DNA from: Selaginella moellendorffii
Lineage: Eukaryota > Plantae > Lycopodiophyta
Assembly (NCBI RefSeq): GCF_000143415.4
Contig: NW_003314269.1
Location: 2,969,060-3,033,059 of the forward strand
Direction: 5' to 3'
Length of the DNA stretch: 64,000 nucleotides
Position 1 is the first letter of the stretch. Each line of letters begins with the position of its first letter. Position numbers and translations under genes: made by a program. This document shows, piece after piece, positions 1 through 64,000 of this stretch. The notes under the pieces were generated by a model. The model was not told where the DNA came from and did no database searches. It worked only from the letters and a program-made list of their open reading frames with translations.

Positions 1-421
1 TTGTTGCCGTGCCTCCCTGCTCGAGAGCTCCAGGCAGCCGATCGTTCCACTCATCCCTCCCACCACGGTAACATAACATCTTTCTCTTCGGTGTCAAAGG
101 ATTTTGGTTTTTCGCTTCTAGTGGATGTGGAGCGCCACGCCCGGGAGTTCATGGAAGCGGCGAAGCAGCTGCAAGTATTTTTCATTCGGGTACAGCATGA
201 ACACCAGCCTCCCAAAGAGGAGCTCTTGAAAAAGGTTCGTCTTTTACTCCATGTGATTTTTCTTGTCTTAGAACTTTAGTCTCCAGGAAATTGCTGGGCT
301 CGAAAGCGAGCTCAGGGCGAAAGACGAGCTGATTAAACGGCAGAAGAGGCTGCTCCAGGGATGGCGTGACATTCTCAAAGCGCAAAAGCTCAAGCACATT
401 CATGAGCTCGAGAGAGTCTAA
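1..421 (+). CDS. MED28: Mediator subunit 28, 5'-partial, 3 exons visible
   Basis: LPCLPARELQAADRSTHPSHH / VDVERHAREFMEAAKQLQ / EIAGLESELRAKDELIKRQ...HELERV* matches plant MED28; GT-AG introns; stop TAA 419-421. Confidence 0.9.
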
Positions 422-435
422 AGCAATTTGTAAGT

Positions 436-511
436 TACTTGGTAACGAGTTTGATCTTGGAGCATAGCGTCTATACTTGCTAACGAGTTTGATCTTGGGG
501 CTTAGCGTCTA
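436..511. repeat. 38-bp imperfect tandem duplication
   Basis: tacttggtaacgagtttgatcttggagcatagcgtcta (436-473) followed by tacttgctaacgagtttgatcttggggcttagcgtcta (474-511). Confidence 0.9.
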
Positions 512-1644
512 CCTCGCCAATCCAAAACCGTGTCTTCGTCGCTCTCGTCATCGCTTGATAATTCGTCAAGTAAGTTCTCTGGCTTCTTTGGCTTTGAGCC
601 TCCCGACTTGGTCTCGTCGCGTAACTCGAGCTTTCGTTTCTTAAGCATCTCAACGCGTTCCATACAAACGCTGGAAAAAAACAGAGAGAAAGAAAATCAG
701 AGTTGTGAAAACCCAGAGCAAGAGTCTAGCTCTACCTTTGCTCAATTTCTTCTTCCTCGTGTCGGATTTCTGCTGCTTCAACCTGGATAAATCTATGAGC
801 GAAAGAGAAATCCACACAAAAGAATACGTACCTCCTCTTCCCGGTGCCTATCATCGACTGCCTTGACATCCTCCTCTATAAGCTTGTGGAAATGGTCCAG
901 CTCCTCCCTAGACGCAGAAACCTTTTAGCTTCACACCCAAAACCTGGCAAATACGTACTGCATGTTGATCTTAGGCGCTTCTACTCCTCGAGCCTTCATG
1001 TCCGCGGCCGCATTGTCAAAGAAGCCTTCAGGCAAGGGTCCAGTCGTATCCTTGCTTTGAGCAGGAGGAGCTTCACCATTGCTTGGTTTCCGGTTAGAAT
1101 CGGCTGCAAAGTTAGCTATCTCTCAGTCACGGCATCAAAAGATCACAACTAGGCTTGTCTCACCTCGCTGAGAGTCACCTTTTACTGCCTCCGATTTATT
1201 CCCATTTTGCTCGGCTTTTTGCGCTACTGAGGTCGATCGAGTTGGCTCGGCAGTAGCGGCAGCGGCTTTCAATCGCTTTGCTCGCTCTTTCAACTCATCG
1301 GCAGCCTGCAGAAGAAAAGGATTTTTTTTCCCACTCTCAGCCACCCTGCACAGTGAGAAACTTACTTACGCTAAAACGCGAAAGAAATTTCTCTCTCGGC
1401 TTACTTCTTTGTGCTGTTGAGATGCGAGATGAGCTCCCCAAAGAGCCTCCGTCTTGATCGATATGTTACAGACTTTACAAACAAGCTGCCCGAGATCATT
1501 GTACCTGAGAAAGAAAGAAAATCACTCAGATACTCGCTCTTTCTCAATGATTTCGTACCTCGCCAGAGGTGAATCGATCTTCTCCTTGCGCTCCTCCGCC
1601 TGCCGCAGCCGCGACCGGAACATCGCCTTCCTGGTCGCGTCCAT
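502..1644 (-). CDS. ZNF830: ZNF830/CCDC16-like zinc-finger protein (ARS1-like), multi-exon
   Basis: MDATRKAMFRSRLRQAEERKEKIDSPLAR|YNDLGQLVCKVCNISIKTEALWGAHLASQQHKE (C2H2 finger), LPEGFFD motif, acidic C-terminus ending DWRGRR*. Confidence 0.85.
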
Positions 1645-1691
1645 TCCTCGCGCAGAGAAATTGTAAGAACCCTAAAAACGCAACCCTAAAA
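1645..1691. promoter_or_regulatory. 47-bp interval between divergent start codons with two telo-box-like AACCCTAA motifs
   Basis: CAT at 1642-1644 and ATG at 1692; gaaccctaaaaacgcaaccctaaa lies between them. Confidence 0.6.
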
Positions 1692-3586
1692 ATGGAGCCC
1701 TTGTCAGGTGAAGAGCTCAAAGAGGAGCTCTTCTTGTCCTTCCAATCCGCTGGGATTCTCGGGCGTGTCAAGGTTCTTGTCACGCTGATCGCCACGATTT
1801 CCATGGCTAAAATGCCCGCATTCTTTGTGGTTTTCCTTTTCTCTTTCTCTAGAGCCAGCTGCGATCGGCATTGATTCACAAGCTCCGGGGAGACGACCAT
1901 TCGCTGTTTGATCCATCGATGCGGGCAAGGCCATCGCTCCAGGATCGGATCTTAGCGAGCACGTTTGTGGAGTATCTGGAGGCCTACGGCTTTAAGTTCA
2001 CCCAGTCGGTGTTCTTCCCGGAGAGCCAATTGGACTCTTGGCCACCATTCTCGCGCGATGAAGTGGTGCAAATCCTTCGTCTCGATCTAGCACCATTCTG
2101 GATCACAAAAGAGGTACGTCCTTTGCCTCCTTGAGGTCGTCTTCTCTTGCGAGTTTCGCTTACTTCCTCTTTAGCTTTGAGAACTCTTTGCGCTTGATCT
2201 TGGCTTTCGAGTTTATGTTGCGATTTCTTCCAGGTCTCGGGGGAACGCAGCTGTCTTGCACAGCAGTTGATCGCCATTGTCCAGCATTTTCTTTCCTCGG
2301 CAAGCACTCGAGATTCCTCGACCCAAACTGAGGAGATTGGTCCCAAGAAGCTCGGTTTGTCAAAAGAACTTCTTTGATTCCTCTGATGAAACAATTTAGA
2401 TGCCTGGCTCAAGGAGATCGACGACGCTTTCAAAAAGAAGCTGGAGAAAGAACAAGAGATTAGCTCGTCAAGGACAGCAGAGGAGCGAGTGACAAAACTG
2501 CACCGAGATTTTGACAAACAAGTACGAGCTGAAGTTGATGCTCAGGTAATTTCTTCTCTTCCTTTCCCGTTGGTGGCTTGCGAGCTTCGGCGTTTTACAC
2601 ACACAGGTGAAAAGAATTCGCGAGGTCGAAGTTGCGCAAGCCAGGATGGATGAAGCTGCTTCATACCGTCGGTATGGTATTCTTCTTTCCGCCACTCCAA
2701 CTTAAGTTTCACTGCTTCGACTTGTTCAGGCAGCTAGCTAGTGCTCGAAAGGACTTGGATGACATGCAAAGGACGCTGCGGGAGCAATTGGCTCAACAAG
2801 AGGCGACGCTCGAGGAGAGGTTTCAAGCCAAGCAGAGAGTAAATTGCAAAACTCGACTTCCCAGCGCTTACCTCTTCCAAGTTCTCTCCAGGAAGTTGAG
2901 TTCTTGGCCTATCAACAGCGCCAACGAGCTCTAGAGACCACAGAAGATATTCGTACACGCACTGATAAGCTCAAACTTGACACCGAAGTTCAGGTAGCGT
3001 GACGAATGGATCACTGGTTTCTTACGCTGGCTGCCGTGGATCGCAGGAGAGAGGCTGGCAGAGAAGAGAGGAGGCTTTGCAAGCGAGGGAAATGCAAGTG
3101 AAGATCCGGGAAGAAGATGCAAACCATCTCAAGGAGTTTCTTCACTCCCAGGCAGAAGAAGTTCTTGCAATGTAAGCAGACTTTATTATCTCTTCCAAGT
3201 TTAACACTGTCGGTTTTATTCAGGAGAAAAAACCAACTTGAAAAGGAATACCAGAGCCTTCGCGAGAAGCTGTTGATGGAACGCTCGACACTGGAAGGTA
3301 AACATTTTCGATCTGTAGAGGGAGAATTGCTAAGAATCTGGAGGATTAACGAGAAAACTTCCTGCGTCCAGCCGAGAAAAACCAATTAAACGAGGAGAGA
3401 CGAGCCATTACCTCGTCAAGAAACGATAAAGAGCTCATCCAGGCGCTGTATCGTCGGCTCTCGGCCGAAGAGGCGCAAAGAAAATCACTGCTCGTGAGAA
3501 TCAACGAGGTAGAACATCCAGAAAACACGAGATGATCGCTTGATCTTTACTTTCTGCAGCTCACAGCCGCTGGATCTCCCGTTTGA
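1692..3586 (+). CDS. OFD1: OFD1-like centriolar protein (N-terminal TOF/LisH region plus coiled coil), multi-exon
   Basis: LSGEELKEELFLSFQSAGILGRVK|SQLRSALIHKL...YLEAYGFKFTQSVFFPES resembles the OFD1 N-terminus (LKTQLRNQLIHEL...YSLSVFFPES); followed by STQT and coiled-coil exons; inferred stop TGA 3584-3586. Confidence 0.8.
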
Positions 3587-3781
3587 ATTCCAACCGTCGG
3601 ATCCGAATCTCCGCATGATGCCCAAAAGGAAGATTCCATCCGTTTCTTTTATTTCCACGTTTAGGGTTTGTCAAGGGCGGAGGCGCGGGGGCGCAAGGAG
3701 AAAGGAGGTGAGTCTCCACAATCCCAGCAGGAGCGGCAGATCGATCGGTACGATCGATCAAAAGTTTCAAAGGAAATCAAG

Positions 3782-4384
3782 ATGATGAGCAGCAGCAGCA
3801 GCAGCAGCGCCAGCGCACAGGAGAGGAAATTCGGCGCCGAGAAGGAAATCCGGCTCTACAATCCCTACGATTTCTACGGCACCAGTGGCGGCGCCAGCAG
3901 CGGCGCCGCTGATCTCTACCGGCTGCCCAGCGCGCCCGAGTTCCTCTTCACGGAGGAGGCGGCGTTCCAGCGGCGGTCCCTGGGCGAGAATATCCAGTAC
4001 TACACGGGGGTGGGATACCTTGGCGGCGCTGTGCTGGGCGGAGCCAAGGGGATCTTTGATGGAATAAGGTCGAGGGAGGTGGACGATACCACCAAGCTGA
4101 GGCTCAACCGGGTTTTAAACGCGTCCGGGCACACGGGGAGGAGCATTGGGAACAAGGTTGGCGTGCTGGGGCTCTTGTACGCGGGCGTGGAGAGTGGGAC
4201 GTGGTACTTGCGAGGCGCGGATGATATACTCAACCCGGTGCTGGCGGGGCTGGCGACTGGGGCGCTCTACAAGGCGGCGGCGGGGCCGAGGACGGCAGCC
4301 ATAGCTGGGGCGCTCGGGGGGATTGCGGCGGGGAGTGTTGTGGCAGGGAAGCACATTGTAAGGAGATACTTGCCCAGCCTTTGA
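3782..4384 (+). CDS. TIM23: Mitochondrial inner membrane translocase Tim23, intronless
   Basis: RLYNPY...LYRLPSAPEFLF...RRSLGENIQYYTGVGYLGG...KLRLNRVLNASG...GNKVGVLGLLYAGVESG; Tim17/22/23 family. Confidence 0.95.
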   Translation: MMSSSSSSSASAQERKFGAEKEIRLYNPYDFYGTSGGASSGAADLYRLPSAPEFLFTEEAAFQRRSLGENIQYYTGVGYLGGAVLGGAKGIFDGIRSREVDDTTKLRLNRVLNASGHTGRSIGNKVGVLGLLYAGVESGTWYLRGADDILNPVLAGLATGALYKAAAGPRTAAIAGALGGIAAGSVVAGKHIVRRYLPSL

Positions 4385-5456
4385 AACGCGCTTTTTTGTC
4401 TGCCTAGGAACAAATTCTTTTCTTCTAATAAAATAAAACATTTTTAAAATCACAGGGTCAGTTGTTTACAAGTTTTAACAGTCTGGGCTAGATTTAATGG
4501 GTTATTTTTATGTTCTTTTAACAAATTGCCCCAAAGAAAATGAGTATTTTAGAAATATAAATTTGGGAGCACAAACTCATGCAGTAAGCAAAGCATTATC
4601 ACTCCGCTTGATAACATTATATTAGGACAAACCTGTATTAATGCTTTAGAGATAATAAAACAAAGTGAACCTTCATCTCAGTTGTTTACAAATTGTTTTA
4701 AGAGTACAGAAAGACAGGATACTCTAATCAGAATGTCTGGTGAGATAATAAAACAAAGTGGAAGGCAATTACTATGCTCTTGATAGCATAGCCAGGAGAA
4801 TGAAATTTGCTGAACATTCTCTTTTGATTCTCAGTTGTTTTTTCTTGGTCTGAAGGTTGCGCCATCAATCACGAGCAGCAGCAGCACAGCTCAAAATTTC
4901 ATAACATTTGTCAAACAAGTATATAATAGACAAGTCTCAGACTTTGTGGATTTTCTAGTCAGTCCTACTATACAGTAATCTAAAGACAATAGCAGCAAAC
5001 TTCAAATCTCCGAGTTGAAACTTAAATACATGCAGCGTTGGATCAGTCTTCCATAGACAAAAACCAAAAAGGAGGGAGAAATTAAGTTCTTGAATGCGAC
5101 CGGTGTTGACGAAATGCAAAGCAGGACACTTGTTCTTCATTCTAGAAGTGTCAATTGCATCTTCTCGCATTGACCCACCGTTGACGAAGGCACCCACGCA
5201 GACATTGTCTTGCGTCTCTTTACCACCACTTCACAGTCGTTTTGCCGTCACTCGACTGATTAGAGCTTCCGCTCTACGGCGATTTTGTGGTTGTGTCGCT
5301 CTTGCTGGCACTCCATCCCACTCCATCTCGTATCCATCGCGCTGATCTTGATACGCGACTAGCGCCCGTCTTTCATTGTCCGATCGATACGAGTGATCAT
5401 TCTTATAGGCCGATCGAGATCTTATCGTCCCAGCAGGGAGCGCGAGAGGATATATC

Positions 5457-5984
5457 ATGACAACTTTGATCATGCTGGTGCTGGCTCTCTTGATTGATTC
5501 GCCTCGATGGAGCGTAATTGCAGCCGCAGCAGGCCACCGATATACTTCTTCTTCGTCTTCGTCTTTTTCGTCCTTGATTTCGCCAGTTGCTGGCAGCAGC
5601 AATCACTGGCATCTTATCTCGCCTTCCAGCGCGGGCTTGAGAGTTCTCTCATCTCCATCTCCAGCTCCAGCTCCAGCACATCCAAAGTCTCAAGCTCCCG
5701 TGACTTCTCGTCCAAAGCCTCCGCGAGCTCGATCAGATCCAGGAGGTAGTGAAGACGGCGATGGCAGCGGCGATGGCGATGGTGTGGAGGAAATCTCTCC
5801 TTTGATGCAAGCGATATCGGCGAGAAGACACGGGGGAGGGAAGCAAGAAGGGATAATCGCGGGTGTGGTGTTTGCTTGCATACTCGCCGTGCTCTTGCTC
5901 ATCGCTGGCTCCTACATCTATGTCACCAGGAAGTACCATCTGGAGCGAGTAGGCTCTCTTCGCACAGATTCAAGCGACCTTTGA
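5457..5984 (+). CDS. Small type I membrane protein (signal peptide, Ser/Pro-rich ectodomain, one TM helix), function unknown
   Basis: Hydrophobic N-terminus, SPSPAPAPA stretch, GIIAGVVFACILAVLLLIAGSYIYV helix followed by basic TRK; TATA-like cttata upstream. Confidence 0.7.
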   Translation: MTTLIMLVLALLIDSPRWSVIAAAAGHRYTSSSSSSFSSLISPVAGSSNHWHLISPSSAGLRVLSSPSPAPAPAHPKSQAPVTSRPKPPRARSDPGGSEDGDGSGDGDGVEEISPLMQAISARRHGGGKQEGIIAGVVFACILAVLLLIAGSYIYVTRKYHLERVGSLRTDSSDL

Positions 5985-6317
5985 AGAACAAACACTGGAT
6001 CCATTAAATTTTTTTTTTTCCTTTTTCCTTGGCGATTTCTTCTTGTAAACTGTTCGTAAATTTCACGTAAATTCTCCGCAGATTTTCTTGGCATTTCTTC
6101 ACTAGGCAAAGGATTCAAGAACTTTAATTTCACGTAAGCTTTCCAGATTCTCGAGAAATTACAGTGCATTAGTTTCTACACATGAAAGTTTAGAACTACA
6201 ATGATCTCAAAATTTCCCCCGACTTGGCATCTGCTGGCGTGCATTAGGCCTCGCTGAAAAGAAGAACGACTAAAAAGAAGAAAGAAGAATCAATCTCTTT
6301 GTTTGTCAATCTCTCTC

Positions 6318-9124
6318 TCACTTGTCCATGATCATGCTACTGTTTGCCAGCCCCTGCAATCGCTCGTGAGCCTCGAAGCACTGCTTGGAGAAGGCCCTGG
6401 CCGCGTAGAAGATGCTCGGCAGCCCAAGCTCCAGGCTGCTAATCGTCTTGGCCTTGGATCTCTCCCCGAGCTCCTCGGCCTTCTCCCTCTCCTCGTCCCG
6501 CCTCCTCTTGAGCACCTCCAGCTGCGCTCTCTTCTCCGTCATGGCGACGCTCCGCGCGTTGCTCCCCCCGCGGACCACCTCCACCGGCACCTCCCCGTTC
6601 TCGTCCGTGCTCACAGTCCGGCTCACCGCCGCGCTCCTGGCGTGCTTCCTCTCATACTTCTCCACGTAAATCTCCCGCGCCTTCACCTCCTTCTCCAGCG
6701 CCTCCACCTTCTTCCTGTGCCGCGACTCCTCCTTTTGCATGTCCACGATCAGCTGGAGGTCCGCCACGAACGTGTTGATGGCCTCGAGCGCGCTCCTGTC
6801 CGGGAGCCTGTCCAGCGCCATTTGCCACTCGTGGCACAGCGTGGAGATGGGCTTGGGTGACGCGGCGTGGAAGATCCCCTTGTCCAGCTCCACTGACTTG
6901 ACGCTCACCTTGACGTAAACGTTGAGCTGTTGCATGAAGACTTTGTGGCTGCTCACCACCGAGCCGAAGTACTGGTGCCAGCGGCTGAGCGCCACCTTGA
7001 GCTGCTCGGTCGCCACCTTGTGGAGGCTGTTGGTCGACTCCACCACGTCCGAGCAGTCGAGCTTCTTCATCTCCGCCACTGCCTTGTACTGTTCTTCGTG
7101 GCATTCGTGAGTTTTCTTCCACATCTCGTACAGCCTGTTTTGGTTCTTTCGAAGGTTAGCTTAGCTCTACGAAACTTTATAGCTAGTTTGCGTACCCTTT
7201 GAGGAGCTCCAGAAGTTGTGGATACAGTTCCGAGTCCCGGAGCCTGAGCACGGCGTTGCGAGCCGTGTCCACGCCTTGCATTGCAACGACATGACGGGTG
7301 TGCAGCAATTTCTCCGCTGCTTTTGCCTTTTCGATCGCTTCGGCATTTCCTCCTCTAGATTCCTCCTTTTGTATCCAAGTGTTCTTCTTCTCGAGCTCTA
7401 CGCGCAGGCCTTCAGCTCTCTAAAGGAGACGAAAGAAAAGAGTTAAAGAGACGCGCTTTCATAATTCGAAAAGGGAGAACTAGACCTTGACTTCGTCGTA
7501 CAGCTTCTTCTCCCATGCAAGCAATCGATCTAAAGTGGAGGCGTGGGTTCCAGTCGCGTCACCACTTTCATCATCGAATACCGACTGCTCTGCTGCCGCT
7601 CTGGCCAAAGAGGAATTGCTGCTGCTCCAAGAAATAGCTCTCAGAACCTTCTTTGCATGAGTTTCATCGGCTACAAACACAAAACCGGTGTTATTAGAAA
7701 AGCAGAACCAAAACGAACCAAAAAAAAAGAAAGAGAAGAACTTACATCTGCCATCAATGAAATTTGGATGGAAGGAAACACGCTGCGCCTCGAGCATCGA
7801 AGCCACATGCCTTCCACTTTCGTAAGCCACCTCGAAAGGTTCCACAATGCGCTTGAGCACAGCAACTAGCTCACCGTTGCCTCCTCGTTTTGAAGAAGTC
7901 ACAATGCTCAAGTCGGACTTTGGCAGGTCATAGCTCACAGTTTTTTTCGCTGGTTCTTCCTCAGGCTCAGCCTCCTCGTTTTCTTCCTCCTCTTCACCAT
8001 CTTCCTCTTCTTCCTCCTCTTCGTCCAATTCGTCCTCGTCCTGTTCTTCTTCCTCCTCGTCTTCATCCTCGTCCCCTTCATCCACAGTTGAGGGCCGTCT
8101 GTGCATTTGTTCTTGCTGCTTTTGCTTCAGTTCCATCTCCTGCTGCTGTTGCAGCTTCAATTTTCTTTCCTCTTCTTCCTTTCGCTGGTCACAAAAAGAA
8201 CAAAAAAGCGGACATTAGTTAGCTTTGCCATGCATGCTTCGCACTAATTACCTGAGCTTCTTTTTCTTCCTCCTCTTGAAGCTTCCTACGCTTCTCCTCT
8301 TCGAGTTGCTGCTGCTTACGTCGATCTTCGTCATCGAATTCTTCTTCGTTGTCGTCTGATCTTGGCAACGGCACGGCTGAGTGGGAAAACTCAAACAGAT
8401 CAGACATCATCCAGGACGAGCTCGGAGGTGGCGGTGGTGGCGGAGGTGCCTTGCTCGAAGGAACTGGAGGAGGTGGCGGAGGTGGAACCCAGTCATCTTC
8501 ATCTTCACTCGACACTTTAACATTGTTCTCCACACTTGAAGACTCCTTCACGTCTTTCTGCGGCTCCGTCAACTCCTCTTCCATCACGGAACTTGCTTGT
8601 TGCTCACGAAGTTCCGGCTCAGGCGATGGTGATGGAGATGGAGAAACCTCCTTTTTCTTAATCGTGCTGCTGCTGCTGCTTCGAGCAGCCTTCACCGGTG
8701 GAGTTGACGAGTTGTCGGCGTTCTTTGGCACCGCTGCTGAGGTTTTCTTCCTCTCGAAGTTCATCGGTGGCAAGCTGACAGTTCTCTTCATCGAATTCAG
8801 CACCATGGGTGACGGTGAATTCTTCTGCTGAGACGTTGCCGAAGGCCGGTACAGCGGAGGAAGTGGAGGAGGTTTTGCAGGCTTCATAGGCGTTGCGGTT
8901 GTCATAGGAGTGGACGAAGCAAACGTTGGCGAGGCCGTGTCCTGGAACTCAGCCTCCTTGAACTGGCTGAAGGCGGAGCCGATTGTCTTGAGAGCAATTA
9001 CGTAGTTCGAAAAAGCCGCTGCAAAATTGTGACGAGCGCTCACAGCTTCTTTCACGTGCCTTTTACGACTGCTACAAAGTGCCACGACCTCTTCGTTCTC
9101 GATCTTTGATGTAGCACACCCCAT
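6318..9124 (-). CDS. DUF630/DUF632 protein (APSR1/NRG2/REL2 family), multi-exon
   Basis: MGCATSKIENEEVVALCSSRKRHVKEAVSARHNFAAA (DUF630), poly-Pro and poly-Glu linker, HASTLDRLLAWEKKLYDEVK and MWKKTHECHEEQ (DUF632). Confidence 0.92.
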
Positions 9125-9893
9125 GGTCGACAAAGCTTCCTGTTTTCTCGCACAAAATTCCTATCTTCTATAGTACCTGAGCCTTCCTTGCCTCTTGGGG
9201 TCTCCCAAATTCATCTTTCCCTACTACTCCGTTTAACTTATCTGCTGAATCTGATGCACAGCGCGACGAATTCACCAAAATCTAGCCAAGGGAGTTGAGA
9301 AACCTGCTTACCCAAGTAGGGATCCATTTATTGGTGCTTTCGCGTCTCCACCTAGTCGGTGATGCAGGGAAAGGAGCTTCTTTGCCATACGGAAGCGACT
9401 GGGAAACCGAAGGAGCTGTGTTGTTGTTTCTTGCTGTAGCACAAAGCCAAGGACCCACTAGCATCCTCTTTCTCCTGCCACGCTTTTTCTTGGTGTTTTT
9501 TTCATTGTTGGTTGTACCACCGTGACGATGCTCTTGCACGCAGCGACGCATCTTGCTGCATCACGGATCCATATCCGAACCTGCGAGTAAAAAACTCCAA
9601 GGAAAAAAACAGAATGCGAGTGAGTGAGGTTTAAAAGAGGGAGCTTCTCCTAGCTAAAAAGGAGGAGTAAATGCTGCAGAAGATGCCAGACATCGCAAAA
9701 TAGAGATGTAGATATTGACAGCCAAATTGAATGGATCCTATGTCAAACCAGGAAAAGCAAAATGGAATCAAAACAAGGAGGAAAAATGATAAAAACGAAG
9801 GAAACTTACGCTTTGCCGCTTGCGTGGAGTGATTACTTTAATCATCCAGTTGGAGCCGTTCTTGTTGCGTAGGTATATAATATCTCACTGGCT

Positions 9894-11057
9894 ATGGCGC
9901 TCTTGTTGTCCTCTCTGCCTTTACTCCTATCGGCAACAGCTCCTCGTTCCATACGATCCTTCTCTGCCAGGAGGAGAGGTCCCAGAATTCTCCTGTGTAG
10001 AGCCCAGAGTTCGTCGTCCAAGACCGATGCTGCTCAGGTCTATAATGGTGTCTACGGCCCCTGGTCGATTGATTCGACCGACGTGCGCGAGGTAATGCCT
10101 GAATCTTCGTCGACCATCGTCCTTTTTCTTGAGAATTGGTGTCACTTACTTCCATCACCACCGACTTTTACGCGTTGTGGACTGTGACATGATTTCCTTG
10201 TGTCTCCAGGTCTTCTTGTACAGAGCTGGTCTAGTAACATCGGCAGCTACATTTGTCGCGGTAGCGTCTACGGCGTTCCTGCCGGAAGACAATGTTGTCA
10301 AGTCTGTGATTTCAACTTATCAAGACTTACTTTTTTCGATTGGAGCCGGGTCACTCGGGGTGTCCCTGCTGCTCATACACATCTACGTCACTCCACTGAA
10401 GCGAGCGTTGCAAGTCCTATGGACAGTCGGAGTGGCTGGTTCTATACTTGTAGCATCCAACTTCGCCACTCCAGCTGACAGGGGTCTGGTGGAATTCGTT
10501 GTGGAGAATCCCGCTGCGGTTTGGGCAGTCGGGCCTCTCTTTGCAGCACTCACAGGCCTGGTTTTCAAAGAAGGTAACACTGAGCTCTCCTTTCAGAAAG
10601 AAAAAAAAAATGGAACTCACCACCACTTATGGCTCGTTCGTCAGGATTGTGCTATGGAAAACTAGAGGCGGCACTCCTCTTCTTCGTGATACCATCCTTG
10701 CTCTTGGGTCACCTGGTACGCATCCCATTTTCATGCCTGCACAAAGTTCTTATAAGAAAAACTCATTGCGGCATATCAGTCGGGAGCGATGGATGACAAC
10801 GTAAAGCAAGGTCTACTGGCGGCCTGGATGGGTCTCTTTGCGGTTTTCGCTGGCAGGAAATTCACACAACCAATAAAGGTAGACCTTCTCTGCTTCCTTT
10901 CAAATCTTCTAAAGGAAAAAACCACTGCCAGGATGACATTGGGGACAAATCTATCTTCATGTTTAATGCCCTACCAAAAAGCGAGCAGGAGGCAGTGCTG
11001 CGGTCACGGGCAATGCAAGAAATGCAGGAAAACAACACGGACAGAAGCAATCCATAG
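9894..11057 (+). CDS. DUF2301 plastid integral membrane protein, multi-exon
   Basis: Transit-like N-terminus; VYNGVYGPWSIDSTDVRE|VFLYRAGL, LIHIYVTPLKRALQ, GPLFAALTGLVFKEG|LCYGKLEA, RKFTQPIK|DDIGDKSIF. Confidence 0.9.
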
Positions 11058-11482
11058 GGATCGAGCAAAGACTTCGTAATAAAAGCCATCTACGGCAAGA
11101 AATGTGAGCCAGATCATTGGAGAAAGCGCCATGGATCTAAGGCGCAGCCTCAAGCAGCTGACTCGACGGTGAATCTACGCACTGATAAAAACTCACAGCG
11201 TACCTCGGCGCGGCCGCAAAGCGAGCACGACGACGCTGCAGTAGAACTTGGGTGCGCATAAACCCTAACCCTCGTTCCTCCTCGAGCTTTTACATCCGGG
11301 GATCCAACGGTGGGCAACACTGTCAACGGTGTAGAATCGCCGGAACTCCCGCCCAAAGAAACTTTCGATCAAAGAGGAATGATTAATATATATGGTTGTA
11401 GAGTTCTATTCCAACTTTGCGAGCCTAGCTACATACATCCATATTATAAATCATATCCACGGTCTATCCTCGCTAAAAAAGT

Positions 11483-12191
11483 ATGAGTCCTCGTTTGATC
11501 TTCCTCCTCTCGCTGCTGGTAGCGGCGGCTATGGTGGCCACCGCCCAGCAGTGTGATCGCAATCGCCCTTGTGGAGACAACATGTGTTGCAGCCAATGGG
11601 GCTACTGTGGATGCTCCGCGGATTACTGCGGCAATGGGTGCCAAAGCCAGTGTAACTGGTGTAGCGGCGGCGGCGGAGGCGGTGGTGGTGGTGGTGGCGG
11701 CGGAGGAGGAAATGGCGAGGCAACGTTCTACACGGAATACGTTCGTGAGTTCCTCGATTCAAAGCGTTCAATCAATTCTTCCTCTCGACCAACTGATTGA
11801 TTGCCCCTTGTGTGTGATCACAGCATCGGCTTGCTATGGCTTCGATCGCGGGCCCTTTCCAGCCGGAAATTTGATCGCGGCAGCCAGCCCCGATATCTTC
11901 AATGGCCTCTGCGGCGCCTACTTCGATATCACTTGCAAGGGCGCGGTCTCTGGCGCTGGAGGATGCCGGTCGAACGACGCTACAGTCACCGTCCGGGTCG
12001 TGGATCTCTGCCCGGGCTGTCACGCTAATTCCTTCGATCTCTCTTACGAAGCCTTCACCCGCATCGCGAATCCGGATGTTGGGCGAATCCGGATCTTCTC
12101 CCAGAGGAAGAATGGGGCGGGAATTGGCCAGGAATTCATCGCCCAAGTGGTCGGATCGACAAACTCCACCCAAGAGCCCAGTAAACGCTGA
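11483..12191 (+). CDS. Secreted hevein (chitin-binding, CBM18) + poly-Gly linker + EG45-like/plant-natriuretic-peptide-like DPBB protein; intron 11745-11823
   Basis: Signal peptide; [23 protein letters not shown] hevein signature; G-rich hinge; [10 protein letters not shown]|PSACYG...IAAAS...CG...C...[12 protein letters not shown]...[21 protein letters not shown]. Confidence 0.88.
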
Positions 12192-12698
12192 ATTTTCACT
12201 AATTGGTAATTTTCTTTTCCATTTACCTCTAACTCTTAGTAATTCTTACCTCCACGAAATGAAAAAGGGTTGGTCCAAGGGGAGAGGGAGAGGGTTGGTT
12301 CCTCTAGTGTTTGGTAGGACTACCTCCATACACCACCCACTTCTTCAAATTGCTGGAATATATATTGTAGTTCAAAAGATTTGTATAGAAAACTAGATTA
12401 AAAACAAAATAGTATTTGTCCACAGTAACAATTGAGCTTGAGAAGGTAGTGTTACAAAATGTGGAGATGCTAGCAAAGAGTAAAGTTCTTTTCAACCTTT
12501 TTTGTTACATAAAAGCATGGGGCAATTTAAATCTCTGCATAGTGCTTAGTATTTTGAGCAGCCTATTTATCAACTTTCACATGCCAAAACATAAGACCAT
12601 TGGGCTAAATTGAATTCATGTTTAAGAACGTTTATACATTAACATAGATTAATCTAAATGTATATTATATATATCAATATAGAAAAGCAGATTACTAA

Positions 12699-13013
12699 GT
12701 ATTTTTGCAAAAATCAACAACATCGCAAACGTACTATAGTAGAGTTGGAATTTGCTTCTAACAGGAATAACTTTATATATACCCAGAAGTTGTGGTTAGA
12801 CGGTAATATACTCTAGCTTCATTCACTACCATTTAAGTCAATACTATGTGCTTAACATTTTATGACTGAATATTTTAAAATCAGCAATTCAAACCTGACT
12901 TTTGGATGTTTCCTAGGTATTTTCGCAAAATTCGGCAACATCGCAACTGTAATAGATTTGGAATTTGCTTCTAACGAGAATAGCTCTATATATACCGAGA
13001 AGTCGTGGTTAGA
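12699..13013 (+). promoter_or_regulatory. Duplicated ~100-bp TATA-containing element upstream of MTPSL
   Basis: 12699-12800 and 12917-13013 share gtattt..gcaaaa...caacatcgcaa...ttggaatttgcttctaac...tatatatacc.agaagt.gtggttaga. Confidence 0.8.
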
Positions 13014-13033
13014 AACTGTGTTGTGTTTTCTTA

Positions 13034-14083
13034 ATGGCTATTCTATCCATTGTGAGCATTTTTGCAGCGGAGAAAAGCTACTCCATTCCACCAGCAAGTA
13101 ATAAACTTCTGGCCTCTCCAGCGCTGAATCCGCTGTATGATGCAAAGGCCGACGCTGAGATCAATGTGTGGTGTGACGAGTTTCTGAAGTTGCAACCTGG
13201 AAGCGAGAAATCTGTGTTTATTCGAGAGAGCAGGCTTGGATTGCTCGCAGCTTATGCATACCCGAGCATTTCATACGAGAAGATTGTTCCCGTTGCAAAG
13301 TTCATCGCTTGGCTCTTTCTTGCAGATGACATTCTGGATAACCCTGAGATCTCTTCGTCGGACATGAGGAACGTGGCAACCGCATACAAGATGGTTTTCA
13401 AGGGAAGATTTGACGAGGCCGCACTTCTGGTCAAGAATCAGGAGCTGCTGCGGCAAGTGAAGATGTTATCTGAGGTTTTGAAAGAACTGTCCCTCCATCT
13501 AGTGGACAAATCCGGCCGATTCATGAATTCTATGACCAAGGTGCTCGACATGTTTGAGATTGAATCGAACTGGCTTCACAAGCAAATCGTTCCCAACCTG
13601 GACACGTACATGTGGCTGAGAGAGATCACATCTGGTGTTGCGCCTTGCTTTGCTCTGCTTGATGGTTTACTGCAACTTGGGCTGGAAGAGCGTGGCGTGC
13701 TAGATCATCCTCTCATATGCAAGGTTGAGGAGATTGGGACGCATCACATTGCGCTCCACAATGACTTGATCTCGTTCAGGAAGGAGTGGGCGAAAGGGAA
13801 CTACCTCAACGCCGTGCCCATTCTCGCCAGCATTCACAAGTGTGGTTTGAACGAGGCGATTGCCATGTTGGCGAGCATGGTGGAGGATTTGGAGAAGGAG
13901 TTCATCGGGACAAAGCAGGAGATCATTTCAAGTGGGCTTGCCATGAAGCAAGGCGTCATGGATTATGTGAATGGGGTAGAGGTGTGGATGGCCGCAAACG
14001 CAGAATGGGGATGGTTGAGTGCTAGATATCATGGAATTGGGTGGATCCCTCCTCGAGAAAAATCAGGGACCTTCCAACTCTAG
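13034..14083 (+). CDS. MTPSL: Microbial terpene synthase-like protein (class I, alpha-domain only), intronless, 349 aa; close to SmMTPSL1
   Basis: DDILD (DDxxD), NDLISFRKE (NSE/DTE), WGWLSARY (WxxxxxRY); N-terminus MAILSIVSIFAAEKSYSIPPASNKLL as recalled for Selaginella MTPSL1. Confidence 0.95.
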   Translation: MAILSIVSIFAAEKSYSIPPASNKLLASPALNPLYDAKADAEINVWCDEFLKLQPGSEKSVFIRESRLGLLAAYAYPSISYEKIVPVAKFIAWLFLADDILDNPEISSSDMRNVATAYKMVFKGRFDEAALLVKNQELLRQVKMLSEVLKELSLHLVDKSGRFMNSMTKVLDMFEIESNWLHKQIVPNLDTYMWLREITSGVAPCFALLDGLLQLGLEERGVLDHPLICKVEEIGTHHIALHNDLISFRKEWAKGNYLNAVPILASIHKCGLNEAIAMLASMVEDLEKEFIGTKQEIISSGLAMKQGVMDYVNGVEVWMAANAEWGWLSARYHGIGWIPPREKSGTFQL

Positions 14084-14529
14084 ACTGTTGCTCAGTTCTA
14101 TCAAATAATAATAAAAGGCTGCTTTTCTTGGGTGAAGGATTTCCAACGCCTAGACTTGTGATAAAGAACCTGGACATCTTGATCATCGCCTAGCCCTGAA
14201 AGAACTCTCACAATCCATCCCAAGCTGTGTGGTTGCAATATAAGCACTTACTTGGCTGTGACTAGTTGTGGCTGTTGGTTTATCTTCGTGCCTGAAACTC
14301 AGATCTGGTTGACAGACCTAAGCGCTGCGGCCTGGCCCATCAGCCATGGCACTGGCCGTGTGCTGCCGCTAGAAAACTAGAATCTAGCTATAATATTTTA
14401 ATGTGATGCTTACGATGTTCAACTTGAAATATTCTTGGACAACCAGATGAACAATCAATAATTAATAGCCTGTTCTCAATAGCTTCCTGCAATTAAACTC
14501 TTGACAATGTTATCCTTGAATAAGTAGAA

Positions 14530-14760
14530 AGCAGGGCATTGCCCTTGTGTGTCAAACACGCAGCTTCAGGTGGATAGAGCACTCACTGAACATTGCATGC
14601 TAAGGAGACTAATCAAACAACACGCTTTGATTGCCCAAGATCACTTTCATGAGCGGGCATTACGAAACATGCAGACATCCCTTTTTCTTATGCAGCGAGT
14701 GGCGTGTTCCATGACCTCTAGCATCAAAGTCAAACACTTGCTTTGCTTCTTCTACGGGAA
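14530..14760 (-). pseudogene. Degenerate PPR fragment
   Basis: Minus strand reads VEEAKQVFD, SWNT and GDLGQSKR-like pieces broken by frameshifts. Confidence 0.5.
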
Positions 14761-15339
14761 TTAAAAGTGTTCATATATATATTAAAAACTTTACTAGAAT
14801 ATATTTGATTAATTATTAGATTTTAAATATTACTTCCCCATAAATATAAAATAATCAAATTTTAGATTACTAAATACTGTTTTCTTAGTATAATTTTAAA
14901 ATTAAAGAACAATGACTCTCTTTTTTGGTTTGCATAAGCAAACCTGTAGGGATATACTTAAAATATATTTAAATATTCTAAAATATTCTACTAATTAATG
15001 GTTTTAGGTGTGTCATGGTGTAGTCTATGTCCTCCTGGTCATCATCCTCACTACTTTCTGCTGTCTTGGCAAAGTTGGCCAATTAATCCTGTATTTATAA
15101 TTTATAAATATGTTTATAATTTATAAACTTTCCTAAACACTTCCTAGTATATTCTAGTTTATTCTACCATCTAATTGTTGATATTTAATGAGATTAATCT
15201 TGTATTTATAAATTATAAACTTCCATTTGATTAATTAGATTAATAAATACTAACAAATAAAAATATACCATCAGTTTTACCTTTAAAATTAGAAAACTAA
15301 TATATAATATAATATACCTAGTTTCTTGCATATCAGTGA

Positions 15340-15920
15340 AGGATTAGACAGGGGCATTGTTTCAAACACCTCCTTGTGTAAGAGATATGGGCGTTCTACA
15401 ACACCAAGTTCTTGTCTGCCATTTCGTGAAAGGCGGTCAGAGTCCTTTGCATGGAATGTGCAAGATTCCAGGCTGGCATTTTGTCGAGGATTATCGCGGT
15501 TTCGTCCAGGAGGCGGCACTGAGAATATCCACACACGGCATCTCCATAATCAAGAAGGCATCTGGTTTCCTCAAGGCGTTGGCCTTGGGTGTAGGCGAGG
15601 AGCAGCGTTTTGACGACAAGATCATGCTGTGGCATCTGATTGAGGAAGAAGAGCTCCAAGTCTTTCAGGAGACCGCAGTGGACGTAGCCGGAGAGGATTG
15701 CAGTGTAAGTTCCTCACAAGCATGGCGTGGAAGAGCATGAGAGAAGACTCCAGATGCCCGTGACCACAATCATCGTGCGGGTTGGGTATCTCCTCGCTTC
15801 ATCAAAATGCCCGTTTTTGCAGTAGGCAACCAGCAAGGTCCCAGGTGAACTTGTCCCTCTTGGGCATACCATGGAAGATTTGAGCTGCGTGTTTGATGTT
15901 ACCACATCTACCGTGAATTT
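15340..15920 (-). pseudogene. Degenerate PPR fragment
   Basis: LLVAYCKNGHFDEARR, MPQHDLV...LLLAYTQ...LEETR, FHEMADKNLV, VFETMP in broken frames. Confidence 0.75.
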
Positions 15921-16798
15921 CAATTTGCTTGCTCAGGACGAATACACTGTTTATAAGAATTTTGAATTGGAAAAGGCTAAAAAACTATTTGTTTTCAAAC
16001 AGCAAAGAGCTGCTAATTTCCAAGATTGCAGCATATAACGAGCTCAATACAAGCATGCAGCTCACAAGCAAGCAAGGTGGAAAATCAGCTGGAGATAGAT
16101 TTTGGAAGACGAATTCAAAACTGAACAGAGGCCTGATGTCATTGTTCATGGGGAAAGTTGTTGATGAACACTGTAAAGTCTACACTGTGGGATCAGGAAA
16201 TCGTGATGAATGCACTAACACAGATCAGGAGTGGCCAGTTTACTAGGCTTGTGAAAGGTACTTGTGTTTCTTACTTGCAAGAAGATCTTTATTGCTCAAA
16301 CTTGGGAAGATTACTTTGATTCCTCCTGAGAGTTCAGCTTGCAAGTGTCTGTGACTCCAAAGTGATCCCCATGACCACGGATTTTGTGGAGAGCGTGTCA
16401 TGGTTTGGGGATGAAGAGCTCATTGCCAAGGTGGCTGGATTGCTCATGGACCGGACTCACTTAACTTGGAACCTAATGAGCATTGTTGCAGTGGCTAGAG
16501 GATCAAGTCGAATCTTCCAATAGGTGAAGGTTGGAGGTGTTCTCCCAGAGAAATAAGGGCTGGAAAAACCTTGGAGGCTCTGGGCTCTGTGCAAGATCCA
16601 AGTGGAAGAACTTCAAGATCATGCTGCTGCCGAGCTCAAGGAGTTGGAGCTTGTCTTTGAACAAAATATTTTTCCGACACTGCTATTTTCTCAAATAGCG
16701 TTAACCAACCTCTAAAAACAAAGAAAATATTAGTGCAGAAAAATTAACAGCAACATGAATATTTTGTGTATATTCTTTATACCATGCTATGATCCCCA

Positions 16799-19156
16799 AT
16801 GGTGGGAACCGACCTCCACTCGCTCGCCCACGAGATCAGGGCGTGTGGGAGCTCCAAGGATCTGGGAGAGGCCCGGCGGATCCACGCGGTCGTGCGCGGC
16901 AGCGCGCATTGCCACAGCGCCCATCTCGCCACTCTGCTGCTGGAGATGTATGGCAAATGCGGCAGCCCGCGGGATGCCAAGCGCGTCTTTGATTCCATCC
17001 CCGACCCCAGCGCAATCCTTGTCCGAAAGCTCGTTTCGGTGTATGGATTGAACGGGAATCTGGAAGAGGCCAAGACGATCTTTGATTCGATCAAGGATCC
17101 CAGCACTGTCTGCTGGAACACGCTCCTCTCAGCAAATGCTCAGCAAGGGCATCTGGAAGATGCCAAACGCATTTTTGACACTATACCTCTCAAGGACACT
17201 ATTTCTTACAACATCATGGTAGCCGCGTATGGAAGCCACAGGCAACCCGACAAGGCGAAACGGATATTCGAGGAGATACCCAACCCGGATGTAGTCTCCT
17301 GGAACAGCATTATTCGCGCACTTGCCGGGAACGGGCGTCTAGCAGATGCCAAAGCCATGTTTGAGAATATGCCGAGGCCCGACGTGGTGTCTTGGACAGC
17401 CGTGATTCAAGCCTACGCGGAGAACGGGCGGCTGAAAGAAGCCAAGGAATACTTTGACAAGATGCCCGACAGAAACGTTGTTTCCTGGACGACTATGCTC
17501 GCAGCTTTTGCCAAGAGTGGGAATTTCTCGGAGGCGAAGGAGATGTTTGATCGAATGCCCGAGAGGCATGTAATCTCCTGGAACGCGATGGTTTCGGCTT
17601 ACGTCCAGGTCGCGAAGATTCATGAAGCGAAAGAAATGTTTGATGCGATGCCGGAGAAGACCGAGGCGAGCTGGAATTGTTTGCTCGCTGGTTATGTTCA
17701 GTATGGTCATGTGGATCAGGCAAAGAGCTTGTTTGATAGAATGCCGAGGAAAACTCTCGTGTCTTGGAACTCGATGATCTCCGGCTTTGCTCAGAGCAGC
17801 GAGGTGGAGGAAGCTAGAAAACTATTCGAGCGAATGCCGCGGCGTGACGTACCAAGCTGGAACACGATGATCACGGCCTACTCGATGAATGGGAACTTGC
17901 GTGAGGCAAGGAGATTATTCGAGGAGATGCCCCTCAAGGATGCAGTGTCGTGGACTGCAATGATCCACGGGTATGCCGAAGGTGCTCTCGTCGAGAAAGC
18001 TCGAGAGCTCTTCCAAGCCATGCCTCGCAAGACGGTGGTGGCTTGGACGCTGATGATCACGGCCTACGCGAGGGTGGGCGATATGGATCGAGCCCAAAAA
18101 ATGTTTGATGCTGCGCCTTACAGGGACTTGATATCGTGGAACGCTTTCATGTCCGGCTATGCGAGCATTGGAGAGGTGGAAAACGCGCGAAAGATCTTTG
18201 AGAGAATGCCCGAGTGGGACCTTGGATCCTGGGTTCACATGATGAAAGCTTACGCGCAGCACGGGCAGATCAGAGAGGTTGCCAGAGTTTTCCGCGAGAT
18301 GCCCGAGCAGAACACGCTCTCGCGAAACGTGATGATCCTCGCCTTCGTTGAAAACGGAGAGCTGGAACAAGCAAAGTTTACTTTTGATTCCATGCCGCAG
18401 CCGGACATGGTTTCCAGGAACATTATGATGCTCGGCTACGTCCAAGACGGTCGTCTTGAAGAGGCAGAGAAAATCTTCCAGAGCTCTCCAGAGATTGACA
18501 AGTTCTCGTGGAACACTATGATCTATGGATATGCGGATCAAGGGTTCTTGAGTGACGCAAAAGAAGCGTTTTACACTCTTTGCTTCGATCGAGATGTTCT
18601 TGCCTGGACTTCGATGATCAAGGCTTACGCTTTCAAAGACTGCTTCAAGGAGGCCAAAGCTATCTTCGATCGAATGCCTGAGCTGGACGTAGCAGCATGG
18701 AATGCAATGATCGGGTCATACTCCAAGAAAACCCACGAAAGCTCTCTCGAGCTCTTTCAAGAGATGGCTATGGAGGGGTTCTCCTACGACGAGATAAGTT
18801 TCACTGCAGTCTTTAGCACATCTAGTCACGTTGGCTGCTTGGAGAAGAGCCACCAGTGCTTCACGTCTATGAGCTTCGACCATGGATTGATCCCATCGAG
18901 AGACCATTACGCTGGAATGGTGGATAATCTCAGTCGTGCAGGACAGCTTGGGAGAGCTCAGGATCTGATGAACAACATGCCGTTTGTCCCTGATGCAGCG
19001 ATTTGTTCGACATTGCTCGGTGCTTGTGAAGTTCATGGCGACGTAGAGCGAGGGAGCGACACCGCTCTCCGGAGCTTCCAACTGGAGCCATCCGCGACAG
19101 CCCCATATGTGTTGCTGTCCAACATTTTGGAGAGGAAACGTCAGGAGGTGCTTTGA
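16799..19156 (+). CDS. PLS-class PPR protein dominated by 31-aa S/SS-type repeats, with partial E domain and no DYW
   Basis: Intronless 785 aa; repeated VVSWxxMIxAYAxxGxLxEAKxxFDxMP units; ends TLLGACEVHGDVERG...PYVLLSNIL with no PG box or DYW. Confidence 0.92.
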   Translation: MVGTDLHSLAHEIRACGSSKDLGEARRIHAVVRGSAHCHSAHLATLLLEMYGKCGSPRDAKRVFDSIPDPSAILVRKLVSVYGLNGNLEEAKTIFDSIKDPSTVCWNTLLSANAQQGHLEDAKRIFDTIPLKDTISYNIMVAAYGSHRQPDKAKRIFEEIPNPDVVSWNSIIRALAGNGRLADAKAMFENMPRPDVVSWTAVIQAYAENGRLKEAKEYFDKMPDRNVVSWTTMLAAFAKSGNFSEAKEMFDRMPERHVISWNAMVSAYVQVAKIHEAKEMFDAMPEKTEASWNCLLAGYVQYGHVDQAKSLFDRMPRKTLVSWNSMISGFAQSSEVEEARKLFERMPRRDVPSWNTMITAYSMNGNLREARRLFEEMPLKDAVSWTAMIHGYAEGALVEKARELFQAMPRKTVVAWTLMITAYARVGDMDRAQKMFDAAPYRDLISWNAFMSGYASIGEVENARKIFERMPEWDLGSWVHMMKAYAQHGQIREVARVFREMPEQNTLSRNVMILAFVENGELEQAKFTFDSMPQPDMVSRNIMMLGYVQDGRLEEAEKIFQSSPEIDKFSWNTMIYGYADQGFLSDAKEAFYTLCFDRDVLAWTSMIKAYAFKDCFKEAKAIFDRMPELDVAAWNAMIGSYSKKTHESSLELFQEMAMEGFSYDEISFTAVFSTSSHVGCLEKSHQCFTSMSFDHGLIPSRDHYAGMVDNLSRAGQLGRAQDLMNNMPFVPDAAICSTLLGACEVHGDVERGSDTALRSFQLEPSATAPYVLLSNILERKRQEVL

Positions 19157-19339
19157 TACTGTATAAATCAACCAAACCTGTTAATGTTTTTAATGTTTTT
19201 TATCTTTCCCATAACTGATGAAATAACTTTGTTTCTCAGCAAACTTTTGGATGGTCTTTTATGTCCTTATCATAAAAAAAAGAAAAAGAAAATAAAAGAG
19301 GGAAACTTTTAGTGTTTAAAATGAACAATCTTAATTATT

Positions 19340-19640
19340 CCAAAGCCTAGTAATAATGGTTTGCTATTATAAATTGTGTTTAATAGTTCTTCTGTTAAAA
19401 GAAAGCACACCACAAAATAATATGCCTATATAAGTACATGGATTCCACTGGCAATACTAGCTTCAACATTCTCCATGTGATCCTCAAAACTTGGAATATA
19501 TCCTTAAATCTGCCAGCGTTCATGAACTTCAAGAGGTATTTATACATTTCAAAAACAAACTTTACAGTCATAATAAATAATTCTTGAAAGGGAGTTTTAT
19601 ATTCTAAAGGAAATATATGTGACAAAGATACATCCTATTT
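19340..19640 (-). pseudogene. Third, highly eroded fragment of MDS alpha-domain exons
   Basis: Minus strand DVSLSHIFPLEYKTPFQEL...GYIPSFEDHMENVEASI...ILFCG...LTEELLNTIYNSKP, homologous to about 48001-48420. Confidence 0.8.
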
Positions 19641-19702
19641 GTAAGAAAAACATTACTAAACTTTATAAAAAAAAATGATGTATACAACTTTGTAATCACA
19701 TT

Positions 19703-22700
19703 TTAAATTAGAAAAAGTGTATAAGATTCTAAACAAAATTTAATCATGCTCTCAAATTCTTTGTTTGCATTTCTAAACAGATCCACCTGTCTTGTTTTAT
19801 TATAGTTGATTAGCATCATCCGCACCATTTCAAAATTAACCCTTTTGATATTTTTGGGTAGATCTTTTTCATGAGTGACAAAGTAGCTTTCATTGAGTTC
19901 TTTTTTGTTTTTCTCAAGTAAACTTTGTAAATATGATAAGGCATCTTCTTCAGTTGTACCTGGATAATCTTTTATGTAATAGAAAACTCGTTGTGCTAGT
20001 TGTCCAAACTTCATCTCAATCTAAACAATGAAAGAGGGACACATTTAGTGCTTTGTATATAAATTTAAATATAGATATTACCTCATTGGATGTCATTGCA
20101 AAGCCTAGATAATATATTATTAAGTTTGAGAGGCTTGCTATCATAAATGGTGTTTAATAGCTCTTCTGTCAAAGGCTCGCCACAAAATAATATGCTGATA
20201 AGTACATGGATCCCAGTAGAGATGCTAACTTCAGCATTTTGCATGTATTCCTTAAACTTGGAATATATCCTTGAATTTTCCAGCGAGCATCAGTAATTCC
20301 AGATTTTATAAATTTTGTGTACTAGTATGAACAACAACACTATTAAGCCATAGAAAAGTGAAGTATAAATGCTTACAGTTCTTGAAAGATAATTGTGGAT
20401 GAATTTTGACGACAGATTTTGATGTATTCTGGAAGCTGTTTCAGTCATAACAAAAATGGTATTATACAATTCTTGAAAGTGGATCTTATATTCTAAAAGA
20501 AGTTCATGTGACAAACCTGAAAGACCAAAAGAGGAAGCAAAACGTTATAAAAACTTCTAAAAATAGATTCAATCACATTTTGGAGACGATCTAGCTCTTC
20601 AATGCTTGTTGCACAGTCCATAAGATCAAATAAAGTGTTCAAGCAACAAGCCTTTGAGAAGAAGACTCTCAATTGGCTAAATTCTTGCTCATGGAAAGTT
20701 CCACAAATTAAATTGTAAATATAAGGAAGCATATTGATATTTTCTTTTGATCTGATAGACAGGATACCTTCAAAGTGCGGTAAATGCCACCAGCTAAATA
20801 AAAAACACATCAAGTTCATATATTAAAATCACTCATTAGTCTAGGAAATTTGTTTTTGCTTGTCTATCAGCTCAAAAGATTGATATGATTGACATTGTTG
20901 AGCATACCGATTTGCAAGCTCTAGTAACACTTTATTTTCACTAGAGGCAAAAGAGAGGTGGTGAGGGAGAGATAAAGAAGGGTTTATATAACTTACCGAT
21001 AAATAGTTTTAGCAATCCAAGGATCATCCATGGCATAGTACTTGATATCAGTATTATTATAAATCCTCAGCAAGCAGTCATGGAATGGATTTGTTAGCTC
21101 GAATGCCACCTGTAGAAAAACCAAACACATGAGTTTCCAAGCTATCTGAATCTCATTACCTCTTCCATGAGGTTTTTCTTCGTTGCATGTGAGCGCTGTC
21201 AACATTCAGTAGATAATCGTGGGAGTACTTGAAAGTCTTTGTAAGAATGGCTTTGTTCGGGAAATCGACCTGGGAAGCCCGATGCAAGTTGAGCATTTCA
21301 GAGACCCCGTGTCACAATTCGCCAACAAAGCAGCAAAACTTGTCTCCAGGCAGCCAGAACTGGTTGAATGCATCTGTAGGGAGTTTCATACTTTAGTGAA
21401 TTACAGATTCTTCCACCACAAAACTATTTTTACCTGGAGATACATTGTATCCATGCATCCGAAGGACGGAATGCCATTGCTGTGTCGTCTATGTCATTGA
21501 CTAAGCATGTAGATCCCCATCCGATTCCTTCGTTTGTCCAAAAGCTGATACAAACACAAGTAGAAGAGCTTCGTAAGTATCATAAGTACCAAGGCATTGT
21601 ACCTGTACACATAGTCGAGGACAGCTTTGATCTCATCTCTGAAGAAGACGTCAATCCCCAGCCTCTCAATGGTGTCGATCACCCATAAACTTTCGAAAAG
21701 ATCAATGGGGTAATGACAAGGAACTGTAAAGGATTGAAGAAGACAGCCAATCTACCAGCATAGTTTTGATCTTCCATAGCATTTTGCAAGTATTGCAACG
21801 ATTTCCTGTCCTTGGTCTTCAAGTAAACACATGCTGTTGAGGAAAGCGAGCTCAAAAAGGATCCATCTTTAGACTGAAGCTTGAGGATCTTCTGCCAGTC
21901 AATCTCAAGGTCTTGAAGGCCTTCCAAAGAGTATAGCAACGTCCTGGGAACGGAATGGAGTTTATCCAAAGGAATCCTGAGCGAACACCAAACGTCTTCA
22001 ACACATATGTTAATGTAGAGGAACTCACTTGGCCAATTCGTGGCTGTGATCAAGAATCAGAGGCGAATAGATGTAATAACCAGAAGGTCAGAAAAGAAAA
22101 GTTGTAGAAGCACACCTTGCGCAATGCTGTTGTGCCCGATGTCCCAGATCTTGAGCGTGACCAGGCAAGAGAGCGTCATAGAGTTGCAAGTGACGATCAT
22201 CACCCCATGATCCATCCGGAAGTTGACTGTTGATGATCCACGTCAGGGCCTCCGGGAACTCGGGAAGAGAGGAGTCGGACTCGGACGCTATTCGAGCCAC
22301 CCAGGCAGTGTCGTAATCCGAAGGACTGATTTCCCCCTTGCCACTCGCGAGTTTCATCAGCCATCCCTTTACCTCCTCGACGAGCAACGACGTTTCTAGC
22401 TCCTCGATGCGATCGTCAGGGACGTGAAGAATGCCTTGGTATGGCTGTTGCTTCCTTTGCTGCTTCTCCTGCGAACAAGTAGGAATAAATGAGCTCCACA
22501 AACTTGGAAAGATGGTGCTTCGACTTATGGGAGCCTCAGCAGGCTTCGTGTTTCCAAAGTTCATTGGGTTGGAAGCACAGCAGGTAATCCTAATCGAGGG
22601 AGCTGCATTAATAGGCCAGTTTAGTGCGAAACTTGAAAGACAAAGGCTCAATTTACTTAAGCTTCCTTTCCGGATTTGTGCGTTGGTCTTTTGATTGCTT

Positions 22701-22774
22701 CCAAATAACTGGCCGGACTTGACACTTCCACTGATACCAGTGTGTTGAAAGCTGCAGAGCAGAAACTTTGACAT
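19703..22774 (-). pseudogene. Pseudogene copy of the bifunctional diterpene synthase MDS (inverted relative to 45469-48815)
   Basis: Colinear with MDS including introns; SAYDTAW changed to SDYDTAW, 14-bp deletion after LQLYD, most of the GTKFLRENM exon deleted (about 22030-22045), frameshift after [15 protein letters not shown] reduced to DLMD. Confidence 0.92.
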
Positions 22775-23149
22775 CGCAGAAACTTTGCCTTCCCTGCTTG
22801 CCTGAGACACTTCACGTCAGGCCCAAAGCTCTTCCTCTCGTGTATTAAGTAGCACTGCGTTCTCCCTGTTGGCGAAGTCCTGAACTGCAACGGTGTTTCA
22901 AAGGCCTCTCCCGTGAAAACTACCGTCTGGTAATTGTCACTTTCATTTTTTCTTCCTCGACAGTGTCCAATGCTATCGACTTTGGTGCTCTTGCGTACTT
23001 CATCTGCGTCACTAGGAATCTTCCCTCAATATCAGCAATGCTATCGACTGGAGTGCACCTGCATTTTCAACTCCGGAGCTTTTGACAAAGTTGGATACGT
23101 TAATGATCTGGGAGAGGCCTGATTGGCTCGATCCATATCGCCCACCCTC

Positions 23150-24565
23150 CAAAACGCGCGAAAGATCTTTGGCAAGCCTCCGTGAAAGCTTACTCAAATA
23201 AACAAGTTGCCAGAGATTTCCGCGATAATTACACGCTCCCGCAAAACGAAACAGAGAGCTGGAACAAGCAAAGTTTACTTTCCCGCCAGACATGGTTTCC
23301 AGAAACATTATGATGCTACTGTTGGAAAATGGATCTGGACAGGCCGGGGATTGAACCCAAGACCTCCTACACTAGGTGCTTGCCTTGGTTCTGTACATGT
23401 TCAGCTTAGTTCTAACAGCTACGTCCAAGGCGGTCGTCTCGGAGAGACAGAGTATATCTTCCAGAGCTCTCCAGAGATTGACAAGTTCTCGTGAAACACT
23501 GCAACTCTTGAGAGGAATTGAGTTTGCATCTTCCAGATGACCTTGCTGGGCATTTTATCAAACGGTGGTAGGAACTTTGATCATCCTCTTGGCCTGGAGA
23601 AGGATCAAACGCTTGGGTTACTGGCAAGCCAATGAGCATCAAGTATTTGCTCAATGGTATGCTCCTTATGTCATGGCTGGATCGTGCTGGGGTTGAGGAT
23701 AGAATCCAAAAAATGTTTGCCACAGGGACTTGATATCGTGGAATGCTTTCATTTCCGGCTATGCGAGCATTCGTAGGCCGTGTCATCAGCGTTAAAGCCA
23801 CCACCGCCTTGTGAGCCATGGCTTGGAAGAGCTCTGGAGCGGCAGCCTCTCACAAGTTTCCATTCATCGAGTAGGCCGTCACCATCGTGTTTGCGGCCCG
23901 GGATTTGCTCGCGTACTTTTCTAGCTTCCTCCTCCTCGCTGCTCTGACCAAAGCGAAAGCCGAGACACGAGAGTTTTACTGAACAAGTTCTTTCCTTGAT
24001 CCACATGACAAGCTAGCGAGAAAACAATTCCAGCTCGCCTCGGTCTTCTCCGGCATCGCATCAAACATTTCTTTTGCTTCATGAATCTTCGCTACTTGGA
24101 CGTAAGCATTCGATCAAACATCTTCTTTTGCCGCAGAGGAAGTCCCATTCCTCGCCATCAAGAAGAGCGAAGGGAGGTTTTGCTGCGGCGGATCATTGCC
24201 GCTGCCACAGGAAGGGATTGGGATCTCGACCAGGAAACAGCGTTTCTGTCGGGCACCTTGTGAAAGTACTCCTTGCTTCTTTCAGCCGCCCGTTCGCCTC
24301 GTACACTTGAATCAAGACACCACGTCAGGCCTAGGCATTTTCCCAAACATGGCTTTTACGCCATCCAGATGCCCGCTTCCGCCAAGTGCGCGAATAATGC
24401 TTTTCCAGAGAACCACATCTCTGCTCAAATATCCGGTGTGCCTTCTCGGGTTTCTTGTGGCTTTCATACGCGGCCAGCATGATGGTGTGTTAGTGTCTTG
24501 GAGAAACATAGAGTCAAAGATATACTTTACATCTTTTTGGATAATTTCAGTAGCAAGCACCACCT
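23150..24565. pseudogene. Scrambled, deletion-riddled copy of the PPR gene at 16799-19156
   Basis: 23150-23500 (+) matches about 18180-18520; 23707-23772 (+) matches about 18097-18170; 23773-24560 (-) matches about 17150-18066; 23515-23705 (-) matches about 17083-17170 with a foreign insert. Confidence 0.85.
23320..23417. mobile_element. 98-bp TG...CA insertion (putative miniature solo LTR) with tRNA-like T-arm
   Basis: Absent from the parent PPR at about 18425-18440; ends tgttgga...tctaaca; flanked by gctac on both sides (23315-23319, 23418-23422); minus strand contains ggaggtcttgggttcaatccccggcc. Confidence 0.65.
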
Positions 24566-25444
24566 TTTGTGTTTATATAAAGATTTAAAAAACGTGTAAA
24601 AAGCCAGAGTCAAATGTAAAGGCAAATTGGCAGAAATGCCAATGCCAACGTACTGGGCAGGAATACTCTTCTTAAGTAGGTCGTTGTCATGAAACACAAG
24701 TCATTGAGTTAACTAAGCCATTTTTAAAGAGTGGTTTACTCCCCCGAGTTGCTTTTGGAGAAAGAAGGACGCGAGCGAGGAAGGCGAGCCATAGGCCTCC
24801 ACCATGTACGAGCTTTGCGCCTGCGCAGGCGGGCCGCGGCCGTGGGATGCGCCCCATCCGACGGTCGCCCGCGTTTGGGGCTTTAGGGATGGTTGTGGAT
24901 GCTTTCTTCCTCGGTTGCGCCCTGGCCGAGCAACGAGCTCACTCACCAATCAATCCATTTGCTTTGCTCTCCTCTTTCCCTTTCGATCGATGTCTCAGGT
25001 GGGCGAAATGGGATCCCTTGATCATGGCATCTATTCGATCCACCGCTAGCTCTTCTTCTTGCTCGGCCTAGCCGGATGGTTCTTAAGTTCGTGGGCTAAA
25101 ATAAAATGTAGGCTGTGTGCTTCTCCCGATTTTTTTTCTCGTTGTTTTCTCTTTTTTTTTCTTCTCTCTCGCGTGTGTTGCACTCGTATAAGTAGTTCTT
25201 TACGTTTCTTCTTTCTTCGCAGTTCTCTCCAAGAAATCAAAGAAGGAATAGATGGTTTCAGTGATTCTTGGAGCATCTCGGTAGAAAGTTGACGAGTTGG
25301 GCGAGACACTCTTTAAACCATCGGGTAAGTTCCTGTTTCTCTACTCGCGCGTGATCCCGAGCTAACTGGAGCTGGATTTGCTTCCTTAGTTCTTCCTAGA
25401 TCTGTAACAGCATCGCTCCATCTCCAAAGTTTTCTCAACCCGAG

Positions 25445-27833
25445 ATGAGACTCGAGGCCGACATCTGGAGCTTGAACAACCATCTCCTCGTCAAGATCCT
25501 GGAGAAGCTGGACGAGGTGGTGGACAGGAAATCGTGGCGTCTCACTTGCAAGCGCTTCTACGCGGCCGGGGCCGAGTCCCAGAAAACCATGCGCCTCTTC
25601 AACTCGGAGCTCCTCCCGAGAGCTCTCGCGCGCCACACCGGCATCGAGAGCCTCGACTTGTCCTCGTGCATCAAGATCACGGACGAGGATCTCGCCCTTG
25701 TCGGGGAGCTCGCTGGGACGCGCCTACGATCGCTCGGCCTGGCTCGCATGGGAGGATTCACGGTCGCCGGGATCGTTGCTCTGGCGAGGAACTGCTCCGC
25801 GCTGGTGGAGCTCGACTTGCGGTGCTGTAACAGCCTTGGAGACTTGGAGCTGGCGGCCGTGTGTCAGCTGGGAAGCTTGCGAAAGCTCGATCTCACGGGA
25901 TGTTACATGATCTCGGACGCTGGATTGGGATGCCTGGCAGCCGGTTGCAAGAAGCTCCAAGTCGTCGTGCTCAAAGGCTGTGTTGGTATTTCGGATGCCG
26001 GGCTTTGCTTCCTTGCTTCCAACTGTAAAGAGCTCACCACCATCGACGTCTCCTACACAGAGGTCTGTATCGGAAGCTCTCTCTCATTTCTTTTTTCCTG
26101 TGTTGTCATCTTTGGTTCCTTTAGCATAGACTGTGGTTGATCTAACCAGAAAATTCACTTTTTTTTCTTGTTTTCGTTTGCTGGTTTGGTTCTTGTGTCT
26201 TTCGAGTTTGGTTGATCTGATAAAAAAATCTGTTCGTTTTTTTTTGCTTACTGTTTCTGTGCTTTCATTCAGATCACGGATGACGGCGTCAGGTGTCTAT
26301 CAAACTTGCCGTCTCTGAGAGTGTTGAATCTGGCTGCGTGCTCCAACGTTGGAGACGCGGGATTGACCCGTACAAGTACATCATTGCTGGTATGTACGAC
26401 GACGATTCTAAAAGACGGTCGTTTTAGTCTGCTTTTTTTTTCTCAGGAACTGGATCTCTCTTGCTGCAGAAGCGTGACCAATGTGGGAATCTCGTTTCTC
26501 TCGAAGCGAAGCTTGCAGTTTCTAAAGCTCGGGTTTTGCTCGCCTGTAAGTTCGCTGTAGAGTCTGGTTCTTATACTCGTGAGAAAAACGATCGCAGATA
26601 ACTGGCCAGCTCTTGGAAGCAGTTGGAAAGCTCACACAGATCCAAACACTTAAGCTAGCTGGCTGCGAGATCGCCGGCGATGGGCTTCGCTTCGTGGGCT
26701 CTTGCTGTCTTCAGCTAAGCGACTTAAGTTTGAGCAAGTGTAGAGGGGTCACGGATTCTGGCATGGCTTCCATTTTCCATGGCTGCAAAAACCTCCGGAA
26801 GCTTGATCTTACTTGCTGCCTCGACCTCACGGAGATTACTGCTTACAACATCGCAAGGTCGAGCGCGGGACTTGTCAGCTTAAAGATCGAAGCTTGCCGC
26901 ATTCTAACGGAGAACAACATTCCACTGTTGATGGAGCGGTGTAGCTGCTTGGAAGAACTGGACGTGACCGATTGCAACATCGATGACGCAGGTACGAGAG
27001 TGTAGCTCAAAGCTGACAGTAAAGAGGTGGTTTTTTTTATGCAGGACTGGAATGTATTGCGAAATGTAAGTTTTTGAAGACTCTCAAGCTCGGGTTTTGC
27101 AAGGTCAGTGACAATGGCATCGAGCATGTTGGAAGGAATTGCTCCGACTTGATCGAGCTCGATTTATACAGGTGGATTTCCCGGAGTGCCAGCATAAAAG
27201 TCTCACTTTTTTGTTTATCAACGTACAGGTCGGGGAATGTTGGTGATGCGGGAGTTGCGTCCATAGCCGCTGGCTGCCGCAAGTTGAGAATTCTAAACCT
27301 CTCGTACTGTCCAAACATCACGGACGCTTCCATCGTCTCCATTTCGCAGCTCAGCCATCTCCAGCAGCTCGAGATCCGGGGTTGCAAACGAGTTGGCCTG
27401 GAGAAAAAACTCCCGGAATTCAAGAACCTTGTAGAGCTCGATCTCAAACACTGCGGGATTGGCGATCGGGGAATGACCTCCATCGTCTACTGCTTTCCAA
27501 ATCTCCAGCAGGTTCAAGCTCTTCCAAATCTTTCTTTTCAAAAGCTTAATACGGTCGTCTTTCTTCTCTTACCAGCTAAATCTATCGTATTGCCGGATCT
27601 CCAACGCTGGACTCGTGATGCTGGGAAATCTTCGCTGCTTGCAAAACGTGAAGCTCGTCCAGATCGGGGATGTTTCCATCGAAGTTCTCGCGGCAGCACT
27701 CCTTTCGTGTGTTTGCCTCAAGAAAGCAAAGCTATTCTGCAATGCCTTGCTGAACGATTCCATCAACGCTCGCTATCAGCAACTGGAAGATCGTGGCTGC
27801 CGAATTAGATGGATGATCAAACCAGAGAGATAG
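25445..27833 (+). CDS. F-box/LRR-repeat protein (FBL3/RAE1-like), multi-exon
   Basis: LNNHLLVKILEKL...DRKSWRLTCKRF F-box, then many Cys-containing LRRs (LDLTGCYMISDAGL), ending LEDRGCRIRW. Confidence 0.92.
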
Positions 27834-28007
27834 TGTCTATGATTTTTGTATGGTTGTTATTCTTCTCGTTGGTACCAGCGAGCAAACAAGAATTGTTTTT
27901 CTTCTCTGTCGTCAAAATCTATGTCCGACTCCTCCAGTCCACATGTAATGCTTACAATGCGCCACGTTTTCTAGGGCTTATGGGCTCCCGGTGAGGGTTT
28001 TGGAGTG

Positions 28008-31000
28008 ATGGGGCGATGGCGCTGGCGCGAGCGCCTCCGGCGGGCGGCGTTGAGGCCGCTCCGGCGCTGGATTGTTGGCGCGGATGACTGCGCGATCGAT
28101 ATTTCGTGGAGCTTGTCCGGTGTGGAGCTCCGTCTCGGTAAGTTTGAGCTGATTCCGGAAGCTGTCAATGCCGAGGCGCTGCTATCCTCGCCTCTCGTCC
28201 TGCGCCGGGCCTCAATTGCGTCTGCGAGGCTTGCATTCTCACTCATCGGGTCGCCGGCAATCGCCATTGTCATCGAGGGCCTCGATGCCGAATGCTCTGC
28301 ACGGTTAGTGCTATAGGTTTTTTTTTATAGAGAAATCATTGAAGTTACAGAGATGCTGAGGATTCATATTGGAAAAATACAATTGCGGATCGTGGCGCTC
28401 ACCAGCGATTGGAAAGGCTCGCGTCAATTGATCCAGAGGTATTTTTTCACCTTTCAATTCTATCGAAAGTGACTATTTTCTGCTTGGCAAACACAGGGTG
28501 CTAGCGAGCACTCGAGAGCAAAACTAAAGGAGGAAAACCGCACTGGTTTCTTCCTACTTTTGCTGATATCGTTCTTGCTCTCAGCTGTGAAAGTCGAGCT
28601 ACACGATGCGAAAATCTCTCTCAGGTCTCGTCAAGGCTACGAAACCTGTATTTCGTCTACGCAGCTGGTTGTCGGAGAAGAAATGCCGAGCGGGTTTTTC
28701 AAGGGAAGCATGTTTGGGTCATTGAGCAACATGGTGGTATACAGTCGGAAAAAGGCTACAAAAGCTTGCAGCGCGTCACGGGTAAGCGTTACTTTCAGAG
28801 ACAGCCGCCGGCAAGAGCAAGTCAGGGGTGACGAGGGAAATGCCGTGTTGATGGTGATGGTTTGGCTTTCGTTTGGTGTTTGGGAGGATTCTTTCTGTGG
28901 ACTCACAGTGAGTATCCCAGAGGCAGTAGGGGGACTGGACTCTAGCGAGCTGGATTTAGTTTTGCTGCTGCTGGCTGAGTTGGAAGGGCCGTCAGGGAGG
29001 CTTACGTCCGCGTCGAGCAGCGGTGGAATATCGTCTCCCGGTTGTAGAAACGCGAAAGAGCTTTGGGCATGGGCAGTGTCAAAGGTTTTACGCGAGTCTC
29101 CAAGACGAAGACTAAGTGCTAGCTTTGAAGCTGGTATCCTCCGTCGGCGTTACTGTTCTCTTTATGGTGATTGGCTTCAAAATGTTGGCTGGTGCAGTAA
29201 GTCTCAACGTCTGGATCGGGCAGAACATTTTAAGAAGTTATCATCATCCGTCGCTGAGCTTGAGAAGAAGCTACCAGTTGAAGCAGTGGCTCTTGCTCGT
29301 CGGATTGCACGGAGACGAGTTTTTCTGAAGGAATCCAATGCAGTGAAGCAAGACGATGTTTCGCAGGGTTTTTTGAAAAGAAAATGGGCCGGGTTTCTAA
29401 GGGCAGTAGGATATGACAGAGATGCAGTTGAGAAAAAATGGGAAGAGCAACAGACAAGTGACAGAAAAAGCCAGGATTTTTCGTTGGACTTTAGCCGTGG
29501 TTCTCTGGTATTCGTAGGTGCTGGAGACGTATCGGTTTGCCTCAGATGGAAGAAAATGTCCGTGGTCTACCGTTCAAACAAGGATCGGAGAGAAACAGTA
29601 GTTGTTCTAGGTAGCTTACGCGGAGAAATACTGAGCAAAAGCATCGAAGGCAGAGGGAAGTTTTCATACGAAACAAGTACGGAATGTAGGCTACGTTGGA
29701 ATGACAGAGCATCGAGTGGGTTTCTTTTCTTTTCAAGTTCGCCCTTCGAACATCAGCAAGCAGCTAGAACGCTACAGAAATACAATGTCGGTCTTCAAGA
29801 GAAGCACGCCTCCAGAAATTATGAGGAAACTCGGAACTGGCAAACGAAGTTGTGGAAACACTACAGCGATGACAAGAAGATACAGAGATCTTTGGATAGC
29901 TTGGTGGGGCCTTTCCTGGTGGTCTTCTATGGAACTGCGCCGGAAAACAATCGACTGCCAGACACAAGTATGATCGTTACTGTAGGAAAAGTGGACATGA
30001 GCTTCAGGTATGCCATGTTTTCCAAGCTTCTTCCGATCTTGACGGAACTCAGAAAACTCGAGCACTCTGGACAACCGTCATCTAAAGACATACACAAGGC
30101 TAGCACCTCTGCACATAGTGTTTATAGGGAACAGATGGAGTTGTGCCGAAGCTTGGTTTTTTCAGCTGTTCCCGAGACTCGAATGCAACTCACAGCCGTT
30201 GTTGAGAACGTTCGACTGACGTTGGAAGTATCGGAAAGTGAGCTGCCAATCCAAAATGTGAAATTGAAGCCGTTGGTTTTAGACGTCGGCTATTTCGAGT
30301 TCGCACTTTGGCCTGCGGTCGAGCATAACCAGTGGATAAGGCCTCTTCGCTTACAAGAACAGCCGCCTACGCGAAAAGACGACTTGGACCGTGACAGTTT
30401 TGCAAGCAACCTACTTGTGTACATAAATGGCAGTAGATTCAGCACGCAGTCGGAAAATTTTGTTGGGCCTTTGAACGTAACGGTGGAGTCTTCATTTCAA
30501 AGGTATGCTGGTTTTTCCTTTCCTCTCTGTTATTCCATCCTGCTAAGACTGTCTTCTATCCAGGGAAAACTGCACGTCGCTCTTCGAATCTCTCAAGTCC
30601 GTGGCATTGACGGCTGGCTTGGCAGCACCGTCTTTTGACGTCTGCTTGGACATCAGCAAAGCGACAACTGCTGTCCAGGTACCTATTTTAAGCCTGTTTC
30701 TCATCTAAGTGAAAGAAAGCTGTATTTTTTCTGCAGATCCTTATTTGTTACTTCGAGGCTGCTAAGAATGCTGCTTCGCACCTGTACGATTCGACTACCG
30801 AGAGTGAAAGTGACAATGATGCAATTTCTACAGATGAAACCTTTTCGCTCGATCTTAGCTTCAACCTTCAAAGCTTCAAGGTTTATTTTGGCGACTTGGA
30901 AGCTAGTCGACAATCGGGGGATACAGAAACGAGCCTGGGAATTGGAATTTTGGCCGTAAACAGCTTATGCCTTGATTTTACAGCCGGTAGCTGGTCTTCT

Positions 31001-34000
31001 ACAGGTATTTCCTTGAAGTTCCAGAAGATGCAGATCTCCATTGTTCCCACAAATATGAACTTCGAGCAGGTATTGAAGGGACAGTGCAAATCCTCTCTCA
31101 AAACTTTTTGTGCGGATCATTTTACTCTTGCTTTCGACGGATCCGAAGCTTCTGCTGCTGAAGTTGAAAAGTTTTGCTGTTCAACAACAATTGACGTGGG
31201 ATTAATATCCACAGCAGGTTGTCATCTCGAGCAAATTCTTGCAAAAGCGAAGCAACATCCATCGACAGCAGAGAGCATGCACGTCGTATTGACATTCACT
31301 GACGGCTTGTCGGTTGAAGTAGAGGTACGGGTAAACTACTTATCTTACTGTCTGAGCTAACCTTTTCTGATGCAGGCCGGTCTAGCTATATTCGAGACTA
31401 TTGCTACAGTTGATGTTCTCAACTTTGTAGCCAGCTATGCTGAATGTGTCGGGAAAAAGCTTGAACCGGTGATAACTTCTGTTGATGGCGTAAGTACAAG
31501 TGCTAGCGAGCTTGAACGTTCGTATTCATTTCCTGAAGGAAGACAGCTGGTGGTAGCCCCTTCTCGATCACAATCAACTCCTCCCGAGTTTTTGCAAGTG
31601 GAAGAGGACTTTGGTGTGGAGGGCTTAATGTCTTTCAAAGTTTCTCGACTCTCGGTGGTTCTTTCTGCAGCTGGCACACGTAAGTCTCTTCTTACTGGTG
31701 ATTGTAAGTCAAATTTTTATGTTGCAGAGACCGTGGAAGGCGTACTTTTTGTGGTTGGTGCTCACGCAGATATCACATCTGCAAAAGGATCTTACAAGAT
31801 CAAAGCAGCCGTAAGCCAGTTCACGGCGATCAGTTTGAGGTCTGACAAGCAACGTCTAAACGAGAGGTCTCATGGTCGGGTCCCACAGTTTGGTTTCAAC
31901 GACACTGGTGAAAGCTCTAGTGATACGGAAAGCTTTCATCGCGATACTTCATGTAAGGACGACGACAAGGCCTCCGACATGAACTGTTTATTGGATAACT
32001 TGACGGTCTCGGCTACGTTAAATAGACAATGCAGGAAAGGTGTGGATCCCAAATGGGAAAAGTCTTGGCGAGGACAGATAGCTGTCAGTGGATTGAATAT
32101 TGCAGTGACAACCTATGAACTACAGGTACAGAAACTCCGCTTTTGCACTAACAACTTTTATTTTCAGATGCTAGTAAGCATTGGGAAGCCGTTAAGCCAT
32201 ATATCATTATCCAAAAGTAAAACGGCAAATATTCATAAGCCTAGTGGACAAAACGTTGAAAAGATATTACGTGATACAATTCTTGATGGTAAGCTTTAGT
32301 GTTTTGTTCTCATAAGCTTCAATACTTCATTTCAGGGGCAATTGTCGCATTGAAGGACGCTCAAGAACATCTTTATCTTTCTGTCGAGGACTCTTCGTCT
32401 CAAGGCCAGTTTCATTTAGGCGGTGCTTGGCATTACTCAGTGGCAGGGGAAAGAGCTTTATTTAAGGTATTTTAGAACTGTACACTCCATCATATCTTGA
32501 TTTTCTCTTCACGCAGGTTAAATTTCACGAGAAGAACAAGGATATACAATGGTTTTCCTTGGTTTCTCTTTATGCCAAAAGTTCTACTGGCGTACCTCTT
32601 CGGGTTCATTATGAACAGGGGTCACGGCAGCTTCAGATATCCTCGACGAATGATAGCCCTTGGGAACTTTGGCAGTGTATACCATATCGATCTAGCGACG
32701 AGGAGATCAACGTTTATAATGGCATCTTCAGCCATTTGGTTCATCTGATTAACCAGAAAAGCAAGCAAGGATTGGCGTTGGCTGACGGAATTCCTGTAGT
32801 TGCCAGTTATCCGGGAAACGCTTTCAAAATAGAGGTGGTCGCTGAACCGACTGTGTTATTTTCACAGCGTACCACCGTTCAAGAAAATGTAACAGCTAAA
32901 GCTGCCGTCGCCAGTGCTACTGCTATACCAGAAGTAAGATTCGACATAGGATCGATTTATGTCACGCTACTGCATGAAGCAGCCGGAGCTATTCATTTGC
33001 TTCCTCTCGTTCGAGTTCGACTGGAAGAAGTACAAGGGTTGGCACAAGCCTCTTCCCAAAAGGCTAGGATTATTGGTGGATGTAGTTCTATTATTGAGCA
33101 CTACGAGGCGCAAACCAGTTCATGGTAATTATATTTTGTGCAAATTATACTCGCTCACTCACCACTTTTCAGGCTAGCAATCGTTAATCCTGTCATGATG
33201 GAGATTATTGGAAGCTCTCGTCTAGCACGCAATGAAAGGAAGTTTCCAGTATCTTTCTTTTGCCGGTTTAAAAAGGTACAAAGCCTCTAGATAGGCTATG
33301 GATTTTGTGTCTTTGCGGTTGATACATTTTCATCTGTGTGAAGGTGGAAGTTTTGTTGAGTGAGCTTTCGTTGGATGCTTGCTTATTTCTGATCGGTGTC
33401 ATGGACTTGGCTGGACCTTACACTATAAAGCATTCTCCTGTGTTGGTGAACAGGTGCCAGGTAACATTATACAGGAGACTGTAGCAATGCCTTACTTCCT
33501 TATGACTGACTGTAGATCGAGAATCAGACTGGACTTAACGTTCTGTTCCGTTTCGATCGTGAAAGCGGCGCAGGGGAAGAAGGAAAAGTGAATTCCTGGC
33601 AAACAAGTTCGTACTTGATGAGGTATGCGTGGGTTTGTGTCAGCGTTCTATTGAATTTACTTTGTCTCTTCAAAGACATGTACGCTCTCGACGGGGTACA
33701 ACTCCTGCGGAGGTTTCTCATTCAGTTTCTATTAGTCTTGAAAAGGCTGGCACCGGTTTGTCTTCAAGTATGAACGTATCGCTGGGCGAGCCTGGTGTTT
33801 TTGCTGGTCGAACACGCCTTGAGGCTTTTCAAGGTCCGCAAGTTTAGAGTTATTTTCGTTTCATGCTGACCTTTATATACTGCAGGATCTCGTGTGAATG
33901 CGCCTGGTCCAATCGTTGTTATTGACGTTTCTAAACAAAGCCAGGTACATGAGTTTTCCATCAACCGAGCTCAAAAGCTTTGAACTGTTCTTCTCAGGAC

Positions 34001-37000
34001 GGGATTTTCTTAACTGTATCTCCCATGGTGAAAATTCACAACGCTACGGGTTTGGTGCTTCAGCTACGATGTCGTCGGCCGAAGCAAGGCGAAGGTGGAG
34101 CGATAGTAAGCCTTAAAGATGGAGATATCATTGACGATTCCATGGGTGCATTTGATGCGCTAAATCTGGAAGGGGAGATGAAAAAAGCTTTGTTGTCGTT
34201 TAATGTTGGTAAGTGCCACTGCAATTCTTATTGTCTATGTTAGTGAGAGTTTTTGCAGGTAATTTTCTGTTGTCTATAAGACCAGAGAGTGTCGCAGATG
34301 GAACAACGTATGACTGGTCAGAAGACGTCAAAGGAGCCAAAGCTGTACGAGTTTCGGGACTGTTCGACAAGCTGCAATATAATTTCAAGAAGACTCTCAA
34401 AAGCAAAAGCCTGGAGTCATCCTTCGGCTCTGTATTTTGCAAAGCTGTCAATGCTTCTGGTACCAGCACGGCAGGAGTAAACTTCCTGATTCGAACGCTA
34501 AGAAGACAGGTACCGGTGACCAGATTAAGTGGCGATCAACAGCAAAAGCGCTCTCTTATTGCATGGCAAGAGCAACAGGAACTACTGCTCTTGCCGACAC
34601 TGAAAATCTACAATTTTCTATCATCTGGAGTCTACGTCCGGATTAATAGTAAGCACTTCATTGTTGTGATTTCGTCTGACATGTGGTGGTGTAGGTACTA
34701 AAGAAGCTCTTGACGGTAACCCGAACGAAGTCTCAGTTGCTGGGAGAGGTGGGAAATCGCTGCTGTATGCTGACTTGAATGCGTTATTTTTGGTCATCAA
34801 GGTCGATGACCACGGATTTGTCAGCCATCCAATTGACATTAGCTCTGGTCATAAGCGCTTTCAAGAGCTTGCAAAGAAAGGAGGAAGCGTCAAGGATATT
34901 GATATCGAGCTTGCTTTTAAAGATGGCTCACATTTGGCTACATTGAAAGTCTACAGAGCTGAGGATGGCGTCTTGGAGGTTTGAAAACTTCGACGCTTTG
35001 TCTTGAATCTCATCCTTGTCCTTGCAGCTGGTTATTTTTACCAAATATATGTTGCAAAATGATAGTCAAGTTCCGATTCTTGTTTGCGCTGCCAAAGCGC
35101 CCTCTAGATGGTATGTGTAACTTTCTCTCTTCAGCCTTTAACATTTGAGGCAGGCAAGGAAGGCGGGTACAAAATTTACAGTGGCCACCATCTGCGTCGA
35201 CCCATACCTTAATTCCAGGCTCATTCATATCCTGGTTTCCCAAGTATGTTCTGCGTTCATTTTCTCTCACGATACTGAGGCTGTTAATATTCGATAACTC
35301 AGGTCAAGCGATCTTCTGATGAAAAGACAAGAGGAGGGTTCTCAACCATCTTGGATCGACTTGAACGCCCTCTCAGGATCATCAGAATTGAGCTTAGGTG
35401 TACGTACAGAGTACTTACTGGACAAGATTCAGCTGGGAATACGAGTACACGTTCCATCCCAAAAAGATTCTGACCCGTCACATATAGTGAGGCTAGCGGC
35501 AAGATATACCGTGGCAAATGAGTCTACCAAGCCAATATTTGTTTGTCAAGCTGGGCTCGAGGTGCGTGAATTCTGGAAATTGCATTTAACTTTCTACGTT
35601 GAACAGGAAGAGGAGAGCCATTATGTTTCTATCGATCCTATGTGCAACGCAGCTGTTCATGCACAGCAAATGGACGTCTCGGACAAAGAAGAGAAGCCAT
35701 TGGACTGCTCAACATTGTCTTTGCGTTTTCGACTTAAAGACGCAGGATGGCGATGGTCCGGTCGCATATGTGCTGCCTCACTTGGGTCATTTTTCTTAAA
35801 GCTTCGGAGCTCAAGCCCCGGTTTTGTGGAAGACAAGAAGTGGATATTTGCAGTGGTTTATGTGGAAGAGGAAGACTCGTCGCTGATTATTCATTTCCGA
35901 TTGCACTCGAGAGAAGCTGTTCCATATCGCATTGAAAACAGGCTTCATACAAGTTCCATTACGTTTCACCAGAAGGTATGCATGATTATTCTTAGTAGGA
36001 GCATTCTAACTCGTGCCAATGCAGGACATGTCCGAGCCTGATACTCTTCCAGCAATGGCATCTGCGGATTACGTGTGGGACGACTTAAGTTTGCCTCATA
36101 GGCTTGTTGTCTCTATAGCAGGTAACAGATATTTGTGCTTCAGTAGGAGAATGTTCATGTTTTTTCATTGATAGGAACACAAGCGTGCAGCGAAATAAAC
36201 CTTGACAAAGTTAAAGCGTGGAAATCTTTTGCCGCTTCTCATCGTAGCAAAGGTTTCTCGCTGCAGCTTCCATTTCAAGGAAATGCCGGAGGAAATGACC
36301 CTGACGACTTACTAGATATGGGGTATGAAGTGTATGCGGATGGACCAACGCGTGTTCTGCGAGTATGTCAGAAGGTGGACAGCACAAAGAAGAGCTATTG
36401 GGAATCAGAGTTGAGCATTCCACGTTGCAAGGTGGAACTGAAAATCCCAACCTTCAAAGTTATCATGTTAGAGGCGTCAAAGCAGGTTTGTCCTTTTTAA
36501 CTAGCGCTCCATGGATAATGCTCTTTTGCAGAGGATCGAAGATTTAACCGCAGAAGAGCTATCTGGCAGCTCTCCTTTTACGCCGTTTTTATGCGCCATT
36601 CTAGCCTCTTCTTCTATTGAAACATTCGTTACATCGGACCATGCTATTTGTCAACTTCGAGTTCAGGTTCGTGTCAGCTTCGAGTTCAGTTGCCACTTTG
36701 GTACATTTTTGTGTAAGCAGAGCCTTGGTGCTGACATGAAATGGCAAGGAGCTCCTTTTGCCGCAATGCTTCGAATTCACGATCACGATCGCCTCAACAG
36801 TACGACGACTGCGCTGCATGCTGCTTTTGTACTTTCGAACTTGGTAGCTAATCCCATCCAAGCGAAATATGCGTCCATATTGATACAGGTAACCCACATC
36901 ACTGGCTATAACTTGTTTATTCACGTAGATATCCAGGCTTTTGACTTGAACATCGACGAGGACACGTTAATGAAGTTCGTGCCTTTCTATCGGACCTCAC

Positions 37001-38664
37001 TCTCTACAACGGGCAGTAGCTTGCAGATCTACTTCGAGAGATTTGAAATACATCCGATCAAGGTCTAATTCACTTAACAGTTTCACATTCAATTTTTTTT
37101 TTGCCTTTCCAGATTGTTGCAAGTTTTGTACCTGGACATCCTCGTGCAGACTATACCTCAGCTCAAGAAACATTTCGTGCATTGCTCCATACCGTCATAA
37201 AGGTTGGTTTTCTTTTTAACCAGGAACTAGTGTTGATCCAGGGTATTGCAGTTGCCATCCGTTCGAGGAGCTACTGTAGAACTGAACGGAGTCCTGCTTT
37301 CTCATGCTCTTTTGACTTTTAAGCAGCTCGTGATGAAGTGTTTTCAGCATTATTCATGGTATGTAACAATATATGGGAAGAATAACCTGGAGATGTTTGT
37401 TTTCAGGTACGCCATGAGAGCCATCTACATTGCAAGAGGGAGCAAACTCCTCCCTCCTGGATTTTCATCACTTTTTGACGACTCTGCAGCTTCTTCTCTT
37501 GATGTGTTTTTCGATCCTGCCAATGGATCAATTGATTTACAGGGACTTACTTTGGGTACGCTACGTTATCTTGATCTTAGATTGCATGTGTAATTGCATA
37601 TTTTGACAGGCATGTTCAATTTACTAAGTAGAGGCTTGAGAAAGAGAGGACAGGGAGGGACCAGCCGCTACCTTGGGGATCTTGAGAATACTGTATGAAA
37701 GCGTGTTTAAAATCAGCCTTGCTTAACCCACAGCTTTCTTTTCAGGTGAAAAAGGCAGGATCCAACATTGTTTTCGCTGTAGTGACGGAGCTATCGGATA
37801 ACGTCCTCAAGGGGGCTGAGACAAACGGCTTCGATGGCATGGTAAACACAAACGCTTCTTTTTAGACACACTTGACATTGTTTCGATGCATGCAGGTTAA
37901 CGGGTTTCGACGCGGGATTCTTAATGTGGCGATGGAGCCACTCGTTCTTCAAAAAGCCGTCATAAAAGGCGGTTCTACAAGACGTATCCAACTAGATCGC
38001 AGCGTTGGCACAGATGAGGTGCCGAAATTTCTATTGAGTATAATGGATTGTGACGGTTTGTTGTTGCTTCCAGGCTTATATTGAAGGATATATTCAAGCA
38101 ATGTTGGACGCGCTTTTCAAACAAGACTATCTCAAAGTAAAGGTCATGGAAGACCTGGTATGCATAGTCATTCCTCTGTTGAGAAAGTAATAGTTTTTGC
38201 AGGTGATACTGAAAAATTTGCCACCGAACAGCATGCTTCTGAACGAGATCGTCGCGTGCGTGAAAAACTTTTTGATCAGTGAAGGCCTTCTTGCTGGAGA
38301 GGCATCCATAGCCGCAGTGAGGTCGATGCGACTTTTGCGTGGAGAAAGTGAAAGAAAAGTTGTGCCCGCCGTTATCTCATTATCCGAGCAGCTGCTGGTG
38401 ATTTTTGCAATCAGAGGCTTAAGACAGTACACAAGAAAGCTGTTGCATCTGCAAGGAGGGTCAGAGAAAGCAGCTTCTGAACCCGCTAAAGCGGTAGTTA
38501 CTCAAGAACCTCCTCAACTGCCAAGACCGAGCTTCAAAAGGACGATAAGCAACTTTTTTATATCAAGCGCAATTGCCTACATCGATGGGAGACTGTGCCG
38601 GCACATACCGAACGAGCTGGGCAGGAGAATTGTGAGCGGCTTCCTGCTCAGTTTTGTGGAATAG
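28008..38664 (+). CDS. VPS13X: VPS13-family bridge-like lipid transfer protein (VPS13X-like), many exons
   Basis: Very long multi-exon CDS; WSGRICAASLG, VPYRIENRL, YVWDDLSLPHRLVV, ADGPTRVLRVC, IYFERFEIHPIK; C-terminus AYIDGRLCRHIPNELGRRIVSGFLLSF. Confidence 0.85.
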
Positions 38665-38778
38665 TACTGAGGTACGTCCATTATTATTTTCGAAAGACAT
38701 CGTGTTCATGTTTGTGTTTGTACAGGAAAACATAAAACTCACACGCTGTTCTAGGGTGTATAGCGGCTTTCGTGTGCA

Positions 38779-41732
38779 ATGTCGCTACTTCGCCTCGACT
38801 CGTATTGTAGTGCTTCTTTTGATTCCGGGCGGAGTACCAAACATGTGAGTAATATTTCTAGTAACGGAGGAACAAGGCGGAGAGCTGAGAAACAGCAGCG
38901 CAAGCATTTGGTACTGGAATCTTATCGCACGCGCTTCACCAAAGCATTAGATGCAGAAATGGTGGGCTTTGTCTGTAAAACTTTCTTATTACAATCACGT
39001 TTTGGCTTAAACTTTCAGAATGAAGAGATGCAGCAGATGAAACAAAGACTTAAAGTATGGCCGAAGAAGAGGCTCCAAGACGAAGGCTACGCGCTTTTCA
39101 ATCTATCGGTGCGTAAGGAGAAGATGCTTTTTAGGTGCGAAAACTCGCGACTTTTTCTTATGACACCCCCGTCAAATGTGTTTCAGGCACCAGATTTTTC
39201 GTTTCTTCCTAGACTTCGGGAGTGGATTTTTACCAAGACACCATCAGTTCAGTCAGGTGCGTCGCCTCAATCAAGTCTGGCTTTAGTTGACTTTTGCGAT
39301 CACAGGGAAACATTGTTACTATTAGCCAGAAAGATCCTTTAGAAGGTGATGAAGATCCTGTAGAGGGCGTGGTTATGGAAAGAGCTCAAAGGTAGACATC
39401 CAAGCCGTCGTGTTGAAACTTACAATATAATACGTTCTTCAGGTTTCTACGAGTTGCAGTTTTGAAGAACGCTGGACAGGATATCAGCTCTCGAGGTCAA
39501 TGGCGCTTAGACATTTCAGCAAACTCGGTGTCTCACGAGCGCTGCGTCTTGGCCGTTGAGCACTTCTCGTCCTACCACATTGAGAGAGGACGACCTCCAG
39601 AAATGGCCAAGAAGAAGGAAATTCCGAGCGCAGTGGAAGCTTTTAGTTGGAACGAGGCTGCCAGTGCTGTCAAAGGCTTGGTAATGGGTGCCGGACAGGT
39701 AGAAATAAGGTCAGAGACACTTTTTGGCACGCTGACCAGCAGCAGCAACGACATTTCTCACGACGTTCATGTAGCAAATGGTTTGCCAAATCGCATCAGT
39801 GGTACCAGGCTGGGGACTTTCAAAGGCTCGTACCGGAAACTTCTCAAGGAGACAGGTCTCAACACCAGCCAGAAAGCCGCAGTCGAAGCTGCCTTGTGCC
39901 GAAAAGTTACGTTGTGGCAAGGGCCTCCAGGAACAGGGAAAACCAAAACTCTGGTCCAGTTTGTCAGGATTCACTGTCGATCTGGACAAGGCAAAGTTCT
40001 TGCTTGCGCCGACAGGTGCGTCCTATGCTTATGATTCCTATTTAATTTTTTAATTTTTGATTCTTACATACGCGTTACAGTAACATTGCGGTTGACAACC
40101 TGCTCGAAGGTCTCTTGTCTGAAGGCTTAGTGGCTGTAAGAATTGGCCAACCCGTTAAGGTGATGAGCATTCTTTAGTTCTTGCATAACAAGTTCTAAAG
40201 TCGAACTTAGGTGAAAGAGGAGCTGAGAGCTGTCACTCTTGAAGCACGGGTATCTGTGCATCCGCTTCTGAAGAGAGCTATTGAAATCAAACAAATGGCG
40301 AAAACTCGGAGGCAAAATAAAAACAAAGACACCCCTGGTTCCTTGTGGGAGGAAGCAACTGAGTTGGAAGGTCGAGCTTGTCGAGAAGTCATCTCCAGGT
40401 TTGTGAATTTTGGCCATTCTCGTCAGGAACTAAGCTTGTTCTTCTGAATAGAGCTGACGTAGTAGCAGCAACATGTATCGGTGCAGGTGATCCAGTCCTG
40501 GATGGCCTGCGATTTACTGCATGCGTCATCGATGAAGCAACCCAGGTGCGTTGTGAAAGAATTACATTTCAATGGTTTTACGTTTATATTCTTACACAGG
40601 CAACGGAACCGGCAACGCTCATTCCACTGTTGAAAAGTGGCGCTGATTGTTTCGTTTTGGTTGGAGATCCTGCACAGCTTCCTCCTACTGTTGTCTCGAA
40701 GGAGGCCGTCGAGGTGATTCGCGCGTTTGTTCCAAGACTGCTCTAAACTTGATTATCTTTACAGTGTGGCCTTGAAGTCAGTTTGTTCGAGCATTTGCAA
40801 GCTTGTGGACTGAGCCCAATGTTGCTTGACACTCAATACAGGCAAGCGTCGTGTTTTCTATAATTTCAACCAAACTGATATTCAAGTCTCGCACAGAATG
40901 CATCCTGTACTGGCTAGATTCTCGTCAAGGAATTTCTACGAAGGGAAGCTTTTCTCACAACCATTACCTGCTGAGCGCATGGCACCCAAAGGGTAAGATG
41001 GCTTGTGCTTCTTGACATTTGTCTGCTCTTCTTGACAACGTTGATAATATGTATAGCTACGACTGGCCGAATGTGGAGAAACCCTTGGCTTTTGTGAATT
41101 GTTCTAATGGCAAGGAGCTTATGCGGCATGATAGTTCATGGCAGAATGAAGTAGAGGCACTCCAGGTTTGGCATTCTTGTTGGATGTCTCTATGCTTCTC
41201 TCTCAAAGTGACGATCTTCTAAAGGTGGTGAAGACCGTGAAAGATTTGGTTTCGGGTGGTGATATTGAAGGTGGATGTGCAGGAATTGGAATCATAGCAC
41301 CTTACAGTGCTCAGGTACTAAATAAATTTTTAGATTGGAAAACTTTGGATGTGACAATGAGTGACACCAGGTGAAACTTCTGCAAGACCTGTTTCTTACG
41401 CAGTCAGAGGACTTTAGCAAGCTGGAAATAAAATCCGTGGATGGGTTTCAAGGCAGGGAAAAAGAGGTGATTGACTAGGCGGTCCTCAAAATTTGTTCTC
41501 TGGGCTTACACTCTTGTTTCTCTAGGTGATTGTCTTCTGCACTGTCCGTTCTAACGATCATGGTGCCTTGGGATTTGTTGCAAATCCTCGACGGATGAAC
41601 GTTGCTATAACTCGAGCAAGGCGAGGGCTCGTCGTGGTAGGCAATGCATCGACACTAGAGTCGAGCTGTCACTGGAATCTGTGGCTCAAGGAGATAAGGG
41701 AGCAAGGATTGTTTGCTCCGCACTCTCGTTGA
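38779..41732 (+). CDS. UPF1/DNA2-NAM7-like superfamily 1 helicase, multi-exon
   Basis: LNTSQKAAV, QGPPGTGKT, NIAVDNL, VIDEATQ, VGDPAQLPPTV, QYRMHP (GC-AG intron 40842-40896), SVDGFQGREKE, RRMNVAITRARRGL. Confidence 0.9.
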
Positions 41733-41865
41733 GGTACGTGTTATGCTTCGCAACTTTCAATGCTCAAAGTTTTTATCACATTGCTTGCTTGCTTGTTGAT
41801 TCTAACAGAAAAAAGAATGATTGAAAGAATGAGTGAAAGAATGGTATCAGTCAGTCATAGAAATC

Positions 41866-42948
41866 TCAAAAGTCCCAAAGGCTGTCCTCCGGTAATTCGT
41901 GCCTGACCATTACCTCGTCAGCCTCGTCCGGAAGAGTAGCGAAAAGATTGAGATTGCTACTGTCAGTCACGCTCCAAGTCGTGTCGATGCTGCTGTTGTC
42001 CACCAGCGGTGACGTTCCTGCCAGTGTCGCTTGCAGTTCGTGTGCTCCGATCATTGCATACAGTGAAGCCGATGACTGCCGCTCGTACTTCCTGCGTCTG
42101 ATCTGTATCATCGCATCGTCGTCCGCGTCCTTGCTCACCAAGCTTCCAGTTTCCTGCTGAGCCACCGAGAAAAATCCTTGGAAGCAGGCTGCTGCTGCTA
42201 CCACGTCCGGCGGGAGCGGACTCGGGATGAGCTCCTCCTCCTGAGGAGCGATGCTCATGGAGCTGATGCAATTCTCGAGCATCGACGACGACGACGACTT
42301 TGTGCAGTCGACGACGAGCTCAGGTACTTTCGTCATTGACAGTGAAGTCAGTGGAGGATTTCCTGAACTGACCGTAAACTCCTGGTTGCTGTTGTAGATG
42401 GAAATCGCCTCCAGCATTGCCGGAGTGTGATCGTCGAGCTCCTCCTCTTGGCACGGAGAGAAAGGCGTGCCGGAGGACGCAAAGTTGGTCCTGGAGTCCG
42501 CTCCGCGCAGCAAGCTGGCGGCCTCGTCGTAGGCGCGAGCGGCATCTTCTGCATTATCGTAAGTTCCAAGCCACAGTCGGACTTTCTGAGCGGTGTCTTT
42601 GATTTCAGCAACCCACCTACCGGAAGATCTTTGCCTCACTCCCACGAACTTCTTCCGCCGCTTGGAACTCTGGAAGCTGTCGTCGTTGGTTGCCTCCTCG
42701 TCGGGGCTGGAGACTTGGTAGAGGTGGTGGTCCTGCAGCGGCGGCGGCTGCTGCTGGAGAACTTGGCACTCAAACAGGCGCTTTGATCGACGCTGCTGCC
42801 GCGTTTTCCTCCCGATGTCCAAACGGTAGAAGGGGAAGCTGTCGTCCTCGCTCGACTGCGACTGCGATTGTGGCTGCGGTGGGAAATTCGCGATCTCGGG
42901 TGATGATGATAAGTTGCTGCTCGCCTTGCTGTACTGGTGCGGATCCAT
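41866..42948 (-). CDS. AP2/ERF transcription factor, ERN1/RAP2.11-like, intronless
   Basis: [58 protein letters not shown]; C-terminal [15 protein letters not shown]; start codon uncertain. Confidence 0.9.
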
Positions 42949-43572
42949 GCTAAACTTGTCGATCAGTCTGTGCAGGACGCGAACGTCATACAACGTTGAG
43001 ACGACGCTCACTTTGCGAGAAGGCATCCAGGGAGAGAATCGATCACTCCAGGTACACACGCTAAGTTCTTGCTTGGACAAGCAAGAAAAATCCCTCTTTT
43101 TTTCCTCTCCTGTGAATTCTAAGCTCTCTTGCGTGATTGTGAGCGTGCAGCTGATGATGGACGGAGTGATTGCCTAGTTATAAGCCGCTTCGAAGGATCA
43201 GCCTGCATCATCCACCTGGCGAGTGGCGAGCGATCTCCTGCGAGAAGCGCGTTTCTCTTTTCTCAAAGGTACGTAGTAGACGCATTTGTCACTTATCGCG
43301 TTGGAGTCTTGTAAATGGCAGCTAGGAAATGCAGAAAAATGGCGCTCCTTCTCCGAAGCTCGCGGAATAAATTCTCTCAATATTTTACTTCCCAGGGAGC
43401 GTGACAACTGCAGCCCAAGAACGCGGCAGAATTTTCTTTTGGCTTGTCGCGCCGGTCAAAAAGAGTCAACGGGTATATCCACGAAGATGCGGCCCCGTCA
43501 CTGACGGCCGGCGGGAACCTTCACTGGCCGTCAGCCGTTGACGTTTTTGTTCTGTCGGCGATCGCACTGATC

Positions 43573-45200
43573 ATGTCGGATGCTGTGATCAATGGACTGG
43601 CTGGAGCTGGCGGTGGTCTCGTCGCCCAGCTCCTCACATACCCTCTTCAAGCTGTAAGTAGGTTTCTCCATTTGTACAAGGAAAAAAATGACTTTTTTCT
43701 TCTTCCAGGTGAACACGAGACAACAGCACTGGAAAGAAAAGGCTGCAAATGCACTCGTCCCGGGGATGTTTTCTGGTTTGTGTTTTACATTCTTCGTTTT
43801 TACAACTCTCTTTGGGTCTCTAAACTTTCTGATTTTTTCTCGTCTATTCTTCCAGGTTGTGAGTGATGAAGGCCGGGGAGGACTCATGCCGTAGGTAGAT
43901 TACTTTCGTCAAGTTTACACTGTGGATCCATGGCAAGTTTGGCTTCCAGGGTGTGTATTACTACTTTTACGAGATCTTTCGGAATGCGGCAGAGCTTGCT
44001 GCAGCAGAGAACGGAAGGATGGGTGTTGGCGATGGTTCCGTCGGTATTGTTTCTTTCCTGTGGCAGCCGCTGCTGGGTGAGAATGTTTTCCTTGCTACTA
44101 ACATCATAAATAAAAACTTTTCGCGAATCCGATTTGGGTGATCGTTACAAGAATGCAAGTGGATTTCTCCTTAAAAAGTCATCAAGTTAACATCATAAAT
44201 AAAAACTTTTCGCGAATCCGATTTGGGTGATCGTTACAAGAATGCAAGTGGATTTCTCCTTAAAAAGTCATCAAGTTAACATCATAAATAAAAACTTTTC
44301 GCGAATCCGATTTGGGTGATCGTTACAAGAATGCAAGTGGATTTCTCCTTAAAAAGTCATCAAGTCTATGCTTTTCATTAGACACAAAGGCAAGCGTTGG
44401 AGGTGAACAAGGTGGGCAAAAATGTACTATCCATCGAACATAGGGGAGTATTTTATACTGTAAGCTAACACTGCAACGAGCTTTGTCAACAAGCGCACCA
44501 AACGAATTCTTAATTTCCCTTAAAAACTCATCAAGTCTATGGTATTCTTTAGACACAAAGATTACTATCCAGCCGGGAGTATTTTATACTGTAAGCTACA
44601 AGAAGCGCACCAATTCTCATGACCGAATTCTTAATTTCAGGTCAGCGAAGCAGGGTTCTGGAAAGGAGTTTTGCCAACTTTGATGATGGTAAGCTTTTTC
44701 GTGAAAAGTTGACAGGTAGGTCAGCAATCCGTCCATTCAGTTTATGATCTTTGAGACTTTACTTAAGCAAATTCGTTCCAACCAAGAACAGCAGAGGTGC
44801 TTTTTTTTTCTCTCATTTTCCAGATTTTAGTCTAGGGGTGGCTGAGATTTTATTCGTGAACCACAGATTTTTATTCTTGGAGCCGTGTCGAAACTGGGAC
44901 CTATTCTTGGTCTCTTTTTTTCGCCTCATATCGTTCTTTCAGTCACGGCTCCAAGCGAAACAAGACACCACCAAACACGCAGCCGCGCAAGTATTTAGGC
45001 ACGTCAAACCTTCGTTTACACATGAAACACAGTTTGCGGCACACTAATTTGACTGTGTTCTTTTCTCTTTCCCAGGCACACTGGACGCTGCAGCGAAAAT
45101 GCTTCAGCATGGAGGCATTGGGGAACTTTTACCGAGGCATGAGTATAGCATCGGCGATACTGTTTATGATCAAGGAAGAACTCGTCAAGATAGACCAGCT
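43573..45200 (+). pseudogene. PXN: Peroxisomal NAD+ carrier (mitochondrial carrier family) pseudogene
   Basis: MSDAVINGLAGAGGGLVAQLLTYPLQ|VNTRQQ, GVYYYFYEIFRN, NPIWVIVTRMQ, SNPSIQFMIFETL, SRLQAKQ, ILFMIKEELVK with frameshifts and deletions. Confidence 0.85.
44099..44365. repeat. Three perfect tandem copies of an 89-bp unit
   Basis: Units start at 44099, 44188 and 44277: taacatcataaataaaaacttttcgcgaatccgatttgggtgatcgttacaagaatgcaagtggatttctccttaaaaagtcatcaagt. Confidence 0.97.
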
Positions 45201-45468
45201 TGATTCCGTATCGAGGCTCTCGTTATTCTCCAAAAGTCAGCCCGTGCTTCAGTCTGTAGTTCTTCGATCAGTAACGACCGTTCTTACAGGAGACGCCTTT
45301 GAAACAGCAACCGACAGTCAAACTTCCGTAGTGGTTATCAGCTGCACGGCTCGTTCCTTTTAAAGGGACAGAATCAAGGCCGCAGTGAGAGCACGACCGG
45401 AAGAGCTTATAATCTAGGGGACAGACAGGAAGAGTCTCACCTAGGCAGGGGAAGGCAAAGCTTTTGCG

Positions 45469-48400
45469 ATGGCAAAGGTTTTGTTCAGCAGCTTTCAACA
45501 GACTGGCATCAGCGGAAGCCTCAAGTCCGGCCAGTTATCTGGAGTTTTCATCAATGGCACTAATCTCAAGAGCAACGCACACGCGAAGCGATTCCGGAAA
45601 AACTCAAGTAAGCGGAGCAGTTGTCGTTTAAGTTTTGCACTAACCTCGGCCTCTTAAATGCAGCCTCCTCGATCACTATTAGATGTTGTGCTTCCAACTC
45701 ACCGACATTGGAAAACACGAAGCTAGCTGGGGCTCCAGTAAGTCGAAGCACCATCGTTTCGAGCTTGAGTGGAGCTGATTTCTTCCTACTTGTTCACAGG
45801 AGAAGCGGCAAAAGAAGAAGCAGCTGCCATACCAAGGCATTCTCCACGTCCCTGGCGATCGCGTCGAGGAGCTTGATACCAGAGAAACCTCGCTGCTCGT
45901 CGCGGAAGTGAAGGGATGGCTCATGAAACTCGCGAGTGGCAAGGGGGAAATTAGTCCTTCGGCTTACGACACTGCCTGGGTGGCTCGAATCGCGTCCGAG
46001 TCCGACTCCTCTCTTCCCGAGTTCCCGGAGGCCCTGGAGTGGATCATCAACAGTCAACTTCCGGATGGATCATGGGGTGATGATCGTCACTTGCAACTCT
46101 ATGACAGAGTATTATCCACGCTCTCATGCCTGGTCACGCTCAAGACCTGGGACATCGGGCACAACAGCATTGCGCAAGGTGTGCTTCTACAACTTTTCTT
46201 TTCTGATCTTCTGGTATTACATCTATTCGCCTCTGATTCTTGATCACAGGCACGAAGTTTTTGCGTGAAAACATGATCAAGCTCAAGCAAGACGATGGAG
46301 ATCTCTTGTCAGGTTTCGAGGTGACGTTCCCAATGATGCTCCACGAAGCCAAGCAGCTGGGCCTTGATATTCCGTACGAGACAGAGTTCACAAGGCTGCT
46401 GGAGATTTCCACCAAGAAGAAATTGGCCAAGTGAGTTCCTCTACATGTAACATATGTGTTGAAGACGTTTGGTGTTCGCCCAGGATCCCTTTGGATAAAC
46501 TCCATTCCGCTCCCACGACGTTGTTATACTCCTTGGAAGGCCTTCAAGACCTTGAGATCGACTGGCAGAAGATCCTCAAGCTCCAGTCTAAAGATGGATC
46601 CTTTTTGAGCTCGCCTTCGTCAACAGCATGTGTTTACTTGAAGACCAAGGACAGGAAATCGTTGCAATACTTGCAAAATGCTATGGAAGATCAAAACTAT
46701 GCTGGTAAATTGGCTGTCTTCTTCAATCCTTTGCGCTAATCGACTTTATTTTGCAGTTCCTTGCCATTACCCCATTGATCTTTTCGAAAGTTTATGGGTG
46801 GTCGACACCATTGAGAGGCTGGGGATTGACGTCTTCTTCAGAGATGAGATCAAAGCCGTCCTCGACTATGTGTACAGGTACAATGCCTTGGTGCTTATAA
46901 TACTTACGAAGCTCTTCTTTTTGTGTTTGTATCAGCTTTTGGACAAACGAAGGAATCGGATGGGGATCTACATGCTTAGTCAATGACATAGACGACACAG
47001 CAATGGCATTCCGTATCCTTCGGATGCATGGATACAATGTATCTCCAGGTAAAATAGTTTTGTGGTGGAAGAATCTGTAATTCACTAAAGTCTCTACAGA
47101 TGCATTCAACCAGTTCTGGCTGCCTGGAGACAAGTTTTGCTGCTTTGTTGGCGAATTATCACATGGGGTCTCTGAAATGCTCAACTTGCATCGGGCTTCC
47201 CAGGTCGATTTCCCGAACGAAGCGATTCTTACAAAGACTTTCAAGTACTCCCACGATTATCTACTGAATGTTGACAGCGCTCACATGGATAAATGGGCAA
47301 CGAAGAAAAACCTCATGGGAGAGGTAATGAGATTCAGATAGCTTGGAAACTCATATGTTTGTTGTTTCTACAGGTGGCATTTGAGCTAGCAAATCCATTC
47401 CATGACTGCTTGCCGAGGATTTATAATAATGCTTATATCAAGCACTATGGCATGGATGATCTTTGGATTGCTAAGACTATTTATCGGCAAGTATCCATAT
47501 AAACCTCTAAAATCCCATAACTTTGTTTATCTCTTTACAGGTTGCCTCTAGTGAATAACAAAGTGTTTCTAGAGCTTGCAAATCGGTATGCTCAACAATG
47601 TCAATTGTATCAACCTGCGGAACTGACAAAATTGGTCAAGTAAGCAAAAAGAATTTCTTAGCCAAGTGGCTAATTCTAATGTTTGACTTGGTGTGTTTTT
47701 CCATTTAGTTGGTGGCATTCATCGCGCTTCGAAGATATACCGTCTACCAGATTAACAGCGAATATTGATATGCTCCCTTATATTTACTATGTGATCTGTG
47801 CAACTTTCCATGAGCAAGAATTTGCCCAGTTGAGAGTTTTCTTCTCAAAGGCTTGTTGTCTGAACACTTTATTTGATGATCTTATGGACTGTGCAACAAG
47901 CATTGAAGAGCTAGATCGTCTCCAAAATGTGATTGAAAGGTTAGATGCATCAATTTTTAGAAGTTTTAATAACTCTTTGCTTCCTCTTTTGGTCTTTCAG
48001 GTGGGATATCTCTTTGTCGCATGAACTTCCTCTAGAATATAGGATTCCCTTTCAAGAATTCTATAATACCGTTCTTGTTATGACCGAGGCAGCATCCAAA
48101 ATACATAAAAATCTGTCTCCAGAATTTATTTGCAAATACCTGTCTGGAATTGTAAGTATCACATTTTTTTTATATGGGTTGTTGTTTACATTAATCTTTG
48201 CAGTACACAAAACTTATAAAATCCGAGATTGCTGATGCTCGTTGGAAAATTGAAGGATACATACCAAGTTTTGAGGAGTACATGGAGAATGCTGAAGTTA
48301 GCATCTCCACTTGGGTCCATGTACTTATGAGCATATTATTTTGTGGGGAGCCTCTAACGGAAGAAATATTAAACACTATTTATGATAGTAGGCCTCTCAA

Positions 48401-48815
48401 GCTTGATCGAATCATCTCTAGGCTCTGCAATGACATCCAAACATATAAGGTTCTCTTTCATAGATTTTGGGTTGTAAGTATTAAAAGTTTTTTTTTCTTT
48501 TAGATTGAGATGAAACTTGGACAACCAACACAAGGAGTTTCTTGCTACATGAAAGAACATCCAGGTGCAACTGAAGAAGATGCATTAGTATATTTGCAAA
48601 GCTTGCTTGAGAAAACCAAAAGGGAACTCAATGAAAGCTACTTCATCACTCATGAGAATGATCTACCTAAAAACATCAAGAGGTTTAATTTTGAAATGGT
48701 GCGGATGATGTTAATCACCTACAACGAAACAAGACAGGTAGATCTTTTCAGAAACCCCGACAACGAGCTTAAAGACATGATAAAGTTTTGTTTAGAAACT
48801 TATAGAACTTTGTGA
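45469..48815 (+). CDS. MDS: Bifunctional class II/class I diterpene synthase, miltiradiene synthase (SmMDS or an allele of it), multi-exon
   Basis: Transit peptide [13 protein letters not shown]; SAYDTAW; QLPDGSWG; DIDD at spliced residues 389-392 by manual count (fits recalled SmMDS numbering); DDLMD; [12 protein letters not shown]. Confidence 0.9.
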
Positions 48816-49688
48816 TAAAATTACTATAAAATATGATAATAACTAGAATTCTTTTTCCAAATTTCAAGCTCTCTAAAACTGATTAGAATTATTGATTAAT
48901 CAAAAATAAATTCTATAGGAAATTATTTTGTTTATAATTTACCTTATCAAACATGATTTTTGTATGTACTTCATCAAGTACATCCAAATATATATTTTGT
49001 ATTATACTAAAACCAAAGAAATTAATATGTTATCAAAGTTAAAATTATAGCAAACATTGTTTTACAAGTCATTGCAAATGGTGGCATTATAATTTTCATA
49101 GAATGTTATGATTTTGATAAGTATATATTAAATATATTAAATAAATATCATTCCAAAATCCCAAATGCTGCTAAATCTATTATTTTTGGTAGAATTTATT
49201 GAAATTATATAAGAGTAAGAAAATATCATTATGAAATATATTTATCTGATACATTTTGTATAATTTAATTGTTATTTAGTTGATTATTACTACTGAGTAA
49301 ATAATAGTTTTTGTGTATTTAAAAGACTTAATCATATAAAAAAGGAAGACATTAAATAAGTGTGGAATAACCCAAAATTATACTTATTTAAAAAGAAATA
49401 AAAACTATATTTATATTATATTAAGTATACAAACCGTTGCACCAGACTATCATTGATAACCTTTGGTATTTCAACAAATCATCAGTGCTATTAAAAAATT
49501 ACGTACATAAACTAGAAGTTAATGCTGGCATTGTGGAACGTGAAGACGAAGCAAATAATGACTCTACTCAAGAAGCTAACTGTGTGAAGGTTGTTGAATC
49601 GGAAGCTTGAAATTATATAAATTGATACAAAATACATATTTATATAAACAATTCAATGTTCTTAATGAATAAATAATTTGTTATAAAA

Positions 49689-50866
49689 TCACCCCTCAAT
49701 AATTTTGACACCAGTGCTGTATATTAAAAAAAGTTAAATTTTTTAAAAAACTCACAGTACTTACCCAAAAGGAGATTGCTTAATGCTTAAAAGCTCAACA
49801 TTAAACTGGATCAGAAAAATGATTTAAAAAGAATATAGATTAAAAGCAAGATAAAAGTTTTTCTACCTTGAGTGTTGCATTTGGAGGAATCTCCTGAATT
49901 CCTTTGTCTCCATAGGCTAGTTCAGGTGGAACAATAAGCAAGCGCTAAGCAACAGAAGGCAAAGTAAAATCATTTGAGAAATTTGTGGTAAAATACTAGT
50001 ACCACTCCTCCAACTCTCATTCCTTGGACTCCCAAATCAAGGCCTTTAAGCACTAGTCCCTGGTCAGATGATCCAACATCAAAACCATAGGGCTGCACAA
50101 AAAGAAAATATAAAACATGAGAGTTATCAAGGTCTTAGATAAATAATACTCTGTACCGTTCCACCTGTAACACCCATTCCTTGACGACTAGTCATGAATG
50201 TTATTCCCTTCCATTTGGCAACATAATGGATCTGAGAAAAGATAATCACACAAAGTAAATAAAAATCTCGATTTTTTTTTATCATTTTACCGCAACTCGT
50301 GATCCTTTAACCGCAGGATTCCCACCTCCAACTTTTACATCATAATACCTTTGGCAAAATTTCAGGTTTTTCAGCAAAAAGATAGAGAAAAGTGCTCACT
50401 TGAGTCCATTTGGAAGTGTTGTATAATCGCTCTCAGGAACTTGCTCCGACCTCAACTGTATATACACACAATTGTAATGCACTCTACGAATTTTCCAAAT
50501 GCATAAATACTGCTCTCCGGCTGCTTGATATTGCATTGGCATTCCCCGCAGCCAACATTGTAGCTCCTACATTTGATCACACAAACCACAAAATATAAAC
50601 CATTGGAGAGGAAACAGTGGCAAATCTGGAAGAATTTGAGAGAGATTTTACTGGAATTTTACCACAAACTTACCCGCAATTGAGATTGTTTCCAAAACCA
50701 GCACACGCCTAGTCTGCTGCTCGCCCTGGCAAACAATGCGCTTGCCACTGCTCCTTTTGGGCTCAAACTTGGCGAGATTGTGAAAGCCATCCAAAGCCCT
50801 CAAAGAAATTTGAGAGCCACCACTACCTCTGCTCGAGCAAGGCGAGGAATGTAGCAAGATAGGCAT
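49689..50866 (-). CDS. FKBP16-4: Thylakoid-lumen FKBP-type peptidyl-prolyl isomerase, multi-exon
   Basis: AISSSRRA, VPESDYTTLPNGLK|YYDVKVGGG..AVKGSRVA|IHYVAKWKGITFMTSRQG, PYGFDVG, LKGLDLGVQGMRVGG, IVPPELAYG, ELLSIKQSPFG|..VKIIEG*. Confidence 0.9.
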
Positions 50867-50971
50867 CGTCCTATCGCCAATGGAGAGAATATCCGCATTC
50901 TCAATATCCACATATAACCCCACGCTTAGGGCTAATTCAAATTTTAAAGTTTTTGGCGCCAATTAGGGTTT

Positions 50972-53683
50972 ATGGCTCGGTGCTGCCAGGGCCTTAGCGC
51001 AGCAGCGCCAGCGCCCGCGGCCGATTTGCCCTCCAGTAGCAGCGGCGCGACCAGGCCCGCGCATCTCGTCCGCCTCCTTCGCGCCGCCGGTGATGATCGA
51101 TTGCTCTCGCAGGGCCGGAGGATCCACGCGCGCATTGTCAGCCTCGGCCTCGAGGAGGAGCTGGGCAACCATCTCCTGCGTCTCTATCTCAAATGCGAGA
51201 GCCTGGGCGACGTCGAGGAGGTCTTTTCTAGATTGGAGGTCAGGGACGAGGCGTCGTGGACGACGATCATCACCGCCTACACAGAGCACGGCCAGGCCAA
51301 GCGCGCGATCTGGATGTTCCACCGGATGCAGCAGGAAGGCGTGCGATGCGACGCCGTCACGTTCCTCGCGGTGCTCAAGGCGTGTGCCAGGCTCGGGGAT
51401 CTCTCGCAGGGGCGAAGCATCCACGCCTGGATCGTGGAAAGCGGTCTAGAGGGCAAATCGGTGCTCGCCAATCTCCTCCTCCACATCTATGGTTCTTGCG
51501 GCTGCGTTGCGAGCGCGATGCTTCTCTTCGAGAGAATGGAGAGAGATTTAGTCTCGTGGAACGCGGCAATCGCAGCAAATGCCCAGAGCGGGGATTTGGA
51601 CATGGCGCTGGAGCTCTTCCAGAGAATGCAGCTCGAGGGCGTGAGGCCCGCGAGGATCACTCTCGTCATCACCCTCAGCGTCTGTGCGAAGATTCGGCAA
51701 GCCCGGGCGATCCATTCCATTGTCCGGGAGAGTGGATTGGAACAAACGTTGGTGGTGAGCACGGCTCTCGCGAGCGCGTATGCCCGGCTCGGGCATCTGG
51801 ATCAAGCAAAGGAGGTCTTCGATCGAGCCGCCGAGAGGGACGTGGTGTCGTGGAACGCGATGCTGGGGGCGTATGCCCAGCACGGGCATATGTCCGAAGC
51901 AGCGCTTCTCTTCGCGAGGATGCTCCACGAGGGGATCCCGCCGAGCAAAGTCACGCTCGTCAATGCCAGCACCGGCTGCTCGAGCTTGCGATTTGGAAGG
52001 ATGATCCACGCCTGCGCGCTGGAAAAGGGGCTGGATCGAGATATCGTCCTCGGGAATGCGCTGCTGGACATGTACACGCGGTGTGGATCGCCGGAGGAAG
52101 CTCGCCATCTCTTCGAGGGGATCCCTGGCAACGCGGTGTCCTGGAACACGATGATCGCTGGAAGCTCGCAAAAGGGTCAGATGAAACGAGCGCTCGAGCT
52201 GTTCCAGAGGATGCAGCTCGAGGGAATGGCGCCGGTGCGAGCGACGTACCTCAACTTGCTCGAGGCGGTGGCCAGCAATCCGGAAGAAGCTCGAGCGATG
52301 GCCGAAGGGAGGAAGCTCCACTCCCGGATCGTCTCCTGCGGCTACGCCTCGGAGCCTGCGATTGGAACCGCGGTGGTGAAGATGTATGCGAGCTGTGGAG
52401 CGATCGACGAGGCGGCAGCGTCATTCCAGCGAGGAGCGATGGAGGATCGTCACGACGTTGTGTCCTGGAACGCGATCATCTCGAGCTTGTCCCAGCACGG
52501 CCACGGCAAGCGCGCGCTCGGCTTCTTCCGGAGGATGGATCTCCACGGCGTGGCTCCAAACCAGATCACCTGCGTCGCGGTGCTGGATGCCTGCGCTGGC
52601 GCTGCCGCACTGACGGAAGGAGTGATCGTCCACGACCACCTCCGCCACTCGGGCATGGAGTCCAACGTCTTCGTCGCCACTGCGCTGGCCAGCATGTATG
52701 GACGCTGCGGGAGCCTCGAGTCCGCCAGGGAGATCTTCGAAAAGGTGGCGGTGGAGCGGGATGTGGTGATCTTCAACGCGATGATCGCTGCGTACTCCCA
52801 GAACGGGCTCGCCGGAGAAGCGCTCAAGCTCTTCTGGAGGATGCAGCAGGAAGGATCCCGGCCGGACGAGCAGAGCTTCGTGAGCGTGCTGTCAGCTTGC
52901 AGCCACGGAGGTCTCGCGGACGAAGGCTGGGAGATCTTCCGGTCGATGAGGCAGAGCTATGGCATCGCCCCCAGCGAAGATCACTACGCCTGTGCCGTGG
53001 ACGTGCTGGGACGGGCTGGCTGGCTCGCGGACGCCGAGGAGTTGATACGATGCATGGACGTGAAGCCCACTGTCCTGGTGTGGAAGACGCTGCTCGGAGC
53101 TTGCCGGAAGTACCGCGATGTCGATCGAGGCCGGCTTGCAAACTCGATGGTCCGAGAGCTGGATCCTGGTGACGAGAGTGCCTACGTCGTCCTGTCCAAC
53201 ATCCTTGCCGGAGCTGGAAAATGGGACGAGGCCGCGGAAGTTAGAACCGAGATGGAGTCGAGAGGACTGAGGAAGCAGGCCGGGAAGAGCTGGATCGAGA
53301 TCAAGAGCCGGGTCCACGAGTTCGTCGCAGGTGATCGGTCTCATCCCAGGAGCGAGGAGATTTACCGGGAGCTCGAGCGGCTTCACGCGGAGATTCGAGA
53401 GATCGGCTACGTCCCGGACACGAGGCTTGTTCTGAGAAAGGTGGACGAGGCCGAGAAGGAGCGGCTGCTGTGCCAGCACAGCGAGAGGCTCGCCATCGCT
53501 CTGGGAGTGATGAGCTCTTCCACTGACACGGTGAGAGTGATGAAAAACCTTCGAGTCTGCGAGGACTGTCACAACGCAACCAAGTTTATATCCAAAATCG
53601 TGAACAAAGAGATCGTGGTGAGAGACACACACCGGTTTCACCACTTCGTAGATGGATCTTGCTCGTGCGGAGATTACTGGTAA
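50972..53683 (+). CDS. PLS-E-DYW PPR protein (organellar C-to-U editing factor), intronless
   Basis: P-L-S triplets, E domain, AGKSWIE box, HSERLA and CEDC zinc ligands, terminal CSCGDYW. Confidence 0.96.
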   Translation: MARCCQGLSAAAPAPAADLPSSSSGATRPAHLVRLLRAAGDDRLLSQGRRIHARIVSLGLEEELGNHLLRLYLKCESLGDVEEVFSRLEVRDEASWTTIITAYTEHGQAKRAIWMFHRMQQEGVRCDAVTFLAVLKACARLGDLSQGRSIHAWIVESGLEGKSVLANLLLHIYGSCGCVASAMLLFERMERDLVSWNAAIAANAQSGDLDMALELFQRMQLEGVRPARITLVITLSVCAKIRQARAIHSIVRESGLEQTLVVSTALASAYARLGHLDQAKEVFDRAAERDVVSWNAMLGAYAQHGHMSEAALLFARMLHEGIPPSKVTLVNASTGCSSLRFGRMIHACALEKGLDRDIVLGNALLDMYTRCGSPEEARHLFEGIPGNAVSWNTMIAGSSQKGQMKRALELFQRMQLEGMAPVRATYLNLLEAVASNPEEARAMAEGRKLHSRIVSCGYASEPAIGTAVVKMYASCGAIDEAAASFQRGAMEDRHDVVSWNAIISSLSQHGHGKRALGFFRRMDLHGVAPNQITCVAVLDACAGAAALTEGVIVHDHLRHSGMESNVFVATALASMYGRCGSLESAREIFEKVAVERDVVIFNAMIAAYSQNGLAGEALKLFWRMQQEGSRPDEQSFVSVLSACSHGGLADEGWEIFRSMRQSYGIAPSEDHYACAVDVLGRAGWLADAEELIRCMDVKPTVLVWKTLLGACRKYRDVDRGRLANSMVRELDPGDESAYVVLSNILAGAGKWDEAAEVRTEMESRGLRKQAGKSWIEIKSRVHEFVAGDRSHPRSEEIYRELERLHAEIREIGYVPDTRLVLRKVDEAEKERLLCQHSERLAIALGVMSSSTDTVRVMKNLRVCEDCHNATKFISKIVNKEIVVRDTHRFHHFVDGSCSCGDYW

Positions 53684-53689
53684 GGAGCT

Positions 53690-55072
53690 TTACTTGGACA
53701 TCTTGGCTGTGAGCTCGCGGACGAGCTTGGCTGCGACCATTGCCGTCATCCCGTCGACAGTGTCCCGCTGTGGATTAAACTCGACAACGTCCGCGCCAAC
53801 AATGTTGCCTTCGAGGTTCTGGACGATGTCCATCACGTCTCGGAAAGAAAGGCCGCCGGGCTCGATGTGGGAGACGCCGGGAGCAAAAGCCGGATCCAGG
53901 CAGTCGACGTCGATCGAGATATAGACTCCTTTCACGCCCTCACCAAGTTTCTGAGAAAGCAGCAAACAGTCACTACTTGCTAGAGCAAGCTATCATATAT
54001 TACCAGATTTTGAAGCTTTTCTTTGTCCTTGCTGAAGTGTCTCATTTCGTACTGCTCGACTCCATACTTTTGGCCCTGGTCTCTCCCTTCTTTGTTTATC
54101 GATCGTAGTCCAACCTGGAACAAAAAAAGTCACCATCCACAGATTTTAATACTCGGGAGAGAGGATAGAACCAACATCGTCACACCTGTAGTAGCCGCCT
54201 TGCATGGCCACCCTCCATGATTCTCGCAAACGAGGATGCGTGAGAGAACTTGTTTCCTTCGAAAGCGTGATAGATATCCGGATGAGCATCCAAATGTAAC
54301 ACGTCGACAGGACCGCCGAGATGCTCTGTAACAGCACGCACCGCGGGATACGAGATGGAATGATCGCCTCCCAGAATCAAAGGCGTCAGTGGGGGCTGCC
54401 AAAATCAAGGGAAAAAAAGAGTTAATGGTCGTGCTCTAGTCTGTGCTTTGTTGGAAACTTCAAAGAGAGCAAAGATATGCGAAGATACCTGGTCCATGAC
54501 GAGCTTGACAGAATCACTGATGATTTGCATCAGAGCTTCGTCTTCCACACCGCAACTTCGCATCTCTTGGATTTGGACGTCCCCTACATCCGTCAAGATT
54601 CGAATGTCCGCAAGCTCCTTGCCTGTACAGAAAGAAAAAGGGATGTTGAGCACATATGGGTTTCGAGCGAGAGCTCAATCCCAAAACAAAGTACCTGCCT
54701 CGGTGGTGGAGTTTGTACTACCACACCAGATAGCCTCGCGAATGCGAGGAGGGGCAAATGCGGGACCTTGCAAGAAGGAAGAATTGTGACCAAGAGGGAC
54801 TCCCAGCAGGCACGATGTGGCTTTAGCACCGCCGGCAGCACGAACTTGCTCGGCCTGGTAGAACGAAAGAGAGAGCAAAATATCGATCGATCGATCACAA
54901 CATATCGAAATATCGATCGATTCAATCGAGATCCAATGCTTACCTTGAGATGCGCCCGCTCGCGGATCAGAGTGAGCGAGGCGCCGGTCACTCTATTCTG
55001 GCCATCGACGAGAGTGCTCCATTCCACCGCCGACGAGATTTTCCTCACGAGATTGCTCGACGCTCTCTTCAT
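53690..55072 (-). CDS. ARGAH: Mitochondrial arginase / ureohydrolase, multi-exon
   Basis: GVPLGHNSSFLQGPAFAPPRIREAIWCGSTNSTTE, LGGDHSISYP, HLDAHPDIY, SIDVDCLDPAFAPGVSHIEPGGLSFR. Confidence 0.96.
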
Positions 55073-55856
55073 GAATAAAGAAATGCCCTAGCTTCTCGGT
55101 AGATTGATTGAGGCAGCAAAGTTTAAATCCCGAGAGCCATTGACCATTGACTGATAAACACTCTATTCTGGACGGTGGAACTGAGAGCCCTAGTCAACAG
55201 AGGTCAGCGCTGCATCGAACGGGCAAAAGATGCCACACGCGTGGGAATTGATGCATCCTGGCCGTTACAACGGTGATCCACGGGCGGGAAGTTACGTCGA
55301 CGAGAGCGGATCCTGGCCGCCCATTTTTCGCGCCGTCAACCGGGTCAGGGCGGTAACAAAAGTTAGTGTTAATCCGTGCCAAACCGCGCGATTGGTGCAC
55401 AGCAGCGGCGGACCACGCGTGTGAGGGTGGGGCGCAATCGCGCTGTTTTCACAATGTATGTGGATAATAGGTAGCAGTGTGCCACAAATGAGAAAACCCA
55501 AAGAAAGTCTGGCTCTAGGGTAGGGTTTGAGAGAGAGGCAAGACAGGGACGGGGGTTTCCGTCCGGGGCGTGGCATTGCGGGAGTGCGATCGATCGGGAG
55601 GGGCGGCGAGGGATCTGTCGCACCGGGCGTGAAATCCTCGGCTAGGATCTGGCTGGCGAGAAAGAAAGATCGCAGCGTCCGAGGTGAGGGTTTGGTTCCA
55701 CCGATTGATCTGGGAAAAGATTCCAATCGCGCAAGGGTTTGCGCGTGGCAGATCGAGCAGCGCTGCTGGTAATGCTGCTGGAGCACGATTCCGGAGAGAT
55801 ATGTGCGCAGTAGGGGCAGGATTTTGGGGCTCAGGTGTGTGTATGGGTGAGGGAGA

Positions 55857-58799
55857 ATGCCAGAGCTGCGTAGCGGGGCGCGCACTCCAGCTGCTGGCAC
55901 GCGTGTAGAGGACAAGGCGGCCAACACCACACGAAGGACGACGAGGCGGGGCGCGGCTGCTGCCGCCGCGGCAGCGGCTGCTACTCCGAGGAAGAGGGCT
56001 ACTGCCGCTCGACGAGAAGAAGAGGAGGAACAAGGCGCCGCCGTGAGGCCACGAGGCAAGCGTGCCGCAGCGCCCAAGGCTACCAGGGGTCGTGGGAGAG
56101 GCAGGGGTAAACAAGTCGCTGCTCGGCCGCAGGTATTGGTGCAACCACCGGAGCCCGCTGCCGCTGATCAGGGCGAGGAAGAGGAGCTTCCTGACTTGGA
56201 AAAGGGGAGTGGGGCTGCTGCCGTAAGGGAAGAGCACCAGATGGAGGAGGAGAGCGCTGGGAGAAGCGGGGACAAGGTTGCCGAAGGCGAAGAGAACGCG
56301 TCACCGCTTCCGGAGAGAGTAAGTCCTTTCGCGAAATACAAAATGTGGGCAAAGCTAATACGAGTTTGTGGCTTGCAGGTCCAAGTTGGAGGCTCTCCTG
56401 TATATAAGATCGAGAGGAAGCTTGGAAAAGGTGGCTTTGGTCAAGTATATGTAGGACGGAGGCTTAGTGGCGGCTCGGAACGTACAGGCCCTCAGGCTGT
56501 TGAGGTAGACTGTTCGAAGATTTTCTCAGTTGGATTGCTCTTTTCTCAGCGGCTGATCAAAGATGTTGTCAGGTTGCTTTGAAGTTTGAACACAGAAGCA
56601 GTAAAGGATGCAACTATGGGCCTCCGTATGAGTGGCAAGTTTACACGTATGTAGCATTGTTTTGGCTTTTTTTTTCTTTGTGTTTTGTTTCTAAGCTATC
56701 GTGTTTTATGTTTGCAGCACACTTGGTGGCAGCTATGGCGTGCCTCGAGTGCACCATAAGGGGCGTCAAGGAGATTACTACGTAATGGTTATGGACATGC
56801 TTGGGCCTAGCTTGTGGGATGTTTGGAACTCGTCAGGACAAGCGTAAGTAGCTCTTTCGCCTCCCTCGTCCTAATCTGCCAATTTTTTTAACAGCATGTC
56901 TACTGAAATGGTTGCCTGTATTGCGGTGGAGGCTATTTCGATACTTGATAAAATGCATTCGCGGGGCTATGTTCACGGAGATGTGAAGCCAGAGAACTTC
57001 TTGCTAGGTCAACCTGGTACTGTTGACGAGAAGAAGTTGTTCCTTGTGGATCTAGGGTTAGGTAGGCACTTCCTTCTAGTTACCACTGCATGTTTTCATG
57101 TTAACGTTTTGTTCGTTCTGCTCCAGCAACAAGATGGAGAGAGTCAGAAAGTGGGAGTCATGTCGATTATGACCAGAGGCCCGATGTTTTTCGGTATGTA
57201 CAGGTGCTTGTCAAAGACGTTCTAAGTTTCTCTCTTTGTTGCAGTGGAACTGTGCGGTATGCAAGCGTGCATGCACATTTGGGTCGCACTGGCAGTAGAC
57301 GAGATGATCTGGAATCGCTTGGATACACGCTAGTGTTTCTCCTTCGTGGTCGGCTTCCTTGGCAAGGATACCAGGTCAGGCTGTTTTAATATTTTAGTTT
57401 TATTGTTTTACATGGGCGCTTTTATAGGGAGACAATAAAGGATTTCTGGTCTGCAAAAAGAAAATGGCCACGTCCCCGGAGATGTTGTGCTGTTTCTGCC
57501 CGCCTCCATTCAAGCAGTTTTTGGAAATCGTTGTAAATATGAAGTTCGATGAAGCACCAAACTACGCGAAGCTTATCAGTCTTTTTGACGGCGTCTTGGG
57601 GCCTAACCCTGCTGTCAGGCCTATTAGCACGGAAGGTGCATTGAAGGTATGCGGTTTTTAACTTTGATCGTATTGGTCATAAGGTTTGTTTCGTTCTCAG
57701 GTTGGTCAGAAACGGAATAGGCTGGCTGTGGAAGAAGATGACGACGATCAGCCCAAAAAGAAAATCCGACTTGGGCTTCCAGCAACTCAATGGATTACCG
57801 TCTACAATGCACGCAGGGCGATGAAGCAGAGGTAAAAACTGTTTTTAATGGTATGCCTCTGAAGCTGGAGGTTTTGTTGCTTTTATAGGTACCACTATAA
57901 TGTAGCCGATTCTCGTTTAGCTCAACATGTGGAGAAAGGCAACGAGGATGGGCTTTACATCAGTAGCGTGGCTTCGTGCTCAAATCTCTGGGCGCTGATT
58001 ATGGACGCGGGAACAGGCTTTCAATCTCAAGTGTACGAGCTCTCCAACGTCTTCCTTCACAAGGTTAGCACATCTTGCTTAACTTTAGTAATCTTCATAG
58101 CTCATTCTCCTCGGCAGGAGTGGATCATGGAACAATGGGAGAAAAACTTCTACATTAGTGCCATTGCAGGAGCCAACAACGGCAGCTCGCTGGTTGTCAT
58201 GTCAAAAGGTATTGTCGCTGTTATTGATGGCCACTGGCATTGTTGCTGACGCGTGATTCCCCCGCAGGGACACCATACACGCAACAATCGTACAAAGTGA
58301 GCGATTCATTTCCGTTCAAGTGGATCAACAAAAAGTGGAGGGAAGGGTTTTACGTGACTTCCATGGCGACCGCTGGAACCCGCTGGGGAGTGGTCATGTC
58401 GAGAAACGCTGGTTTCACGGACCAGGTCTGTTAATCCATTCGGGCTTCGCACACTTGTTTGACAGCGCTATGCATGACACAGGTAGTGGAGCTGGATTTC
58501 CTCTATCCCAGCGAAGGCATCCACCGGCGGTGGGATTGTGGATATCGCATCACCGCCACTGCGGCAACTTGGGATCAAGCAGCATTCGTATTGAGCGTGC
58601 CGCGGAGAAAGCCTGCCGACGAGACACAGGAGACACTGAGAACATCGGCCTTTCCTAGCACGCATGTGAAGGTCCACAACACTGCCTTAATTGTTTTCTC
58701 TTCTGGGATCTTACTGACGCACGCCATTGTTCCTCGCAGGAGAAGTGGTCCAAGAACCTCTACATCGCGGCTGTGAGCTATGGACGCACCGTCTCGTAA
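55857..58799 (+). CDS. Plant-specific casein kinase 1-like kinase (MLK/PPK/AEL/HD16 family), multi-exon
   Basis: MPELRSGAR start; [52 protein letters not shown]-terminal repeats ending YGRTVS*. Confidence 0.96.
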
Positions 58800-60278
58800 T
58801 TTAAAGGATGGGGAGGGTGCATAGCACAACCTTGTGGCTCGCCATCTCTCCTCTCTCTCTCTCGCTCGCTCGCAATTACAGCGTAAGCGCGTAGGCATTT
58901 TTATATATGCTGTTTAACAGTGTGGTGGTCGGAATCTACCTCTGGTGCTAACGGCGACAGCTTTCTCTTTCTAATGCAAGCGTATAAAAGGAGAGCACTT
59001 CCAGTGTGAAAAGTAAAATCAATGTGTATCTTATCTGCTTTTTATGGTAACAAAAAAGGTGGCAACCCTAAAGGCACCGCATCTGTGGTACATGGGACGG
59101 CTGGCAGTTAAATTTTGGAAGTGTGAACAGATTCTGGTGCTCAGGATAAATCGATTTCGATTTCTTCTGCTCTGTCTTTAGGTACAAATTGTAGGGCTCG
59201 AGATTCACAGAATATAGAAGAAGAGGGGCACGAATTTCAATGTTGTGTTGGCCTGCAATCTGAATGTGTCTGAAAGTGTGCTTTGTTGAGGCTCAAGTTT
59301 CCCACCAGTAGCATGTCCCATTCACAGCCATATATGCTCTCTCTATTTATACACAAGCAGCTGCAGCGGCTATGTAGAGCAAGATTGCTGGTGTGTATCT
59401 TATACCATGAGCTCTTTTTATACACAGATTTGGGAAGAAGCAATAAGATAAAACATGTGAAAAGGAGAGGTACACACTAGAGGAGCCTATGGAATAGGTG
59501 GCCCAGTGGCTAACCTCTAGGTTGAGTCAGATGAGAAAAGGGCAGCTCCCCCAGAGACAGATTCATACAACACATATCAATCAATCAATCAGAGACTGGG
59601 TGTTGGTGAGGAGGGAAAAAAACTAGATTAAAAGTGTATAAAGAAGGAGGAAAGAAAGGAGAGAGAGATGATCAGGTGAAGTTTGTTAAAATTTGTAGCT
59701 TTAGGGAGCCCAAGTGGATTGTCTGGACTCAGCACACACACTGCATTGCATCATGGTGTAACAATGTGAAGGCACAGGTGCAAGAAAGGAGGCTCAGCAG
59801 TGATATTAGGATCCAGGAAAGATGGTTTAGTAGCTGGTAACCATTTGTCATCAGATTGGTGTTGATTAAAGTCTGTGTTCTTTTGTTTGTTCAATGTGGC
59901 AAGGCAGCCCAAGAGGGAGACATGATGCAAAGACTGGCAGCAAGGAGGAACGGGGCTTGGAAGGAGGAGAAGAAAGGTTGGATGTGCCAGTTATTATGAC
60001 TTCAAGGGGAGATCATAGCGTTTCTTGAGAGTTTGGGAGTTTTTTTCTGTCTTTCTCTGTATGGTGTGTCCTCTTCTGTTGTAGGCAGTAATTGTTTTTG
60101 GAGCTCATTCCATATATGCATGATCTCTTGGGTAGAAATCAGCAGCAGAAGGGAACAAACAGGAGCAGGAGGCAGGGCAGACAAATAGCATCTTGAACAG
60201 GGAAGGAAGAAAAAGAAAACAGGAGAGATTGATTCTTTTTTCTCCTTCTCTCATTAATAACAAGGATGCCAGTGTAGC

Positions 60279-60966
60279 ATGTTGGTGAAGTTGAGCACAA
60301 TTCTCTTCATTTTTTTGGTCAGCTGCTGCGAGACAACGGGCAGGCCAGGTAAAAAAATTCTCCTCCTTGAAAACTTTCGGACAAAACCTCTTCCTCTTTC
60401 TGGTTCTTGTAGCTTGGGAGAATGGATTTGTAGGACCTCATGACACCTCCTCACTGCAAGTAAGAAATCAAGTGAGTGAAACAACCTTTCAAAAACTCTG
60501 TGGATCGAAAAACTTACTTTGTTTTTCCCCGTTTCTTTTCCTGTTTCCGTTGGTTTCTCAGCAGCAAGCAGCAGCGCGAAGAACAGCAGCATCGAGGATC
60601 GGATCGCGGCCCCCGAGCTGCATCAACAAGTGTGACTCGTGCACTCCATGCCAGGCCGTCCAGGCGAGCCAGCAAAGCCTGGCCGAGATGAGCAGCAACA
60701 TCGGATCTCGGCCTCCGAGCTGCCAGAACAAATGCAACCGATGCATCCCGTGCCAGGCAGTGCAAGTCCCCACGCCCATCGAGCGCAAATCCCCGGTCGT
60801 ACCACGGAAGCGAGAACATCGCCGAGAACACCGCCAAGAACACGAACACCAACAAGAACAACACCAAGAACACCACCAACATCACCAACAGGTCAGTGTT
60901 GAGTACTCCAACTACAAACCCGAGGGCTGGAGGTGCAAGTGTGGCAACAAGCTGTTCAATCCGTGA
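60279..60966 (+). CDS. EPFL: EPIDERMAL PATTERNING FACTOR-like secreted peptide precursor (EPFL1/2-type), 3 exons, with internal duplication
   Basis: Signal peptide MLVKLSTILFIFLVSCC; two IGSRPPSCxNKCxxCxPCQAVQ units; C-terminal YSNYKPEGWRCKCGNKLFNP*. Confidence 0.9.
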
Positions 60967-61430
60967 ATCGCTACTGCTACTATGCTACTACTGCTATATT
61001 ACTACTCCCTTCTTCGTTTTCTTCATCGATCATAGAAATCATAGATTGAGATGAGATATTTTAATAAGTATGTGCTCTAACCGTAACTGTGTTTCTAGAC
61101 GAGGGAAAGAATCTAGTTTGAGAAATCCGAGGCGATGTAGCTAATGTACATTTGAAGAAAATAGAGAGGAAGGATCACATTCTCTTAGTTTTCTCTTACA
61201 AAAGAGTGTTCTAGTCTAATAGAGTTTCTAAAGGAAGCCTCTAAAGGCTATCTATGAGATAGATTGTCTATAAAGAAGCTACATTGATGTGCCTCCCTGA
61301 GATACAGCAATGTTCTGTGAATGTGTGGTACATGGGACAGAAATTTTACCCGGTGTTTTTGTCTTTACCCATGAGTAAAGAGTTTGCTATCTTAAGTAAT
61401 AGGGCTTTGGCGATTAGGGTTTATTGGAAG

Positions 61431-63678
61431 ATGGGGGGTGATGGTGCTAGTGCTGGCGATGGCGAGGAATCGGCGCTGCGCGTGGCTGGTGCTTGGTCCG
61501 GCATCCTCCGCGTCCCGATCCAGAGGTGGAGCGTCGCGGAATTGCGCGCAGAGGCGTCCCGGGTGTCAGGTTTCGATGTCCAGTCGATCAATCTTATCAG
61601 CGCGGGCAGGAATCTCAGGGACGCCGATAATCTGCGCGATCTGGGCCTACATGCGAATTCCAAGCTGCTGATGACCCGGATTGGGAGGGAGCAAGCGGCG
61701 CCGGTGATTCGCGAGTGTGAGAAAGCCGAGCGGCTCGCAAGGATCAGGTGGGAAAAAATTCCTTTTGCATCGATCGGTTCTTTGAAAGCGTGGTTTCGTG
61801 CTCTGGCAGAGCTGCTGCGGAGGCTATGGCCAGCAGAAGCAACGAAGATTTCTCATCGATGGGTGACTACGATCTCTCTCTTTTCAATCAAAATGGCGAA
61901 GCTTTGCATTTCAAAAGTGACAGTGATAGAAGGTGGGCTTGAGTTGGATCATGCAAGCACTGACCACCTTTGTGTTCGTATGAATTTGTTTTCTCAGGGC
62001 TCTCGTGATGGGTCTGATACTTCATGCAAAGGCCCGGAAGCTCATCGAAGCAAGCCAGTACAGGGAAGCATTGGAAGTCCTGGCATTTGCAGAGGTAAGG
62101 ATTAGCAATGCTTGAGATAATTCTCTCACTCTCTTTCCACAGGAATCGTTTTTATTGTGCGACAGGAGTATGATCGAGGTAATACCCCAACTGTTTACTT
62201 CTTCCTTCGCCTAGAGACTTTACACTTCTTTTCAGCATGTCGACAATCTGCCATTCTTACAAATTGACATGGTGTGGTGCTTGTTCATGTTGCGTGACAT
62301 TGGAGGACTCGGTGTTGCTAAAGAGCGACTGGCCGAAGCACGGAGAGGACTCAAACGTGCGCACGGCGCAAATCTGGAGCGCTTGCGTGTTTTACAAGGA
62401 GGATTCTGTCCAGAGCTCGCTATGTATGGCCTTTGGAGTCAGACTGGTCGCGTGCAAAAGTCCTTCGTGTTTTTTTTTTCTTTTTTCTTTCTGGTGCCTC
62501 ATTATCTTTTACTTTCGGATTCGTGTCTTGGCTTTTAGACCCATGATCTGATATCTTTCTTCTCTTTGCTTTCGTAGATATGTTCGGCTGGAGCTGCTAG
62601 AAGGCGTTGTGGCCTTCCACAGTGGACTCGTCGACGCTGCACGCGCGTCGCTTGAAGCCGCCCAGCAAAAGTTTATCAAGGTACGATTTTCCTGTCACTT
62701 GTGACCCTTGAAAGTTTAATCTTTTATACAGCTGCAAGTACCTGATGAATCTTTGGTAATACTAGCTGATATGGGATTCACTACGAAGGAAGCGAAGCGG
62801 GGCTTGAGAGTGTCGGGGCAAGATGTGGACCGTGCTGTGGAGTTTGTCATGGAGCAAAGGGATATCGAGAAACGGAAACGTGCCGAAGACGAACAACACA
62901 GAAAGAACTTGCGGTGAGCAGAGTGAGAATTCGTGGCATTATTAACTAACACTCGTTCTAATCATGCGTCAAAGCGAGCAAAGGCGTTACGGGAAAACCA
63001 GATCGGGCAAGGCAGTGGATTTGAAGCAGCTAAATGAACTAGTCCCCCTTGGGTACGCTCTTGGTGACTTCTAAAGCTGAGCTTTTGTTTTCTTTTTGTT
63101 CTCGTCAGATATGACAAGCTTCTGATTGCTGAAGCGCTCAAGCAAACTGACAATAACACCGGCCTGGCGATCGACATTCTTACCAATCCAGCGCATCTGG
63201 AAGCTCTGCAGTCGGCGCTTTCTTCCTCCACGACGCGGAGGGGGGTTAGCCACGCCGACGTGTCGGCCTTGATGCAAATGGGCTTCTCCAGGGAGAGAGG
63301 TAAATCCATGAACGAGTGGTGGACTTTACAGAGTTTTTCATGTCGTGTGTTACAGCCACCGCTGCTCTTCAGTCATCGGGTGGTGTGGCCCAGGCCTTGG
63401 AAAAGCTTATTGCGGAGGGAAACAGTAGCAATGAAGCGGCAGTGATGGGTGAAGGACAAGAAGATGAAGAACAACAAGAACAAGCACAAGAACACGGGGC
63501 TGCTGCCGAGGAGGATCAAGCACAAGTTCGCGATGTAGAAATGGAAGATGAGATGGCAGGGAACGTGACAGGAGATGCTTACGAGGAGTATGATCTAGAA
63601 GTAACTCTAGAAGGCAATGCTATTGCCGAGTATTTAAGTTTGGTGGAAGGAAGCTCGTCACAGCCATTGCGAGCTTAG
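61431..63678 (+). CDS. NUB1: NEDD8 ultimate buster 1 (UBL plus UBA domains), multi-exon
   Basis: LRVAGAWSG...INLISAGRNL UBL; LQIDMVWCLFMLRD, GLKRAHGANLERLRVLQGGFCPELA, RLELLEGVVAFHSG; UBA motifs LADMGF and LMQMGF; telo-box attagggttt upstream. Confidence 0.93.
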
Positions 63679-63796
63679 ATTTTCAAGTTAGATTCTTTCC
63701 AAGATGATATACACAAAAGGTTTTAAGCTTCTCCATCCAAATGTATTAGAGCGTGTTATGATTCAAAAGAACTAGTGACCCTGTGATTTTGATCTC

Positions 63797-64000
63797 CTAT
63801 GCTGGTGGAGCTTCTCCAACTGGGGGTGCTTCCTCGGGAGGAGGAAGCTGCAATTGGAGCTCCTCAAACTGTGGATCCAAAGGAAGCATATGAGTCACGA
63901 TTTGATAATCCGTAGGCGAGTTCTACCTTTCTACCAAGCTCTTCGTGCGCCGCGACTAGCTCATTGTATTTAAGCTGGAGCTCGTCCCTCTCACCCTTCA
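63797..64000 (-). CDS. MYCBP: 3' end of a c-Myc-binding protein (AMY-1) homologue, partial
   Basis: KGERDELQLKYNELVAAHEELGRK|FEELQLQLPPPEEAPP...* resembles the plant MYCBP coiled coil (DLQIKYNEL). Confidence 0.6.

Follow-up and report, generated by a model that had tools for sequence, protein, structure and literature searches.

A hevein/EG45-like protein of Selaginella moellendorffii and its relatives in mosses and liverworts

The window, a 64-kb stretch of Selaginella moellendorffii DNA, contains a two-exon gene on the plus strand (11483-12191) encoding a signal peptide, a hevein domain, a poly-Gly hinge, an EG45-like DPBB domain and a C-terminal tail (Table 1). Judged from sequence comparison, this fusion belongs to an old family of non-seed plants, present in mosses, liverworts and Selaginella, and is not a one-off assembly. 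Its product is read here as a secreted, chitin-targeted hevein/EG45-like defence protein, the non-seed-plant counterpart of class I PR-4, and we regard this overall reading as moderately probable. The gene and its domain pair are already annotated in UniProt and appear in two papers; the sole departure from the records is a longer Gly hinge.

Table 1. Coordinates of the hevein/EG45-like gene, of its parts and of other ORFs in the window.
Feature	Position	Strand	Remarks
Exon 1	11483..11744	+	start codon, signal peptide, hevein, Gly hinge, first DPBB strand; closes on base 1 of a split Pro codon
Intron	11745..11823	+	79 nt, GT..AG, phase 1; within the DPBB domain, past ..TEYV
Exon 2	11824..12191	+	rest of the DPBB domain, C-terminal tail, stop codon
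Signal peptide, aa 1-21	11483..11545	+	hydrophobic core in the translation; predicted cleavage after ATA (ATA/QQ)
Hevein/CBM18 domain, aa 22-60	11546..11662	+	Pfam PF00187; 10 Cys
Poly-Gly hinge, 15 Gly	11666..11710	+	GGN microsatellite
DPBB domain, N-terminal part	11711..11744	+	T and Y of the strand invariant in the alignment; pLDDT >90 from about residue 70 of P0035
DPBB domain, main part	11824..12110	+	Pfam PF03330; six Cys
C-terminal tail, 26 aa	12111..12188	+	motif EFIAQVV, NST sequon; predicted disordered, pLDDT 52-64
Tim17 ORF	3668-4384	+	
DUF632/DUF630 ORF	6318-9133	-	
DUF2301 ORF	10129-10665	+	
Terpene synthase ORF, 349 aa	13034-14083	+	intronless; Terpene_syn_C_2 (PF19086), 3e-31; ~840 bp downstream of the hevein gene
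PPR gene	16799-19156	+	long, intronless
692-aa ORF	28560-30638	+	no Pfam match at E ≤ 0.001
AP2 ORF	41866-43080	-	
PPR gene	50972-53683	+	long, intronless; E, E+ and DYW deaminase motifs

The reading frame of the gene is intact and both splice sites are canonical, with the donor GTGAGT at 11745 and a CAG acceptor. The codon split between the exons (C/CA) encodes the proline of Y.PSACYG, a residue that the original prediction had inferred. Whole codons are translated from 11483 to 11743 in exon 1 and from 11826 to 12188 in exon 2, where the translation opens with SACYG. The locus is SELMODRAFT_437354 (Smo437354), for which a protein of 200 aa is on record (EFJ38438.1, XP_024524378.1, D8QQD3), together with one of 184 aa in the same cluster (NP_001411805.1). 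The translation of exon 2 is 100% identical to the 'EG45-like domain containing protein [Selaginella moellendorffii]' (P0001) and to P0035 (XP_024524378/D8QQD3). Since both exon translations correspond exactly to P0035, hinge length excepted, this database protein was used for all steps requiring the full-length sequence; the two exons were searched separately. A pseudogene or an annotation artefact is ruled out by the intact frame, the canonical splice sites and the identity to RefSeq proteins, an NP_ record among them. By translation and Pfam, every domain feature that had been described for the locus, from the signal peptide through hevein, hinge and EG45-like domain to the C-terminal extension, was found in place, and this agreement is far beyond chance.

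The hinge comprises 15 Gly in the window as against 6 in the RefSeq/UniProt protein, which is a difference of 27 nt. The copy in the window looks like an allele of SELMODRAFT_437354 with a longer Gly hinge, i.e., an allelic length polymorphism in the linker.

Exon 1 matched Chitin_bind_1 (PF00187) at 4.1e-10, with 40.2 bits against a cutoff of 27.8. All eight canonical hevein cysteines are present in order. Two additional cysteines, C44 (YCGCS) and C60 (NWC), result in the spacing C-x5-C-x4-CC-x5-C-x-C-x4-C-x3-C-x3-C-x2-C, which is common to the relatives in Sphagnum. The original prediction had noticed these extra cysteines (YCGCS, QCNWC), and they are real: the equivalents of C44 and C60 co-occur in every hevein-bearing relative of the clade termed A below and are absent from all 8-Cys relatives. 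A disulfide between C44 and C60 is proposed because both co-occur perfectly, and it would probably be the fifth of the domain. The 10-Cys hevein-like antimicrobial peptides (wheat WAMPs, Eucommia EAFP and Euonymus Ee-CBP) also have a hevein scaffold with a fifth Cys pair. In WAMPs, the last extra Cys is found three residues past the final canonical Cys, as in the Selaginella hevein. However, its partner in Selaginella lies two residues past the fifth canonical Cys (..YCGC..), a position unlike that in the 10-Cys peptides, and the first loop is three residues shorter than theirs.

According to the translation, the predicted chitin-contact positions are filled by S37, W39, Y41 and Y48, which we take to correspond to S19, W21, W23 and Y30 of hevein. 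The hevein part of the structure model described below matched pokeweed lectin and the CBM18 of Hevea in Foldseek. In a study of 2023, in which S. moellendorffii was mined in silico for hevein lectins, Smo437354 (20.9 kDa) was classed as Sec/SPI (Table 1 of that study) and described as a hevein domain fused to a 'lytic transglycosylase domain (PF03330)', and the modelling templates were expansins (PMC10378081).

Exon 2 matched DPBB_1 (PF03330) at 1.2e-13, with 51.5 bits against a cutoff of 28.8, and neither exon gave a Pfam match to Barwin (PF00967) at E ≤ 1. Among named relatives, EG45-like proteins of angiosperms come nearest (41-52% identity, E-values from 1e-19 to 1e-8), and the closest solved structures by sequence are bacterial and fungal expansins. 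For comparison of the fold, P0035 was modelled with AlphaFold from an alignment of 72 sequences (mean pLDDT 83, barrel >90); an earlier model from 8 sequences was set aside (pLDDT 49). The top 12 Foldseek matches of the model are expansins, whose domain 1 was hit with E-values of 8e-8 to 7e-6. Next are loosenin (8e-6), kiwellin (1e-5), the Streptomyces papain inhibitor SPI (2.4e-5) and GH45 (about 1e-4), followed by barwin-like proteins (about 2e-3, ranks 33 and 35) and cerato-platanin (about 5e-3). Pfam, relatives and Foldseek agree with the proposal that the C-terminal domain is EG45-like and expansin-related and neither a barwin nor a chitinase domain. The clustering with barwin which would have spoken against it was not found, as there is no Barwin match and barwin folds rank far behind expansins.

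The closest solved folds to the DPBB domain, i.e., microbial expansins and fungal loosenins and cerato-platanins, are non-hydrolytic polysaccharide-binding barrels, some of which bind chitin. Unlike the Selaginella protein, expansins have a second domain, CBM63, in place of an N-terminal CBM18, and the identity is merely 22-31%. D139 (VVDLCPGC) and D150 (SFDLS) in the numbering of P0035 are near-invariant, and the six cysteines are conserved; the two aspartates presumably correspond to D71 and D82 of EXLX1. In the comparison with GH45, which was made by alignment only, the acid-equivalent Asp of SFDLS is conserved, and the candidate base position after TFYT is occupied by Glu in Selaginella and by Val in Sphagnum.

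From these features, a mode of action can be proposed. The hevein module, with its intact Ser and aromatic positions, would anchor the protein on fungal walls by docking on chitin or on oligomers of GlcNAc. The DPBB barrel, in which both aspartates of the expansin groove are retained, would act without hydrolysis; it could bind or loosen polysaccharide, or its ligand could be a microbial protein. Non-hydrolytic action is suggested because the candidate position of the GH45 base is not conserved. Chitin binding, antifungal activity and loosening activity are thereby attributed to the protein by analogy with its domain families only. The architecture can be seen as a natural experiment in aiming a non-hydrolytic expansin-like barrel at chitin in plants.

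Some DPBB proteins target proteins instead of polysaccharides. Kiwellin inhibits Cmu1 of Ustilago, and papain is the target of SPI, a DPBB protein from Streptomyces. Both are significant structural neighbours of the model, and the Selaginella barrel might accordingly be an effector or protease decoy, which binds and inhibits a secreted microbial protein while the hevein domain positions it at the hyphal surface. This is very improbable, since expansin domain 1 is nearer by sequence as well as by fold and since the sequence searches gave no match to kiwellins, which have an N-terminal kissper peptide, the similarity being confined to the fold level.

The angiosperm EG45-like proteins and plant natriuretic peptides (AtPNP-A) share motifs and the six Cys with the DPBB domain of Selaginella, and a misannotated EG45-like protein (P0031) suggests an intron at the shared position. 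Unlike the Selaginella protein, they stand alone, with neither hevein domain nor C-terminal tail. A non-defence role of the Selaginella protein is possible because the angiosperm EG45-like proteins include signalling molecules (PNP-A). The EG45-like domain could be a secreted, hormone-like ligand in the manner of PNPs or have its target in the wall of the plant itself; the hevein domain would then only localise it or sense GlcNAc signals of symbionts. The 41-52% identity to the family including PNP-A favours such a signalling or endogenous role. However, we know of no PNP signalling in lycophytes, the target suggested by the hevein domain is chitin, a polymer absent from plants, and hevein fusions elsewhere in plants are defence proteins (PR-3, PR-4). 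We therefore consider this role improbable and retain the chitin-targeted defence protein as the favoured reading.

Relatives of the fusion were collected with a word search and a full HMMER scan using a profile of the fusions, and both domains were confirmed by Pfam in each protein checked. Bryophyte hevein/EG45-like (hevein/RlpA-like DPBB) chimerolectins which carry this Pfam pair in the same collinear order were found in Sphagnum fallax (KAH8960066), Ceratodon (KAG0600925), Marchantia (MARPO_0535s0001) and Physcomitrium ('WIN1/WIN2'). In the tree of the DPBB domains, plant fusions fall into two clades. Clade A (support 99/92) contains the Selaginella fusion, the fusions of Sphagnum fallax and S. 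magellanicum, a form with two heveins and two further proteins. An unfused Selaginella paralogue, XP_002962308 (P0002), is nested within this clade as sister to the Selaginella fusion (99/96). All fused members of clade A have the 10-Cys spacing with the shortened first loop, and the full-length Sphagnum relatives resemble the Selaginella protein in 10-Cys pattern, tail and intron position. A genomic contig of Sphagnum (L004:2661-3786) has three exons, and its intron 1 is located at the same codon as in Selaginella with identical flanking codons (TACGTTC/GT); unlike Selaginella, it carries an additional intron ahead of the tail. The Sphagnum relatives are probably transcribed, because three environmental contigs (L001-L003) are without the introns which are present in L004.

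Clade B (100/98) contains fusions with canonical 8-Cys heveins from Ceratodon, and a search with one of its members yielded further fusions in Physcomitrium, Marchantia polymorpha, M. paleacea and Riccia. The proteins of these genera differ from that of Selaginella by the 8-Cys hevein, a longer first loop and other DPBB loop motifs. Unfused proteins are nested in clade B as well, including one Marchantia protein and P0117. Two proteins of Physcomitrium patens, P0227 and P0238, were automatically named 'wound-induced protein WIN1/WIN2' by NCBI, yet they contain DPBB_1 and not Barwin; the names are misleading and were probably transferred via the hevein domain. Whether clades A and B are sisters is left open by the tree, and their union is not rejected by an AU test (p = 0.119). 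The same Pfam pair, with one to four heveins and DPBB_1, also occurs outside plants, namely in Physarum polycephalum (P0111), in the rotifer Adineta ricciae (P0192) and in P0143 and P0190. The DPBB domains of Physarum and the rotifer, the only two of this non-plant set in the tree, cluster as an outgroup (100/99). This suggests that their hevein and DPBB_1 pair was assembled independently, and in eukaryotes the combination evidently has more than one origin.

The hevein/DPBB architecture had been counted before in a survey of 2019 (Suppl. Table 3), with seven cases in Marchantia polymorpha, three in Physcomitrella patens, two in Sphagnum fallax plus one with two heveins, one in Selaginella moellendorffii, and none each in Azolla, Salvinia, Picea, Ginkgo and four angiosperms (PMC6362431). 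In the same table, hevein/Barwin is listed only for Picea, Arabidopsis and Glycine (PMC6362431). The absence of hevein/DPBB from ferns and seed plants is read from this table and from the homologue searches performed here, which together are not an exhaustive survey. The original prediction had presented the Selaginella protein as a new, independently assembled one. This view is not supported, given the collinear architecture and shared intron position in Sphagnum, the related form in mosses and liverworts and both earlier papers (PMC6362431, PMC10378081). An architecture already widespread and characterised had been named as a counter-argument at the outset; it is indeed widespread and catalogued, whereas the literature search yielded no paper joining 'hevein' with 'EG45' and no experimental characterisation of the gene.

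A more specific history is proposed tentatively, and we give it rather less than an even chance. The fusion may have arisen once at the base of the land plants as an ancestral chitin-targeted DPBB defence protein, may have been lost in ferns and seed plants and may have been replaced functionally by hevein-barwin proteins (class I PR-4). Selaginella and Sphagnum would then keep an undescribed 10-Cys subclass with a C44-C60 disulfide and a conserved sorting tail.

The C-terminal extension described in the original prediction exists and is conserved in clade A. In most members of this clade, including the unfused paralogue P0002, an acidic stretch is followed by the tail motif I/V-x-Q-V-V, and in clade B the unfused P0117 bears a similar tail (..ETFIAQV..). 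In the Sphagnum contig L004, the tail is encoded by a third exon of its own, which would mark it as a discrete module there. The role of the tail may be that of a sorting signal or of a propeptide. It resembles vacuolar determinants which are located at the C-terminus of other proteins, for example barley lectin. However, the hydrophobic motif of the Selaginella tail is not at the extreme C-terminus, since 12 polar residues follow, and the reading as a vacuolar signal is weakened by this. Vacuolar sorting via the tail is, hence, plausible but weak.

Tail and hinge also bear on the question of whether the protein acts in one piece. It might be a precursor, and cleavage within or close to the Gly hinge would release a free 10-Cys hevein-like antimicrobial peptide and the EG45-like domain, while the tail would be lost as a propeptide; prohevein and the precursors of the wheat WAMPs would be comparable cases. 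The layout of signal peptide, hevein, Gly-rich hinge and DPBB is that of prohevein and class I PR-4, the length of the hinge is variable and unconstrained (6 vs 15 Gly), and the tail is predicted to be disordered and has its own exon in Sphagnum. Furthermore, the existence of the unfused paralogue implies that the DPBB domain can work alone. However, the fusion has stayed intact across the split between mosses and lycophytes, which suggests selection on the linked form, and we consider processing of this kind rather unlikely compared with the action of the linked, chitin-targeted protein.

For this favoured reading, the class I PR-4 proteins (prohevein, potato WIN1/WIN2 and tobacco CBP20) are the obvious comparison. 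They have the same order of signal peptide, hevein, Gly/Ser hinge and a domain with DPBB fold, and a weak local similarity to the Selaginella protein is found in the core ..CG..V.IVD.C...DL..F. However, their C-terminal domain is Barwin and not DPBB_1/EG45-like. A clade-B fusion (P0066) aligns end to end with a PR-4 of Vitis, but nearly all of the score comes from the hevein domain. The similarity between DPBB and barwin domains is confined to the barrel core, with pairwise E-values of 2e-5 for clade B and 0.006 for Selaginella. A Barwin HMM built from six PR-4 barwin domains scored fused and unfused EG45-like proteins alike (10-22 bits); a descent of barwin from the fused clades is unsupported, as the HMM shows no preference for fused over unfused proteins. 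Hevein/EG45-like and hevein/barwin proteins are best regarded as analogues whose taxonomic ranges complement each other, and the Selaginella protein would be, by analogy, a functional counterpart in non-seed plants of the hevein-barwin PR-4 defence proteins. The range of the architecture in bryophytes and one lycophyte complements that of the hevein-barwin PR-4 in seed plants and bears on the evolution of PR-4-type defence. The pathogen-induced 'MpPR4' genes of Marchantia, which have been labelled chitin-binding or barwin-like, are a lead only and are not tied to hevein/DPBB_1 sequences.

The genes flanking the hevein/EG45-like gene are housekeeping or regulatory ones and do not form a defence cluster, which counts against the defence reading, and no tandem paralogue was found within the 64-kb window. 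The intronless ORF some 840 bp downstream belongs to the terpene synthase-like genes of microbial type, a family known to occur in Selaginella as well as in other plants without seeds. The motifs of the second PPR gene are typical of RNA-editing factors, a family which is expanded in Selaginella. Upstream of the hevein/EG45-like gene, a TATAAAT motif is located at 11445-11451, just 32 nt 5' of the start codon, a distance that would leave room for only a very short 5' leader, and a second AT-rich motif is found near 11383-11392.
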